Below are positions 1 to 64,000 of a stretch of DNA of 64,000 nt, one piece after another. The notes beneath the pieces are model-generated. The model was not told where the DNA came from, searched no databases, and worked only from the letters and a program-made list of their open reading frames with translations. Position 1 is the stretch's first letter. Every line of letters begins with the position of its first letter. The translations under genes and the position numbers were made by a program. This stretch comes from Leptospiraceae bacterium. GTDB taxonomy: Bacteria > Spirochaetota > Leptospiria > Leptospirales > Leptonemataceae. The stretch covers positions 553,669 to 617,668 of the forward strand of contig JAVJNR010000005.1 in assembly GCA_040217195.1 (NCBI GenBank). The letters are read 5' to 3'.

Positions 1-487
1 GAGCCTGAGGAGTAAAAATGGGGATGCTGCGCTGCGACTGAGCCAGATAATCGAACATTGGACTGTTTCGTGTATCCAGTTCGCCCACATGATCAAAGTG
101 AGTATGCGAAATGAATATCGCATCCAGGGATTCCCAGGATATCCCCAGATTTTCCATGTTTTCTACAAGTGCTGATGGATTCTCCTTTGCCGGATTGTGG
201 CCAAGGTCGAATAGCACTGTTCCTCGGTTTGTGCGAATTAAATAGGAAACTCCTACCTCGGCACGAAGGTGCGGCATACCTGCGTCGGATCGATCCCGGG
301 CTGGATGAAAGTTTACCAGGGGCAAGATGGAAAGCTCTTGAACTTCATCCAGATCCCGCACAAGTGCTGCTCCGGGTATCCAGTCATTGTCCACGGCTTT
401 CGCATTAAAGTAGTGATAGACCAGGACGCCGGAAATTGTAGTCAGAATCACCAGCGCTCCAATGATCCATTTCTTGCCGTTTCTCAT
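1..487 (-). CDS. MBL-fold metallo-hydrolase with N-terminal membrane anchor (runs off the left edge; absent from the ORF track)
   Basis: Manual translation from ATG at 487: MRNGKKWIIGALVILTTISGVLVYHYF...GVSYLIRTNRGTVLFDLG...DAIFISHTHFDHVGE. Has the HxHxDH motif and starts 2 nt after the DUF3703 stop. Confidence 0.85.
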   Translation of the reverse strand, partial: MRNGKKWIIGALVILTTISGVLVYHYFNAKAVDNDWIPGAALVRDLDEVQELSILPLVNFHPARDRSDAGMPHLRAEVGVSYLIRTNRGTVLFDLGHNPAKENPSALVENMENLGISWESLDAIFISHTHFDHVGELDTRNSPMFDYLAQSQRSIPIFTPQA

Positions 488-489
488 GA

Positions 490-846
490 TCAACTCAGAA
501 AGGGTTCCAGATCTTCGGGTACAGGCATGGGGCGCACCGGGCTAACATTCGAGCCTCCAGTGTTTCCAATCGGCACCCAGAGTCTGGAGACTACCAGTGA
601 GGCCAGGATGCGAAATAGCTGTCCAATCATTTCGCGCAGGTCACCTCTGTGATAGCCAATCTTGAACATCCACCAGTGGGATTGGGTATGAGCAATCATG
701 TAGGATTGGCTCAGTATATGTACCCGTTCCAATCGATAGAAAGCTCGGTCCCATTCTTTTCTTCCGTAGAAGTCCAGGGCTAGTTTCATCTCTTCGTTTA
801 GCTTTTCCATTTGCCTTGAAGGCATCTTCCATGTTGTAAGATTCAT
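490..846 (-). CDS. DUF3703 family protein
   Basis: Motifs LERVHILSQ, HWWM, EMIGQLFR, PIGNTGGSNVS, PMPVPEDL. Confidence 0.85.
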   Translation of the reverse strand: MNLTTWKMPSRQMEKLNEEMKLALDFYGRKEWDRAFYRLERVHILSQSYMIAHTQSHWWMFKIGYHRGDLREMIGQLFRILASLVVSRLWVPIGNTGGSNVSPVRPMPVPEDLEPFLS

Positions 847-1098
847 GATATTATTCTAGTCCTCTTGATTCTGGAAAACTTGAAGAAACTGGCTATCGGC
901 CTTAAAATTCGGAACATTGGTATTTGCTTCCCTTGCTGCCATTTCGAAACCGGAAACAGACTTCCCGGGTATAAAAATACAAACCCGGTCTTCACCTTGC
1001 TGTGAAACTATTTCCTTTTGAGCAATCATGGGTAGATCATTAGGATTTGACTGTGGACCGGCGGAAAAAACAATTCAGCCGGGAGTGAGACGTCCAGA

Positions 1099-1854
1099 AT
1101 GACTGAAAGAAATTTATTTCTATTTCCGGATCGCTCGCTGTTTGTAGGGCCCCTCACCGACAACGGAATGCATTCCCATCATGCACTGCAAATTGTGTAT
1201 TCTCCAGGACCGGTAACCGTTGAACTTGAGAAGCAGGTCCTGAAGTCTTCGCTTACTGTTATCGGGCCCAACGTCAAACATGCTGTCACGGGAAACCATC
1301 CATTGCAGTGTATCCTCCTTCTGGATGGAGAGAGTTCACTTTGTCAGTCCATCGTCCGCAACTGCCTGGAGAATAAGGAAGTTCTTTCTCTGAGTCTATC
1401 CTCCCATGTTCCATTTGATGTATCCAATGGCGATTCCCCTTCCAGGTGGATTGAAGGACTTATGACTTTCTTGCCTGGACAGCCACTCCGCGAAAAGACC
1501 GTTGCTCTGGATGAGCGAATCGCATCTGCATGTACCTACATTCAGAATGATCGGGATCTACGGGCTTCCCTGATTGAACTTGCTCAGCATACCGGCTTAT
1601 CCGAGGGTCGATTTACCCATCTTTTCAAAGAACAGATGGGTATTCCACTTCGAAGGTACATACTATGGTTGCGAATCAGGCGAGCCATAGAAGCACTGAA
1701 AGAAGGACTGTCCCTCACCGATGCAGCCTATGAAGCAGGATTCGCGGATCAAGCTCATATGAGCCGGAGTTTTAAGGAGAGTTTCGGTTCCAGTCCCGCT
1801 GAACTATTGACAGCCCGGGGAAATGTCAGAATTACATTCTGCGCTCCTTCCTGA
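1099..1854 (+). CDS. AraC family transcriptional regulator
   Basis: N-terminal HSHHALQ cupin; C-terminal double HTH (LSEGRFTHLFKEQMG...AAYEAGFADQAHMSRSFK). Confidence 0.95.
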   Translation: MTERNLFLFPDRSLFVGPLTDNGMHSHHALQIVYSPGPVTVELEKQVLKSSLTVIGPNVKHAVTGNHPLQCILLLDGESSLCQSIVRNCLENKEVLSLSLSSHVPFDVSNGDSPSRWIEGLMTFLPGQPLREKTVALDERIASACTYIQNDRDLRASLIELAQHTGLSEGRFTHLFKEQMGIPLRRYILWLRIRRAIEALKEGLSLTDAAYEAGFADQAHMSRSFKESFGSSPAELLTARGNVRITFCAPS

Positions 1855-1901
1855 ATCGTTACTCTAATGGTTTCCGCAGGTTGCTGACACAAAATTGTTC
1901 G

Positions 1902-2429
1902 TTAGATGGTGGAACCGGCTTTGAATCCTTTCGTCTGGTTTCTGGCTATCCTTTTGCTGTGAGCTCTGGAGGTGCCGATTTTCGAGTCAGTGGATTCCCT
2001 GGTATTGTTCATTCCAATGTTTGCAGTCTTGCCTTCCATTGATTGCACCAGTTCTTTAATCCCTTCAGTTCCTTTATGAGGGTTGCTTCTACAGTGATTC
2101 AGCAAAGCATTTACATTCTCTCTAATTACCTGCAGTGAACGAATCTTCGCATCCAGCTGCTCACTTTTTAAGGCCATTTTCCTTTCCATGGCTTCGGAAG
2201 CCTCTTTTCTGGACCGGCCCAGCAATTCCAGAAACTCTCGGATTTCATACAGACTGAAACCCAGCTTCTTTACCTGATCTACAAAAATCAGAGAATACAT
2301 GGCCTGCTCGCCGTATTCCTTATAGCTATTCTCCCGGCGCTGATCGGCACGAATTAATCCATACTTCTCATAATAACGAATTGTATGCCTGCTTATGCCA
2401 GTGCGTCTAGATAGCTCCAGAATCAACAT
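1902..2429 (-). CDS. MerR family transcriptional regulator
   Basis: ELSRRTGISRHTIRYYEKYGLI HTH, LGFSLYEIREFL, coiled coil, one Cys near the C-terminus. Confidence 0.93.
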   Translation of the reverse strand: MLILELSRRTGISRHTIRYYEKYGLIRADQRRENSYKEYGEQAMYSLIFVDQVKKLGFSLYEIREFLELLGRSRKEASEAMERKMALKSEQLDAKIRSLQVIRENVNALLNHCRSNPHKGTEGIKELVQSMEGKTANIGMNNTRESTDSKIGTSRAHSKRIARNQTKGFKAGSTI

Positions 2430-2505
2430 TTGGTTCTCCTGGCCAAACAGTAACGTCTGCCCTCCCAGGGGTCAGTGATTTTTTTTGTTTTTTACCGGCC
2501 GGCCC

Positions 2506-2537
2506 TTGACATTAGAGTTAGCTCTAAGGTATAGAAT
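2506..2537 (+). promoter_or_regulatory. MerR-type promoter: TTGACA, long spacer containing a dyad, TAGAAT
   Basis: TTGACA at 2506-2511; dyad TTAGAG-ttag-CTCTAA at 2512-2527; TAGAAT at 2532-2537 (20-bp spacer); lies between the divergent merR and DJ-1 genes. Confidence 0.8.
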
Positions 2538-2621
2538 GTATTCCTGTATCCCGGGCCCGCGGTCATACCCTGTAGAGGGTATCGTTGTGGTGCCGAATCC
2601 CTTGGGGATCAGGAGGAATTC

Positions 2622-3575
2622 ATGACTCAGTCAGATAAGAAGGGCGCAGCCCCGAAAATGGAGCATATGCGAAGTAAGTTAATCGGAATCAATCCGCGGG
2701 ATGCCATCCCGGGTAGCGAGCCAGGGCTGCCGACCTTTAGTTCGAAGAAACGTGCCAGGAGGCGCGTCCAGATGTTTACAGTTGCGGTCACTTTGTGCGC
2801 CCTTCTGGGAGTAGCCTGCAGTAACCAGGTCCTGGGCCAGCCAACCGTGAAAAATAGTCCGGCGCGCGAGGCTCTGGGAAATAAAAAGGTGCTCATCGTA
2901 ATCTCTGCTTATCCGAAGTACGGCGAATTAGATGAGCCCACCGGATACTGGCTTTCCGAAATTACCCATTTCTATCATGTACTGGCCCGGCATGGCATTG
3001 AAATGGACATCGCTTCGCCCGGCGGAAAACCAGGTGTGATGGATCCGCGAAGCGATGATATGGATGATCCTCTGAATGCTGCTTTCTGGAACGATGTAGA
3101 TTTGAAGTCTCAGCTAGATAATCCACTGGATCCAGCGGAACTTAATGCGGAAGACTACGGAGTTATCTACTTTGCCGGAGGACATGGAACCATGTGGGAT
3201 TTCACCGATTCAAAACCACTGTCCCAACTTACTGTCAGCATCTATGAAAACGATGGTATCGTTAGCGCCGTATGCCATGGTCCGGCCGGCCTGATCAATG
3301 TAAAACTCTCAAATGGCAGTTATCTGCTGCAGGGCCGTAATGTGACTGGATTCGCCAACTTCGAAGAGACTTTAATCGGAAAAACGGATATGGTGCCCTA
3401 TCTTCTGGAGGACAAACTTAAAGAACGGGGAGGAATTTATTCCAATGCATTTATTCCTTTCACCTCATATGCAGTGACGGATGGACGTCTGGTTACAGGC
3501 CAGAATCCTTTTTCCACGGTCGATGTGGCCCAACATGTCATTCAAGTGCTTTCCTCTCAATCGATGAAACAATGA
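2622..3575 (+). CDS. DJ-1/PfpI (Hsp31/glyoxalase III-like, type 1 GATase fold) protein, probable lipoprotein
   Basis: TGYWLSEITH, FAGGHGTMWD, SAVCHGPAGL, LVTGQNP; hydrophobic stretch ending LLGVAC; AGGAGG RBS. Confidence 0.9.
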   Translation: MTQSDKKGAAPKMEHMRSKLIGINPRDAIPGSEPGLPTFSSKKRARRRVQMFTVAVTLCALLGVACSNQVLGQPTVKNSPAREALGNKKVLIVISAYPKYGELDEPTGYWLSEITHFYHVLARHGIEMDIASPGGKPGVMDPRSDDMDDPLNAAFWNDVDLKSQLDNPLDPAELNAEDYGVIYFAGGHGTMWDFTDSKPLSQLTVSIYENDGIVSAVCHGPAGLINVKLSNGSYLLQGRNVTGFANFEETLIGKTDMVPYLLEDKLKERGGIYSNAFIPFTSYAVTDGRLVTGQNPFSTVDVAQHVIQVLSSQSMKQ

Positions 3576-3734
3576 AAGCCGGGTTTCGCTTCAGATAGGC
3601 GTGACCCTGACTGAAAGAGATATGCTCAGGGTAATAAGAAAAAAGCCGGGGCAGGAAACTGGCGCACAACAATTTAGGCCGTGCAATGTATCCCCTGGAC
3701 AGGCTCCGGACCCCTGGGGGCCCGGAGCGATCTG

Positions 3735-5423
3735 TCAGGCTGCTGCGCCGGCCTTCTCCCTGGCGGGCTTTGGCGCCGCATGTCGTATGAGGTAGTCGAA
3801 TGCGCTCAAGGAAGCGGTAGCTCCATGCCCCAGAGCCACAACGATTTGCTTGTAGGGAACGTTTGTCACATCACCGCAGGCAAATACTCCCGGCACATTC
3901 GTCTGGCACTTTTCATCCACAAGGATTTCGCCCATTGTGTTTAGATTCAGAAATCCTTCTGCGAATCCGCTGTTGGGCAGCAATCCGATCTGGACAAATA
4001 TTCCGTCCACTTTCAGTTCTCTGGTTTCGCCGGAATCTCGATCTGTATACTGCAAACCGGTAACTCCTTTTTCATCGGCAATCACTTCTGTAGTCATGGC
4101 AGACTTGATAACAGCAATGTTTTCCCGGTCCTCCATGCGAGATTGCAGAACCTGATCTGCCTTTAACTCCGGAGCAAACTCCAGCACAGTGACACTCTTG
4201 GTAATTCCAGCCAGGTCCAGGGCCGCTTCTACCCCGGAGTTTCCTCCGCCTATAACCGCCACATCTTTTCCTTTGAAGAAAGGACCATCGCAGTGAGGAC
4301 AGAAGGCAACGCCTCGACCCAGGTTTTCCATTTCTCCTGGAACGTTCATTTCCCGCCATCGGGCACCGGTAGCCACAATTACGGTTCGAGAGCGGACTTC
4401 ACGGCCGGTATTTAGATGCAGGGATTTAGTATCCCCCAGATCCTCCATTGATTCCACGCGAAGATGTTCGCGAACCACAACTCCGTGGGCCTTCAATTGC
4501 TCGGCCAGTGTACCGGACAATTTTGGTCCCGTGGTGCTGGGTATGGCCACTAGATTTTCAATGTCCATTGTATCTTTGACCTGTCCACCCAGGCGATCTG
4601 CGATAACGGTAACTTTCAGCCCTTTCCTTGCACTGTAGATGGCCGCTGCAACTCCGCCTGGACCTCCACCAACGATGGCCACGTCGAACACTTCATTGGA
4701 GGCCCTGGTTGCTTCTGCATCCCTGGAAGACTCTTCACCGGCCACAGGAGACTTGCCGGATTTCGGTGGAACGGATGCAGAACTCTGGTTCGCGGCTCGT
4801 TCCATAAGCCTGGAGATAATGGTGGAAGCATCCACCTTACCCGAGCTGAACGGTTCTCCATTTAGGAAGACAGCGGGTACTCCCTGCACCTTGTATTTTT
4901 CCACAACCTCCGGATACAACGATCCATCAATCATATCGTGACTTATGGCTCCACTGACCAGGCTCAATGAATTCAAAGTTTGAACCACATCTGGACAGTT
5001 ATGGCAATCCAGAGAAACCACAGTTTCAAAATGCAGCTCTCCGCCAAGCCGGGACATCATATCGATTACATCTTCATCCAGCCGAACCGGAACACCTCCG
5101 GCCTGCAGAATGGCCAGAATCAAAGAGTTGAATTCATGGCCGCCGGGAACTCCACGAAAACGAATCCCGGTAGACTCTCCTGCAGAAAGTACATAAAAAG
5201 TTAAGCCATCAGAATTAGATTCGGTGTATCCGGAGCCGGAGAACTTTTCGCTGCTTTCAGCCTCTATAAGTTCTACCTTCGGCGAAGCAGAGGCCACACC
5301 CTGAAGCATTCCCATTAACTCCTGGCGCTTTTCATGTTCACCGGAATGCAAAACCAGGGTTACTTCCTTTTCCAGTCTTTCGAAATATTGCTTTAATTGC
5401 TCGATCAGTTGATTGTCTAACAT
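3735..5423 (-). CDS. ahpF: Alkyl hydroperoxide reductase subunit F
   Basis: N-terminal domain [13 protein letters not shown] and CHNC; GGGPGG FAD motif; CPHCDG; GGGNSG NADH motif; downstream of ahpC. Confidence 0.97.
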
Positions 5424-5567
5424 ACCGTCCTCCTCCAGTTTCTAACGCCGGCCCGAATAAAGTTTCGAACCGGGCTAGCGCTCTTAATCAAATTTAAATA
5501 ATTGCAGGCCCGGGTATAGCCGCCCGGGCATCGGCTTAAAAATGGTTCAGATGCTCTTAAATGTATC

Positions 5568-6131
5568 TTAGATCTTGCCTACAAGGTCCAGACCGGGCTT
5601 AAGAGTTTCTTTTCCTGGCTGCCAATTTGCAGGGCATACTTCGCCGTCATTGGCTGCAACATACTGAGCTGCTTTCACTTTACGAACCAGCTCGTCAGCA
5701 GAACGACCAATTCCATCGCTGTGCACTTCGTAAGCGCGAACGATTCCTTCCGGATCCACTACAAAGCTTCCTCGGAAAGCCAGTCCCACTTCTTCATCCA
5801 TCACGTCGAAACCTCGAGTAAGTTCCCCTTTGGGATCACCCAGCATTGGAAATTGAATCTTCTTGATGGTATCCGATGCTTCATGCCATGCTTTGTGCAC
5901 GAAATGAGTGTCTGTGGACACCGAGTAAACTTCTACACCAGCGCTTTTAAGATCCTCATAGTGATCTGCTACATCACCCAGCTCAGTGGGGCATACGAAA
6001 GTGAAATCAGCCGGATAAAAGAAAAACACCGACCATTTACCCTTCACATCCTCTGAAGTAATAGATTTGAATTCGCCTTCATGAAAGGCTTCCAGTTTGA
6101 AATGTGGAATTGCTTGATTGATTTTTGCCAT
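5568..6131 (-). CDS. ahpC: Alkyl hydroperoxide reductase subunit C (2-Cys peroxiredoxin)
   Basis: [14 protein letters not shown] and GEVCPANW; start moved to ATG 6131 behind a GGAGG RBS. Confidence 0.97.
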
Positions 6132-6154
6132 TTGGCTACCTCCTAACTGCACTC

Positions 6155-6219
6155 AGTATACATCAGAAGGACGCATTTACAAAATATATTGTATCAATCA
6201 ATACATAGCTAAAATCAAT
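6155..6219 (-). promoter_or_regulatory. Putative ahpC promoter with OxyR-type operator
   Basis: Minus-strand -10 TATACT at 6155-6160; four-box pattern ATAT-N7-CAAT-N6-ATAG-N7-CAAT at 6184-6219 abutting the -35 region; oxyR nearby. Confidence 0.6.
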
Positions 6220-6396
6220 ACAGAGGCAGAGGCAATGCCAGGATTCCACCTCAGAGACTGATTGGATGTGTATTGGGGAAAGGCCGTTCCTCCGGGCATT
6301 AGTCCGGCCCTTGAATGTGTCCACAGTTGATCAAGGAGGTCGTGCCAGGAGTAGTAATTACCTCGGCCACGGCCAGGACTGCAAAGAAGGTTCGTT

Positions 6397-7005
6397 TCAG
6401 TGCCTGCAGTATGCAAAAAATGGTAGAATCCAATCCTCGCAAAAATTGATCAGGCCCAGTTGGATGGCCGAGCTGCCGGTGTTTATAAGACCAATCTGGA
6501 TGCCTGCCCCAACATTCACCGGAGCAATGCTAACGTAGGACCATCCGAAATTAATCAGTCCAAGCTGAAGAGCACTGCTGGCAGTTTCATTGTAAAGCCC
6601 CACATTCAGGCCAGATATAAGCGTCTGATTGACCAGCCCAAGATTCAGCCCGGACATGGCCGACCGATTTACGGCTCCAGCACTGATAAAAGCGGCCCCG
6701 CTTTCGTTGTACCCACCAACATTTAGAACTGCGAATTCATTTTCTCCGGAAATCAGATTCAGTTGTAAAAAGCGTTCCCGTTTCTCTCTTTCCTGTGGAG
6801 GAATGGATAGCTCAACGTCCGAAATAATGGAAAATGCAATGCAATTTCCTGTGAGCCACATAGCGGCAAGGAGCAGGCCACCGCGAAGGCAGTAAAGGGT
6901 GGCTCGCTGCAAATCGACGTTTACGCTCTTTTTTGATTCTTGGATTTTGCATATTTCCAGTTCCTGGATTGTCCTCGAACAAAATTTCTCGGATCCTACC
7001 ACCAT
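6397..7005 (-). CDS. Surface-repeat lipoprotein (LA_2272-like GLxxGLxN repeats); true start probably 6860-6920
   Basis: Repeats GLNLGLVN, GLNVGLYN, ALQLGLIN, GIQIGLIN, AIQLGLIN; lipobox-like LTGNC. Confidence 0.7.
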   Translation of the reverse strand: MVVGSEKFCSRTIQELEICKIQESKKSVNVDLQRATLYCLRGGLLLAAMWLTGNCIAFSIISDVELSIPPQEREKRERFLQLNLISGENEFAVLNVGGYNESGAAFISAGAVNRSAMSGLNLGLVNQTLISGLNVGLYNETASSALQLGLINFGWSYVSIAPVNVGAGIQIGLINTGSSAIQLGLINFCEDWILPFFAYCRH

Positions 7006-7014
7006 CGATAAATA

Positions 7015-7932
7015 TCAGTCCAGCACATCTTCGGCACCGATGAGCTTTCGATCCTTTTGCTGATGCAGATCCTCCGGAACATTGGCCAGGATGGTTTCCT
7101 GAAGAGCCTTCAATAGTCGGCTTTTATAGAATGATTTTCCATGAATGATTCCAATCTCTCGAACCGGCTCTGGATCCTGAAATCGCACAACTCGATCGCT
7201 TTTAAGGTTGGCCGAAAGTAACGGTAGAAGCGTGGCCCCCATTCCCTGATCGACCATTTTCTTAATCGTATCCAGGCTGCCACATTCGATTTTGCCTGCA
7301 TTACCCTGGCCGCATAATTTCAATGATTGGTGGCGAAAACAGTGCTCCTCGCCCAGAAGAATCATATCGGTTCCCTGAAGATCATCCAGTGCAATTCGCT
7401 TCTCAGGTACTTTCGCATCTGGCGGGAAATACACTACAAAAGGCTCATAGTAGAGCGGAAGCTCATCGATCATTCGCTCATTCAAAGGCGTGGCCAGAAT
7501 CCCAAGGTCCAATTCTTCATTTTGAATCTTCTGTAAAATCTGGCTGGTGGGCAGTTCATGGATATAGAACTCGGCTTCAGGATATTTCACCTTTAACTTC
7601 TTGAATATTTTTGGCAGCAAGTAGGAAGAAACCGTGGGAATAATGCCGAGTCTGATTTTCCCGCGAAGAGCTCCTGTATCATCTTCAAATTCCTCAAGCA
7701 ATGAATCCGCTTCGTCCAGTATTCGACGAGCATAGGCCTCCACCTTCTTTCCAGGCTCGGTCAGTCGGATGGGACTCTTCTTTCGATCAAATATTTCTAT
7801 GCCCAGTTCTTGCTCCAGTTTTTGAATCTGAATGCTTAGAGTGGGTTGCGCCACCAGACTGTGTTGTGCGGCCTTACCAAAGCTTCCGTGCCGTGCCAGA
7901 GCCAGCACGTATCTCAACTGCGTAAGGGTCAT
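7015..7932 (-). CDS. oxyR: Hydrogen peroxide-sensing LysR regulator OxyR
   Basis: LysR HTH (QPTLSIQIQKLEQELG); redox Cys pair EEHCFRHQSLKLC; adjacent to ahpCF. Confidence 0.92.
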   Translation of the reverse strand: MTLTQLRYVLALARHGSFGKAAQHSLVAQPTLSIQIQKLEQELGIEIFDRKKSPIRLTEPGKKVEAYARRILDEADSLLEEFEDDTGALRGKIRLGIIPTVSSYLLPKIFKKLKVKYPEAEFYIHELPTSQILQKIQNEELDLGILATPLNERMIDELPLYYEPFVVYFPPDAKVPEKRIALDDLQGTDMILLGEEHCFRHQSLKLCGQGNAGKIECGSLDTIKKMVDQGMGATLLPLLSANLKSDRVVRFQDPEPVREIGIIHGKSFYKSRLLKALQETILANVPEDLHQQKDRKLIGAEDVLD

Positions 7933-8116
7933 GGTTCAGAAAAACCGGACCGGCCCCGTGCAGACCAGCCATTTCTAAACCGGAATCTTTACCAGAAATC
8001 TCATTTTCTTCCCCGCTTTAAAATCCAGGTCCAATCATATGAACTATGTCATTCCTTCGATCGGGTACTCCGGTCTAAGCGATTGACAGTAAATGCATGC
8101 GAGCTTCAATGCTATC

Positions 8117-9013
8117 ATGAGCATTCGTTTCAGAAATTGGGCACCATTGACTGTACTAATTGCAGCCCTACTTCTTCCCAGCCCGGATTCGGCCAGGGCC
8201 GAGGACCTGCCAGGTCATGTTAGTTACAGTTCTCTTTGCTGCCTGATCGAAACGTTGAAGTCTGATGGTATCAAGTTCACATTTGAAACCGGGGAGATCC
8301 AGCAACTGGATGATAAGGCCATCTCCCATTGGGAAGGCCGTACCTTCTTATTTATGAAGCCTGAAAACGCCAGACAGTTGTTTTCCATGAAAATTCAATC
8401 CGCGCGCCAACGGTTGCAGAGGCAGCATCTAGAACATACAACGGTTGAGTTTCAAAGATTGAGATTGGGGAAAAGAAGCTTTCTACTAAGTGTTTATAGC
8501 ACAAGTCCCGTAAGCCGTGCCACAGCGGTATGGACTTCCAATGCAGAGTTTAGATTCAGCGTACAGGGTGATCTGCTGGCTGTCGATCCTCCGAACTGGA
8601 AACGCAAGACTTTCCGACTCTATTTCTGGAATCCTACAGGTTCTGACCTGGCAATCGTTGATTATACTCCTGAGAAGGGAATTTTCGATCCCATCCTTGC
8701 AGTATTTCATTCTGATGGGACCTTTAGCGATGGTAGCAAGAACGATCCATTTATTCCGGTAATGCGCAAGCAGTACAATCTGGAAGAGTCCATAGAACTA
8801 TTTGATCATTTTAGCAGTTTTCGCCAGGCGAAGGGAACTTTGAAAGCCAGAACAAATTTCTGGCTTCTGGCCAATCAGAAGGAATGGAATTTAATCGCCT
8901 ACAGGATGCAGCCTGATCCATCCAGGAATGAAAAAGAGGCTGTCTTTCAGCCAGAGACATTTTTTGCAGAAGTGCTATTTACAACGGCCTGGATTCGCAA
9001 AGATCTGGATTAG
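8117..9013 (+). CDS. Hypothetical exported protein
   Basis: ~300-aa ORF with signal-peptide-like N-terminus (WAPLTVLIAALLLPSPDSARA); start ATG 8117 preferred over 8093. Confidence 0.65.
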   Translation: MSIRFRNWAPLTVLIAALLLPSPDSARAEDLPGHVSYSSLCCLIETLKSDGIKFTFETGEIQQLDDKAISHWEGRTFLFMKPENARQLFSMKIQSARQRLQRQHLEHTTVEFQRLRLGKRSFLLSVYSTSPVSRATAVWTSNAEFRFSVQGDLLAVDPPNWKRKTFRLYFWNPTGSDLAIVDYTPEKGIFDPILAVFHSDGTFSDGSKNDPFIPVMRKQYNLEESIELFDHFSSFRQAKGTLKARTNFWLLANQKEWNLIAYRMQPDPSRNEKEAVFQPETFFAEVLFTTAWIRKDLD

Positions 9014-9022
9014 ACTGAGGGA

Positions 9023-10024
9023 TTAATCGAGCCAGCGATACCCCGGCACTCTTAAAAAATTCTTTTCAACCATTGCCTGGGCCACCTCAATTTGCTGCTC
9101 ATGGCCGTATCTATACGTAGTCAGCTTGCCCCGAAATCGACCACCCAGCTCCGACTCTACGATCTTCAGAAATGCCATCACATCGATCAGTTCATGCAGA
9201 ATGAATTCATAATTATGTCCATTCCATTCAAATGATTCCCGGGGATTTCTCAGACCATTTACATCGGCAAATAATACATTGGATTCGCTTACAGGAAATG
9301 GCAATGCGCCGGCACGAGCACCGCGAATAATGTCATCCGTCTCCTGCACAGAACGGAAAGAGGGTGTACGAGCTCTTGCAAGGAAAAAGAAAAACTGAGG
9401 ATTGATTTCTACCTGGATGCGCTGCCGGCCCAGAACACCGGGGTAGTCAATTTCATGATCAATAAATAGTGCTCGATCATCCGGTTCAATCAAACAATAA
9501 CCGGTTTCGAATCTGAAGGCCACCGGCGCAGCTACCGTGAAATGGCTGGCTCTACGACGGGTCTTTCGCACGTGATGCAAAAGAGCATCAAGAAAAGGAC
9601 CGTTACAGTCATCGAATGTGGGGAAACTGGACAGAGTAATGCCTATGTCCACGTCCAGGTTCAATGCATGCATAAGAGCGATTGGATGTTCAATAATCTT
9701 GATGGGGCCAAGCTGAATATTGTTCGTACCATGGATCAAATTTCTTGGTCGAAGAGCTCGTCCCCGGCTTTTTCCATCCTCCAGGTAGAACATGGGCCTG
9801 CTGCCCTTCTGGGGATAAAAGGTAATTCGCACTGGAGCATTTTCGAAAGTAGCCGTTCCTTCCACGGAAAGTGGCTTCCGCACGGTCCAGACGATTCCGG
9901 GATCCCAGTCCACATCGGCTGCAAAATGCTCGGGCACCTGAATGGGCTCGCTGCGCCCGCGAATCATGGGATGCCACTGGGTCTTTTTGTGCAAAACTTC
10001 CATAGAAACAGGGCATTGTACCAA
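9023..10024 (-). CDS. Divergent LpxC-like Zn-dependent deacetylase
   Basis: IIEHPIA (LpxC TVEH), PTFDD (PxxDGS), ARARTP (ARTF), HELID (HKxxD) and YGH (GH) in LpxC order and spacing. Confidence 0.7.
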   Translation of the reverse strand: MVQCPVSMEVLHKKTQWHPMIRGRSEPIQVPEHFAADVDWDPGIVWTVRKPLSVEGTATFENAPVRITFYPQKGSRPMFYLEDGKSRGRALRPRNLIHGTNNIQLGPIKIIEHPIALMHALNLDVDIGITLSSFPTFDDCNGPFLDALLHHVRKTRRRASHFTVAAPVAFRFETGYCLIEPDDRALFIDHEIDYPGVLGRQRIQVEINPQFFFFLARARTPSFRSVQETDDIIRGARAGALPFPVSESNVLFADVNGLRNPRESFEWNGHNYEFILHELIDVMAFLKIVESELGGRFRGKLTTYRYGHEQQIEVAQAMVEKNFLRVPGYRWLD

Positions 10025-10154
10025 GCTGTCATGTTCTGTCAGTGCTTTTCTAATTCCTTCTTAAAGTGTATTATTATGCCTGCAGCCAGAGAAAAAGGTG
10101 CGAACTAATTTCAATTCTGCTTGGCCCTGGCGAGCATTTGTAGATTCTGCGGCC

Positions 10155-10721
10155 ATGATTCGAAACGCTTTATTAATGGCTGCGGCCATAATGCTATCGC
10201 TCACTGTGTCCTGCGAAACAGAAGACAGCGCAATAACTCTGTACGGTGGCGCTCCTTCCGGTTTAGTCATTCGCAGCGAACCGACTACTACAGGCGAAAA
10301 GCTGGGTTTACTAGAATTTGGAGAGCCGGCAGAAGTGGTGGAGCAAAAAGAAGAGTCTCTGACTATTCAGGGAAAAACAGGTAAATGGACCAAAATTCGA
10401 CAGGGATCTGTAGAGGGCTGGGTCTTCGGTGGATTCCTGCTGGCCAATCCCCCGGAACAGAAGAAGGGGCAAAAAGACCTTCCCACCGTCACTTCCCTGC
10501 AATCCGGAGACGTTGGATGCTACGTAGAATTGACCTATCCGGATGGGAAAACGGAAACCTGGCTGGGCTATTTTGATGTATGCGAAGAGTCTATTCTTAA
10601 TAAGAAGATAAAATTTACCATAAAGAAAGGTCAGGTCATGGCAGATTCCTGTATGGGCGACCCGGAATGCCCGGATACAGAGGAAGCGGATTTAATCAGC
10701 ACTGTAACTGTCGTTGAATGA
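10155..10721 (+). CDS. SH3b domain lipoprotein
   Basis: Lipobox LTVSC; GLVIRSEPTTTG...GKWTKIR...EGWVFGGFL SH3b signature. Confidence 0.85.
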   Translation: MIRNALLMAAAIMLSLTVSCETEDSAITLYGGAPSGLVIRSEPTTTGEKLGLLEFGEPAEVVEQKEESLTIQGKTGKWTKIRQGSVEGWVFGGFLLANPPEQKKGQKDLPTVTSLQSGDVGCYVELTYPDGKTETWLGYFDVCEESILNKKIKFTIKKGQVMADSCMGDPECPDTEEADLISTVTVVE

Positions 10722-10892
10722 CCTTTCAAAAATATAATTCAAGAAGATTACAGTCTGGCTTGCCGGGCACTACTCGACAGTGCTCCGGCGCAGGCCTTAC
10801 TTCTGTTCTGTCGAAACCTTTTTCGGTATACTATTTCAGGTTTTCAGAGATTTGAATTCCGCTGGTACAGGAAGTACGAGCTCAGGAAACAA

Positions 10893-11627
10893 TCATAGAG
10901 ATTCCATCATTTTTAGAACAGTCCGCAAAACCTTGATTCTTGCAAATCTCTTATCATTTGCCTCGATCAAATTCCAGGGAGCAAAGTCTGTATCCGTTCT
11001 ATCAAGCATCTCCTGAACAGCCTGCTCATATTCCGGCCACTTCTGCCTGTTTCGCACATCCTCTTCAGTGAACTTCCATTGCTTGAGCGGACTACTGGCA
11101 CGGGCCTGAAACCGATTGGCCTGCTCATCCTGGTCAATGTGCAGCCAGAACTTGGCCAGGTGAGTTCCTGCGCGATGAAGGCTCAGTTCCATGGAATTAA
11201 TCTCATCGTAGGCACGAGACCATTCTCTTGCAGATGCAAACCCTTCCACTCGCTCCACCAGAACTCGTCCATACCAGCTGCGATCAAAAATTGCAAGTCT
11301 GCCAGGCGGGGGCATCTGTCTCCAGAACCGCCATAGATAATGGCGCTTTTTTTCAAAAGGTTCCGGCGCCGCGATGGGTATTACCCGGTAAAGGACCGGA
11401 GGCATGGATGATGTTAGCCGTCGAATAGCTCCTCCTTTTCCACCCGCATCCTTGCCTTCAAAAACCAGAACAACGGATGCTTTCTTTCTATACATTTTCA
11501 AAGCAGCTTTAATAAGATCGGTTTGAAGCTTTTTCAATTCGCGCTTGTATCGGTCCTGAGCTATGCTTTGAGTTAGATCTACGGTTCGTAGATCCTGCTT
11601 TTTGCGAAATTGTATAGATTCTGACAT
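10893..11627 (-). CDS. ppk2: Polyphosphate kinase 2 family protein, intact catalytic domain
   Basis: FEGKDAGGKGG Walker A, IFDRSWYGRVLVERVEG, KFWLHI, APW. Confidence 0.92.
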   Translation of the reverse strand: MSESIQFRKKQDLRTVDLTQSIAQDRYKRELKKLQTDLIKAALKMYRKKASVVLVFEGKDAGGKGGAIRRLTSSMPPVLYRVIPIAAPEPFEKKRHYLWRFWRQMPPPGRLAIFDRSWYGRVLVERVEGFASAREWSRAYDEINSMELSLHRAGTHLAKFWLHIDQDEQANRFQARASSPLKQWKFTEEDVRNRQKWPEYEQAVQEMLDRTDTDFAPWNLIEANDKRFARIKVLRTVLKMMESL

Positions 11628-11654
11628 GAATGATCCCTGTGAGCCCTGGAAGTT

Positions 11655-12413
11655 CTAGCCCTTCCCATCCTTATTTTTCTGCTCTTTTTCCAGTTTTCGC
11701 ATAAGGGCCATGGCCTCATCATAAGAGGCAACAGCCTGACGCGAATCTACGTTTAATGCCTCTTCCATGCGAGCTATGAGATAATCCATCACCAGCCCTC
11801 GCACTTCCTTTCCTTTCCCTTCGGGAGGTGTAAACCAGGGAGCCCGGGCCGAACCGGTTTCCAGTAGAAGTTTATCCATTTCCCTGGTATAATCCTTGTA
11901 TTCATTGAGCAAGTATGTGGATCTTTTTCGCAGCAATGACGTCCTGGCTTTTAACTTCTTCTCCGACTTTAGTTCGGACTCCAATTCCCTGGGATTTCTC
12001 TGGAAGCGAATCTTCAGCACAAGATACTGGTTAGCCTCCAGGCTGGACTCGAAGCGATTGATGTCATCGATCCAGCCCTGCCGTTCTTTTCCGGAGATTT
12101 TTCCTTTAATGGTTCGCCGAACCAGTTCATGGTAATAGGAACCATCGAACATGGCCAGATCCCCGTACCTTGGCAGATGCATCCAATAATGGTGCAGAAA
12201 TGGATCTTTTCTTTCCGGTGCTGTTTCATACCCCGGAAAATGATGAACTTCGAAGTGTCTGGGATCCAGGCAGGAGCTCAACTCATCCACAGTATAAACG
12301 ATTCCAGCCAGGCCGGTACCTTCCAGAATCAGAAATACTCCGATTTGCTGGTTTTGAGCCGCCCGAAATAGCAGGGAGATTCTATCTGTCTTTTCCAGTT
12401 CGGGACTTTTCAC
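11655..12413 (-). CDS. Degenerate PPK2-fold protein
   Basis: LEGTGLAG (eroded Walker A), LDPRHF, YWMHLPRYG, MFDGSYY, APW; GTG start. Confidence 0.75.
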   Translation of the reverse strand: MKSPELEKTDRISLLFRAAQNQQIGVFLILEGTGLAGIVYTVDELSSCLDPRHFEVHHFPGYETAPERKDPFLHHYWMHLPRYGDLAMFDGSYYHELVRRTIKGKISGKERQGWIDDINRFESSLEANQYLVLKIRFQRNPRELESELKSEKKLKARTSLLRKRSTYLLNEYKDYTREMDKLLLETGSARAPWFTPPEGKGKEVRGLVMDYLIARMEEALNVDSRQAVASYDEAMALMRKLEKEQKNKDGKG

Positions 12414-12533
12414 AGGCGCCTGTAATACCCCTGCTCTGTTTTAGCCGCAAGCAATAAAGCGATGGAAAAATGCTTGTAGACCTGACAGCCGGGCAAAAGC
12501 TTTCCTATCGGAATAATAGGATTTTCTTTAAGA

Positions 12534-12827
12534 ATGGGAACCGGGGATAAAAACAGACAGAGAGAGAAGCAGGTGGGCACCGTAAATGGATCCCCAGTGG
12601 TGGAAAAGCATTACCGGAGCCTTTTGAAATCCATTTCCTGGAGAGTCACCGGAACCCTGGATACAATGGTCGTTTCCTACATCATTACAGGCAGTTTTGC
12701 GCTGGCGGCTTCCATCGGATTTTTTGAGGTTTTCACGAAGATGGCCCTCTACTATGCTCATGAACGGATCTGGTCCAGACTCAAGGTAGGGCTGGAAGTG
12801 AAGCAGCCACCAGACTACAGTATCTAA
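12534..12827 (+). CDS. DUF2061 small membrane protein
   Basis: RSLLKSISWRVTGTLDT...TKMALYYAHERIW. Confidence 0.88.
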   Translation: MGTGDKNRQREKQVGTVNGSPVVEKHYRSLLKSISWRVTGTLDTMVVSYIITGSFALAASIGFFEVFTKMALYYAHERIWSRLKVGLEVKQPPDYSI

Positions 12828-12905
12828 CTTTTGGGTCGACGGCATTCGATACGGTTTCCGAAAGCTTTGCATTGACCGCTACTCTGGCGGGAAATCTATA
12901 CCTAC

Positions 12906-13685
12906 ATGGAAAGCGAGGAACGTAAGTCTCCAGGGACGGCTCTTGTTACTGGAGGGGCTATTCGTCTGGGTCGGGCTTTATGCATTGGTTTGGCCAGGAA
13001 TGGTTATAACATTGTTTTACATTACAACAATAGCGAAGGCCCTGCCCGTAGCACAGCTGAGGAAATAGAAAGTCTTGGGGTTCAATGCAGAATCGTGCAG
13101 ATGGATCTTAACAACAACCTTGATTCCGAAAATCTGATCCAACAGGCGCAAAAGCCCTTCGGCAAACTCCAGGTACTTGTAAACAGTGCATCCGTTTACG
13201 ACGGAGGAACGATCGCAGATACCACAGAGGCGATGTTTGATCGCAACATACAGGTGAACTTGAAAGCTCCATTTTTTCTAAGTCGTGCTTTCCAGAATCA
13301 ATGCGGATCCGGCAACATAGTGAACATTCTGGATAATAAGATCTACTTTAATCAGTTCCACTATGCAGCATATTTGCTCTCCAAGAAAATGCTGGCTGAA
13401 TTTACCTATCTGGCGGCCCTGGAGTTTGCTCCCAATATTCGAGTGAATGCAGTAGCACCAGGGGTAGTATTGCCAGCTTCCATTCGCAGCCCCGAGTACG
13501 TTGCCTGGAGACTTGAGGCGATTCCATTAAAAAAGCAAGGCAATACCGAACATATAGTAAAAGCATTGCATTACATCCTGGATAATGATTTTGTTTCCGG
13601 ACAGGTATTGACTGTAGATGGAGCCGAAGGTAGAACTTCCATCGGTCGAAACGCTGAATCTTATCCCGGAGACAATAGCCAATGA
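12906..13685 (+). CDS. Pteridine reductase-like SDR (FolM/PTR1 family)
   Basis: ALVTGGAIRLG, LVNSAS, YLLSK (YxxxK), RVNAVAPG; translationally coupled to folK. Confidence 0.88.
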   Translation: MESEERKSPGTALVTGGAIRLGRALCIGLARNGYNIVLHYNNSEGPARSTAEEIESLGVQCRIVQMDLNNNLDSENLIQQAQKPFGKLQVLVNSASVYDGGTIADTTEAMFDRNIQVNLKAPFFLSRAFQNQCGSGNIVNILDNKIYFNQFHYAAYLLSKKMLAEFTYLAALEFAPNIRVNAVAPGVVLPASIRSPEYVAWRLEAIPLKKQGNTEHIVKALHYILDNDFVSGQVLTVDGAEGRTSIGRNAESYPGDNSQ

Positions 13686-14074
13686 TTACAGCTATCATAG
13701 CCGTAGGTTCCAACATTGATCCGGAAAACAACGTAGAAAAAACTATCGAATTGATGAAGAGGGACTTTCCTTTCGTTTACGCCTCTGATTTCATTAGTAC
13801 AGAACCCGACGGTTATAAAGACCAGGCAGATTTTTTGAATGGCGCAATCTGTATTCGAACCTCTCTGACCAGGGAGCAACTGGAGCACTATTTAAAAAGT
13901 ACAGAAATCAAACTTGGTAGAGTTAAGGGACCTATCAAGTCCGGCCCTCGCACAATCGACCTGGATCTGGCGATCTGGGACGGCAAGGTAGTTCATGATG
14001 ATTATCGTGCAAAAAGCTACACTCAGATACCGGTGGATCAGCTCCTGAAAGAGCTAAACATGACAGTTGAGTAA
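13682..14074 (+). CDS. folK: 2-amino-4-hydroxy-6-hydroxymethyldihydropteridine diphosphokinase
   Basis: IAVGSNI, QADFLNGA, E..LGR, GPRTIDLDL. Confidence 0.93.
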   Translation: MITAIIAVGSNIDPENNVEKTIELMKRDFPFVYASDFISTEPDGYKDQADFLNGAICIRTSLTREQLEHYLKSTEIKLGRVKGPIKSGPRTIDLDLAIWDGKVVHDDYRAKSYTQIPVDQLLKELNMTVE

Positions 14075-14145
14075 TTTTCCTTCTGGCCCATGCGAAAAGA
14101 ACGATCCCTGGACACCTATGAAGATCCCGACCAGAGAATTCTTAA

Positions 14146-14169
14146 GCCGGACCCATAAGATGGGCCGGC
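14146..14169. terminator. Hairpin between convergent folK and a small ORF
   Basis: gccgg-a-cccat aag atggg-ccggc stem-loop; weak U-tracts. Confidence 0.4.
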
Positions 14170-14199
14170 CCATTAAGCAGCAACTGCAAGCAAATTGCA

Positions 14200-14370
14200 T
14201 TATTTTCGCAGACTTTTGAGGTAATCGCAAAACTCCTTATCGTCCGGGTTTTCAGAAAAATGCTGAATCAGGGTATCCAGATTCTTCTGTACATAGTCCT
14301 GTTCATCGGCGCTTAATGCGGCCCTGTCCAGTAATTTGATCACGATTTCCTGCCAGCTAAATTCCGCCAT
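14200..14370 (-). CDS. Small 56-aa hypothetical protein (below the ORF-track cut-off)
   Basis: MAEFSWQEIVIKLLDRAALSADEQDYVQKNLDTLIQHFSENPDDKEFCDYLKSLRK*; GGGGGA RBS 6 nt upstream. Confidence 0.6.
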   Translation of the reverse strand: MAEFSWQEIVIKLLDRAALSADEQDYVQKNLDTLIQHFSENPDDKEFCDYLKSLRK

Positions 14371-14535
14371 CACTGATCCCCCTGAATAAAATGAATTGAG
14401 CGTTCATCGCTGAAAAGAATCTTTTTTGCACTTATAACACTTGCCACAGCTCCCTGGACATTCTTGCCTCTATCGTAGATTATCGATTGACGATGTGTTT
14501 TATTATGCCCACCTTTAAGATTCTCGGATTCAACT

Positions 14536-15948
14536 ATGTTTAGTTCTGAAAAAGAACAAATCCTGATTCAGCATATGGAAGAACTGGCTCGTATGGGAGC
14601 CTATGAGGTGGACCTGGCCAGAATGCGATGGAAGGCTTCCCATAACTTTCTGCGTTTATTTCATTTGCCGACCCAGTCTGAATTTACCTACCAGGATTTG
14701 CTGAATCTGATTCATCCAGACGATCTGGATCGAGTCAGGACGCATTTTGATCAATGCCTGGCCGGAGAAAACGAATATAATATTAGCTACCGTTGTATCA
14801 TAGATGGACAGGAACGGTTTATTCAAACCAGATCACGCATCGAACGGGAAGCCGATGGAACGCCAGTTAGACTTGTAGGGATCAAACGCGATATAACCGA
14901 GGAAAGCCAGCTACAGGCTTTATTCCAGGCTGCACCCAGCGGGATGTTGATGGTGGATCAAAAGAGACGGATCCTTATGGTAAATGCGGAGATCGAGCGA
15001 ATTTTCGGATACGTTGCCAATGAGCTACAGGGAAAGGAAATCGAAGTTCTGCTACCCGAGCGTTATAGAATGGGTCATCCACAACTGGTGGAAATGTACA
15101 TGAACTCTCCAGTGCCCCGAGCCATGGGCGAAGGCAGGGATCTCACGGCACAGAGAAAGGATGGAACGGAAGTTCCAGTAGAGATAGGACTTCATCCAAT
15201 CTTCCTCAACAATCAGCTTTCTGTCATTTGCTCTGTAGTGGATATAACCGAAAGGCAGAAGATTGCAGAAAGGGAAGCCCGGCAAAAGCAGGAATTAAAA
15301 GATTTCGCCTACAGAATTGCCCACGATATTCGCAATCCACTGACAAACCTCAAGGCATTGCTGGAACTTAGCTCGGATGAAGACGGGGCTGCCATTTCGA
15401 ACGAAGAGGCCCGTCAGATGATGTCCGGAATTACCACTGACCTTCTGCAATTCGCCGAGGAAATTATCGGGGCTTCCCTTGCTGCTCCAGGGGAATCAGT
15501 ACTTAAACCATTGAGATTCGATTCCATGAAGGATCGAATCAATCAGCGTTTTAGCTTTCCTTTGCTGGAATGCGAAGGAAGTCTTAACTGGATCGAAGGA
15601 CACTCTACATTGCCGCAGGTGCCTGTTGGATCTATGGAAGAAATAGTCGGAAACCTGGTTTCAAATTCTTTGCGGTATCGTCATCCAGAACGAGCACCGG
15701 CTATTCAGATTCGCACCGGCAATGAGGGGAGTACATTCTGGCTGGCAGTGGAGGACAATGGCCGCGGGATTTCAGCAAAAAACAGGGATCGCATATTCGA
15801 GATGTTCGGTAAACTTCAGGATGAAGAAGGCACGGGTCTGGGATTATATCTCGTCAAGGAAAACCTGAACCGATTGGGAGGCTCCATCGATTTCGAAAGT
15901 AGCGACCAGGGTTCACGTTTCCGGATTTCGTTACCTCTGTTCCAATAA
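14536..15948 (+). CDS. Cytoplasmic PAS-PAS sensor histidine kinase
   Basis: PAS_3 (IHPDDLDRV), FixL-like PAS (LLPERYRMGH...RKDGTEVPVEI), H-box IAHDIRNPL, N/G boxes (VEDNGRGI, GTGLGL). Confidence 0.93.
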   Translation: MFSSEKEQILIQHMEELARMGAYEVDLARMRWKASHNFLRLFHLPTQSEFTYQDLLNLIHPDDLDRVRTHFDQCLAGENEYNISYRCIIDGQERFIQTRSRIEREADGTPVRLVGIKRDITEESQLQALFQAAPSGMLMVDQKRRILMVNAEIERIFGYVANELQGKEIEVLLPERYRMGHPQLVEMYMNSPVPRAMGEGRDLTAQRKDGTEVPVEIGLHPIFLNNQLSVICSVVDITERQKIAEREARQKQELKDFAYRIAHDIRNPLTNLKALLELSSDEDGAAISNEEARQMMSGITTDLLQFAEEIIGASLAAPGESVLKPLRFDSMKDRINQRFSFPLLECEGSLNWIEGHSTLPQVPVGSMEEIVGNLVSNSLRYRHPERAPAIQIRTGNEGSTFWLAVEDNGRGISAKNRDRIFEMFGKLQDEEGTGLGLYLVKENLNRLGGSIDFESSDQGSRFRISLPLFQ

Positions 15949-16003
15949 TCCCTTGCTTTGAACCTCCGAAGTACTGGCCGCTTATACTGATTATCTTGCC
16001 TGT

Positions 16004-16987
16004 CTATCTAGCGCCTCTACCTTTCTGGCTGGCCAGATATACATGTTTTCGAGCACGCATCACATCCCCCAGGGGTCGATGCTCGAATAATGCCTGCCAG
16101 GGGTCGAAGATTGCATTTTCAATGGTTTCCTGAATGGCCTCCAGCTCCTCCCCGGACTGGGCCGGAATGCTCAGCCGGCCCACAGTAACATAAGGTGCCT
16201 GTTTTTCCTTCCAGTCTACGGAAGCGTCTTCAATGGGAGTATGCTTTTCATCGGTAAAGAATTGTAACTGAAGATCCATGTGGATGGGCCCGGCTTTCAG
16301 ACGGTTCCTTATTTCATCACTCAGATCCATTGGTTTGGATGCACCTCTCTTTAGCCCAGGATCTGGAAGTAGACGGACTCGCACTGCATAGGGACCGCAT
16401 GCAATGGGAGCTGCAGAAAAGAACCGTTCGGTAACGAATCCGGAGAATCGGCGATTTACGGAAGCGCCCAGTTTCTTCATTCGCATGAGTCCGCCCAGAA
16501 AGCCATAGGTGGATATCATATGCTTTAGCAACGGTGCCGTTCCCTGAGCAGCCGCCTGGACCATCTGGACGAATTGTTCGCTTTTCGGAGAGGAAAAAGA
16601 AGGCAAATTGATTAACAGAAAATCCTGACAGTCCGTATTAATGCCCAGGGCCCCCGGACCATCCAGCCCGCGTACTTTGATCGCGAATCCACGGACATCA
16701 CCTATATTATCTGGCTGAACATTTAAACTACCATTGGAAAGTCGAATCCAGGCATCATGAAGTCCTGGAAAAGCGAAAAGACCGTGGCGAGCATGCTCGG
16801 GAATATCTCCCAGTACTTCCAGGGTTGCATTGAAGCCCAGAATCTGCTTTCGGTGCAGAGCCCGGCCCGGACCGAATTGCCTGGATTTCAGTTTTTGGAG
16901 TAAACCGAATTGTTTTGAGTATTTCTTAAACCTTTCTTCTTCATCGTCCGCTATTTCTTCTTTCCAGTCTGTTGAGGGTTGTTTCAT
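16004..16987 (-). CDS. Small catalase-like heme protein
   Basis: RALHRK distal His, IRLSNG, DVRGFAIKV, QDFLLIN, proximal RPLGDVMRARKHVY. Confidence 0.85.
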   Translation of the reverse strand: MKQPSTDWKEEIADDEEERFKKYSKQFGLLQKLKSRQFGPGRALHRKQILGFNATLEVLGDIPEHARHGLFAFPGLHDAWIRLSNGSLNVQPDNIGDVRGFAIKVRGLDGPGALGINTDCQDFLLINLPSFSSPKSEQFVQMVQAAAQGTAPLLKHMISTYGFLGGLMRMKKLGASVNRRFSGFVTERFFSAAPIACGPYAVRVRLLPDPGLKRGASKPMDLSDEIRNRLKAGPIHMDLQLQFFTDEKHTPIEDASVDWKEKQAPYVTVGRLSIPAQSGEELEAIQETIENAIFDPWQALFEHRPLGDVMRARKHVYLASQKGRGAR

Positions 16988-17346
16988 CTAATCAGCCGAT
17001 CCGGTGTATATTGTTTCAATTTCTATGTACTGCCTCTGGCCGGAATACTCCGCGAGGCATATCTCGGTCCGAAAGCAGTGACTAACCGTATCCCTGGGTA
17101 CAATCCTGTAAAGTTAAACATGCCCTCTGAAACCAACGTTAATTGCTGCCCTGCAATACCGTCTGCCAAGCCAATAGCCTGTTGCCCGGCAGTTCCTACG
17201 ATCACTCCCATGTTGCGGGACGAACCTTGTGCTTTATTAGCCTGCCGGCCGATACGGTGGTTCTACCCTGCTCGCTGATAGTGACCATTCTTGCAGATTC
17301 GTAAAGAGGAAGAAGAATCCGAATAATCAGATGGAACGGATACCTG

Positions 17347-17745
17347 CTAGTCCGAGCCCCAGGGGACCAGAGGTATGATAAAACCGGCCCAATCCGGAGG
17401 TCCGGCCAGATTTCCTCCTTCGGGAAAAGGATCATGAATGGGTTCAAAGCCAGGTCCAGATGTCTGCGCCACGATGATGTGACGATGACTCCCTCTTGGA
17501 CTTGGACCGGCCACCAGGCAGTAGATTCCGCTGGCAGAAGCAAATTCCAGTTGCCCGGAATGGAGCTTCACTTTGAGAAATGCAAGCCCACGAGGGTGAA
17601 GAAATTCATTAATTGCCACCAGGTAGTCCGGAAAATCAATGAAGTTGGGCACCGATTCCAATTCCAGGTTCAGAAGCGAAGCAATGCAGGCCTGCAATGC
17701 ATTCCCCTTACCGTCCTCCCAGTGAGATTGCCAGACTGGATTCAT
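17347..17745 (-). CDS. Hypothetical protein resembling small phage-associated papain/C39-like proteins
   Basis: GNALQACIASLLNLELESVPNF, GPSPRG, HIIV, IHDPFP; GGAGG RBS. Confidence 0.65.
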   Translation of the reverse strand: MNPVWQSHWEDGKGNALQACIASLLNLELESVPNFIDFPDYLVAINEFLHPRGLAFLKVKLHSGQLEFASASGIYCLVAGPSPRGSHRHIIVAQTSGPGFEPIHDPFPEGGNLAGPPDWAGFIIPLVPWGSD

Positions 17746-17958
17746 ATATTGCCTCCGGAAAACATCAGACCCTGGCTATTCTGGCCCTCTGTTGCCTGGT
17801 CCAGATGAAAATCCTGAACGTGCAGTCCAGGGGCTAATGCCCACAATATGTGTCAAAGAATACGCGATGCGAAAGAAGGCAATTATACCGGGACTTTCAT
17901 ACATCCAATGTTGAGATGCTTTTGTAGACGCAGAAATGCCAGTTTTTACAATTAATCC

Positions 17959-19071
17959 ATGAAGTGGTCCCTATTCGTCGGAAGACCTTTTGGAATTCGG
18001 GTATATCTGCATTGGACCTTTCTCATTCTGCTCGGTTGGGTTGTTGCTTCTCAGCTTGGACAACCTCTGTGGGATTTGATGGGCATCCTGCTTTTCATTG
18101 TAACCCTGTTTCTCTCGGTCCTGCTCCATGAGCTGGGCCATGCTCTGGTAGCGCGAAAATTTAAAGTCCGAACCAGAGATATTATCCTGCTTCCCATCGG
18201 TGGAATGGCCCGGCTTCGCAAAATGCCAGAAGAGCCCAGAGCTGAATTCATGATTGCTCTGGCAGGTCCTGCTGTGAATGCAATCATCGCTATAGCACTA
18301 TACCTTACTCTTGTAGCCCTGGGTAGTATTCCGGCCATTCCGGAAAAACTCACACTTCTAGAAGGGCCCCATGCATTGTTGAAGAATCTGTTCTGGGCCA
18401 ATACTCTTCTGGCTGGCTTCAATTTGATCCCCGCATTTCCCATGGATGGAGGAAGAGTACTGCGCGGACTGCTGGGCTTTCGCATGAGTCATGAGAAGGC
18501 CACCACCATTACAGCAGAGATTGGACAGGCTCTGGGAATTGTATTTGTAATACTTGGATTTATCTACAGTCTGGGGCTTCTATTTGTGGGAATCTTTGTT
18601 TTTCTGGGCGCTTCAGCAGAATCCTCATCGGAACAGATTCGCAGTTCGCTTCGCTCCTATACAGTATCCAACATATTGATCAAACACTTCACGGCTCTTC
18701 GTCCTGAGCAGAGCATTATGGATGCCGTGGAGCAACTTCTGTCTGGACAGGAATCTGAATTTCTTGTTATGGAAGACAAAACGGTAGTGGGCGTACTTAC
18801 GAAAAAAGAGATATTCAACGGTCTGGGCTCCCATGGAAACCAGGTTTCCATAAGGAAAATCATGACCACTCATTTTCCTCATCTTCGCATGGATGCTACG
18901 CTGGAAGATGCGCTGCGCTCTCTACAGGAAAGCAAGGCATCCATTGCGCCGGTTTATCGAGGACGAAAACTGGTAGGCATCCTGGACAGGGAAAACATCG
19001 AAGAATTACTTACACTGAATAAGGCCATGCGTCAATACCTGGACTCTCCAATCAGAGATTCAAACCCATGA
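17959..19071 (+). CDS. Site-2 protease (M50) with CBS domain pair
   Basis: LLHELGH, IALAGPAVN, NLIPAFPMDGGR; C-terminal CBS repeats. Confidence 0.95.
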   Translation: MKWSLFVGRPFGIRVYLHWTFLILLGWVVASQLGQPLWDLMGILLFIVTLFLSVLLHELGHALVARKFKVRTRDIILLPIGGMARLRKMPEEPRAEFMIALAGPAVNAIIAIALYLTLVALGSIPAIPEKLTLLEGPHALLKNLFWANTLLAGFNLIPAFPMDGGRVLRGLLGFRMSHEKATTITAEIGQALGIVFVILGFIYSLGLLFVGIFVFLGASAESSSEQIRSSLRSYTVSNILIKHFTALRPEQSIMDAVEQLLSGQESEFLVMEDKTVVGVLTKKEIFNGLGSHGNQVSIRKIMTTHFPHLRMDATLEDALRSLQESKASIAPVYRGRKLVGILDRENIEELLTLNKAMRQYLDSPIRDSNP

Positions 19072-19349
19072 AAGAATTCGCCAATCCGTCTGGAAACAGG
19101 GCTCCTGGTCAAAGTAAATCTACCTTCTGGATCATTGGCGCTCTTGTTACGCTACTGGCCATTGCGCCTGTGGGGCAGGAACCGCATCTATGGCAAAAGT
19201 TAATACTACTCTGGCATGGCTGGCTTAAGACTCTTCTGGACTGGTTTGACCTGGCTATCCATGGCTTGCCGCTAATTTCTTTTATTGGTTATGCTATCTA
19301 TGGAAAGCTTCGAAAGGAGTCCCGGAATAAAACAAGCACCGACTTTTAA
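19068..19349 (+). CDS. Small conserved membrane protein
   Basis: LAIAP..EPHLWQKL...DWFDLAIHGLP; ATGA overlap with the protease gene. Confidence 0.75.
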   Translation: MKEFANPSGNRAPGQSKSTFWIIGALVTLLAIAPVGQEPHLWQKLILLWHGWLKTLLDWFDLAIHGLPLISFIGYAIYGKLRKESRNKTSTDF

Positions 19350-19869
19350 GTCTGGTCATCGTAGCTACGTCTGTTAGTATACTCCAGGCTAATCTGAGAA
19401 GAACGTCGCCCCAATTGGCCCACCAATCCCGAAACAACGTCTTCCCATCGCTAGAAAAAGGTATAAGAATCCTCCGCCTTTGCGAATCCCGCGGAGGTTG
19501 GCCTGGCTAGACCATAAGGTCCAGTAAATCGGAATAGAGCCGCTGGCTATTGGCCCCATTTAATAGCTGAATCTCCTCATCTGTGAGAGAGGCCCGTGCC
19601 CAGCAATCCAGGGAGATAGTGAAATAGAAGAGATGCATTTTCTTAACCTGTGCCCTATGGCTCTCTGCTTTCGGAGCACACAGAAGGCTACCCGGCAATG
19701 GGAATCCTTGACGGCTCTTTAATCATTGGACGGATAAAATGTGTTTCAGGTAAAAACTTTCCTCCAATGCCGGAGATCTGTTTTACTCCCTGGACCTTAG
19801 AAATAGCGGCCGGAGGGCCGATAATATCCTTCGACGCCTCTAAAGCGAACTCTGAATCAGGAATCGAAA

Positions 19870-21015
19870 ATGCATAGAACTGGCATCCTGCTAATTTCCG
19901 CTCTACTACTCACCTGCCAGCAAAACACCAGCCAGGTCGAAAAACAAAACCCTGAAGAACTGGAACGATCGGAATGGCATGATCGGGCCCTGTTTCTGGC
20001 CGGACTTCCCACATCTCAGAAATTCCAGAAGAGACCGGAGATTGCCAGAATTCTGAAGCTTCCGCACTATGAAGATCATCGCAGGCAGATGAATGCGTTC
20101 TGGTCCACTGTAGATCGCCAGAGGGTAAAGCCCATGACTGCCTGGTGGAGATCCGAGCTATCTCCTCGGATGGATGGTGTAAAAACCAGAACAGCTCTTT
20201 ATCCCCTCAGTGGAGGCGATCTACTGAACTTTAAATTGATGTACCCGGATGCAAAGAAATATGTAATGATAGCCATGGAGAAGCCGGGCAGCATGCCGGA
20301 CCCCACTTCCATGACCGATCCTCAGCTGCAGGAAGGATTGTACTCTGTGCGAAAGATGCTGGGAAACATTGCTCTTACAGGTTACTTCTTTTCCAGGTGG
20401 ATGAACTGGTACATGAATCCAGAAAAATATGGGTTCTTTGGAACACTTCCCACAGTTTCTGTATTTCTTGTTCGCCTGGGTCATGAAATACGAACCGTGG
20501 ACGAAACTTGCGTCAATGAAGCCGGAAAACTTGTATTTGAAAACACTACTCCCTGCTATCTACCAGGATACAGAATTACATTTCGCGACGGCAATACCGA
20601 TGAGCAAAAGGAACTCTACTACCACTCCACGCGAATTGACAATGCTTTATTCTCTGAAAGCACAGCCAGGGGCAAATACATTCAAAGTCTGGGAAAAGTA
20701 GCTGTGATGATGAAAGCAGCAGTGTATCTTTTTCACAGACAGGCACATGCTGCAGGTGCTCAGTATCTTATGGAGAATTCTGAGGTAATCGTTCAAGATG
20801 ATTCCGGCATTCCCTACCGATATTTCTCTGCTTCTAACTGGGACATCACCCTTTACGGTACCTATCGCTACCCGCTTCCGGGGATGGGAGTATACCCTCA
20901 ACAGGATCTGATTCGAGCATACAATGCAGGCAGTGAGCATCTACCATTTGCCTTCGGCTATGGTCCAAAAACCGCAGCCCGGGCATCTGGACTGATGGTG
21001 GCCTTCAGTAATTAA
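19870..21015 (+). CDS. Conserved hypothetical lipoprotein
   Basis: Lipobox-like LLTC; conserved-looking motifs YPLSGGD, KAAVYLFH, VQDDSGIPYRYF, LPFAFGY. Confidence 0.8.
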   Translation: MHRTGILLISALLLTCQQNTSQVEKQNPEELERSEWHDRALFLAGLPTSQKFQKRPEIARILKLPHYEDHRRQMNAFWSTVDRQRVKPMTAWWRSELSPRMDGVKTRTALYPLSGGDLLNFKLMYPDAKKYVMIAMEKPGSMPDPTSMTDPQLQEGLYSVRKMLGNIALTGYFFSRWMNWYMNPEKYGFFGTLPTVSVFLVRLGHEIRTVDETCVNEAGKLVFENTTPCYLPGYRITFRDGNTDEQKELYYHSTRIDNALFSESTARGKYIQSLGKVAVMMKAAVYLFHRQAHAAGAQYLMENSEVIVQDDSGIPYRYFSASNWDITLYGTYRYPLPGMGVYPQQDLIRAYNAGSEHLPFAFGYGPKTAARASGLMVAFSN

Positions 21016-21055
21016 AAGCCCGAGCCAACCTGGAGGATCAAACCAGGGCGCCTTC

Positions 21056-21436
21056 CTAATTCTGGAACGCTGTAGCGCGGCCGGATTGGCTTTCCAGGGC
21101 TAATAGGCGCTTTTCCAATTTCAGTATACGCGCTTCCAGTTCCTGGATTTGCTTCTGCGCTGCCCGGGCTTCCTGTAATCCCTTGATCTGCACCTTTCCG
21201 TCACGAACAATCAATTCATCACCTACAGTAAGTGGGCCCTTTATATAGACCATACCGTCCGCAGCTACTATCAGACTTGCACGGGCACCTATATGAACAT
21301 CCCCGGACGGACTCACTTCCAGAACCATACCGTCGGTCATTCGAGTAGCTGAATATTCAGGACTGGCTGATGATGCATCGTCGCAGCCAGTCATAAATAC
21401 TGGAATCAGAATTATCAAAACGGATAGTAGTTTCAT
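21056..21436 (-). CDS. Hypothetical lipoprotein with C-terminal coiled coil
   Basis: MKLLSVLIILIPVFMTGC lipobox; AAAGGAG RBS; heptads IQELEARILKLEKRLLALE. Confidence 0.75.
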   Translation of the reverse strand: MKLLSVLIILIPVFMTGCDDASSASPEYSATRMTDGMVLEVSPSGDVHIGARASLIVAADGMVYIKGPLTVGDELIVRDGKVQIKGLQEARAAQKQIQELEARILKLEKRLLALESQSGRATAFQN

Positions 21437-21476
21437 TGTTTCTCCTTTGTTTGCCCTTTGTTTCGCATCTGGATAT

Positions 21477-22481
21477 TTATTCGGTTTCCTGAATCGAAAT
21501 GGAACCAAAGGGTGCGCGTATGCGAAGAGGCCGATTGGGAATCTGCAACTCCTTCATACTATAATGGCCCGGAACCACATTGATTTCTCCGCCATGCTCC
21601 ACATTGTCTAGCGCATCCTGCATACTTTTAAAGGGAGCCTCTATACCACCTGTGGATGGCTGTTGCATTGGACCGATGGAATCCAGGTATATTGTTGGAC
21701 TTCCATTGGCATTGTTCAGCGCTTTCAGAAATCCAGGATTCAAAACCGATGTGGCGATGTTGGGGCAACCTCCTCCCCGATGCGTACCGTAGGCATACAA
21801 GCTTCCGGAGCTCTCTTGATAGAGCGGAGATCCGGAGCTTCCCATGTGAGTATCCGCATAATGTATCAAATATCCAGGGCTGTTATGAGCTGTGGCAACA
21901 CTGCTTTGCATGGTTCGATTTCGTTTTTTGCAGCCATCGAAGGTGCGTAATTCAACGCCAAAGCCTGTATTCTTTAGACTCTTTGACTCCTTTGCATCGA
22001 TTCTATGGTTACTGAGTCTGAAGAAATTTCCTTCTATGAAATAAGAGGGCATCCCCTGAGCATTTGGCTGGATGCGAAATATAGCCCAATCCTGGGTAGT
22101 CGGCAGATCGACTTTCAATTTCAGGGATTCCTGTAGTATCTGAAATCTGTCAGAGTCAGCGGGCAGCTGAATCTCACCTTTGCAGCTGGAGGCCGGAACC
22201 TGAAATTGCACTTCATCGAATCTATAGTACCCCGATGCACAATGTCCGGCGGTGACCAGCCATCCGTTGGGAGCAATCCAGGCAGTGCAGATAGCTTCTT
22301 CTCTTTCATTGAAATATAGGCGACCGACTGGATAATCTTGATCAGGGAGTCGATCGTCGGTATCACAGATGGTATTCATTCGGATTCTAGTCTCTCGCTG
22401 TTCAGCCATAAGACCGGACCAGAATACAAAAGTTAATAAAAGCAGTCCGACCATCAAAATGGAAATCATTCTGCGCTGCAT
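21477..22481 (-). CDS. Secreted trypsin/V8-like serine protease with short DUF1565-like C-terminal tail
   Basis: Signal peptide; catalytic triad motifs TAGHC, DWAIF, GSSGSP. Confidence 0.88.
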   Translation of the reverse strand: MQRRMISILMVGLLLLTFVFWSGLMAEQRETRIRMNTICDTDDRLPDQDYPVGRLYFNEREEAICTAWIAPNGWLVTAGHCASGYYRFDEVQFQVPASSCKGEIQLPADSDRFQILQESLKLKVDLPTTQDWAIFRIQPNAQGMPSYFIEGNFFRLSNHRIDAKESKSLKNTGFGVELRTFDGCKKRNRTMQSSVATAHNSPGYLIHYADTHMGSSGSPLYQESSGSLYAYGTHRGGGCPNIATSVLNPGFLKALNNANGSPTIYLDSIGPMQQPSTGGIEAPFKSMQDALDNVEHGGEINVVPGHYSMKELQIPNRPLRIRAPFGSISIQETE

Positions 22482-22811
22482 GAATCAAATGAATGCAGTA
22501 TGGCCAGGGTACTGTCAACTGAAAGGTCGGCAGGTCTGGCATTGCTTTCTTCCGATAGTTTTCTAAAAACCCTTGACCCTCAAAAGTAGAAGCTTAGCCT
22601 ATTGGGGCCTTCTGACCTGCTCACTGACTATTCTGTGCTATCTCGCAGTGAATCTAACTGACTGTTTTTCAAGCGTAGTTGATTCGGATGATCGGTGGCA
22701 TAAAGTGCAGATCATAGCTGGCCTTAGATATCATTGAGAATATCGCATTTCAATACCGTTTGAATGGGCTTATTCCTGTTTCCATTCATCTGGTCTGTCC
22801 GGGGAGTATTC

Positions 22812-24479
22812 ATGATCAAGACAGAGAATTCCATTCATCGCTTTTATCTGTACGTAGTGCATCATCCGCTTATTTCATCTTCGCTAGTTTTTTCAGCATT
22901 GCTCTTGATTGGTCTGCTACTTCAGAATCTAAGCGATGAATTCCTGTGGCCCAGCTACGCAGTAATGTGTCTTTTCTACTCTGCCATGTTCTACGTGGGA
23001 TCCAGAAGCGGAAAAAAAAGAGAAAACCTTTCAGACGAAAAAGAAGTGGAGGAGATGATTCTGGCCGGTCGCTCCCTTCCGCTGGGACTGGCTCTGTTCA
23101 CAATGACAGCTACCTGGGTAGGCGGAGGTTTCATTAATGGAACTGCAGAATCTGTGGCCGTGAATGGACTTGCATGGGCCCAGGCTCCCTGGGGTTATGC
23201 GTTGAGCCTTCTGTTCGGCGGAATCTTTTTGGCCAAGAAGATGAGATCCTACAATTTCTCCACTCTTCTGGATCCCATATCCGATCGCTTTGGCGATCGC
23301 ATGACAGCGTTGCTTTACATACCGGCTTTACTGGGCGAAGTATTCTGGACTGGAGCCGTACTTACAGCCCTGGGTACCACGTTTGGGAGTATTCTTGGAA
23401 TAGACTTTAATCTGGCCATTATTCTATCTGCATTGATTGCTATTACTTACACTGCGATTGGCGGTATGCGAGCGGTGGCCCATACGGACGTTCTACAGCT
23501 GGGAATATTGATCGTGGGTCTATGGCTGACGATTCCATTCCTCATTCCTGATGGAGCCAGCCTGGGCAGTATTTACGGAGATTACAAGACCGAAATGGGT
23601 CCCATGGCGAATCTGTTTCCTCCGCTGGAAGGCTGGAAAGACCCGAACTGGGGAGATTCCTACTTTCTATGGTGGGACTCTGCATTGCTTCTGATCTTTG
23701 GTGGCATTCCCTGGCATGTGTATTTCCAGAGAGTTCTTTCGAGCCAGAATGGGCAGGTAGCACGATGGCTTTCCATAGGTGCAGGTGGTCTTTGTATCGT
23801 CGCTGCTGCGCCAGCCATGATCATCGGGATGATAGGAGCCACCACGGATTGGAATGCCCTGGGACTGGAAGGCCCGGAAGTGTCGGCTGTTGTACTTCCC
23901 TACGTATTGCAGAACCTGGCTCCTGCTTTAATCGCAATCATTGGTCTGGGTGCACTGGCCTCCGCGGTAATGAGTAGTGCAGATTCTTCTATATTATCTG
24001 CCTCTTCTCTGGGTGCATGGAACGTATACAGACCGTTTTTCGCAAAGGGAAATCATTCAGAAATTCCAAAAGTCATTAAACGATTGATCTGGATTGTAGG
24101 AGTGGCTGCCACGCTTATCGCACTTCAAGTTAAGAGCGTCTATGCACTCTGGTTTCTGTGTAGCGATTTCGTATATTGTATTTTGTTTCCTCAGCTTATT
24201 CTTGCATTGTTCGACAGGAAGACAAATACCATCGGCAGTCTGGTTGGATTTATTGTAGCTCTATTCCTGCGTCTGGGAGGAGGAGAAGCTGTTCTGGGAA
24301 TTCCGACATTCCTGCCCTATCCGATGGTTGGTGAGGATGGAGTTGTAAACTTCCCCTTTCGCACACTGGCCATGCTTTCATCTATGGTGACCATCATTCT
24401 GGTTTCCCGGTTGACCCATACCTGGTCTCCTCCAAGACCGCTGGTAGTAAGAAAAACCTCCGACAGTCAGGAAGCATAG
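22812..24479 (+). CDS. Sodium:solute symporter, CHT1/SLC5A7-like probable choline transporter
   Basis: MTATWVGGGFINGTAE, GLAWAQAP, GGIPWHVYFQRVLSS, AVMSSADS, FPFRTLAM; first gene of the bet operon; GGGGAG RBS. Confidence 0.9.
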   Translation: MIKTENSIHRFYLYVVHHPLISSSLVFSALLLIGLLLQNLSDEFLWPSYAVMCLFYSAMFYVGSRSGKKRENLSDEKEVEEMILAGRSLPLGLALFTMTATWVGGGFINGTAESVAVNGLAWAQAPWGYALSLLFGGIFLAKKMRSYNFSTLLDPISDRFGDRMTALLYIPALLGEVFWTGAVLTALGTTFGSILGIDFNLAIILSALIAITYTAIGGMRAVAHTDVLQLGILIVGLWLTIPFLIPDGASLGSIYGDYKTEMGPMANLFPPLEGWKDPNWGDSYFLWWDSALLLIFGGIPWHVYFQRVLSSQNGQVARWLSIGAGGLCIVAAAPAMIIGMIGATTDWNALGLEGPEVSAVVLPYVLQNLAPALIAIIGLGALASAVMSSADSSILSASSLGAWNVYRPFFAKGNHSEIPKVIKRLIWIVGVAATLIALQVKSVYALWFLCSDFVYCILFPQLILALFDRKTNTIGSLVGFIVALFLRLGGGEAVLGIPTFLPYPMVGEDGVVNFPFRTLAMLSSMVTIILVSRLTHTWSPPRPLVVRKTSDSQEA

Positions 24480-24480
24480 A

Positions 24481-25989
24481 ATGAAGTTTGGAACACTAAA
24501 AAGCTTTATCAACGGAAAGTACTCCGAAAAAGATTCAGGCAGGTATATAAGCATAGAGTATCCGGCCACAAATGAAACCATAGGTAAAGCCTCCGTGGCC
24601 GATGAGGCAGAACTTCAGAAGGCTGTGGATCTGGCCAGAGCTGCGCAGCAGAAATGGGCAAGACTATTACCCGCCGAGAGAGCAAGGATCCTTCATCGCA
24701 GCTCCCTCTTGATTCGCGAAAAAAACGATGAACTGGCAGCTCTGGAGGTGTGGGATACGGGCAAGCCCATCCAGGAAGCTCTCAGCGTAGATATAGTCTC
24801 CGGAGCCGATGCGGTGGAATACTTCGCCCATGCAGCAGCCCTGCTCAAGGGAGACTATTATCCGCTGGGAAACAACTATGCCTATTCCGTACCTGAACCC
24901 CTGGGCGTTGTTGGAGGAATTGGTGCCTGGAATTATCCATTTCAGATCGCATGCTGGAAATCTGCGCCGGCTCTGGCCGGCGGCAATGCTATGATCTATA
25001 AGCCCAGCGAGCTTACAATGATGACAGCCCTTAAACTGGCTGAAATCTATCAGGAGGCCGGTCTGCCAGATGGCCTTTTTCAAGTTCTACTAGGAGATGC
25101 AGAACTGGGAAAGGCCATGGTTTCGCATCCAGACATTCACAAGATTTCCTTAACCGGCGAAGTGGGCACGGGAAAGAAGATCATGGCCAGCGCCGCAGCA
25201 ACTCTGAAGCATGTAACTCTGGAACTGGGCGGAAAGTCCCCACTGATCATTTTTGAGGATTCTGATATTTCGAACGCTGTGCAGGCAGCCATGATGGCCA
25301 ACTTCTATACCCAGGGTGAAATTTGCTCCAATGGAACCAGAGTCTTTGTACATTCCTCAATACAAGACAAGTTCCTTGCTGAATTAAAGCGCTGTTCCGA
25401 TAAATTAATAATCGGCGATCCCATGGATCCAGATACCCAGATTGGAGCTTTGATCGATGCGAAGCATTTTAAGAAGGTAAGGGGTTATATAGATTTGGGC
25501 ATAAAAGGCGGAGCCCATCGATTTCTGGGTTCGGATGAATTGATTCTGAATCAATCGTCGGTTTCAGATAAGGATTATGGCCGAACTGTAAGTGAATTGA
25601 AGAATGGTAACTTTGTAGCTCCCACAGTTTTTACAGAGTGCAAAGATGAAATGCAAATCGTATGCGAAGAGATTTTCGGACCGGTAATGAGTGTGCTTCG
25701 CTTTGACGAAGAGGAAGAGGTAATTCGAAGAGCAAACGATACACCTTTCGGTCTGGCTGCCGGTCTTTTTACCAAAGATGTAAATCGAGCTCATAGAGTG
25801 AGTCAGTCATTGCAGGCAGGAATAATATGGGTGAACAACTATAATCTCACTCCCATTGAAATACCATTTGGTGGGTACAAACAATCAGGGATTGGCAGAG
25901 AGAACTCCGTAGAAGCATTAAGGCATTATACCCAGATAAAAACCATTTTTGTGGAAACGGGTGATGTGGACTCTCCCTATCGGATTTGA
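24481..25989 (+). CDS. betB: Betaine-aldehyde dehydrogenase
   Basis: GIGAWNYPFQIA, TLELGGKSP, GEICSNGTR, EEIFGPV, PFGGYKQSGIGRE. Confidence 0.93.
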   Translation: MKFGTLKSFINGKYSEKDSGRYISIEYPATNETIGKASVADEAELQKAVDLARAAQQKWARLLPAERARILHRSSLLIREKNDELAALEVWDTGKPIQEALSVDIVSGADAVEYFAHAAALLKGDYYPLGNNYAYSVPEPLGVVGGIGAWNYPFQIACWKSAPALAGGNAMIYKPSELTMMTALKLAEIYQEAGLPDGLFQVLLGDAELGKAMVSHPDIHKISLTGEVGTGKKIMASAAATLKHVTLELGGKSPLIIFEDSDISNAVQAAMMANFYTQGEICSNGTRVFVHSSIQDKFLAELKRCSDKLIIGDPMDPDTQIGALIDAKHFKKVRGYIDLGIKGGAHRFLGSDELILNQSSVSDKDYGRTVSELKNGNFVAPTVFTECKDEMQIVCEEIFGPVMSVLRFDEEEEVIRRANDTPFGLAAGLFTKDVNRAHRVSQSLQAGIIWVNNYNLTPIEIPFGGYKQSGIGRENSVEALRHYTQIKTIFVETGDVDSPYRI

Positions 25990-26091
25990 GCAAGAGCATC
26001 AAGGCGCAAATGCAAAAGTAATTGAATTCAGAGCAAAAAGTAGTACCAGCAGAAGGTTCCATTCCAGAGGCTTCGAGAACAGGAGAAGAAG

Positions 26092-27771
26092 ATGGCAGAT
26101 CTATATGATTACATAATTGTGGGCGGCGGTTCAGCCGGATGCGTTCTGGCCAATCGACTTAGCCAGGATCCGGACAATCAGGTATTGATGTTAGAAGCGG
26201 GTCGCCCGGATTATATCTGGGATCTTTTTATCCACATGCCGGCGGCGCTCACAATCCCCATCGGAAACAAAAATTATGATTGGATGTACGAATCTGCTCC
26301 TGAGCCCCATATGGATGGTCGCAAAGTCTATCATGCAAGAGGCAAGGTGCTGGGCGGCTCCAGTAGCATCAATGGAATGATCTTTCAACGAGGCAATCCG
26401 ATGGACTATGAAAAATGGGCCAGAATTCCGGGTCTTGAAAACTGGGACTATGCTCATTGCCTGCCCTATTTCAAGCGAATGGAATCCTGTATGGCAGAGA
26501 AACCAGCTTCTGAGTCCAGGCACAACACAAGTCCTCGAAGTCGCAGTCGTCCATTTCGCGGAATTGAAGGTCCCCTATGGCTGGAACGAGGTCCTGGAAT
26601 CAATCCATTGTTCAGCGCTTTTCTTGAAGCCGCGGAACAGGCCGGCCATCCACGCACAGACGATGTAAACGGCTACAAACAGGAAGGGTTTGCCTTGTTC
26701 GATCGAAATGTGAAGCAGGGCCGACGATGGAGCGCTGCCAGGGCCTATTACCATCCAGTGAAGCATCGCAAGAATTTGGAACTACGAAGTAAGGTACTTA
26801 CATCCAGGATCATTTTTGAAGGAAAGAGAGCCGTTGGAGTTGAATATAGAAAGGGTAAGAAGATCCACCAGGTAAGAGCTAAAGAAGTAATACTTTGTGC
26901 AGGAGCGTTCAATAGCCCACAATTGCTACAATTGTCTGGAGTCGGAGAAAGGAAACATCTGCAGGATCTGGGAATCAATGTAGTCCATGAACTGAACGGT
27001 GTGGGCCAGAATCTGATGGATCATCTTGAGGTCTACGTTCAGTACAAATGCCTGAAACCAGTATCCATGAATCCTGCATTGAAACTCTGGCGAAAACCTT
27101 TTATCGGTTTACAATGGCTGTTTCGCAAGGGACCGGCAGCAACCAACCATTTCGAAGCAGGTGGTTTTATTAAGAGCAACTCAAGGGAAGGCTATCCCAA
27201 CCTGATGTTTCATTTTCTGCCCCTGGCCATTCGATACGACGGTTCCTCACCGGAAGGAGGTCATGGCTACCAGGTGCATGTTGGCCCCATGTTCTCAGAT
27301 GCTCGCGGGCATGTGCGAATCAAATCCACCGATCCTTCCCAGCATCCAGAAGTGTTATTCAACTATTTGAGTACAGAACAGGACAGAAGAGAATGGGTGG
27401 AAGCGATTGAAAGAGCAAGGGAGATTCTAAGTCAACCTGCAATGAAACCGTTTAACGGTGGAGAGATATCACCGGGTCCGGATGTAAAGACTCCAGAACA
27501 GATTCTTAAATGGGTGGCCGACGATGCAGAAACTGCATTGCATCCGTCGGGAACCTGCAAGATGGGTCGAGATGATCTGGCCGTTGTGGATCCGGACACT
27601 TTCAAGGTCCATGGCATGGAAGGCCTTCGAGTGGTTGATGCATCTATAATGCCCATCATTACGAATGGCAACATTTACGCCCCGGTCGTCATGATGGCCG
27701 AGAAGGCTTCGGATGCCATTTTAGAAAATACTCCACTGGCACCTGAGTATCTGGATTTCTACAAAGCCTGA
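26092..27771 (+). CDS. betA: Choline dehydrogenase (GMC oxidoreductase)
   Basis: [52 protein letters not shown]. Confidence 0.95.
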
Positions 27772-27852
27772 TTAAAGTAGCTTGCCTCTCCCCAGGTAGA
27801 GAACCCAATGGAGGGACCTTCGTCTAAATACGGAGTTTCCAGGAGAGGTTAT

Positions 27853-29268
27853 ATGACTCGTAAAAGGCTATACTTCGGTGCAGCAACAATTCTGTTTTTG
27901 TTTAGCTCCCTTTCGTTACAGGCAAAGCCCACAGGTGACCAGGTCAGTGAGGCTACCTGCGATTTCAATCTACCGCAGGTACAGAAATATGTAGCCCAGG
28001 GATGGGGAATCAACGATCCGTTGAGTTCCGATTCTGGTGCCACTGCCCTAACACTTGCATCCTATTGCTACGGTGGTAGTGCAGAGATCGCTGCCTGGCT
28101 CATTCAGAGAGGCGCAGATGTAAATAAGCACGACAGGAACAACTATTCCAATCTGATGTGGGCCCTTCGCAGCGTAGATGACCTGGGCGATGGAATGCAT
28201 AAGGTTGTATGGGATATGATCCGTCGAGGCGCCAGTGTAAACTGGCAGGATCCCACCACCGGTCGCACTGCACTTATGCTAGCTTCCAGCAACGGAGATC
28301 TGGACATGGTAAAGGACTTAATCCGTCGCGGGGCCGATCGAAATATGAGAACAAAAGGCGATTGGTGCATCTCTGACAATTATGATGTCCAATGCACCGC
28401 TATGGATTATGCGAGACTGGACGGTCATGTTCAGGTAGCACTCTATCTGGAAGGAAAAGATACAAACGCTTATGAAAGAACCCTTCATTACGCTGCCAAA
28501 TCAGGCGATCTGGAAAAAGTAAGGTCATTGATCCAATCCGGAGCTGATGTAAACGAAGCAGAAGAGATGTCGAAATTGACTCCGCTTCACTATGCAGCTA
28601 GAAGCAACAACCTGCCTATAGTAAAACTTCTACTGAGTTCAGGGGCAAAACCATCTCCCCAGGATTATGTGGGAATCACACCTCTTCGAGATGCAATAGT
28701 AAATTATAGGAAGGAGCTGGCCACGGTTCTGATTGAAGCCGGCGCTTCCGGAAGTTCCGAACAATTGCAAGGCTGCGGCGGCGGACTAACCGAGTTCGGC
28801 TGGGCCATGAACTACAGTCAGTATGATATCGCAAAGCTGCTTATAGAGAAGAATGCCCTGGATTTGAAGGGCGGCTGGTCTATCTTCAGAGAAATCGATG
28901 GAGCAAGCGAGGAGACTGTAAAAATAGCAGAAATGGTTCTGGTTCGTGGCGCCAAACCACCGGAAGACTATATCTCAGTGCTTCAGAAATGGGAAGGTGA
29001 GTATGATTTCAAATTTGTGCCACAGATCATAGCACTGGTAAAGAAACATGAGCAAAAGCCAGTCATTCCAATTCCAAGTATCCTCATCCCGGATAATCCG
29101 GATTTCGAATCTGTGGCTCCTCCCAGTCCTGCAGCTCTCAAGAATCTACAGATTCGCAATCGCTCGTTGAAGCCGGACCCGGAGGTTCAGCGAGCCATCG
29201 ACCGTAGCCATCAATTCTACGAAAAGGGAGATAGGATATCTCCAGACGCTCACTTCCCTGCAAAGTAA
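27853..29268 (+). CDS. Secreted ankyrin repeat protein
   Basis: Signal peptide; GRTALMLAS, TLHYAAKSG, LTPLHYAA, GADVN repeats; AGGAGAGG RBS. Confidence 0.9.
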   Translation: MTRKRLYFGAATILFLFSSLSLQAKPTGDQVSEATCDFNLPQVQKYVAQGWGINDPLSSDSGATALTLASYCYGGSAEIAAWLIQRGADVNKHDRNNYSNLMWALRSVDDLGDGMHKVVWDMIRRGASVNWQDPTTGRTALMLASSNGDLDMVKDLIRRGADRNMRTKGDWCISDNYDVQCTAMDYARLDGHVQVALYLEGKDTNAYERTLHYAAKSGDLEKVRSLIQSGADVNEAEEMSKLTPLHYAARSNNLPIVKLLLSSGAKPSPQDYVGITPLRDAIVNYRKELATVLIEAGASGSSEQLQGCGGGLTEFGWAMNYSQYDIAKLLIEKNALDLKGGWSIFREIDGASEETVKIAEMVLVRGAKPPEDYISVLQKWEGEYDFKFVPQIIALVKKHEQKPVIPIPSILIPDNPDFESVAPPSPAALKNLQIRNRSLKPDPEVQRAIDRSHQFYEKGDRISPDAHFPAK

Positions 29269-29273
29269 CGTCT

Positions 29274-30809
29274 CTAGCCCTGACCCGGGTTCGCCCGGGC
29301 ATGGCTGAATGCTTGTTCAAAAGCATCGTTTATTAAGGAAGGATCTTCAAGACCAATCGAAATTCGAAATAGGCCTGGATCCATATGCAAGTGCTCCAGT
29401 AGCTTCCGTCCATCTTCCGTGGAAACCAGTTCGTAATGAGCCAGATACATATAGAGCATAACCAGAGTAAAGTCTGTGCCAAATGAAGGCCCTTTCAATA
29501 CCTGCAAAGAATCGTAAACGGACTCCATGGACGATGCCACTTCCATGGTAATCATTCCGCCAGGGAGCACACTTCCATCATGCTTTCGGGCTATTCGATT
29601 GTAATTTTCAGCCCAGGGCCCACGATCTGCCCGAAATAACTTTCGCACAGAAGGGTTCTTCTCCCACAAATCTCCAAGGATATTCAGGTTCCTTCCAATT
29701 TGAATCATTCGATTCTGGTATCCAGGAATTCTATGAGCCATACGATCCGAATCTGCAACATAGGGTACTTCCAGGTATTCATTTAAGGTACCTGCAATTT
29801 CATCGTGAAATCTGGAAGATGGATTCAGCATCACAGCACCCATCATTACATCGCATGAGCCACTTGCAAACTTGGTCAGGCTTTCCACCACAACATCGCA
29901 ATAGGGCAGCGCATCCACGCATACAGAGCTGCCCACAGAAATATCGGATAGCAAAGCGCAGCCTTCGGACTGACAAATATCATATAGTTCTGGCATGTCT
30001 GGAGTTTGCAGCAACGGATTTGTGGGCAGCTCCGTAATTACTCCGGCCACACGACCTGCCTGTTCCTTAATTACCCGTCGAAGTTCATTCAGATTACTCA
30101 GATCGTAGACTTTTTCCGAGGCAACGGCAAATTTCTCCAGAATGCGAATGTTATCTACATAAAGCCAGCCCAGTTGAATCCAGATATCCCTTCCCTTCTT
30201 TTTCTGGATTTCCTGAATGGAGCGAAAGGCGCCATAGATTCCGTTCATTCCACTCACGGAAAGAAATACATCCCGTGTGTTCAAATGATTCAGGCCTGCC
30301 ATTTCCTTTTGAACCAGCTCCGGTCCTGTACCTTTTCTGACACGCTCTTCGGTTTGCTCTTCTTGTAGCAAGTTTCGGTCCAGAAGAAACCTTTCCGCAC
30401 GACGAGAACTAACCAGACAACCGGTATGCTGAATAAAACTAAGCAAATAACCGGCCCTGGTCTCATCCTCCGGCAGGGGAAAAGCCACAATACCATCCTC
30501 TTCAATCAGTTCGGTTGTATGGTGACCGGCCCAGGAAAACAGATCATCCGCCGCTCGCCGGGAAGATACCACAACACATGGATTCCGGGAAAAAGATGGC
30601 TGAAAATAAGATACAAGTTCGGTGACGTAGGGATGCGCAACAAAACGCGGATAACCGGATTTGATGCGACTCATGGTTTCTGAACGTTTCTCTTCGTAAC
30701 CAATTACATCGGCCACAGCTGGTAGACTTACAGAAACTGCATGAACGGTACTGCCTGGAATCCTCCCGCCGACCTCCGGGATGGCAATCTTTCCGGAATC
30801 AATAGCCAT
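29274..30809 (-). CDS. PLP-dependent Cys/Met metabolism transferase (cystathionine gamma-synthase-like, long form)
   Basis: HAVSVSLP, GYPRFVAHP, SGMNGI, ELPTNPLL, ESLTKFASG (PLP Lys), GPSFGTDFT, RISIGLED; start overlaps the rpiA stop (TGATG). Confidence 0.88.
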   Translation of the reverse strand: MAIDSGKIAIPEVGGRIPGSTVHAVSVSLPAVADVIGYEEKRSETMSRIKSGYPRFVAHPYVTELVSYFQPSFSRNPCVVVSSRRAADDLFSWAGHHTTELIEEDGIVAFPLPEDETRAGYLLSFIQHTGCLVSSRRAERFLLDRNLLQEEQTEERVRKGTGPELVQKEMAGLNHLNTRDVFLSVSGMNGIYGAFRSIQEIQKKKGRDIWIQLGWLYVDNIRILEKFAVASEKVYDLSNLNELRRVIKEQAGRVAGVITELPTNPLLQTPDMPELYDICQSEGCALLSDISVGSSVCVDALPYCDVVVESLTKFASGSCDVMMGAVMLNPSSRFHDEIAGTLNEYLEVPYVADSDRMAHRIPGYQNRMIQIGRNLNILGDLWEKNPSVRKLFRADRGPWAENYNRIARKHDGSVLPGGMITMEVASSMESVYDSLQVLKGPSFGTDFTLVMLYMYLAHYELVSTEDGRKLLEHLHMDPGLFRISIGLEDPSLINDAFEQAFSHARANPGQG

Positions 30810-31510
30810 CAGGGTTCCAGAATTTTCACTCCAGAGGATTCTCCTACCAGGACTCTCGCAGGTCTGCAACGAGCGAATATCCCGTTCTCCACTACTCCGG
30901 AGATTGAGTTTAATTCCTTTTCCATGGCTTCTGGATGAAAGGAATCGAACCTGACATCCAGGATCAAGTTTCCATGGTCTGAGATAACAGGGCCGTCTTT
31001 TCGCAGGGCCATTCTTAGGCTTACTTCCCGGGCTCCCAGGCGCTCCAGTTCATGTCGAACAACGTTAATGGCCTGCGGCAAGATTTCCAGTGGAACAGGA
31101 GTCCTTTCCCCCAGACGAGAAACTAGTTTAGAGCCATCCACCAGGCAAATAAAGCAATTGGACAACGAATGGACAATCTTCTCCAGGGTATGCGCCGCCC
31201 CTCCACCTTTGATTAGATTCAGGGCCGGATCCACTTCATCGGCTCCGTCCAGAGATAAATCCAGTTCCTCAAAACTTTCCACCGGAAATACACGAAGACC
31301 TGCTTCTCTGGCAAATTGCATGGACTGATACGAGGTGACACAATAATCGCATTTCAAGGATTCCGTATTCTGCAAACGGCCCAGTTCTTCAATTGCGATG
31401 GCTGCGGTAGAACCGGTTCCCAGACCCACTGTCATACCACTTTTTACATGTTTTACAGCTTCCAGGGCTGCAAGCCTCTTGGATTCTTTGTTGGCGTCCG
31501 GTTGTCTCAC
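30809..31510 (-). CDS. rpiA: Ribose-5-phosphate isomerase A
   Basis: GLGTGST, DGADEVD, LIKGGGAA, GVVENGIF. Confidence 0.97.
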   Translation of the reverse strand: MRQPDANKESKRLAALEAVKHVKSGMTVGLGTGSTAAIAIEELGRLQNTESLKCDYCVTSYQSMQFAREAGLRVFPVESFEELDLSLDGADEVDPALNLIKGGGAAHTLEKIVHSLSNCFICLVDGSKLVSRLGERTPVPLEILPQAINVVRHELERLGAREVSLRMALRKDGPVISDHGNLILDVRFDSFHPEAMEKELNSISGVVENGIFARCRPARVLVGESSGVKILEP

Positions 31511-31578
31511 AATCTACGAGAATTGACAGTCCGGCCTCCGGTCAAACGCTTTCCCGGGCCTGGAATCTACGGCTACAC

Positions 31579-33804
31579 TCAGTCCATAGAACCGGATTGA
31601 AGATTCTCCAGAAGGGTCTTGATTCGATCGTCTTCCGGTTGAAGAAATGCTGCCTTTTGCAGCACTTCTATGGCCGTAGCATTACGACCGGCATCCGCAT
31701 ACACCTGGCCTAAAAGATAAAGCACACTTGCCCTTTCCCCAACCAGGTTTCTGGCTTCCTGAAGACTTTCCAGAGCCCTGGCCTGGTCACCGGTTCTAGA
31801 ATAGCATAGCCCGGAGTAATAATGTTTATAGAAATTCTCATCTTCCATCTTGGCCAACAGAGACAGGGCTGTGTCGTACTCTTCCAGACCTATAAGCTTC
31901 TCTACTTCATCCACCAGACTTTCCGACCCTGGTGCTGCACCGGTGGGATGGGCCGATTCTCGATAGGCAATGCGCATCAATGAAATGTCATCGGTCGGCT
32001 CTCCCAGGGAATAGAGCACTTCACGAATCCCGTGCAATTCGCCACGTCCCCGCTCTACGACTCCAGTAAATAGATCCGGATCCAAGTTAACCGATTTATC
32101 TTCCCCTCTCTGTTTTCCCTGGCGAATGGAGTCTCGCCCATCAGAACCTGCAATCAATACATCTCCGGTTTCTAGCTGAAAGCGAACCGGTTGCGAAACC
32201 GGGCCAGCTTCTCCAATTCGTCTGGATGAACTCTTCTGTTCAAGAAACGATGCCTGGCCTTTGCGATAAAGGACTGTTCTAGGATGACCGGCGTTGAGCA
32301 GATGTAAAATACCGGAGCGTTCTTGAATCAATCCAAGCAGGCATCCCACCTGCATCTCCCCGTGAAAACTGCTGAACACCCCATGCAGTTCTTCCACCAT
32401 GGCCACCATCCACTGAATTGGCTCCATAGTAGGTTTGCGCATTAGAATGGAATTTACCAGAGCGCCCATAATTAGTGAGCCCCCCGCCCCATTGAGGGCC
32501 CCTCCGGTGGCATCCCCATTAAAGAAGAATGCATGAGCTTCGCCATCGAAGTCCACGTTTCCTGTAACGCACAGGTCTCCGCCGAGCTCGGCCTCCCATT
32601 TTTGATATTTAAACTTCTTCTTGTACTCAATGAGAAAGTCCGTATGGACCGAATCGCTTACATTTCCATTCTTTAGCAGAGGATTGGCCAGCATCGTGGT
32701 GAGATAGTAATCTGCATCCTGCTGATTTTTCAGATCCTCTACCTTTCGCAGGGTGGATCGCAGTTCACCGGTTTTTCGAACAACTATATCCTCCATATGC
32801 AGAGTATAGCTTTCCACTTCACCTACCATGGAATTAAAAGCCCTGGCCAGCTGACCAAATTCATCTCCAGACCTCTCTTTAAGTCGAACCGAAAAATCCC
32901 TTTCCTGTACCTTCTCCACAGCACGGGTCAGCTCCAGCAATGGACGCGAAAGAATTCTGGAAATAATCAGGCCCAGAAGCCCGGCCACGAAAACGCTAGT
33001 AATGATAACTGTTACCAGGATTCTCTGAGTTCGATTGATAAGACTGAATTCGCTTTCTGCTGAAAGATCGATTCCCATTACTGCAAAGGTTTCGCCGCTT
33101 TCATCCTTGATTGGAATGTATGCTGAAAGCCAGACTCCCCATTCATCCCTGTAGTACTCTTCGCTGGCCGTTGCCTCCCCTTGAAATGCCTCAAGCATCT
33201 GGGGCTGACCGGACACATTATAGAGCATTCCAATCTGAGTCGCCTCTTCATCCGAAGCGATTACACCATCGGAATTTGTATCCAGGCGCTGATCGTCCCC
33301 ATCAACTATGAATTTAAGAATGGTTCGGTCCGGGGATTCGGGCACAGGTACGAGTATATAGGCATAGCGCAATAGCGGAGGATCCGATGGATTGATCTTT
33401 TGAGAAACGATTGCTCCAGGTTCTGAAATACTCTGTCTGGTGGAGCTTTTGATTCGGCGCATCAATTGCACCAGTCGCTGATAGTCTGGTCGTTGTTCGA
33501 GCCTCTGCCGTCTGGAGTCCGAAAGAATTTGATAATTTTCTCCCGGGCGAATCCCCTTCAGCAGAGACTCAGGCCTGGGATCACTCAATTGCTCGGACAG
33601 GTCATCCAGGGTCCGAATGGCCTTCCTATCCTCAAGTGTGATCAAATACTGGCCAGCTCGACCAATGTCCTTTAGACGAGAGGCGGTCTGAGTCCACACA
33701 TGGGATTGCAAAGTCTGATAGAAGATATAGGATGAAATGGCCGAGATCCCGGCTGCTAGCAGACTTATGGTAACGATCAACCGGGTCTGATAGCTCAGGG
33801 ACAT
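31579..33804 (-). CDS. Membrane sensor with HAMP, SpoIIE/PP2C phosphatase and C-terminal TPR
   Basis: Two TM segments, HAMP (DEFGQLARAFNSM), GGDLC, GDATG, NAGHP, SDG, DDISL, TPR tail. Confidence 0.9.
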   Translation of the reverse strand: MSLSYQTRLIVTISLLAAGISAISSYIFYQTLQSHVWTQTASRLKDIGRAGQYLITLEDRKAIRTLDDLSEQLSDPRPESLLKGIRPGENYQILSDSRRQRLEQRPDYQRLVQLMRRIKSSTRQSISEPGAIVSQKINPSDPPLLRYAYILVPVPESPDRTILKFIVDGDDQRLDTNSDGVIASDEEATQIGMLYNVSGQPQMLEAFQGEATASEEYYRDEWGVWLSAYIPIKDESGETFAVMGIDLSAESEFSLINRTQRILVTVIITSVFVAGLLGLIISRILSRPLLELTRAVEKVQERDFSVRLKERSGDEFGQLARAFNSMVGEVESYTLHMEDIVVRKTGELRSTLRKVEDLKNQQDADYYLTTMLANPLLKNGNVSDSVHTDFLIEYKKKFKYQKWEAELGGDLCVTGNVDFDGEAHAFFFNGDATGGALNGAGGSLIMGALVNSILMRKPTMEPIQWMVAMVEELHGVFSSFHGEMQVGCLLGLIQERSGILHLLNAGHPRTVLYRKGQASFLEQKSSSRRIGEAGPVSQPVRFQLETGDVLIAGSDGRDSIRQGKQRGEDKSVNLDPDLFTGVVERGRGELHGIREVLYSLGEPTDDISLMRIAYRESAHPTGAAPGSESLVDEVEKLIGLEEYDTALSLLAKMEDENFYKHYYSGLCYSRTGDQARALESLQEARNLVGERASVLYLLGQVYADAGRNATAIEVLQKAAFLQPEDDRIKTLLENLQSGSMD

Positions 33805-33915
33805 AGCTCTGTTGCCCTCGAAAAAATGCTCAGGTCAAGCAATAATGGAGGGCGGCGAAAAGGGATGAGCAATTTAAAGTTGATCTTTATCCGCCGATTT
33901 CTTGAATTTACTTTA

Positions 33916-36099
33916 ATGTCTCTTATATCCCCCAGGCGACTACCTGGCTTTGCCATACTGCCACTATTATTACTTGGATTGCTAACCGGATGCCAGAACT
34001 CTGAGAATCCAGGATCTACCATTGTGCTTGAAGATCTGGATTGGACACTTCTAAAGGGCTTCGAAAAGAGTTACATCAACGGAATCCCTGCTTCCAGGCT
34101 ACAGGAAGCGAAAAAGATTGAATCCTTTCCCGTAGTTATCAATCGCTCCCTGGAACTAAGCACCGGTGAGTCTCTGGTCCACAGCACAATGCAAAGCCAG
34201 TTCACTCTGGATGAGCAGCAATTACGCGAGCCACTGGGCATTCACTTCCCGTGGATTGGTGAAGCCTGGCAATTATTTGTAAATGGCCATCTGGTTGAAG
34301 ACCAGTTAGTCCTGGATTCCAGCGGGCAGCTAAAATACCGAAGAATATTCCGGCATCTTACAGTACCGGTGAACAACGCATTACTTCGAAAAGGTACCAA
34401 CACACTGACCATTCATTTTGCTGGCTATCAACATCCCACAGCCATTGAATCCAACGACAATCATGGTCTACTTTTTTCAGGAGGGTATGAGATTGCACCA
34501 CTGGCAACTCTGGAACAGAAGCACACGGATACTCTACGAATCGTACTGAGTACTGTTTATCTGTTTTTTGGATTGTACCACATGGTTATATTCGCACGGC
34601 GAAAGCAGGACAAATACAATCTTTTCTTTGGACTATTCTGCTTTGCCCTGGCTCTTGACTCTGTAACAGGCACCATGCAATTGCACAGGGCCACCCTGGA
34701 AACCGCCTGGATCAATCGAATCAAATATTTCAGTCAGGCACTTCAAATACCTCTGTTCTTTTACTTCGTGCACCATTATTTCTTTTCTGAGCATCGCACC
34801 CCCGTGCTTGTTCGGATCCTGGCCTATCCACTCTATCTGCTGGCATTTCTTTTTATCGTGGTACCATTTCGCTACACTGAAGTCTTGCTAAACTTATTTC
34901 ATTATGCAGCGGCCCCATCTCTGCTTTATGCAATATTCTTCATGGGCAAAGTCTTCTTTTCCAGAAAGAGAGATTCTCTGCTTTTCGGCATGAGCATTCT
35001 GATTCTTATCGCAGCCGGCTTCTGGGGCATTCTGGATAGCGAATTCTTCCACACCGGAATTCATCTCGTGCCCTATGGATTCCTATTTTGTATACTTAGC
35101 ATTATTTTCATTCTGGCTAATCGCTTCCTGTCGGTGCATAATGAATCGGAACGCCTGAACCTGGAACTCACCGAACAAAAGAATGCATTCCATCGATTCG
35201 TTCCCACTCAGTTTCTCAATCACCTGGGTCGAGACTCTGCGGTAGAGGTAAAGGTAGGCGATTCTGTGCTTCGAGAAATGACGGTCCTGTTCTGTGACAT
35301 TCGATCCTTCACAGCAAGGTCGGAAGGCTCCGGCCCGCAGGAGACCTTTTCGAGACTGAACGAACATCTTCAGCAAATGGAACCATGTATTTACCGGCAT
35401 GGAGGCTTCGTGGACAAATACGTAGGCGATGCTATTTTATCACTATTCTCTGACGATAAAAACCGCAGCACAATATATACCGGTAATTCCGGTCAAAGCC
35501 AGAGAATGAATTCGGCCCAGCGAGCTGTATCAGCAGCCGTGGAAATGGCTCGTCTTGCCCGGTCTGCCCAGTCTTCGGCGGACCAGGAACACCGCTTTTT
35601 GCCGGGATTTGGTATAGGTATCAACTCCGGAAATCTTGTGCTTGGGACCGTAGGCAGCCCCAGTCGCATTGATACAACGGTAATAGGCGATACTGTGAAT
35701 ACATGCTCCAGGCTGGAAAGCCTCACCACTCACTATAGATGTCCGATCCTTATTTCCGGTTCAACGAGAGAACGTCTGGGCGAAGGAATATTTCATCTTC
35801 GTCAAGTGGACGATGTTTACCTTCGCGGAAAGAAGCAAAAGACAACTATTTTCGAAGTGTTCGATGCGGATCCTCCAGAACAGCTGCTACAGAAAAGTCG
35901 TACACTGGTTCGATACAATGAGGCTCTGGAACTATATCGTACAGGTAAATTTGATGAAGCGTTGACGATGTTTCAAACCCTGCAGCAAAAGGCCCCGCAG
36001 GATCAGATTTTACCACTTTACATTGAGCGGATCAAAGGCCTGAAAGAGCAAAGTAATATCACTAACTGGGATGGAGTGATCCCGGTGCTGGGCAGCTGA
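33916..36099 (+). CDS. Class III adenylate/guanylate cyclase with extracellular domain and 7TM (7TMR-DISM-like) region
   Basis: TVLFCDIRSFT, DKYVGDAI, GIGINSG, TVIGDTVNTCSRLE; about seven TM helices; start uncertain (33826, 33865 or 33916). Confidence 0.92.
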   Translation: MSLISPRRLPGFAILPLLLLGLLTGCQNSENPGSTIVLEDLDWTLLKGFEKSYINGIPASRLQEAKKIESFPVVINRSLELSTGESLVHSTMQSQFTLDEQQLREPLGIHFPWIGEAWQLFVNGHLVEDQLVLDSSGQLKYRRIFRHLTVPVNNALLRKGTNTLTIHFAGYQHPTAIESNDNHGLLFSGGYEIAPLATLEQKHTDTLRIVLSTVYLFFGLYHMVIFARRKQDKYNLFFGLFCFALALDSVTGTMQLHRATLETAWINRIKYFSQALQIPLFFYFVHHYFFSEHRTPVLVRILAYPLYLLAFLFIVVPFRYTEVLLNLFHYAAAPSLLYAIFFMGKVFFSRKRDSLLFGMSILILIAAGFWGILDSEFFHTGIHLVPYGFLFCILSIIFILANRFLSVHNESERLNLELTEQKNAFHRFVPTQFLNHLGRDSAVEVKVGDSVLREMTVLFCDIRSFTARSEGSGPQETFSRLNEHLQQMEPCIYRHGGFVDKYVGDAILSLFSDDKNRSTIYTGNSGQSQRMNSAQRAVSAAVEMARLARSAQSSADQEHRFLPGFGIGINSGNLVLGTVGSPSRIDTTVIGDTVNTCSRLESLTTHYRCPILISGSTRERLGEGIFHLRQVDDVYLRGKKQKTTIFEVFDADPPEQLLQKSRTLVRYNEALELYRTGKFDEALTMFQTLQQKAPQDQILPLYIERIKGLKEQSNITNWDGVIPVLGS

Positions 36100-36248
36100 T
36101 GGGGCCGCTGCCCGGCTGGAATCCATTGCGGTATTGCGAATCAAATCACTGTTTGCTGAGCTCCAATCAAGCAGCTTGAGCCGTGGCAAAGTGTCCGATG
36201 CCAGCGGCCCAATTGTCGTAACATTGAGCCCTGGCACCGGGCCTGGCA

Positions 36249-36848
36249 TCACAGAGGATCGGATGTGCTGGCGCTGGCAGGCGCAGGAACATTTACAAAA
36301 ACAGAGGAACATTCATAGGCTTTCCAGATTCCATTATCATTCTTTTTCAAAGTAATGGGTCTTGGACTGAATCCATGAACATTTACAAAGACCTTAACTC
36401 GCCCGGAAGATTCATCGCCACTGTATTTATTTCTGGAAGTAACAATCTTATACGGAGCAGAAACCTTGTAATTGTTTTCTGCTGTCGCTCCGGCCACATA
36501 GGCGAATGGAGTGTACCACCATACATTCTGTCGGTTCAGACGATTTACATGGTACATTATGCTAGAAGAGGGAGCATAACCTTTGTATGCATTTCCCGAT
36601 CCAACGTTTCCTTGATCAAGGGCCAGAGTTAAGAATTGCATTCCCAGAGTTTCCGATTTAGAAAATCCCATCATTGCAACAATTAACATGGCAGCGCCCC
36701 CTTCCGGGGTAGTAGCCAGCTGGTCTCGCATCTGGATAAACTCATCAGCAGATGCAGGGATGGAAGATATAGTTACCTCCCTGGACTGTGCCTGAGCAGA
36801 CACGGCGGAAACAAGAAAGATGGTTATTGCAAGGGCGATAATTCGCAT
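36249..36848 (-). CDS. Exported protein, DUF6935-like
   Basis: Signal peptide MRIIALAITIFLVSAVSAQA; YVAGATAENNY, SPRPITL, GIWK; GGAGG RBS. Confidence 0.7.
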   Translation of the reverse strand: MRIIALAITIFLVSAVSAQAQSREVTISSIPASADEFIQMRDQLATTPEGGAAMLIVAMMGFSKSETLGMQFLTLALDQGNVGSGNAYKGYAPSSSIMYHVNRLNRQNVWWYTPFAYVAGATAENNYKVSAPYKIVTSRNKYSGDESSGRVKVFVNVHGFSPRPITLKKNDNGIWKAYECSSVFVNVPAPASASTSDPL

Positions 36849-37008
36849 ATTAGCCTCCAGAAGTATAGGCTTCCGATCTACTCTTGGACGAAGAAATCGT
36901 TGGAATTGTTCTGCGTATCCAGATTCCAGATCAGAAGGTCCTTCGGAATCTCTTATTGAAATAAGAATCTGTCCAGCTATAATTCGATGAGCCACAGCCG
37001 AAGAAGGA

Positions 37009-38052
37009 TTAATGGTCCTTTTTTTCTCCCAGAGCATGGTCCAAAAGCATTCCGGCGGCTTCAAAAGGAGACAACGTACCCTCCGTTACACGATTTCGAA
37101 GTTCCGTCCTGTACTGTCTGGAATCCGGGTTCTCCAGGATTCGGTTTCGGACCAGTTCTGACAGATATTCATTCATCCAGTACACAGCCTGGCCTTTGCG
37201 CCGACTTTCGAAATGGCCGTTTTCGCCCATGGATTCTTTAAAATTCTCCAGCAGACTATAGATATCATCCAGGCCCATGCCGGTCATGGCGCTAGTAAGT
37301 ATCACCTGGGCCCTCCATCCATGATCAGCCGGAGGAAATAACTCCAGGGCCCTGCGATAATCTGCAGCAGCAATCTTGGCTTTCTTTTCATTTCCAGAAT
37401 CGGACTTGGTAATGGCTATTCCGTCAGCCATTTCCATGATGCCCCGCTTCATTCCCTGAAGCTCATCTCCTGCGCCGGGTAGCATCAGGAGTAAAAAGAA
37501 ATCCACCATAGAATGAACGATGGTCTCACCCTGCCCGACTCCAACGGTTTCAATCAGGATTCTATCAAAGCCGGCCGCTTCGCACAGAATCACACTCTCT
37601 CTGGTTTTTCGGGCCACTCCTCCCGGGGATCCACCGGAAGGACTGGGTCGGATGTATGCGTTCTCTTCCCTGGTCAGAGCCTCCATTCTGGTTTTGTCCC
37701 CCAGAATGGAGCCTTTACTTCGTTCCGAAGATGGATCGATGGCCAACACAGAAAGCTTATGCCCCCTTTCCAGCATCAGTTGTCCGAAGGATTCTATGAA
37801 AGTGCTTTTTCCAACTCCAGGAATTCCGGTTATTCCAATGCGAAGGGAGTTACCTGCATGTGGCAAGCAGGCATGAATCACTTCCGAGGCAAGGTGCTGA
37901 TCCTCCGGAAGAGTGCTTTCAGTCAGTGTAATTGCCTGACTGAGGATGACACGATTTCCGGATCGCACTCCCTCAATGTACTCGGCAGCACTTTTTCGCC
38001 TGGGGCCTCGATCGAGACCACCGGAAAGCAGCCGTGGATTGAATGGAGGCAT
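37009..38052 (-). CDS. meaB: Methylmalonyl-CoA mutase-associated GTPase
   Basis: GITGIPGVGKST, DPSS, GSILGDKTRM, ETVGVGQ, GDELQGMKRG. Confidence 0.96.
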   Translation of the reverse strand: MPPFNPRLLSGGLDRGPRRKSAAEYIEGVRSGNRVILSQAITLTESTLPEDQHLASEVIHACLPHAGNSLRIGITGIPGVGKSTFIESFGQLMLERGHKLSVLAIDPSSERSKGSILGDKTRMEALTREENAYIRPSPSGGSPGGVARKTRESVILCEAAGFDRILIETVGVGQGETIVHSMVDFFLLLMLPGAGDELQGMKRGIMEMADGIAITKSDSGNEKKAKIAAADYRRALELFPPADHGWRAQVILTSAMTGMGLDDIYSLLENFKESMGENGHFESRRKGQAVYWMNEYLSELVRNRILENPDSRQYRTELRNRVTEGTLSPFEAAGMLLDHALGEKKDH

Positions 38053-40208
38053 TAACCTGCCTGTGCCTGCGGCTCTTTACCCAGAAGAATTTTTAGAATG
38101 GATGCAGCGGCCTGGGGAATTACAGTACCTGGACCAAATATAGCGGCTGCTCCTGATTCATACAGAAAATCGTAATCCTGCTGAGGAATCACTCCGCCCA
38201 CAACAACAAGGATGTCAGATCGATCCAGCTTCTTCAGTTCTTCCACAACCTGAGGCACCAGGGTTTTATGCCCGGCAGCCAGGGAAGATACTCCCAGGAT
38301 ATGTACATCGTTTTCTACTGCCTGCCGTGCCACCTCTTCCGGAGTTTGAAATAGAGGTCCGATGTCCACGTCGAATCCCAGATCAGCAAAGCTAGTAGAA
38401 ATGACTTTCGCACCCCGGTCATGACCGTCCTGACCCATTTTCGCTACAAGGATTCTTGGTCTACGACCCTCTTTCTCAGCAAACTCATCTGCCAGGGCTG
38501 TGGCATTTCTAAAATCTTCGTTATTTTCAATCTCGGAAGAATACACTCCTGATATACTACGAATAACGGCTTTGTATCGTCCAAAAACTTTTTCCATGGC
38601 CTGAGAAATCTCTCCCAGACTGGCCCGTTTCCTGGCTGCCTGAACGGCCAGATCCAGTAAGTTCCCTTCTCCGGATTCTGCACATCGGGTAATGGATTCC
38701 AGAGCCTGCTGGCATTCCTCAGCGTTGCGTTCACGACGGAGCTTGTCCAAGCGCTCCAATTGAGACTTTCGCACTGCAGTATTATCAATATCCAGAATTT
38801 CTAACGGATCATCGGAATCGCTCTTGAATCGATTGATTCCCACAATCACATCCCGCCCAGAATCAATACGGGCCTGTTTTCTGGCGGCCGCTTCTTCGAT
38901 TCTCATCTTTGGCAGTCCGGTTTCAATGGCTTTGGCAATGCCTCCCAGCTCTTCCACTTCTTCGATAAGCTTCCAGGCTCTGCGAGCCAGCAGATTGGTT
39001 AGAGCTTCTACGTAATAACTACCGGCCCAGGGATCCACAGCCCGGGTAATGTCCGTTTCATCCTGAAGGAAAAGCTGTGTGTTTCTGGCAATACGAGCGG
39101 AGAAATCTGTGGGCAATGCAATGGCTTCATCCAGAGCATTGGTATGTAATGACTGAGTATGACCCAGTGCAGCCGACAGTGCCTCCACGCAGGTTCTCGC
39201 AACGTTGTTATACGGATCCTGTTCGGTAAGGCTCCAGCCGGAGGTCTGGCAATGGGTTCGCAAAGCCATGGATTTAGGATTTTTTGGGTCGAATTGATTT
39301 ACCAGTTTGGCCCAGAGTAATCGACCGGCTCGCATTTTAGCAATCTCCATAAACTGATTCATGCCTATGGCCCAGAAAAAGGAGATTCTGGGGGCGAATT
39401 CGTCTACAGTGAGGCCGGCAGACATTCCGGTGCGAAGGTATTCCAGGCCATCGGCCAGTGTATAGGCCAGTTCAATATCTGCAGTGGCACCAGCTTCCTG
39501 CATATGGTAGCCAGAAACACTGATTGAGTTAAATTTAGGCATTTTCGCAGAAGTATAGGAGAAAATATCTGCGATGATCTTCATGGATGGACCCGGCGGA
39601 TAAATATAGGTGTTTCGCACCATGAATTCTTTGAGAATATCGTTTTGAATGGTACCGGTTAGCTTTTCTGGAGGTACTCCCTGCTCTTCACCAGCCACTA
39701 TGAAAAAGGCAAGAACCGGTATCACCGCTCCATTCATGGTCATGGAAACAGATACAGAATCCAGAGGTATTTGATTGAATAGAACCTCCATATCCAGAAT
39801 TGAATCGATGGCCACTCCAGCTTTACCTACATCGCCCACAACCCTGGGATGATCTGAGTCGTAGCCGCGATGTGTCGCCAGGTCAAATGCAACGCTCAAA
39901 CCTTTCTGACCGGCAGCCAGGTTTCGACGATAGAATGCATTGGATTCCTCTGCAGTGGAGAATCCGGCGTATTGACGGATGGTCCAGGGACGAGTGACAT
40001 ACATTGTAGAGTAAGGTCCTCGTAAATAAGGAGCCACACCAGCTCCAAATCCAGGGTGCTCCAGTCCGGTGAGTGCATCGGCACCGTAGGCGGACTGCAC
40101 AGGGATTCCTTCCGGCGTATTCATGGCCAGATCATCGGAAACCTGGCTTTTTGAGCTTCCTCCGCTGGAGATGGGCGAGTAACTTAATTTGCTAAAATCC
40201 GGTTTCAT
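38052..40208 (-). CDS. mutB: Methylmalonyl-CoA mutase, catalytic large subunit
   Basis: [18 protein letters not shown]12-binding GQDGHDRG. Confidence 0.97.
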
Positions 40209-40248
40209 AATCTAATCCTTATCTTGTCTGGCTGCCAGAGACTCTCTT

Positions 40249-42252
40249 TTAAGATTCCTTCTTATGCGAGCCCACGCTAGAGCCCAGGATTCGTTTTTGA
40301 AGATCCACCAGTGTGGCAAAAACATTCGATTTTAGATGAATGAATTCAACAATACCCTTCTCCGTAAGGGAATCTCGATTCTCTGGACTACCGGCGATAA
40401 TAACTGGCAGGCCTTTTTCTTTTGCAATAGGCAGAATCTGGTCCGCCAGTTCTTCGTACTCTTCATCGCTGGAACAAAGAGTAAGCGCAACAATAGATGT
40501 ACTTTTTCCAAGCCGGTCCTTTAGATAGGTTGCGGCCTCTTTCGAATTTCCCAGAGAACCCGGATCTTCCACCGAGAAACCAGCACAGCCAAGGAAATTC
40601 TGCGAAAATGCAGCACGAGCCCTTTGCATTGCCAGTTTTCCCGCAGGAATAAGAAGAATTTCCGGGCGAAAGCCTTTGCTGGATGCCACCGATTGGAAGT
40701 GAATTCTAAGATCTTCAAAGCCTGATGTGGCCCTTCCAAATTTCACTGGAGGCACAGCCTTACCTTTGGCATCGTCGCTTTGAAGTTGAACCCCGTTGAT
40801 CCAGTGAGCGGAATACGGATCGAATCTCTTATCTTTCACCTCTTCTTTCAGAGAGGGATACTGGTTCACCCCAACATAGGTAGATTGTCGGCTTTCCACC
40901 TTACCCAGGGCCTCTGCAAGCTGCTGCGATAGTTTCTTCTGGATAGCACCGGACTTCAGGTTCTGAAGAAAGCCACCATTGCTTTCCAGTTCCTGAAAAT
41001 CCTGAAAAGCGGCGGCGGCCAGCTCATCGGTCAGATTCTCCAGATAGTAGGAGCCACCGCCAGGGTCGGCTACCTGCTGAAGGTAACTTTCATGACGTAT
41101 CAGGTTTTGAATATTTCGCGCCATCCTTCTGGAAAAGGCATCCTCTCGATCTGTAATCAAGTGAAACGGATGTACTGTATGTCTTTGCGAACCACCCAGC
41201 ACAGCACTGATAGATTGCGTGGTGGAGCGAAGCAGATTCGTGTAGGGATCGAGAGCAGACAGTTCGAAAACAGAGGTTTCTGTGGACTGATAAAGAGCCG
41301 CCGCATCCTTCCACTGGCCCGTAGTTTTTCCTTCATTTTCCAGAGTCTTCGCATACGCGCTGGCAATTTGCGCCCATAGATATCTGGCCGCTCGAAGCTG
41401 AGCCACTTCAGGAAAGAAACTGGAGGATACTGCACTGCGAACATGGACCGCTTTTAGAGCTTCCTGGAATTCCAGCCCCAGCTCAAGTAGAGAGGCTAGA
41501 TAGTAGGAAGCCAGTGAAAGACCAAGGCTTAGCTGAGTTCTATTGTTAGCACCTGCGTAGCGAAACAGATGGGCACTGACAGAAAAAAACGGGCGACTTC
41601 CTTTCTTTAAAAAATCGGCTGCTGCCTCCAGGTCTTCTGTGAGCTCCGTTTCCATGGCCGATGCTTCTACCGCGCCTGTGCGTAGATAACGCGCCACCGG
41701 ATCCACAGAAATAAGAACCTGATCAGATGATTTTGTTGCAGCCCAGCCCAATAGCGCGGCTGCATCCTTCATGTGAATCTCCAGATCCAGATTTACTGAT
41801 ATCCGGCTCAGATCGATTTTCTCACAGAATTCCGCTGCATGGCCCGCATAGGATGCATCGTTTACCAGTAGTCTCAAACTACCCAGTTCATGATTGTAAA
41901 ACTCCTGGAGCAATGCATCCAGCTGCGCTTCTTTATGATGCAGAGAAAAGTCGATGGTTTGCTCCGTAAGCCAGACATTGCTCCTGGAACGAATGCCTCT
42001 AAGGTAAGGGAACCTACCGGGCACATGACTTTCCAGGCCCTGGGGCTTTTCCTCCGGAACATAGAATGGCTTTAGTGTGAATCCCTCTCCGGTTTTCCAG
42101 TCCAGTTTGCCCAGAGCTTTTTGGGGATCCTCCGGATTCTTAAGATCTTTCAGTATCTTTTCTTCCCAGGATTTGCGATCCAGGGCAGAGAAATCTTCGA
42201 ATAATTTCAGGTTCGGTTCTGGAAATAGTTCCGGGTCCAGCTTGGCGCTCAT
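40249..42252 (-). CDS. mutA: Methylmalonyl-CoA mutase small (non-catalytic) subunit
   Basis: FPYLRG, NLLRSTTQ, RMARNIQ, DPGGGSYY, CSSD; lacks DxHxxG. Confidence 0.92.
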   Translation of the reverse strand: MSAKLDPELFPEPNLKLFEDFSALDRKSWEEKILKDLKNPEDPQKALGKLDWKTGEGFTLKPFYVPEEKPQGLESHVPGRFPYLRGIRSRSNVWLTEQTIDFSLHHKEAQLDALLQEFYNHELGSLRLLVNDASYAGHAAEFCEKIDLSRISVNLDLEIHMKDAAALLGWAATKSSDQVLISVDPVARYLRTGAVEASAMETELTEDLEAAADFLKKGSRPFFSVSAHLFRYAGANNRTQLSLGLSLASYYLASLLELGLEFQEALKAVHVRSAVSSSFFPEVAQLRAARYLWAQIASAYAKTLENEGKTTGQWKDAAALYQSTETSVFELSALDPYTNLLRSTTQSISAVLGGSQRHTVHPFHLITDREDAFSRRMARNIQNLIRHESYLQQVADPGGGSYYLENLTDELAAAAFQDFQELESNGGFLQNLKSGAIQKKLSQQLAEALGKVESRQSTYVGVNQYPSLKEEVKDKRFDPYSAHWINGVQLQSDDAKGKAVPPVKFGRATSGFEDLRIHFQSVASSKGFRPEILLIPAGKLAMQRARAAFSQNFLGCAGFSVEDPGSLGNSKEAATYLKDRLGKSTSIVALTLCSSDEEYEELADQILPIAKEKGLPVIIAGSPENRDSLTEKGIVEFIHLKSNVFATLVDLQKRILGSSVGSHKKES

Positions 42253-42951
42253 GACTCCAGATTCCAGAAATAAGCCTCTATGTCAGCAGAAAATCGAAGG
42301 TAAGACGGAAGCCCCACGCCGAGAGCTAAACCGGAACGGCCCGGCTCGTTACATAAATTGCAGAAAAGATCGCTGCCAGTATTTAGAGGAGGATCAAATC
42401 TTACCTTGTAAGTCAGCCAAAATGTCCTTCCTATGATGGCCAGCCCCCATGGTGAATGGGCTGCGGATAATGCCATTCATTTTCGGTTAAACCCGAAGAT
42501 TGTGGATCCACTGGAGTAACCTTCGCCCGGATCCGCAACAGAGCCCCAGATTGACCAATAATGGGTATCCGGTACATGGTCGAAGCCTTCCCCGTATAAG
42601 GACTCATTGATTTTGGACCGCCGAAACTTTTCTTCCGCTTTTGAATCTCTCATATACGACCCCTGGCGAATGAACCTCCAAATGCAAACCTCTCGGGCCT
42701 ACCGTACTTTATAGCATCCCTTTCAGTTTTCCGCACTAAATCGGTTTTTCCCGAAGCCCTGGCTAAAACCGACAGTTGTAAGGATTTGTGGCTCCCGAAA
42801 ATATGTTGCCTGCTTCTATTTAAGGCCCCTCATAGGCCGCAGTGTCGCGATACCTTTGTCTACCGACAGAGTAAGTTATGCAAACTCTTGGAGAGATTGA
42901 ACCGGGAGTATCGAAACTTTAGCGACCAGTGGGTAAGGATGAGCCATAAAC

Positions 42952-44412
42952 ATGCAACAGTATCCCTCTTCTCAGGCCTCCCCGCCGGACAACGGCACCA
43001 ATAGAGAAATCAGGACCGCGACAGCCGATCAGGGGAATCCCTTTGGTCATCGAATCACATTCAAAGAGGCGACTAAAGTATGGTGGCGAGTGGCCATTTT
43101 GAGCTTCGGAGGTCCTGCAGGCCAGATCGCGGTAATGCACCGTATTCTTGTGGATGAAAAGCAATGGATTAGCGAGAGTCGCTTCCTGCATGCTTTGAAT
43201 TACTGCATGGTCCTCCCTGGACCTGAGGCCCAGCAATTGGCCACCTATATAGGTTGGCTCTTGCATGGCATAAGAGGTGGACTGGTTGCAGGTGCCCTTT
43301 TCGTGCTGCCGGGCTTTCTCAGTATTCTGGTCCTCAGCCTGCTCTACGCCGGCTTCCAGGATGTGTCCCTGGTGCAGGCCTTGTTTTTCGGCATAAAAGC
43401 GGCGGTGCTGGCAATCGTAATCCAGGCAGTAATCCGGATCGGCAAGCGGGCGCTCAAGAATACCTACATGTACGGTTTGGCGGCAGTCGCATTTGTGGCG
43501 CTCTTCTTCTTTGCCATTCCCTTCCCAATCGTAATCATTAGCGCTGCATTTATTGGTCTTGTGGGGCGATATGTTGATCTGAAACGGTTTGTAATCATCA
43601 AGGGGCATGATACCCCGGACGAATCCGGGCATACCATCGATGCCATGCTGAACAGCGGTGCAGCTAACCATACGAAAGCATCACCGGCTCGAGCACTCAG
43701 GGTACTCGCACTCTGGCTTCCGCTATGGTTTGCGCCCCTTATAGCAATGGTTCTGACCCTGGGTTACGAAAATGTATTCACCCAGATCGGACTCTTCTTC
43801 AGTAAGCTGGCAGTGGTTACTTTTGGCGGCGCCTATTCGGTGTTGGCCTATATGGCCCAGGAGGCAGTACTAAACTATGGATGGTTGGCTCCTGGAGAAA
43901 TGCTGGATGGTCTGGGCATGGCCGAGACGACACCGGGCCCCTTGATTCAAGTTGTGCAATTCGTAGGCTTTCTTGCTGCCTTCAGGGAACCGGGTGTACT
44001 GAATCCCTTTGCTGCAGGCCTACTGGCATCGGTACTGGCGACCTGGGTGACTTTTGTCCCTTGCTTTTTGTGGATTTTTCTTGGTGCTCCCTATGTGGAA
44101 ACGTTGCGCCATAATCAGACCGTGAGTGCAGCGCTTTCGGCCGTGACGGCCGCTGTGGTGGGCGTGATGCTCAATCTGGCCCTCTGGTTCGCAGTGCATG
44201 TCGCATTCGAAGAGGTTGACACTCTTCAGTTTCATGGAATACAAATCCTATTGCCCAACTGGAGTAGCATCCAAATCGTCAGCGTGTTGCTGGCGACGGG
44301 AGCCTTCATAGCCATTCTTCGTTTCAAGGTAGCTATGCTACCGGTTATCCTGGTCAGCGCACTGCTGGGGACCGCTTACTATTTCCTATTCGGAGTTTCC
44401 CCGCCGGTATGA
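42952..44412 (+). CDS. chrA: Long-chain chromate ion transporter (CHR family)
   Basis: SFGGPAGQIAVMH, LPGPEAQQLA, TFGGAYSVL, ETTPGPLI. Confidence 0.95.
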   Translation: MQQYPSSQASPPDNGTNREIRTATADQGNPFGHRITFKEATKVWWRVAILSFGGPAGQIAVMHRILVDEKQWISESRFLHALNYCMVLPGPEAQQLATYIGWLLHGIRGGLVAGALFVLPGFLSILVLSLLYAGFQDVSLVQALFFGIKAAVLAIVIQAVIRIGKRALKNTYMYGLAAVAFVALFFFAIPFPIVIISAAFIGLVGRYVDLKRFVIIKGHDTPDESGHTIDAMLNSGAANHTKASPARALRVLALWLPLWFAPLIAMVLTLGYENVFTQIGLFFSKLAVVTFGGAYSVLAYMAQEAVLNYGWLAPGEMLDGLGMAETTPGPLIQVVQFVGFLAAFREPGVLNPFAAGLLASVLATWVTFVPCFLWIFLGAPYVETLRHNQTVSAALSAVTAAVVGVMLNLALWFAVHVAFEEVDTLQFHGIQILLPNWSSIQIVSVLLATGAFIAILRFKVAMLPVILVSALLGTAYYFLFGVSPPV

Positions 44413-44560
44413 CCGGGCCCAGAACGAAAAGAGCGCTGAATGTTCCTGATAGCGTATAAGATTCAAGCACTCATCTTCATGCAGACAGGGTGTCGATAGC
44501 CGGCGTGCCATGAGCGACCGCACCGGACTGAGAGCGGCCAGATTCCAATTAGAACCTCCC

Positions 44561-44785
44561 ACGCGTTATTACACGAACCGATCGGGCCGGGGTTCCACTT
44601 ATGGCCGCCCGCGCGTTTTAACACGAACCAAGCCGCCCGAGGTTCGCCTTATGACCGGCCACGCGTTTAACACGAACCCAGCAGCTCGGGTTCCACTTAT
44701 GACCTTCCACGCGTTATAACGCGCACCAAGCAGCCCGGGTTCCACTTAGGGCCGCCAGGTGGTAAAAACCGAACCCAGCCCTACC
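44561..44785. repeat. Imperfect tandem array of 48-50-bp units (four full, one partial), each with a GAACC...GGTTC hairpin
   Basis: Units start at 44561, 44611, 44661 and 44709; consensus ACGCGTTnTAACACGAACCnAGCnGCCCGnGGTTCCACTTATGnCCnnCC. Confidence 0.85.
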
Positions 44786-44791
44786 AAATAA

Positions 44792-45205
44792 GAAATCGCG
44801 AAGCGGTTTCTTCCATACCAGCGATTTACCCTGGGCCCTAAGCGGCGGGAGCCTGGGGGATGCGAAAAACGAGGACAGGAGGTCCGAGTCTGCGCTCGTT
44901 TGTCCACGGAGGGGCGACCGAGCGCAGGAGCGTGCCTCAGGCTGCCGCAGCACGAAAGCGGTCCTAAACCGCGAAGCGGTTTCTTCCATAGTAGCGGTTT
45001 ACCCGGATCCTTATTTTGCGATCGTGGTGGGAGCCGCTTCATAAGGCGAAGACAGGAAGTCTGAGCCGAGCGCTCGTTTGGATATGGACGATGAACATGG
45101 ATGTTCAAGTGTCCGCGGAGCCACGGAGGGCGAGAGCGGACGGGACAGCCGGGCGCTCAGAAGTGGCTCCCACCGCGACCAACAGGATAAGCGGTCCTAA
45201 ACCGC
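44792..45205. repeat. Two tandem copies (~170 and ~230 bp) of a structured intergenic element
   Basis: AAAyCGCGAAGCGGTTTCTTCCATA at 44793 and 44966; GACAGGAnGTC..GCGCTCGTTTG in both; CCACGGAGGG in both; AAGCGGTCCTAAACCGC at 44956 and 45189. Confidence 0.85.
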
Positions 45206-46408
45206 CTGGGCTTTCTCTTTTTTCCGTTCCATGGCTGCTTTCTTACGATAGTAAGCCACCTGCTTCTCCAGTTCCACAAGGTCCTGGCAGATGATCTTTC
45301 CGCCGTCCAGTTTTAGCCATCGATTCTTGAGCATATCCAGGATGAGATGCTCGTCTTTGTTCGGATCATACCCCACCATTTTAAGCAGGTCTTTGCCACC
45401 GATGTCAAAGTTATGATTGGAACGAGGGGCAATCTTGATATGGTTTTTCTCTGCCAGCGTTAGCAGTGTGTCATAGAGTCTGCCCTGAGGATCGGAAATC
45501 ATCAGGTTGGCCAGCTGACGATAGGCCATCCAGATTCGCTCGGATAATAGAGTAATAAGACGTGTTGCTAACTGCGGTTGAGCCTTTACCATGGCTTCGA
45601 AGTTTGCTTTGTTAATGGCCAGCATGGTGGCTTTTTCAGCACAGATGGCAGATGCACTTCTGGGTTTATTATCCAGAATTGCCATCTCTCCGAAGATATC
45701 ACCGGTTTGAATTACAGCCAGCATCACTTCCTGACCGTCTACCATCTTGGTAATCTTGATTCGGCCGCCCTGAATAATATAGAGTTCAAATCCAGGCTCA
45801 TTTTCGCAGAAGATCATATCATCTGGATTGAAAGTGCGATTGATGCTTTTTTCCATGTAGGCCGGAGCTTTGAGTGGCTTATTCATGGATTGAAGCCTCA
45901 TCTTGGCCTGGCTTACATTCTTTCCTTTGGGATTCCATTGAAGGTAGCGCTGAAATGCATAGGCTGCATGATTGAACCTCTCTTCTTTGAAATAGAACTC
46001 TCCCAGTTCAAAAAGATGGGATGGATCCTCTTCAAGAGCCGTTCTAAAGGAAAGTCGAGTAATAGTGCTATCAAAGGCCCTCAACTTCATGGAGAAGGAG
46101 CGGATGATCTTCATGGCCACGGGAGCATTTTTCTGAATCAGTAAGCCGAACTGATCATTATTTACCTGAATGAGGGAGACATCGGTCTGAGCCACCACGG
46201 TTTCAATTCGGCTATGGCCAGACATGGCACTTTCCACGCCAAAAAAGTCCCCGGGTCCCAGAAGTGTGGTTCCTTCCTCGCCGGCCACAGGGGTCTCTTT
46301 CGAAGTACGTACCTTTCCCTGGCGAACGATATAGAAGTGCCCGACTTCCCTTTTCCCCTCAATAATGATGTAGGAGCCGGCACGATAATTAACCATTTGA
46401 AAGGCCAT
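45197..46408 (-). CDS. Cyclic nucleotide-binding protein (cNMP-TPR-cNMP/Crp-like)
   Basis: Two cNMP domains (GPGDFFG...R; GDIFGEMA...PRSASA) separated by a TPR. Confidence 0.92.
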   Translation of the reverse strand: MAFQMVNYRAGSYIIIEGKREVGHFYIVRQGKVRTSKETPVAGEEGTTLLGPGDFFGVESAMSGHSRIETVVAQTDVSLIQVNNDQFGLLIQKNAPVAMKIIRSFSMKLRAFDSTITRLSFRTALEEDPSHLFELGEFYFKEERFNHAAYAFQRYLQWNPKGKNVSQAKMRLQSMNKPLKAPAYMEKSINRTFNPDDMIFCENEPGFELYIIQGGRIKITKMVDGQEVMLAVIQTGDIFGEMAILDNKPRSASAICAEKATMLAINKANFEAMVKAQPQLATRLITLLSERIWMAYRQLANLMISDPQGRLYDTLLTLAEKNHIKIAPRSNHNFDIGGKDLLKMVGYDPNKDEHLILDMLKNRWLKLDGGKIICQDLVELEKQVAYYRKKAAMERKKEKAQAV

Positions 46409-46489
46409 AGCTTCCTACACTCTCCCTTGTTCCGGCAAGATCATGGTATACAGATTCAATATCGGAACGGATAGTACGATCAACCAGTT

Positions 46490-47422
46490 TCAGGGACTTT
46501 TTTTTGGTTCCCCGTTCCCGGGTTCCGAAGGTTCCGAAGGTTCCGAAGGTTCCACAGAGGAGCCGGAATCCGCCTTCTCTATGCCTTCACCCATCCGATC
46601 CAGAGCTCTTTGTCCAGTTGATGGCCTCCCGTCGGCTGTGTCAATTCCAGTGTCATCGGCTTCGGATTCCTGGGACTTTTCTGTGCTGTTATCCATGGGA
46701 AAGAGAGGTTTTCCGGAATCCTGGTTCTCCTGACCGGACAAATTGTCCTGGTTTGTGCCTGGATTGGAGGGATTCTCGTCTGTCCTGGGCGATTCGATGA
46801 ATCGAAAGGAACGTTCCAGCAATTGGGCCTCTCGTTGCTCGGCAGTGCCCGGAAATCGATTTTGAATGTTTTGCAGAAGGCTACGAGCCTTGGAATACTG
46901 CCCTTGCTGGATATGAATCCTTGCCATTTCCAGCATGGATCGCGGCTCCTTCTGATCTGGAGTTTCCAGAATTGCCGATTGCTGATAGCGCTTCAATGCA
47001 GCTCGATGATCACCGGTTTTTCTTTGTAGATCGGCCAGTTCCATGCGGGCCCGGCCTGCCATGGGATGGCTGGGATAGAGAATCAAAAAATCCTGCAATC
47101 TTCTGCGGGCCGAGTCATACTGACCTTCGGAGATCTGCTCCAGAATAAAGCGAAATCTTCGGTCCGCTTCCTGGTTATACAATACTTTGAACGATTCGTT
47201 TCGTTTTTCCCGGTTCGTCTTATAATTACGAAAATCCGCCGGAGACGATGGGCCTCCGGAAGTAGGCTCATTTACATTCTCGCCTGGATTATTTCCTGGA
47301 TTGTTTTGCGGATTGTCTGGATTTTCGGAGCCCGGCTCCGCCGGTGAAGTATTCGGATCTTCTGCACCCAGAGGTGCGCAGAGCCAGAGGGTGCCGAAGA
47401 GTATCAGCGTGGCTCTTTTCAT
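46490..47422 (-). CDS. Exported TPR protein (CpoB/BamD-like repeats) with low-complexity termini
   Basis: Signal peptide MKRATLILFGTLWLCAPLGA; TPRs (FLILYPSHP, IQNRFPGT); alternative start 47446. Confidence 0.8.
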   Translation of the reverse strand: MKRATLILFGTLWLCAPLGAEDPNTSPAEPGSENPDNPQNNPGNNPGENVNEPTSGGPSSPADFRNYKTNREKRNESFKVLYNQEADRRFRFILEQISEGQYDSARRRLQDFLILYPSHPMAGRARMELADLQRKTGDHRAALKRYQQSAILETPDQKEPRSMLEMARIHIQQGQYSKARSLLQNIQNRFPGTAEQREAQLLERSFRFIESPRTDENPSNPGTNQDNLSGQENQDSGKPLFPMDNSTEKSQESEADDTGIDTADGRPSTGQRALDRMGEGIEKADSGSSVEPSEPSEPSEPGNGEPKKSP

Positions 47423-47487
47423 GGAAGTTTTTAGTGGGCCAGGCATGGTAAATTCGGGGAAGTGAACCTGCAAGGCAGACTCACAGC

Positions 47488-48018
47488 TCAGCCTGTACTC
47501 TGGGAAGATTGTTGCAAGAAGGATTCGAACCATCGCTGATCGATATCGGACACCTCGCATTCAGACAGCTTCAATTGTTCAAAGTATTGCAGGAGTATTC
47601 CCATATGGGCGGCCTGCTCATGCTCGGTATTCCATTCACCCCGGTCTGTTCCGGTGGCAATAATGGCCTCTTCTCTGACCTGTTCGCAGAATTCGGATGA
47701 CTTGCTTCGAAAGATCATCGTTGCCGATACTAGATCGAATCGAATGGTATCAACGATCTTAAGAAATTCTGCATCACTGAGATCGAAATGCCGACTGGCC
47801 ACTTCCGTTTGAAAGTAATCTCCCCAGGTTACTACTTCAGGCTCTGCGCCATACTTTTCCTTCAGAGCCTGGATTTCCTCCAGCTCAACATAGTTACATT
47901 GAGCAAAGCGCTCCACGGTTTCTCGAAGTTCAATAAGAGCAGCGATTTTTCGACCGGATAACTGTCCGCGCTGGACCATTCCGGAAAGTTGGCTGTGCAG
48001 TCCGTTGATTTCCATCAT
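47488..48018 (-). CDS. Hypothetical protein
   Basis: 176-aa ORF with native composition, co-oriented with its neighbours. Confidence 0.75.
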   Translation of the reverse strand: MMEINGLHSQLSGMVQRGQLSGRKIAALIELRETVERFAQCNYVELEEIQALKEKYGAEPEVVTWGDYFQTEVASRHFDLSDAEFLKIVDTIRFDLVSATMIFRSKSSEFCEQVREEAIIATGTDRGEWNTEHEQAAHMGILLQYFEQLKLSECEVSDIDQRWFESFLQQSSQSTG

Positions 48019-48270
48019 ACCGAATCCATCGGCAGAGGTCCAAATTTTCCGCAGAACTTTCCAGAGAACAGCGGCGGCACAGTCTGGAATAAAATCAGAA
48101 ATGAAAGCCTGGCAACGTTGGCCGCAAGTTGCGGAATTAATCAGAGATGAAAGCCCGGTGAGCAGGCCGCCTGTTGAGCAGTAATCTACAAGGGCCCATT
48201 CTAAGTGTAGGTGGTATCAGGTAGCCGGATTCGATACGAATAGAGTTAATTGCTCTGTGACTCTGTGACT

Positions 48271-50109
48271 CTAGATATCGGAAGAGAAACCAAACTGGAC
48301 CGAGGTTTCATCCACTGGAAGATACTGTGCTTCATTGGTATCATATTCCCAGGTTCGTTGAAACACTCCCTTGATGTACAGTCCACCCATGAAGGTAATG
48401 CCTGCTTCTCCTGCCAGCAAGGAGTTATCATCCAGTTCGAATGCATTTCCGAAACCCTCGAAACTCTTTTTTGAATAATAGCCATTCAAAAAGAGACCGC
48501 CAAAAGTAGGTGGGATGTAGAATCCAACAAAGATTTCCGAGTTGGATGGACCATCGTAATCTTCATAATTCATCTCAATGATAAAAATGCGCGAGAAGTC
48601 TAACAGACCATGAATAAAGAATCCCTTCTTCTTTTCACCATCTGTAGGCAATGACTTTAAGTAGGCCAGCTTGGTAGTAGTTTGAGTACTTGCATCTCCT
48701 GTTTCAGGGATGTAAACCGTTCTTTCAATGGCATAGTAGGAATCAAAGTAAGCAGGCAAATAGTTAGACGTAACTTCGCGATATTCGGGTTTCAGGGTAA
48801 TACTTACCAGGCTGAAGTTCAGCTGAAACAGAATTCCCGCATGAATGCCCTCACTGTTTTCTAGATCCTTAACTTTATTAATGTCCACATAAGGAGTCAG
48901 ATCAAACCAGCTGTAGGGGCTTAACTTTAGCTCCGTATCCATACCCACAATGTACAGATCCTCTGTTTCCAGAGCTCTGGGACGAAGAGAATCGGGGTCC
49001 ACTACCAGATTATTGGAACCATCGTATTCAAGAGTTAGTGGAGTTTCATGATCTCGAGCCACTGTATAGCCCACTGCCCATCGGCCCCAGAACCCGGCAT
49101 CCCATTCATCTGAATCTCGGTCGGTGGGAGTATCTGATGGATCCTGCAATCCCTGATCTCCGGGACCGGATGGATCCTGAGGACCATCCGGACCGGTTGG
49201 TTTTTCTACAGGACGGACCTTCACTTCATTGGTAACCGGATCTCGATATTCCTCAAAATCCAATTCTGTATCCTGTAAATCTTCCCGTAACCGATTTAGC
49301 CTGTACTGTCGAAGGGCTCCTCCTTCATCCGGCTTGGGTATCTTCTCATAATAATAGGCACTGTTGTTTTCCTGGATGGAAAGTGCTACTTCTGTGGGCG
49401 AGAATCCCCCTCCTCGATTATGAGAAACAAAGAAACCGTTATAAACAGAAGCCACGATACCGGCAGGACGGATATAAACACGGCCGGCCTCTACCTGTTT
49501 TCGCAATACGTTGGACTGGAAGTATTCCACTCCACCCCAGTCATTGTTTATGTCTGCCATCAATCCAGGGCTCTGGATCGTAGGATCATAGGTGGATACA
49601 TATCGATCGATGATTGTGCGATGCCCTATGTAGCCATCATACATTCTGCCATAGTAAAAAGACCAGTTCCATTCGCCGGGTTCATAAAAGCCATGAGTAC
49701 CCTTTCGCACATAGGTAATCAGTTGTGAATAATCCTCCAGAGAGTCATAAGTACCTGTGCGAAGATCCGGAACCTTTTCTGCTGTCTTGGGCTCTGTATC
49801 ATAGACCAGAACCTCCAGTGGAACCTGAAGACCTATCCTGAAATCATAGGGCAGCGGTAATTCGAATTGAGGAGTGATGGTTATGTAATAATCGTCTTCA
49901 ATTGTCTTGAAGCCTGTATTAACTCCAAAGCCCATACCCTCCACCTGTTGTCCAGGCCCATAGCCTGGAGGTCTCCACTGAGGATTGGAATCAGCAAAAG
50001 CAGGGACGGAGAAAAACAATAGCAGCAACCACGAGCCAGTAGCTCGAAAGAAAGCTGGAAGCTTAACCCGGAACCTGGCTCCTGTGCTTTGAGGGATAGG
50101 ATTCACCAC
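48271..50109 (-). CDS. Hypothetical exported, probable outer-membrane beta-rich protein
   Basis: Signal peptide (LLLLFFSVPAFA); Y/F/G-rich alternating strands; C-terminal VQFGFSSDI. Confidence 0.75.
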   Translation of the reverse strand: MVNPIPQSTGARFRVKLPAFFRATGSWLLLLFFSVPAFADSNPQWRPPGYGPGQQVEGMGFGVNTGFKTIEDDYYITITPQFELPLPYDFRIGLQVPLEVLVYDTEPKTAEKVPDLRTGTYDSLEDYSQLITYVRKGTHGFYEPGEWNWSFYYGRMYDGYIGHRTIIDRYVSTYDPTIQSPGLMADINNDWGGVEYFQSNVLRKQVEAGRVYIRPAGIVASVYNGFFVSHNRGGGFSPTEVALSIQENNSAYYYEKIPKPDEGGALRQYRLNRLREDLQDTELDFEEYRDPVTNEVKVRPVEKPTGPDGPQDPSGPGDQGLQDPSDTPTDRDSDEWDAGFWGRWAVGYTVARDHETPLTLEYDGSNNLVVDPDSLRPRALETEDLYIVGMDTELKLSPYSWFDLTPYVDINKVKDLENSEGIHAGILFQLNFSLVSITLKPEYREVTSNYLPAYFDSYYAIERTVYIPETGDASTQTTTKLAYLKSLPTDGEKKKGFFIHGLLDFSRIFIIEMNYEDYDGPSNSEIFVGFYIPPTFGGLFLNGYYSKKSFEGFGNAFELDDNSLLAGEAGITFMGGLYIKGVFQRTWEYDTNEAQYLPVDETSVQFGFSSDI

Positions 50110-50126
50110 TTTGTAAAACCACGGGA

Positions 50127-51776
50127 TTAGCCTTTGGACTCTTCGGCCGCCTGGATAATCTCCTGTAGGAATAATCGGGCTGAGGCTACCGTATCCTTGA
50201 ATACGAAAAACTCATCCAGCTTACTCATTTGAAAAAGCTTCTCCACATTTCCCTGAACATTTACAAGGATCAGTAGCCCTCCCCTGTTCTTGAGCCAGTT
50301 GGAGATTTGAATCATGGTACCTATGCCCGATGAATCCACATAGCTCAGATCTGTGAGATCAAAAATCATGAACCTATAACCATTTTCCAGATGCCTGCGA
50401 ACCATATTCTTCACTTCCGGGCATTTGTACAGATCCAGCTGCCCTTCCATAGAATGCTCGAGAATGCGATTATGCACACCTGCTTCTGCTTTGTATACGG
50501 AACGAAAGGCCTTGCTGTCGGACCCTCCGGCCATCAGCTGCTTTCTTGCAATGATTAGATTATCTTCCAGGTTTCTTTCCATGTCCGAGAGCCTGCCAAT
50601 CATTCGTTCTATGATTTCAGGATTCACGTCTCGGTTATTATTCAGCCTTTGTATGGCCTGTCGAATTACATCCCGGGCGGCTCCCAGATCCCGTTCACCG
50701 GAAATCCTGGAGGCTTCCATCATGGCCTTGCTGGATGCAGCCAGCAGGCTTTCCAGACGCACATTGTTGTCCCGATCGGAGGATGGACTGGCAGAGAACT
50801 TACTTAGAAGGCTTGCCGCATGATTCTCCATTCTTGAATCTTCTTGGAGATTATAGAAGGAAAGCTCAGCCTCTATCAACGGGGATTCCGATTTACTGGC
50901 CTCTTTGCCATCCACTTCCAGAACCATTACAATATTTCTAAGATCATCGGAACGCAGGTCTCCGGGTCTCAGGATCAGGTCCTTTTTTTGCTGTTGCTCG
51001 GAGCCTGTGGAACCTTCTCCAGTTTGCCGGTCCCGATAATCATGGGGAATATCGCTCAGGAATTCTTTGATATTAACTCCTGGAGCCAGTCGAAGTCGGA
51101 TCTCCAGGCCCTGACCAAAAAGGGCTGCAATATCGCCAAACTCTCGAAAGAAGACTTCATGAGCCTGCTCGGGACCTTCAATAAAGTAGAAATTCCCACC
51201 ACCTGCTGTGGCGATGTCTTTGAGTAGAGTCTCCGAAAAGTCCCGTCCAAAACCTATGGTTGTGGTAGAAATACCTCGATTATAGTGATCTCTTGCGATC
51301 TTTTTGAGCTCTGTGGGAGAGACCACTCCTGTATTGGCCATACCGTCTGTAAGTAAAATGACACGTTTATATCCATTTTCTGCCTGGGCACCTTCAACGG
51401 TGCGAAGGGCCTGTAACCAGCCCCCGCTGAGGTTCGTGGAGCTTCCTACGCGAATCTGTTCAATCTTCTTGGTAACGGAATACTTGTCCGTTAAAGGGAT
51501 GAGCGGCTGCACTACTTCTATATTGGTATCGTAGGCCACAATGGTGAGCTGATCGTGTCGAGTAAGCCAGTTCACCAGGGCGCTTGCAGATTCAGTAACC
51601 GATTGCAACTTGTCGCCATACATGGACTTGGATTTATCTATGGCCAGCCCCACAATCAACGGTCTGCGATCCGGGGAGTCCGAAACAGGCGGCGTTTCCA
51701 CACGAACCAGCAGATGAGTGAGCGAATTTTCCTGATTGGATAGCTCCTGATTCTCAAGATGTAGGCTAAAGTTCAT
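50127..51776 (-). CDS. vWA domain fused to a STAS (anti-sigma factor antagonist) domain
   Basis: MIDAS DKSKS, STNLSGG, LLTDGMAN; C-terminal FDLTDLSYVDSSGIG. Confidence 0.9.
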   Translation of the reverse strand: MNFSLHLENQELSNQENSLTHLLVRVETPPVSDSPDRRPLIVGLAIDKSKSMYGDKLQSVTESASALVNWLTRHDQLTIVAYDTNIEVVQPLIPLTDKYSVTKKIEQIRVGSSTNLSGGWLQALRTVEGAQAENGYKRVILLTDGMANTGVVSPTELKKIARDHYNRGISTTTIGFGRDFSETLLKDIATAGGGNFYFIEGPEQAHEVFFREFGDIAALFGQGLEIRLRLAPGVNIKEFLSDIPHDYRDRQTGEGSTGSEQQQKKDLILRPGDLRSDDLRNIVMVLEVDGKEASKSESPLIEAELSFYNLQEDSRMENHAASLLSKFSASPSSDRDNNVRLESLLAASSKAMMEASRISGERDLGAARDVIRQAIQRLNNNRDVNPEIIERMIGRLSDMERNLEDNLIIARKQLMAGGSDSKAFRSVYKAEAGVHNRILEHSMEGQLDLYKCPEVKNMVRRHLENGYRFMIFDLTDLSYVDSSGIGTMIQISNWLKNRGGLLILVNVQGNVEKLFQMSKLDEFFVFKDTVASARLFLQEIIQAAEESKG

Positions 51777-51896
51777 TTCAGTCCTGACTCCATTAATACG
51801 ACGAAACCAAAGGCTCTTTTCTACACGGCACGACTCTGACAGTGCACTGTAAGATTGCAACAATCCGACGCAAGGAGATTCCCGGACGGAATTTAG

Positions 51897-52673
51897 TCAC
51901 AAAGCGGGAAAATAAAGACTGGAAAATAGATCATTTAGATCCCGTTTGCCAGCCAGATAGGCTTTCACGGCCGATTTATGGGGTGAATTCTGAAATGCAG
52001 GCCTCTTTTCCGCAGCAAAGTGAAGAAGTATATCATGGCTTCGATCCGGGTTTCGGTCCGGTCCGGGAAGGTAATAATGCCGGGCCAGTAATATAAAAGT
52101 ATCATCGGCCAGATCCGACTCCGGATATCGGTCCAGCAGATCATAGAACAATGTGGCCGATACATAGCTGTTTCCTCTGTTTTGCGCGTACCTACCTACC
52201 TGGTAGAGCAAGGCCGCCGCCTCCGGATCTCCAGGAAACTGATCGGGATAAACCAGCAGAAGATCCAGGGCCTCTGTGGATGCACCTGCATCCAGTAGCA
52301 GAAATCCAGCCGTTCGATAAAGAGCTGGCTGAAAGGCAGGCGAGGCGCCGGCCAGAAGCTCCCGGAACTGTGCATCGGCCCCCTTCTCTTTTATTCTCAT
52401 TTCCAGAAGAGCCAGTCGAGCCTGGTCTGCCTCTTCACTATCCTGGGAAAGTGCTTCATTAAAATATTGCAGCGCAAGTTCCCTGTGACCCAGGGAACGG
52501 TGCATTACTCCCTGCCTGTAGGCTGATACCTGCGCTCCCTGCTCGGCTTGCAGAGAATTAGACAGGACAGAAATGAACAGAGCCAATGCTACCAGTGCAG
52601 GACCGGGTAGAATCCTGCCTATTTCGATTCCCGTTCTTCTTAACGGAGTAGAACTGTGTATTTCAGGAGGCAT
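51897..52673 (-). CDS. Exported TPR protein
   Basis: Signal/TM segment; TPR-like helices (YPDQFPG, RYPESDLADD). Confidence 0.75.
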   Translation of the reverse strand: MPPEIHSSTPLRRTGIEIGRILPGPALVALALFISVLSNSLQAEQGAQVSAYRQGVMHRSLGHRELALQYFNEALSQDSEEADQARLALLEMRIKEKGADAQFRELLAGASPAFQPALYRTAGFLLLDAGASTEALDLLLVYPDQFPGDPEAAALLYQVGRYAQNRGNSYVSATLFYDLLDRYPESDLADDTFILLARHYYLPGPDRNPDRSHDILLHFAAEKRPAFQNSPHKSAVKAYLAGKRDLNDLFSSLYFPAL

Positions 52674-53320
52674 TAATTCTGAGATTTCTCAGGAAGCAGC
52701 TGCATATCCTGAAACCCGCCTTCATCTGTATTGTCCCGGTTCTGGTCGTTGTTTTGCGACCGGGGCTGAACCGGTTTTTCTGATTGGGGCGCCTGCCTTG
52801 TTCTTGTAGATTCGTTGGACCGCTCCATGGTCCGATCCGGCTCGGAAATCATAGGTGGTTCCGCATCCCTGTCAGGGGCCCTGTATTCTGGTTCATTTCG
52901 TCTGGGAAAAATAATCTCATCGCTTTCTCCCAGGAAGGGCGGTAGAGTTTCCGAATCTGGATTGGGATCCCGTTCCTTTAGATCTGCAGATCCAGGCAAT
53001 GTGGTAACATCTTTGCGCGGCTCTGGAAGAGGAAGATTATCTATAGCCGAGTTCTCGGGTAAAATTTGATCCGGATCCGGCAACTGAATCTCCGCAGCGT
53101 TGTTTCGATTCTCCTCTCTAACTATCTGCTCTTTGATTCTAGATAGCTGCAGGTCCTGTCCATCCTGAGGGGCTTCGGACTGACCGACAATGCAGGCCCG
53201 GTAGGAAATGGCGCCGGCCACCAGAACCCAGACCCCTATGAATCCCAGTCGAATGCTTCGAGCCAATTTCTCCGGCATGGAGTGAAATAGTTGATCAATC
53301 CATTTAAATACAGTCTGCAC
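52673..53320 (-). CDS. Hypothetical single-pass membrane protein with disordered C-terminus
   Basis: One TM helix then a P/D/E-rich tail; stop overlaps the next start. Confidence 0.7.
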   Translation of the reverse strand: MQTVFKWIDQLFHSMPEKLARSIRLGFIGVWVLVAGAISYRACIVGQSEAPQDGQDLQLSRIKEQIVREENRNNAAEIQLPDPDQILPENSAIDNLPLPEPRKDVTTLPGSADLKERDPNPDSETLPPFLGESDEIIFPRRNEPEYRAPDRDAEPPMISEPDRTMERSNESTRTRQAPQSEKPVQPRSQNNDQNRDNTDEGGFQDMQLLPEKSQN

Positions 53321-53368
53321 TATGTTCAGTATCGCACCATTTGCGCAGCATACCGAGAAAAAAAATGA

Positions 53369-54511
53369 CTATTTAGCCGGTTGCGCCTGCTCCAGCAAAA
53401 AGCCAGTAATAGAGGGATAACAGTCAATGGATAGATGGCTGGCATCGTAGTAGTGCTGACAATTCGTTGCCCGGGCTGTATTCAAGTCAGCCGTGGACAA
53501 TCCGTACCGCTGGGCCAGACGGCTCACTCGCGTCCACAGGAAGGATACCTTATCCTCTTTTTGATAAACCTCGCGCAAATAGGGATTCACCCGTGGCCAG
53601 AATACCACTGCTGGTATGTTGGCTTCATCGATGAGGCGCATGGTACGCTCCAGGTAGAACATCTGCTCTTCGGATACCGTAAAGGCTTTGAGATAAAGTG
53701 ACACCAGGGTTTCGGTCTCTTTTTTCAGATCCTCAGGACTCATTACACCGAACCATCCGTACTGGGCTCCACCCAGTTGATCCAGTACATCGATTTGCGG
53801 CGATGTGTGAAAATCATATATAGAAAGGTTCTCCGAACTGGCCTGCGCAAGAGAGAGATATTGCGCTCTTTGGGCATCGCTCAATTCCTTTCCCTGCAAA
53901 AAAGGCTGAAGTTTGGCCAGGGGATCTTTCGAGGAAAGACTGCCACGTATGCGACGAATTAAAGTGCGAATGGAAAACTGCATTCCAACGATGGCAAATC
54001 GCCGGCTATTCGCATAAGTATCCAGGTCATGGTCCGGAATCTGGGTATGATAGCTTTTAATGAATTCTGTATCAACCCCATAATTCAGGACTGGACTGGC
54101 AAAAATCCCTGCATTTCTTCCCAGGGCATCCGGCGAAAGTCCCAGAATTATCGCATCTGGTTTCCGGTCCGACTGCAATATTCGTTCAAGAATAAATAGA
54201 TGATAGGCAGGCACTGCCTGGGGCCCGGCAAAGTTCCAAATCTTTACATCGGTTTTTCCGGCCAGCTCAGCCATGGAAGTGCCAATGCCAAAACTTCGGG
54301 AATCGCCCAGCACCACAACGGTACGCTCCCTCGGTTCTTGCTCCATGTACTTTCTGTATAATTCCAGCTGATGGATACGATGTCTGTAGTACACCATTCC
54401 GCCGGGCTGCATGAAGCTATCGCGCACTTCCGGAATCAGAAATAGCTTATCCACCGCAAATAAAAGTGCAATGCTCCCGATAAGAATGTACAATGGCTTG
54501 AGGTTTTTCAT
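53369..54511 (-). CDS. DUF1574 / SGNH-like (DltD/AlgJ-type) protein
   Basis: VVLGDSRS and C-terminal YYDASHL (DxxH); directly after an MBOAT gene. Confidence 0.82.
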   Translation of the reverse strand: MKNLKPLYILIGSIALLFAVDKLFLIPEVRDSFMQPGGMVYYRHRIHQLELYRKYMEQEPRERTVVVLGDSRSFGIGTSMAELAGKTDVKIWNFAGPQAVPAYHLFILERILQSDRKPDAIILGLSPDALGRNAGIFASPVLNYGVDTEFIKSYHTQIPDHDLDTYANSRRFAIVGMQFSIRTLIRRIRGSLSSKDPLAKLQPFLQGKELSDAQRAQYLSLAQASSENLSIYDFHTSPQIDVLDQLGGAQYGWFGVMSPEDLKKETETLVSLYLKAFTVSEEQMFYLERTMRLIDEANIPAVVFWPRVNPYLREVYQKEDKVSFLWTRVSRLAQRYGLSTADLNTARATNCQHYYDASHLSIDCYPSITGFLLEQAQPAK

Positions 54512-54536
54512 ACAGTTCTCTTATCTCAATTCCTGA

Positions 54537-55961
54537 TCAAAACTGGAAGTAAAAGAAGTCCTTACCAGGACCGGCAAACTGAGTCATGGCCAGAACCAGA
54601 GCAACTCCGCCTGCTGGCAGCAACCATCTATCATGCTTTCGCAGCCCTTTGAAGAACTCGGGCCATTCATCCACCAGATGAAAGAATAGAGCACCCAGGA
54701 TTCCATATCCCAGGATATTGAAGTTCGCAGGAATCTCTCCCCTGAATTGAAAGGCGAACATTTGTAGCAATGCGCTACTGCACCAGTCCAGGCCCTTTCC
54801 AAAGAAGAATACTGTACTGGGCAAAAAGATCAAATAACTGATTACGATGCGAAGAGCCCGGCCGTGCAGAGAATCGGGCCATTCCTTCCATCCGCGACGG
54901 AAAGCAAAGGATTCCGCAGACAGGATTACACCGGTCAGAATTCCCCATAACACAAAGGTATAGCTGGCACCATGCCAGAGTCCGCCAATGAAGAATGTGA
55001 TGGTAAGATTGATGTAGTTGCGATATTCAGGAACGTGGCTGCCCCCCAGAGGGATGTAGATATAATCCCTGATCCAGCGTGAAAAGGTAAGATGCCATCT
55101 TCGCCAGAAATCGGACACTGAATGCATAAAGAGCGGCGCTTTGAAGTTAATCGGGATTTCAAACCCAAGGAGTAGACCGGTGCCCCTGGCAAGATCTGTA
55201 TAGGCTGAGAAATCCGCATATAGCATGGCAAGACAACCTATTGTATAAACCCAAATCAAATGCGATGGAAAACTGGATGGATCGCCGGTAAGAAATGGAA
55301 TCAATGCTCCGGTCATTTGATCCGCGATTAACATTTTCTTGGTTATGCCAGCAATGATAAGCCATGTTGCCCGCTCCGTCTGCTCTGCCGTAGGACTGGA
55401 AAAGCCACTCATCTTCTGAATCTGTGGTAGCAATTCAGAAGACCTCATGATAGGCCCGGCAATCAGTTGCGGGAAGAAGGATTTAAACAACAGCACCTCC
55501 TTAAAGCTGTGCTCGTTTGTATACTGGCCCCGGTAAATATCAATGCCATAAGACATGATTTGAAATGTGTAGAAGCTAATAGCCAGCGGAAGAAGTATTT
55601 CCTGCCCCTGAAGTCTATCGTGCATGCGAAGACTCTCTTCGCGTAACCAGTCCTGGCCTGAAAGAACTCCCAGAAAATCCAGAAGCAGATAGTAATATTT
55701 GAAAACTCCGATGTTTGCGACGTTACCTATTTGAAGAGAAACAAAAATCCATTTCTTGCGATGGATTTTGTAAAGTTCCATCACAACATAGTTCATGCCC
55801 ACTACAAACAATAGATGGAAGGTAAATACAAAGCTCCAGGTTGCGTAGAAGAACAGGGAAGATAGGATAAGCCAGTACATTCGGAATCGACCGGGCAAAA
55901 GCCAGTATACCAGCGCTACAACCAGAAAGAAGAGCAGAAACTCCTGTGTAACAAAAAGCAT
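54537..55961 (-). CDS. MBOAT family O-acyltransferase (AlgI/DltB-like)
   Basis: LPLAISFYTFQ, FFPQLIAGPIMR, YADFSAYTD, FWRRWH, GLWHGA. Confidence 0.95.
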   Translation of the reverse strand: MLFVTQEFLLFFLVVALVYWLLPGRFRMYWLILSSLFFYATWSFVFTFHLLFVVGMNYVVMELYKIHRKKWIFVSLQIGNVANIGVFKYYYLLLDFLGVLSGQDWLREESLRMHDRLQGQEILLPLAISFYTFQIMSYGIDIYRGQYTNEHSFKEVLLFKSFFPQLIAGPIMRSSELLPQIQKMSGFSSPTAEQTERATWLIIAGITKKMLIADQMTGALIPFLTGDPSSFPSHLIWVYTIGCLAMLYADFSAYTDLARGTGLLLGFEIPINFKAPLFMHSVSDFWRRWHLTFSRWIRDYIYIPLGGSHVPEYRNYINLTITFFIGGLWHGASYTFVLWGILTGVILSAESFAFRRGWKEWPDSLHGRALRIVISYLIFLPSTVFFFGKGLDWCSSALLQMFAFQFRGEIPANFNILGYGILGALFFHLVDEWPEFFKGLRKHDRWLLPAGGVALVLAMTQFAGPGKDFFYFQF

Positions 55962-57409
55962 TAACGTTCCTTTTTCCAGGGATCGAAATCCCCGAGTACC
56001 GGGTCACTTTTTTTCATTCCAAAGAGTTCTTCCGGCTCAAAGGGAAAACTCTCTCCTTCCTTCACGGGTCGGTTCTCCAGACTCAGAAATCCCACAGATA
56101 CCCGGTACAGATCCAGTACTTTTACTTCCAGAGCGGCAAACATCCTGCGAATCTGTCTCTTTCGACCTTCCGAAAGCACAACTTCCACAAGTTTCTTTTC
56201 CCGGTCCAGAATACCCACCCTCACCGCTCGGAGTAATTCTCCGTCATCGGGCACTCCTTTGTAAAAGCTTCGAGTTAATTCTTCCGCTTCCGGTAGCTCA
56301 TCCAGAGTTACCAGATAGCGTTTCGTCACTCGTCGAGCCGGATGCATCACCTGATTCAGAAACTCACCGTCATTCGATAGAATGATCAATCCTCTGGATT
56401 CCTGATCCAATCGGCCTGCGTATTTCAGACCGCGAAAATCTTCGGGCAATATTTCATAGATGGAGGGATTATCCGGAAAGCTACGAGCAGAAACAGCATA
56501 ACCTGCAGGTTTGTAAAAAGCTTGATAGATATGCCCCTCGGTAAACCGAACTCGCTTACCATCCAGAGTTACAAGATCTCCCGGTCCAACCTTAGTATCG
56601 AGAGCCTGGATGGTCTTTCCATTAACCTTAACTCTTCCAGATGTAACGTAATCTTCCACCTGTCGTCTTGAACCAAATCCGGCCCGGGCCAGATATCGAT
56701 TGATTCGCACCGGCTCCTCAAAAATAGACTCTGCATTCCATTCTGTTTTTTCTGATTTACCGGAAGTAAGTGCGGGCCCTTTCGCACCTTCCCATTCCAG
56801 CTCTTCAATGGCGCGATCCGCATCTGGCCGGGCAGGCAGAGCGACTTTTCTATCATGCTTGTGTTTAGTAATTCGACGACCGGATGGCAATCTGGAAGGT
56901 GCATTGATCAGAGGCTTTCGCTCACCTGGTTTCCTGGCTGGCCGTTTCCCGGCCGGGTCCGGCCTGAATACAGTCTCTTTCTTTTCGCCTGAATATCGTC
57001 CAGGTGGGCGCCCCGACCCTCGAGCCGAGGAAGGAGAAGACCTGTCCCGCGGTCGGTCCGAAAAGGTGGACCTGTTCTGGGAGTCGCGGCCGGGCCCTCC
57101 TTTCGAAGGACCGGATCGATAATCACGAGGTCCAGTGCGTCCGCTGCTCGAACTCTGGGATCTTTCTGTATTTCCGGGCTTTCCATAGTTCCGGGGCCCC
57201 GAGGGACGATCGTATTTTCTTGCTGTGGACGGTGGCTTTTCGAACTTCTTACTGCGATCGTTTCTTCGCTCTCCATCGTCGGAGCCAGGCGATACCCGAC
57301 GAGAGCTATTGCCCGATCGATTGGTCCGGTCAGGCCTTCCTCGGTTATTTCGCGAGGAATCGCCGCCGGGCTTGCGGCGGGGTCCCCCTCTGTTGCCTTC
57401 AGGACTCAT
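55961..57409 (-). CDS. rRNA pseudouridine synthase (RsuA/RluB/F family) with long disordered N-terminus
   Basis: S4 domain RINRYLARAGFGSRR; catalytic GRLD; EGRKRQIRRM. Confidence 0.93.
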   Translation of the reverse strand: MSPEGNRGGPRRKPGGDSSRNNRGRPDRTNRSGNSSRRVSPGSDDGERRNDRSKKFEKPPSTARKYDRPSGPRNYGKPGNTERSQSSSSGRTGPRDYRSGPSKGGPGRDSQNRSTFSDRPRDRSSPSSARGSGRPPGRYSGEKKETVFRPDPAGKRPARKPGERKPLINAPSRLPSGRRITKHKHDRKVALPARPDADRAIEELEWEGAKGPALTSGKSEKTEWNAESIFEEPVRINRYLARAGFGSRRQVEDYVTSGRVKVNGKTIQALDTKVGPGDLVTLDGKRVRFTEGHIYQAFYKPAGYAVSARSFPDNPSIYEILPEDFRGLKYAGRLDQESRGLIILSNDGEFLNQVMHPARRVTKRYLVTLDELPEAEELTRSFYKGVPDDGELLRAVRVGILDREKKLVEVVLSEGRKRQIRRMFAALEVKVLDLYRVSVGFLSLENRPVKEGESFPFEPEELFGMKKSDPVLGDFDPWKKER

Positions 57410-58152
57410 TCGGAAGACTCTTCTTCTTCTACTTCCAGGTATTCCTTTTCTTCCGGGGCCGGGCGAAAAACATAGCTAAAATTGTCAACGTTACTGAAGA
57501 TGCGATACTCCAGGCCTACCTTTCTAACTTCCAGTTCCTGGCCCATGCCGGTGGGAGCGGCAAGCTTTAGCTTAAGATCATCCGTTATTTCATATTTCCC
57601 GGAGCTTTCCAGACGATTTCCGTAGCTGTAGAAGAAGTACCCATTCTTGAAAACGATCTTACGATATCCGGTGGAACCATCCCCTTCAATTTCCCACCAG
57701 ATACCTGGAAGAATCTCCTCGATTTCTTTCTTTTTGCCCTGTACATTCTGAGCCATTTCTTGCTGCGAAAAGCTCAAGGAGGCTCCGAAGATCCAGCCTT
57801 CGATGCCACTATCCTGCCGAACCCTGTACCAGAAATCGGACACGCCATCAATGGTGTCCTGTTTGGCAGTTCTTTCTACAACAGTCAGCCTCTGGCCCGT
57901 GGGAGGAAAATCCACTTCCGATGCAATTACAATTGGATCGGTACGGAGTATAGCCTGATCGCCGGAGATGTAGGCATATCTGGGACCGCCACCGGTATCT
58001 GCATCCAGATAAACAGTCTTTTTGTCAGCACAGGAACTGGTGATTAGAAGTAGAGAAAGGAAAGCAACCGAAACAAAGCCGGTCCGAATTGGGCCGGCTA
58101 ATTGGAAGGAGAAACAGGACAGAAATATGGCCAGGGGTTTACCCCGGCCCAA
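57406..58152 (-). CDS. SH3b domain lipoprotein
   Basis: Lipobox LITSSC; WYRVR...EGWIFGASL; probable TTG start 58152 just after the HEAT gene stop, with AAGGGA RBS. Confidence 0.75.
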   Translation of the reverse strand: MGRGKPLAIFLSCFSFQLAGPIRTGFVSVAFLSLLLITSSCADKKTVYLDADTGGGPRYAYISGDQAILRTDPIVIASEVDFPPTGQRLTVVERTAKQDTIDGVSDFWYRVRQDSGIEGWIFGASLSFSQQEMAQNVQGKKKEIEEILPGIWWEIEGDGSTGYRKIVFKNGYFFYSYGNRLESSGKYEITDDLKLKLAAPTGMGQELEVRKVGLEYRIFSNVDNFSYVFRPAPEEKEYLEVEEEESSE

Positions 58153-58159
58153 TTTTCCC

Positions 58160-59278
58160 TTAATTGCGGGGGCGAACCGGTCTTCCGTAAGTCCAGACCC
58201 GGTTTGGGCCTGTGTCAAATTGCGGGTTGGGCGGAAATAGGTTATTATGCTCTGCATTTTCAATGGCCTGATCGATGACAGTTCGAACGAGTGTACTCTC
58301 TTCAAGCCTCCGGGCTTCAAAAAGCGGGGTAATAGACTCGCCCAGAGCCAGTTCACGCAATGCCTTTGCAGCTTCAAGCCTAACTCGAACATCGTCATCC
58401 TTCAACATTGTAAGGATTTCCTCGTAATATTTGGTCCGGGTATGGTCATTTAAGAAGATAGAAAAGGCGATTCTTATCCTGACGGCCGGCTCCTTTTCTT
58501 TCTGGAATGATCTTTCCAGGCCCTCAAGAGCAGCCAGAGATCCAATCTTGCCCAGAGCAAGAGCCGCCTCCTGGCGAATGGCCGGATACGGATGGTCCAG
58601 GAATGGAACGATTCGCTCCGCGCTTTCTTTTTGCCGGATTTTTCCCAGAGCAATAAAGATTTGCTGAAGCACATTTACATAGTTGTATCCCTGAATCCGG
58701 GCTCTGTGGTCTTCGGCCTTTAGATTCACTGCAGGCACAGATTTGAATTCATCGGCCACGCTCCAGTAAGTATCCGGACTGTATGGAAATGGCACTTCGG
58801 TACTGGCAAGGAATGGACCCGGCTCATCCTGCTGGATCAAGAATTCATGGCTTTCAGCGGAGCGCTTTTGACGAGCCGCCTCTACAGCCTTTCTCTTTTC
58901 TTCGATGATTGCATTTACCTTATCTGCAGCTTCAAGCAGATAGGAAACCCCGGCATCATTGCCAATCTGCCCCAGAGCCCAGGCAATATGCGCTTTTACC
59001 ATCGGGTCATTCGGAGCCGAATTTCGCAACGCTGGATCTTCCAGATCCTCGAGCAATTCTCGTCCCAGAGGTCGCACAAACTGGTGACGGGCCGGCGCTC
59101 CCATGTAATAAATAGCCAGGAGCTTTTGCTCCATAGTTCCAAAGTCCAGATCCTTCAGGGCCTGTTCGGATCGTTTAGCATAATATGCCTTGGCGTCGTC
59201 CTCCGCTCCGGCCCACAGTGGGCTGGTGGCCAGTACGACAGTAAGCCCGTAGGCCAGTAGCTTCGTGTATTTCATCAT
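58160..59278 (-). CDS. Exported HEAT-repeat protein
   Basis: Signal peptide; repeats IAWALGQIG, AALALGKIG, VRLEAAKAL. Confidence 0.85.
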   Translation of the reverse strand: MMKYTKLLAYGLTVVLATSPLWAGAEDDAKAYYAKRSEQALKDLDFGTMEQKLLAIYYMGAPARHQFVRPLGRELLEDLEDPALRNSAPNDPMVKAHIAWALGQIGNDAGVSYLLEAADKVNAIIEEKRKAVEAARQKRSAESHEFLIQQDEPGPFLASTEVPFPYSPDTYWSVADEFKSVPAVNLKAEDHRARIQGYNYVNVLQQIFIALGKIRQKESAERIVPFLDHPYPAIRQEAALALGKIGSLAALEGLERSFQKEKEPAVRIRIAFSIFLNDHTRTKYYEEILTMLKDDDVRVRLEAAKALRELALGESITPLFEARRLEESTLVRTVIDQAIENAEHNNLFPPNPQFDTGPNRVWTYGRPVRPRN

Positions 59279-59495
59279 TCCACTCCGTTGCGCTGAATCG
59301 GGCATCCCTGCCCCGTGACTGCCTCATAGTGCAGACACACTTTCTCCTTTTATCCCTCGGTCTTAGAGGAGCCTTTCTTAAAGGGAGAGGCAAGTAAAAA
59401 AGTAAAATCGGCTCCTCTGCAAACAGGAGGTTTGCCAGGCTCGAAGAGCCGATAGCTTTCAAACGGGAGCCAGGAACGCGAGCAAACGTCCAGGC

Positions 59496-60065
59496 CTACT
59501 TCTTCATGTCCCGAATCCAGCGGGCCATTTCATCCAGACGGGCAGACAGCTCTTCCATGTCCGGGACCTTATCTGGCTTATCGGAATCCTGCTCCCATTG
59601 GGACCGCAGAGCCCCTTTTCCTTCTTCGATGGTATCCCTCATTTTCTCCTGTTGTCGGGTGAGCTGATCCACCAGGGAGGTGAGATAGTCTTGCTTTTCC
59701 GATAATTGGAGCTCTCCCTTTTCCACCATCATCTGGACAATTTGCTCCAGCCTCTCACGAGTGAGATTGGCTACCCCGATACCGCCCTGAACAAGCCTGG
59801 AAAGGAAATCAGTTACATTGGTGGAAACCTCTCGGATGAGAGAGCTTAGAAGAAATGTGGCAAATTCCAGGTTCTGCTGTTCTGTGCTCACCTTTAGAAA
59901 GGTCTGACCCAGAACCCGGGTAGTTATGTCTTCTCCAGTGATGTTGTCCACCACGCGAACCTCTTCCCCTTCCTGGACGCATTTGGCCACGTCCTCCAGG
60001 GTAATGGTTTTGCTGGTCTCTGCATCGTAGAGCCGGCGATTCGCGTAACGCTTGATCAACCTCAT
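59496..60065 (-). CDS. PhaR-type (PHB accumulation regulator) DNA-binding protein with phasin-like C-terminus
   Basis: IKRYANRRLYD...ITLEDV...VVDNITGEDIT; C-terminal GIG..LTRERLEQIV..MVEKGEL. Confidence 0.85.
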   Translation of the reverse strand: MRLIKRYANRRLYDAETSKTITLEDVAKCVQEGEEVRVVDNITGEDITTRVLGQTFLKVSTEQQNLEFATFLLSSLIREVSTNVTDFLSRLVQGGIGVANLTRERLEQIVQMMVEKGELQLSEKQDYLTSLVDQLTRQQEKMRDTIEEGKGALRSQWEQDSDKPDKVPDMEELSARLDEMARWIRDMKK

Positions 60066-60376
60066 CGCTGTTTTTGCACTGCACAAAGCAGGCCATTTCA
60101 AGTCAAGAAGCAATTGAGTTTCGCCTTCAGTTTCCAGGATAGCCCCCCGAAGGCCAAAGTCCGACCATGGGAGCAAACCCGGTAGCTTGCTCGTCGAAAC
60201 CGCAGGGATTGGGCGCTGAATAAGACTACGAAATTTCCGGCCGGGCGGCCCCTGTAGCCTGGCAAAGCCAGGTGGGCTGTCTTAAGACAAACGTTATCGT
60301 AGACTGCATGTAACGGGCTCTTTCATCGTAATTTCGGTGGTCAGATTTCCCGGGGTTGATTCCACTGGCGGTAACT

Positions 60377-62011
60377 ATGGAACAAAATCTGCAGACCATT
60401 CGAAATCAATTTCAATCAAGCATAAAGAAAATCACCGAAAACCTTGCCAAACGCGCAGACGATGGCGGAAAGCTATCCATCGCCAAAATGGACGAAAATC
60501 AGCTGGTACATTACAACCTGGCCTACCATACAGCGGAATTCAATATCGCGGACTATTTCCTGAATTACTCCGAATCAAACGGAGAAATGGAAAAGGATAT
60601 GGCCTCAGCATTTATAGGTGAGGCTTTCAACCGATTCAGAGGAGAACTGGCAGGACGCGCCGAAGAGTATGGCCTCAGTCCAGAAGACATTTCTGGATTG
60701 TTCACTCAGGATTTGAACGATGCAATCCAGAAATCAGTGGAAAAAACCAAATACGATCGCATAGCCGAAAATGTAATCGCGGGCAATTATGGCAACCTTG
60801 GAACAGAGGACTACAATGAGATTCGCGATGTATACCGCAAGATCGCAGAGCAAACCGTAATGCCTCATGCAGAGCATGTGCATCGTCATGATGACTTTAT
60901 TCCAGATGAGATTCTAAACGAGCTTGTGAATAACGGAGCCTTTGGCCTATCCATTCCGGAGCAATATGGCGGACTGCTGGATATGCTCGGCAACGTAGGA
61001 ATGATGATAGTAACCGAGGAGCTTTCCCGGGGTGGACTTTCCATCGCTGGATCTTTGATTACTCGACCAGAGATTCTTTCCAAAGCAATCATCAAAGGCG
61101 GCACCGAGGAACAAAAAGAGAAATGGCTGGGAGCTCTTGCATCAGGCGAACGTATGGCCGGTGTGGCAGTAACTGAGCCAAACTTTGGTTCCGATGTTGC
61201 GGGAATGAAAGTAACTGCTGACAAAACCGATGGCGGCTGGGTGCTCAACGGAGTTAAGACCTGGTGTACATTCGCCGGATATGCAGATGTACTTCTGGTG
61301 CTGGCCAGAACCGAAAAGGACCCGGATTTAAAACACAAAGGACTATCCATCCTTCTGGCTGAAAAACCGCGTTCTAAAGATCATAAATTTGAAGTTAAGC
61401 AAGATGGTGGAGGTTCCATGACTGGATCTGCCATCGCAACCATCGGCTACCGAGGTATGCATAGCTTTGAAGTGAACTTCGACAATTACTTTGTCCCGGA
61501 TGAAAACCTCATCGGAGGCGAAGAAGGACGCGGTAAAGGCTTCTACCTTCAGATGGCTGGCTTTGCTGGCGGACGAGTTCAGACTGCTGCTAGAGCAAAC
61601 GGTGTCATGCAGGCAGCCATGGAAGCTGCTGCTCGGTATGCAAATGAGCGCAAAGTGTTCGGAAAGGAACTGAAAGAGTATCAGATCAATCGATGGAAAC
61701 TGGCCAAGATGGCTATGATCGTTCAGGCCTCCAGGCAGTATTCCTATCACGTGGCCGGCCTCATGGATGAAGGCAAAGGCAACATGGAAGCCACTCTGGT
61801 GAAATTCTATTCATCCAGAATCTCCGAATGGGTTACCCGAGAAGCCATGCAAATCCACGGCGGTATGGGTTACGCAGAAGAATACCCAGTATCGCGCTAT
61901 TTCGTGGATGCCCGAGTATTCTCCATCTTCGAAGGCGCAGAGGAAGTCATGGCATTGCGCGTTTGTGCGAGGGAGCTTTTACAGCAGGTCCTTCAAGGCG
62001 CGCCTGCATGA
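60377..62011 (+). CDS. Acyl-CoA dehydrogenase with N-terminal extension
   Basis: VAVTEPNFGSDVA, NGVKTWCT, AMQIHGGMGYAEEY, IFEGAEE. Confidence 0.95.
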   Translation: MEQNLQTIRNQFQSSIKKITENLAKRADDGGKLSIAKMDENQLVHYNLAYHTAEFNIADYFLNYSESNGEMEKDMASAFIGEAFNRFRGELAGRAEEYGLSPEDISGLFTQDLNDAIQKSVEKTKYDRIAENVIAGNYGNLGTEDYNEIRDVYRKIAEQTVMPHAEHVHRHDDFIPDEILNELVNNGAFGLSIPEQYGGLLDMLGNVGMMIVTEELSRGGLSIAGSLITRPEILSKAIIKGGTEEQKEKWLGALASGERMAGVAVTEPNFGSDVAGMKVTADKTDGGWVLNGVKTWCTFAGYADVLLVLARTEKDPDLKHKGLSILLAEKPRSKDHKFEVKQDGGGSMTGSAIATIGYRGMHSFEVNFDNYFVPDENLIGGEEGRGKGFYLQMAGFAGGRVQTAARANGVMQAAMEAAARYANERKVFGKELKEYQINRWKLAKMAMIVQASRQYSYHVAGLMDEGKGNMEATLVKFYSSRISEWVTREAMQIHGGMGYAEEYPVSRYFVDARVFSIFEGAEEVMALRVCARELLQQVLQGAPA

Positions 62012-62034
62012 TCTATTAAGCGCAATGCCACACG

Positions 62035-62340
62035 CTTTGCCGCAGGCAATGCGTAGCGATCACGAGGATCGCAAGGTCCGAAGGACCGAATTTTTCCTAA
62101 CGGGAGCCGGAATGCAGGATGTATTCCGGCGAGCGTAACTCTAATGTAAGCGCCAAATCCTCCTGTAGCGCTCTTCGCCGGTCTTTTCATTGACTCGCGC
62201 GGGCTCATCCAGCCCGCAGGGCGGTCTGTCCCTGTCTCGAACCTGCGAGGGCTCGCGGTCCGTGGCTCGCTACTGGATAAAAAGCTGAGGGACTGCTTCG
62301 CAGTTCCAGGAGCATACTGCCGCCCTCCGGTTGGCGCCAA
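62035..62340. repeat. Hairpin-rich intergenic element related to the 44.8-45.2 kb repeats
   Basis: ggtcc-GAA-ggacc (62075-62087); gccggaatgc-AGGAT-gtattccggc (62106-62130); reverse complement of 62252-62268 (GAGCCACGGACCGCGAG) matches 45118-45134 at 15/17 nt. Confidence 0.6.
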
Positions 62341-62601
62341 CGCTCGTTGTAGTCAGAGGCCCTGGTTGGCTCTGGGCCGGAATTGCAGGCCTCAACGTTC
62401 GCCTTATTGCTGATCAATGACAATAAGGCGAACCCGCGCGCCGAAGGCGAAACCAATATTCTAAACATGGTACGCCTCATTCCCACCAGCGAGGCATCTG
62501 ACGAACGAGAGCAGCTGCTTCGCGCGAGGGTGCCGCTTGATCAGATGAGTTCTTCGAGCCTACAGACCAATAGCTTAGGCAGGTAGAGTTCTGAAGACAG
62601 C

Positions 62602-63336
62602 CTATACATCTCTGAATGGACTATGATAGTGACCAGACGCCCCCTTTTTTTCATCGAAGAACCAGCCCTCTGGAACTGGACAGTATCTAAGTAGAGTATC
62701 CCGACGCGCACGAACTAAGCCAGAATCACTATTACCATAGCTTCCCAGATCGAGGAGAATCCCATTATTGTATGATTTGCTCAGCTGTATTTCTTCTACT
62801 TCTTTTTCCCAATGTTCTAGAGGCAGTTGGCTCGAAGCGCGGCTACCAAATATTGTCTTATCAAAAACTGTCGGTATGTATTTTTTGAGGACATGGGCTG
62901 GCAGAATCAATGTGGGCTTTTTGGTTCCCAATACATATCCTGCTTCTCTTCCGAAGGACAGCTCCTCTTCTCTCAAGGTGTGCACAAATCCAAATTGAAC
63001 GTCCCAAATCCGCGCGAACTGGTCAAAAAGGGATGCGAAGACACTGAGATTGGTCTGCGTGGCCTCTCCCCTGACCGAATACATGACCAGCTCTGAATCT
63101 CTCCTTGGCAAGTAAATGGCACCGTCGATTTCCTTCGCTCCATCCCAGAAGAATGGCCAATCCCAAAATTCCGCCAGATCTTTCTCTGAATACGGTTGAT
63201 CAACTGGCTCAGTGTTCCCCACGGTAATCGGAGATAGGAGCGGACTGACCTTTGATAATTGGCGGAAGAACTCCACCCATTCGGAAACGGACTTTCCCCC
63301 CCGCATGAATATTTCCATCGTTATGAAATTCTTCAT
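62602..63336 (-). CDS. Probable polymorphic-toxin immunity protein
   Basis: 244-aa aromatic-rich cytoplasmic ORF starting about 30 nt downstream of the toxin tip; assignment is positional. Confidence 0.6.
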   Translation of the reverse strand: MKNFITMEIFMRGGKSVSEWVEFFRQLSKVSPLLSPITVGNTEPVDQPYSEKDLAEFWDWPFFWDGAKEIDGAIYLPRRDSELVMYSVRGEATQTNLSVFASLFDQFARIWDVQFGFVHTLREEELSFGREAGYVLGTKKPTLILPAHVLKKYIPTVFDKTIFGSRASSQLPLEHWEKEVEEIQLSKSYNNGILLDLGSYGNSDSGLVRARRDTLLRYCPVPEGWFFDEKKGASGHYHSPFRDV

Positions 63337-63367
63337 CACATTTACAAAACAAAAGTCAAATTGCAGC

Positions 63368-63859
63368 CTAGTCAAAAACCTTCCACATTCGCCACTGGAG
63401 AGGGTCAAACCTATAGACATCGCCCCCTGCCTCAAACAAGGCGCGCTGTAGCCGGGGAGTGAGCCTCGTTTCCGGTGCCACCATCAGCTGAAAAGCCTTA
63501 TTCTCCATTCTCGCAAGTTTCATTTCTCGTTGAATTTGATCGGTTAAGTCGAGTTTCTTGGTATTGCTCTTTATCTCACCAATTAACTCATCAGTGTAGA
63601 TATCCGGTTGAATAAATTTGCGGCCCTTGCGGGGCAGATCGATTCCGACTTGGACCACCCTGCCCGCATCATCGATATATCTCCTGGCTGATTCCTCAAA
63701 TATGTGGCCACGCAGGTTGACAAATTGTCCCCTCGCAACCTTACTCAACTTAGCCATATTGACTTTCTTTGCTTGCTTGTACAAGGATCTCAGCTCCTTG
63801 GTACTTCATTTCTCTACGCCATTTTTTCCCGGCATGGGTCCAAGTGGCCCACCCATATA
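63368..63859 (-). pseudogene. Orphan C-terminal toxin fragment, Tox-REase-7-like PD-(D/E)xK nuclease
   Basis: GHIFE...FIQPDIYTDELIGEIKSNTKKLDLTDQIQRE...FQLMVAPETRLTPRL; in-frame TGA at 63806-63808; abuts the IS3 end at 63860. Confidence 0.75.
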
Positions 63860-64000
63860 TGGACTGCTCCAGTTTTTTCGGACACCTTTCAGGCAACCCT
63901 TTGCATTTCAAACTGCTCCGGGGATATATTCCCCAGGTAGCTATGCTTCCTTCTACGATTGTAGAACAACTCGATATAGTTAAATATCCGATTACGAGCA
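63860..64000 (-). mobile_element. IS3-family insertion sequence, right end (continues beyond the window)
   Basis: Terminal IR TGGACTGCTCCAGTTTTTTCGGACACC at 63860-63886, directly after the transposase stop. Confidence 0.88.
63889..63999 (-). CDS. IS3-family transposase OrfB, C-terminal fragment
   Basis: Manual translation ARNRIFNYIELFYNRRRKHSYLGNISPEQFEMQRVA*, typical IS3 YNxxRxHSxLGxxSP motif. Confidence 0.9.
   Translation of the reverse strand, partial: ARNRIFNYIELFYNRRRKHSYLGNISPEQFEMQRVA

Follow-up and report, generated by a model that had tools for sequence, protein, structure and literature searches.

What does a sodium:solute symporter (SSS) gene do directly in front of the betaine-synthesis genes betB and betA of a spirochaete, and how is its product related to the neuronal choline transporter CHT1/SLC5A7? 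Human CHT1 mediates Na+-dependent, hemicholinium-3-sensitive choline uptake with chloride dependence, as described in PMC11589582. A bacterial CHT, sfCHT from Salimicrobium flavidum, is likewise a Na+-dependent, hemicholinium-3-sensitive choline transporter and has been captured by cryo-EM (PDB 9RWS, 9RWT), while its chloride dependence was left open and what prokaryotic CHT1 homologues do physiologically was described as unclear (Vilchez-Garcia et al., Sci Adv 2026, PMC13220886). Choline import has also been suggested as the function of an SSS gene within Bacillus gbsAB clusters (Ronzheimer et al., 2018, PMC6207618). The idea of a bacterial CHT1 is therefore already in print. In the window (the whole 64,000-nucleotide stretch of DNA analysed), the genes and upstream signals lie as follows:

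22573..22600, + strand: predicted sigma-70-type promoter (TTGACC, 16 nt, TAGCCT), ~205 nt before the start of cht
22801..22806, + strand: ribosome-binding site of cht, GGGGAG, from the sequence
22812..24479, + strand: cht, CHT1/SLC5A7-type sodium:solute symporter, 555 aa, N-terminal helical extension as in sfCHT (PF00474, PDB ranking, site residues, tree, AlphaFold)
24481..25989, + strand: betB, betaine-aldehyde dehydrogenase, 502 aa (NF009725 over cut-off; 52% identical to E. coli BetB)
26092..27771, + strand: betA, FAD-dependent choline dehydrogenase, 559 aa (above the TIGR01810 and NF002550 cut-offs; shares 54% identity with E. coli BetA)

Judged from these sequences, cht-betB-betA is likely (probability roughly 0.8) to be a single operon, in which choline would enter with Na+ through a CHT1-type symporter and be oxidised, by BetA and then BetB, to glycine betaine, likely retained as an osmoprotectant.

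Layout of the cht-betB-betA locus

The first-pass annotation had placed the stop codon of the SSS gene 1 nt from the betB start, and this holds, with the cht TAG ending at 24479 and the betB ATG at 24481. The gap ranges from 0 to 218 nt among relatives, and the 1-nt coupling is therefore not a fixed feature. The start of betA, which is present in a single copy in the genome, lies 102 nt past the betB stop. BetB passes NF009725 (715 bits, cut-off 593) and falls below TIGR01804 (611 bits, cut-off 669); BetA passes both TIGR01810 (820 bits, cut-off 732) and NF002550 (856 bits, cut-off 605). The three genes have GC3 values of 0.46-0.48, in line with the genome (0.487, sd 0.031), so a recent transfer was rejected and any transfer is old. 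An ankyrin gene (27808-29268) follows betA; the same placement is seen in just two related loci, and the gene was therefore excluded from the module.

The ORF finder opened the cht frame at 22764. This start is disfavoured and that at 22812 is better supported by the sequence, because GGGGAG lies at 22801-22806 and four same-genus relatives share the start codon; a comparable GGAG precedes the same ATG in these relatives (L001-L004). The element at 22573..22600 may act as the promoter. CCCTTGACC, always spaced by 16 nt from an nAnnnT hexamer, occurs in the window and in all four same-genus upstream regions examined, and the genome (4.6 Mb) contains 10 copies of the 9-mer. The element is absent from the list of the consensus scanner, and the promoter/terminator scan gave counts at chance level and no terminator after betA. 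The cht leader has no riboswitch or RNA family match to Rfam in the window. Its folding z-score is -0.14, with -0.41 to -3.27 in four relatives, and given these values and a poor alignment, conserved structure is not claimed. Matches in RNA runs (one run contained 0.05 of the words; two runs covered cht with no more than two contigs of 151 bases, at depth 2, and otherwise gave short matches from other organisms) are no evidence for transcription, operon structure or habitat.

Family and binding sites of the cht protein

The likeness of the cht protein to CHT1 is far beyond chance. The long CHT1 motifs that the first reading had named are all present, at protein positions 98, 108, 119, 171, 297 and 514. 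A search of the PDB ranks sfCHT 9RWS first (631 bits), followed by human CHT1 (413 bits, E-value 2.7e-122) and, far below, the next SSS protein (34 bits, 1.3e-7). In the tree, 42 of 49 rows form a CHT clade with eukaryotic CHT1 (support 100/99; the outgroup branches are long), so that the predicted grouping with SLC5A7 was borne out by both search and phylogeny. An AlphaFold model (pLDDT 90) superposes on human CHT1 with a TM-score of 0.85 by target length, and the top nine Foldseek matches are all human CHT1; 9RWS and 9RWT were not among the matches listed. Sequence and model comparisons together assign the spirochaete protein to the CHT/SLC5A7 branch of the SSS family. A proline or pantothenate symporter of the PutP/PanF type, lying beside betBA by chance, would account for the weak matches to TIGR02121 and TIGR02119, but these reach just 66 bits (cut-off 516) and 52 bits (cut-off 328), and E. 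coli PutP, PanF and ActP, which lack the aromatic cage, fall outside the CHT clade along with other SSS proteins. This reading is exceedingly improbable, and a PutP/PanF identity is ruled out by the tree and the profile scores.

Sites were mapped onto mammalian CHT1 (P0129), with residue roles taken from PMC13220886 and PMC11589582. The human cage residues W62, Y91, W141 and W254, together with W406, correspond to W102, Y129, W179, W301 and W447 in the cht protein. By analogy with sfCHT and CHT1, choline would be caged by the first four, with W447 as the outer gate. The Na2 site (A100, V103, A385, S388, S389) and the Na3 site (D226, D391, S392) are kept and would each bind Na+, while choline release would pass R87, Q306, R307 and S310, the equivalents of human R47, Q259, R260 and S263. 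Across 199 bacterial rows, the equivalents of W62, Y91, W141, W254, W406, D188, S346, S347, D349, S350, Q259 and R260 are unsubstituted; the full cage is found in 0 of 8 outgroup SSS proteins.

Of the choline-site aromatics that had been proposed for checking on the CHT1 structure, five of the six in the cage are kept, but the sixth, human Y67, is F107. In human CHT1, Y67A abolishes transport, according to PMC11589582. Two other positions are changed, Q255 to H302 and Y407 to F448. Phe replaces the Y67 equivalent in 77 of the 199 bacterial rows and co-varies with His at the H302 position (75 F/H, 119 Y/Q, 4 mixed, 1 gapped). The F/H pair is common to the spirochaete and Planctomycetes and marks one clade (100/100). 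Members of this subclade might take different or wider substrates (glycine betaine, betaine aldehyde or a sulfonium choline analogue) or have lost chloride coupling, as the two changes go together and both sit in unwound helices lining the site. We regard this as quite unlikely: the four cation-pi aromatics and both sodium sites are unchanged, some eukaryotic rows likewise have Phe at the Y67 position, and F/H members directly precede betA in Planctomycetes (L011, L013, L060) and betB-betA in spirochaetes. Since the pair marks one clade, it may reflect a single inherited event. The cassette may have reached the spirochaete lineage by a lateral transfer shared with Planctomycetes.

Choline-linked neighbours and the fate of betaine

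The preferred function, choline import for betaine synthesis, draws on the neighbourhoods of related genes, examined for the best 80 of 148 matches, a set dominated by related Bacillota and hence not independent. Within 6 kb in these best 80 of 148, betA occurs at 32 loci, betB at 45 and either at 48, which supplies the co-occurrence count with betAB that had been called for. A cudC/gbsR regulator is present at 51/80, an enzyme or regulator at 62/80 and, with a phosphatidylcholine-synthase-like gene at two further loci, any choline-linked gene at 64/80 (Spirochaetota 6/7, Planctomycetota 5/9, Bacillota 51/56). The remaining 16 of these best 80 of 148 include 4/4 Actinomycetota. Gene context across several phyla supports the original argument for choline as substrate. 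These data bear on the prokaryotic CHT role that the sfCHT paper called unclear (PMC13220886), suggesting that choline is salvaged to make glycine betaine and, at two loci, phosphatidylcholine. The role is thus testable by simple knockout.

Within the host genus, cht is present in 7/7 genomes; a close match occurs in 1/30 other genomes of the family and 0/24 of the sister family, and three same-family genomes from another genus carry betA with neither a close cht match nor an adjoining transporter. Among 72,556 plasmid records, a single one carries a full-length relative, among flagellar genes; it is typed non-mobilizable, so it was not counted as evidence of plasmid mobility. NCBI labels these genes just 'sodium:solute symporter family protein', and genomes seemingly without a choline importer may therefore have a CHT-type one.

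As first noted, the locus contains no BetT or ABC transporter gene and no BetI/CudC regulator, and thus no textbook bet/gbs/cud cluster (BetT/CudT or ABC importer with a BetI/GbsR/CudC repressor); the cassette would take the place of BetT or OpuB/OpuC in such clusters. Across the genome (94% complete), OpuAC has no match and neither BetI nor CudC is found over cut-off. One BCCT lies distant from the locus, with Gly at the TM3 position of the E. coli BetT Asp; the glycine-betaine BCCT model fits it better, though with a score below the model cut-off (584 vs 650). The genome also encodes glycine/sarcosine methyltransferases, a glycine-methylation route to betaine, compared with which choline import would be cheaper than three SAM-dependent methylations. 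A choline sulfatase was not found in the genome; nqrA, for a subunit of the Na+-pumping NADH dehydrogenase, is over cut-off. The gene content suggests a saline habitat for the host.

Choline could be imported in the same way but its betaine degraded for carbon, nitrogen or energy rather than stored, a reading we consider unlikely. The BetA family passes electrons to respiration, and BetA would do so here, in keeping with degradation. The lack of an osmo- or choline-responsive regulator in the locus, or of one over cut-off in the genome, points the same way, and the sfCHT paper names such use as possible (PMC13220886). Against this, the sarcosine oxidase beta subunit (soxB) was not found in the genome in a betaine-catabolism search that covered two families, and SAM spent on making betaine from glycine fits storage.

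Known choline systems and the ancestry of CHT1

The closest system, sfCHT, belongs to the same family and length class and is about 52-55% identical to the cht protein, judged via its ~96% identical orthologue from Salimicrobium halophilum (L049; 22 differences in 527 aligned residues, counted by eye). Its residues R84, W99, Y126, W176, Q226, W298, Q303, R304, S307 and W445 are all matched, whereas Tyr, Q299 and Tyr become F107, H302 and F448, and the chloride loop is followed by NGT instead of AGT. The hosts differ, a spirochaete here, and so does the arrangement: cht-betB-betA is co-directional without a regulator, whereas cht in Salimicrobium relatives, including L049, is divergent from betB-betA-cudC. 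In the Bacillus licheniformis/megaterium gbsR-gbsAB clusters (PMC6207618), the SSS gene likewise adjoins betaine-synthesis genes, and the matching genes of B. paralicheniformis, B. haynesii and P. megaterium encode CHT-type proteins that share 53-55% identity with the cht protein. Those clusters are divergent, with an iron-containing GbsB and a GbsR repressor, unlike the spirochaete locus with BetA and no regulator. The E. coli betT-betIBA cluster shares the betB-betA order and the enzyme identities listed above, but its importer is the BCCT BetT and BetI is present, in contrast to an SSS protein without BetI. In the literature covered, mostly outside subscription journals, no paper beyond PMC13220886 and PMC6207618 links CHT-type transporters to betA/betB or Leptospirales. 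What is new here is the evidence for a prokaryotic CHT role from gene neighbourhoods, which span several phyla and include the neighbourhood of the ~96% identical sfCHT orthologue.

Human CHT1 (PDB 8J74, 9BFJ; PMC11589582) is more distant, with 45-47% identity of the cht protein to mammalian CHT1. Chloride-loop glycines are kept along with Na2, Na3 and the five cage aromatics, but Y67 is Phe, and the cht protein is longer at its N terminus by ~40 residues, with an additional helix pair, and lacks a long C-terminal tail. Whereas human CHT1 feeds acetylcholine synthesis, cht would feed betaine synthesis.

The first-pass annotation had proposed a prokaryotic model or ancestor for SLC5A7. The model already exists in print as sfCHT (PMC13220886), and the trees do not establish the ancestor part. 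Eukaryotic CHTs form one clade (100/100), nested among bacterial lineages in the best tree, but the AU test does not reject a sister split between bacteria and eukaryotes (p-AU 0.374). Bacteria form one clade in 0/200 bootstrap trees, and a FastTree of 86 rows gives the sister split except for two long-branch rows. The spirochaete protein is placed far from this split and resembles mammalian CHT1 no more closely than the sfCHT orthologue does (44.8% identity each). We offer only tentatively the wider idea that the neuronal choline transporter derives from a bacterial importer for osmoprotection, acquired early by eukaryotes, that CHT is a widespread, laterally moved third choline-uptake module feeding betaine or phosphatidylcholine, and that the Phe/His subclade represents a naturally occurring variant form of the choline/chloride site. 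If so, this subclade would test why CHT1 needs chloride. An opalinid protist also has a CHT.

The cht-betB-betA locus and the identity of its transporter

The transporter gene cht leads a co-directional run with betB and betA and lies divergent from a protease gene:

22812-24479 (+), cht, SSS protein (PF00474)
24481-25989 (+), betB, which passes NF009725 and fails TIGR01804
26092-27771 (+), betA, which passes both TIGR01810 and NF002550
21477-22481 (-) and 21056-21508 (-), secreted protein of trypsin-like type whose tail is LIC10774-like, and a small coiled-coil lipoprotein

The first-pass annotation had assigned the SSS protein to the CHT1/SLC5A7 type from motifs, every one of which is present, and the single base that it placed between the cht stop and the betB start is borne out by the ORF positions. 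BetB shares 52% identity, and BetA 54%, with its E. coli counterpart. The ORF finder starts cht at 22764; we favor 22812, since a GGGGAG site lies upstream of it and the same codon is the start in four relatives. Relatives at 89–94% identity bear the titles Leptonemataceae, Leptospiraceae or Spirochaetaceae, which suggests a host within Leptospirales. Within the genus, a promoter-like TTGACC-N16-nAnnnT is kept in all five upstream regions examined, and the protease gene is kept upstream of cht in four loci. This protease gene may have its promoter at a TTGACA on the reverse strand near 22513.

In a PDB search, the window CHT matched sfCHT, the bacterial CHT1 homologue of Salimicrobium flavidum (PDB 9RWS/9RWT), at 631 bits, ahead of human CHT1 (413 bits) and vSGLT (34 bits). 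With an AlphaFold model built on a 78-sequence alignment (pLDDT 90), the top nine Foldseek matches were human CHT1 (E 1e-28 to 1e-26), with SGLT2 behind (E 1e-13). In the tree (IQ-TREE, LG+C20, 504 columns, 49 rows hand-picked out of 86), all 42 CHT rows including the window CHT form one clade (100/99). Identity as PutP or PanF was rejected, with model scores far under the cut-offs. The window CHT joins a kind already characterized, as choline uptake by sfCHT is Na+-dependent and hemicholinium-3-sensitive (PMC13220886).

We consider it probable (roughly 0.8) that choline would enter through CHT, driven by the sodium gradient, and be oxidized by BetA and BetB to glycine betaine, which would be stored against salt. 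Catabolic use appears improbable. The window genome has nqrA; soxB, choline sulfatase and a pcs-like (phosphatidylcholine synthase-like) gene were not found in it.

The predicted choline site and its Phe/His variant

Site residues were mapped on mammalian CHT1 (P0129, Sapajus), with roles taken from section 7 of PMC11589582 and from PMC13220886. The cation-π cage (W102, Y129, W179, and W301), whose Trp and Tyr residues the first-pass annotation had singled out for comparison with CHT1, is retained, as are W447, both sodium sites (Na2 and Na3), the VGGG motif of the chloride loop and the residues of the exit path (R87, Q306, R307, and S310). Three nearby positions are substituted relative to mammalian CHT1: Y67 to F107, Q255 to H302, and Y407 to F448. 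Among 199 bacterial rows (78 locus ORFs plus 120 proteins from databases, the window's among them, with some overlap), the Y67 and Q255 positions vary together, with 75 Phe/His, 119 Tyr/Gln, 4 mixed and 1 gapped. Phe/His marks the spirochaete and planctomycete rows, and because these form one clade (100/100), the pair probably reflects a single event rather than repeated covariation. The exchanges could also mark a change of substrate or of anion requirement in this subclade, a reading to which we give very little weight. For sfCHT, chloride dependence is left open (PMC13220886).

A large, long-branched Acidobacteriota CHT subclade (P0132, P0334, P0366, P0410) carries Phe in place of Y91, Asn in place of Q255 and Ser in place of the Na3 residue D349, the last of which would perhaps mean one Na+ site fewer.

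Gene neighborhoods of bacterial CHT genes

The neighborhoods come from the best 80 of 148 matching stretches in GTDB genomes, with flanks of up to 6 kb (65 stretches are at least 13 kb). Among these best 80, betA occurs in 32 and betB in 45; 48 hold at least one of the two, this last figure being the betAB co-occurrence count for the earlier proposal that context points to choline, with which it agrees. A recount with Bacillota queries gave 49/80, the addition being a doubtful aldehyde dehydrogenase match (L018). The regulator genes cudC/gbsR are found in 51 of the 80, four at 36–39% identity only, and an enzyme or cudC/gbsR in 62. Representatives of CudC, BetB, BetA and GbsB scored over curated cut-offs. 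By phylum, in kin-clustered counts from the same 80 stretches, a choline-linked gene accompanies cht in Spirochaetota (6/7), Planctomycetota (5/9), Bacillota (51/56), Bacteroidota (1/2) and Pseudomonadota (1/1), and within the flanks of up to 6 kb in none from Actinomycetota (0/4) or Calditrichota (0/1).

Spirochaete and planctomycete loci are co-directional (cht-betB-betA or cht-betA), Bacillota clusters are divergent with GbsR/CudC, and two loci beyond the 62 carry a gene best matching phosphatidylcholine synthases, under the cut-off. These differing layouts suggest that the linkage arose more than once. The neighbors recorded in four loci are:

L072 1393-2319, pcs-like gene beside a CHT-type gene
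L078 108-821, pcs-like gene beside a CHT-type gene
L010 3836-5611, BCCT (the transporter family of BetT) and CHT genes both beside betA, Pirellulaceae
L013 3165-5929, the same arrangement, Pirellulaceae, also with a divergent MarR regulator

The pcs-like neighbors are a second choline-consuming context; L072 is titled Luminiphilus.

A count by eye over 527 aligned positions gives 22 differences between sfCHT and the Salimicrobium halophilum protein at L049, where cht is divergent from betB-betA-cudC. In B. licheniformis and B. megaterium, the gbsR-gbsAB clusters include an SSS gene that was speculated in 2018 to import choline (PMC6207618). In the B. licheniformis group and P. megaterium, the cluster SSS genes are CHT-type, which joins that speculation to the biochemistry of 2026. 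The sfCHT paper reports CHT homologues across bacterial genomes, lists ten bacterial ones with no spirochaete among them, and calls the physiological roles of prokaryotic homologues unclear (PMC13220886). None of the words 'operon', 'betB', 'genomic context', 'horizontal' and 'Leptospir' turned up in its main text, and a literature search, within its searchable coverage, returned no paper linking CHT-type proteins to betA/betB. What the window find adds is gene-context evidence across phyla.

Predicted betaine routes, possible origin of cht and other window genes

The window genome, 4.6 Mb in size and 94% complete, carries cht and betA as single copies; no OpuAC match was found in it, and neither BetI nor CudC scored over cut-off. 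Its one BCCT gene is on another contig than cht:

G000:C1 275731-279260 (L106 5732-9260), BCCT gene facing a two-gene methyltransferase pair

This BCCT has Gly at the TM3 position that holds Asp in BetT. In the pair, the glycine/sarcosine methyltransferase is over its cut-off and the sarcosine/dimethylglycine methyltransferase under; the pair makes up a route for de novo synthesis of glycine betaine. With choline import and oxidation as proposed above, three betaine routes would be open to the organism: glycine methylation, BCCT uptake and choline salvage.

Across 61 Leptospirales genomes, a close cht is present in all seven of the genus and a more distant one in 1/30 others of the family, while none of 24 in the sister family has an SSS match above ~30%. 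Both betA (12/61) and the glycine methyltransferase gene (22/61, none in the sister family) are confined to the window's family. Three same-family genomes of another genus (L107-L109) have betA with neither betB nor a transporter beside it.

In the tree, the window CHT clusters with other Leptospirales (100/97) and then Planctomycetota (100/100); this grouping and the patchy distribution suggest that cht may have undergone an old lateral transfer. The 13 rows taken as eukaryotic form one clade (100/100); five have source names (mammal, tardigrade, tick, tunicate, and fish), an opalinid protist is the source of a sixth, and the others, like several rows taken as bacterial, were assigned from the look of the sequence and its place in the tree. 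The opalinid row (P0172), a divergent CHT1 homologue outside animals, forms one branch with a sister row within this clade. The earlier suggestion of a bacterial ancestor for SLC5A7 may or may not hold: bacterial CHT rows are one clade in 0/200 bootstrap trees, but an AU test does not reject an all-bacteria clade (p 0.374), and the root rests on long branches.

Four other entries in the window were recorded:

29274-30869 (-), PLP enzyme, best match the BesB dechlorinase/desaturase model (397 bits against a cut-off of 800)
16004-16987 (-), ORF of 327 aa, unmatched in Pfam at 1e-5
37009-42252 (-), methylmalonyl-CoA mutase pair with MeaB, ordinary
10893-12413 (-), tandem PPK2 gene pair

No bes cluster was seen, and the PLP enzyme is probably a cystathionine gamma-synthase-like protein. 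The 327-aa ORF presumably resembles a short catalase-related heme protein.
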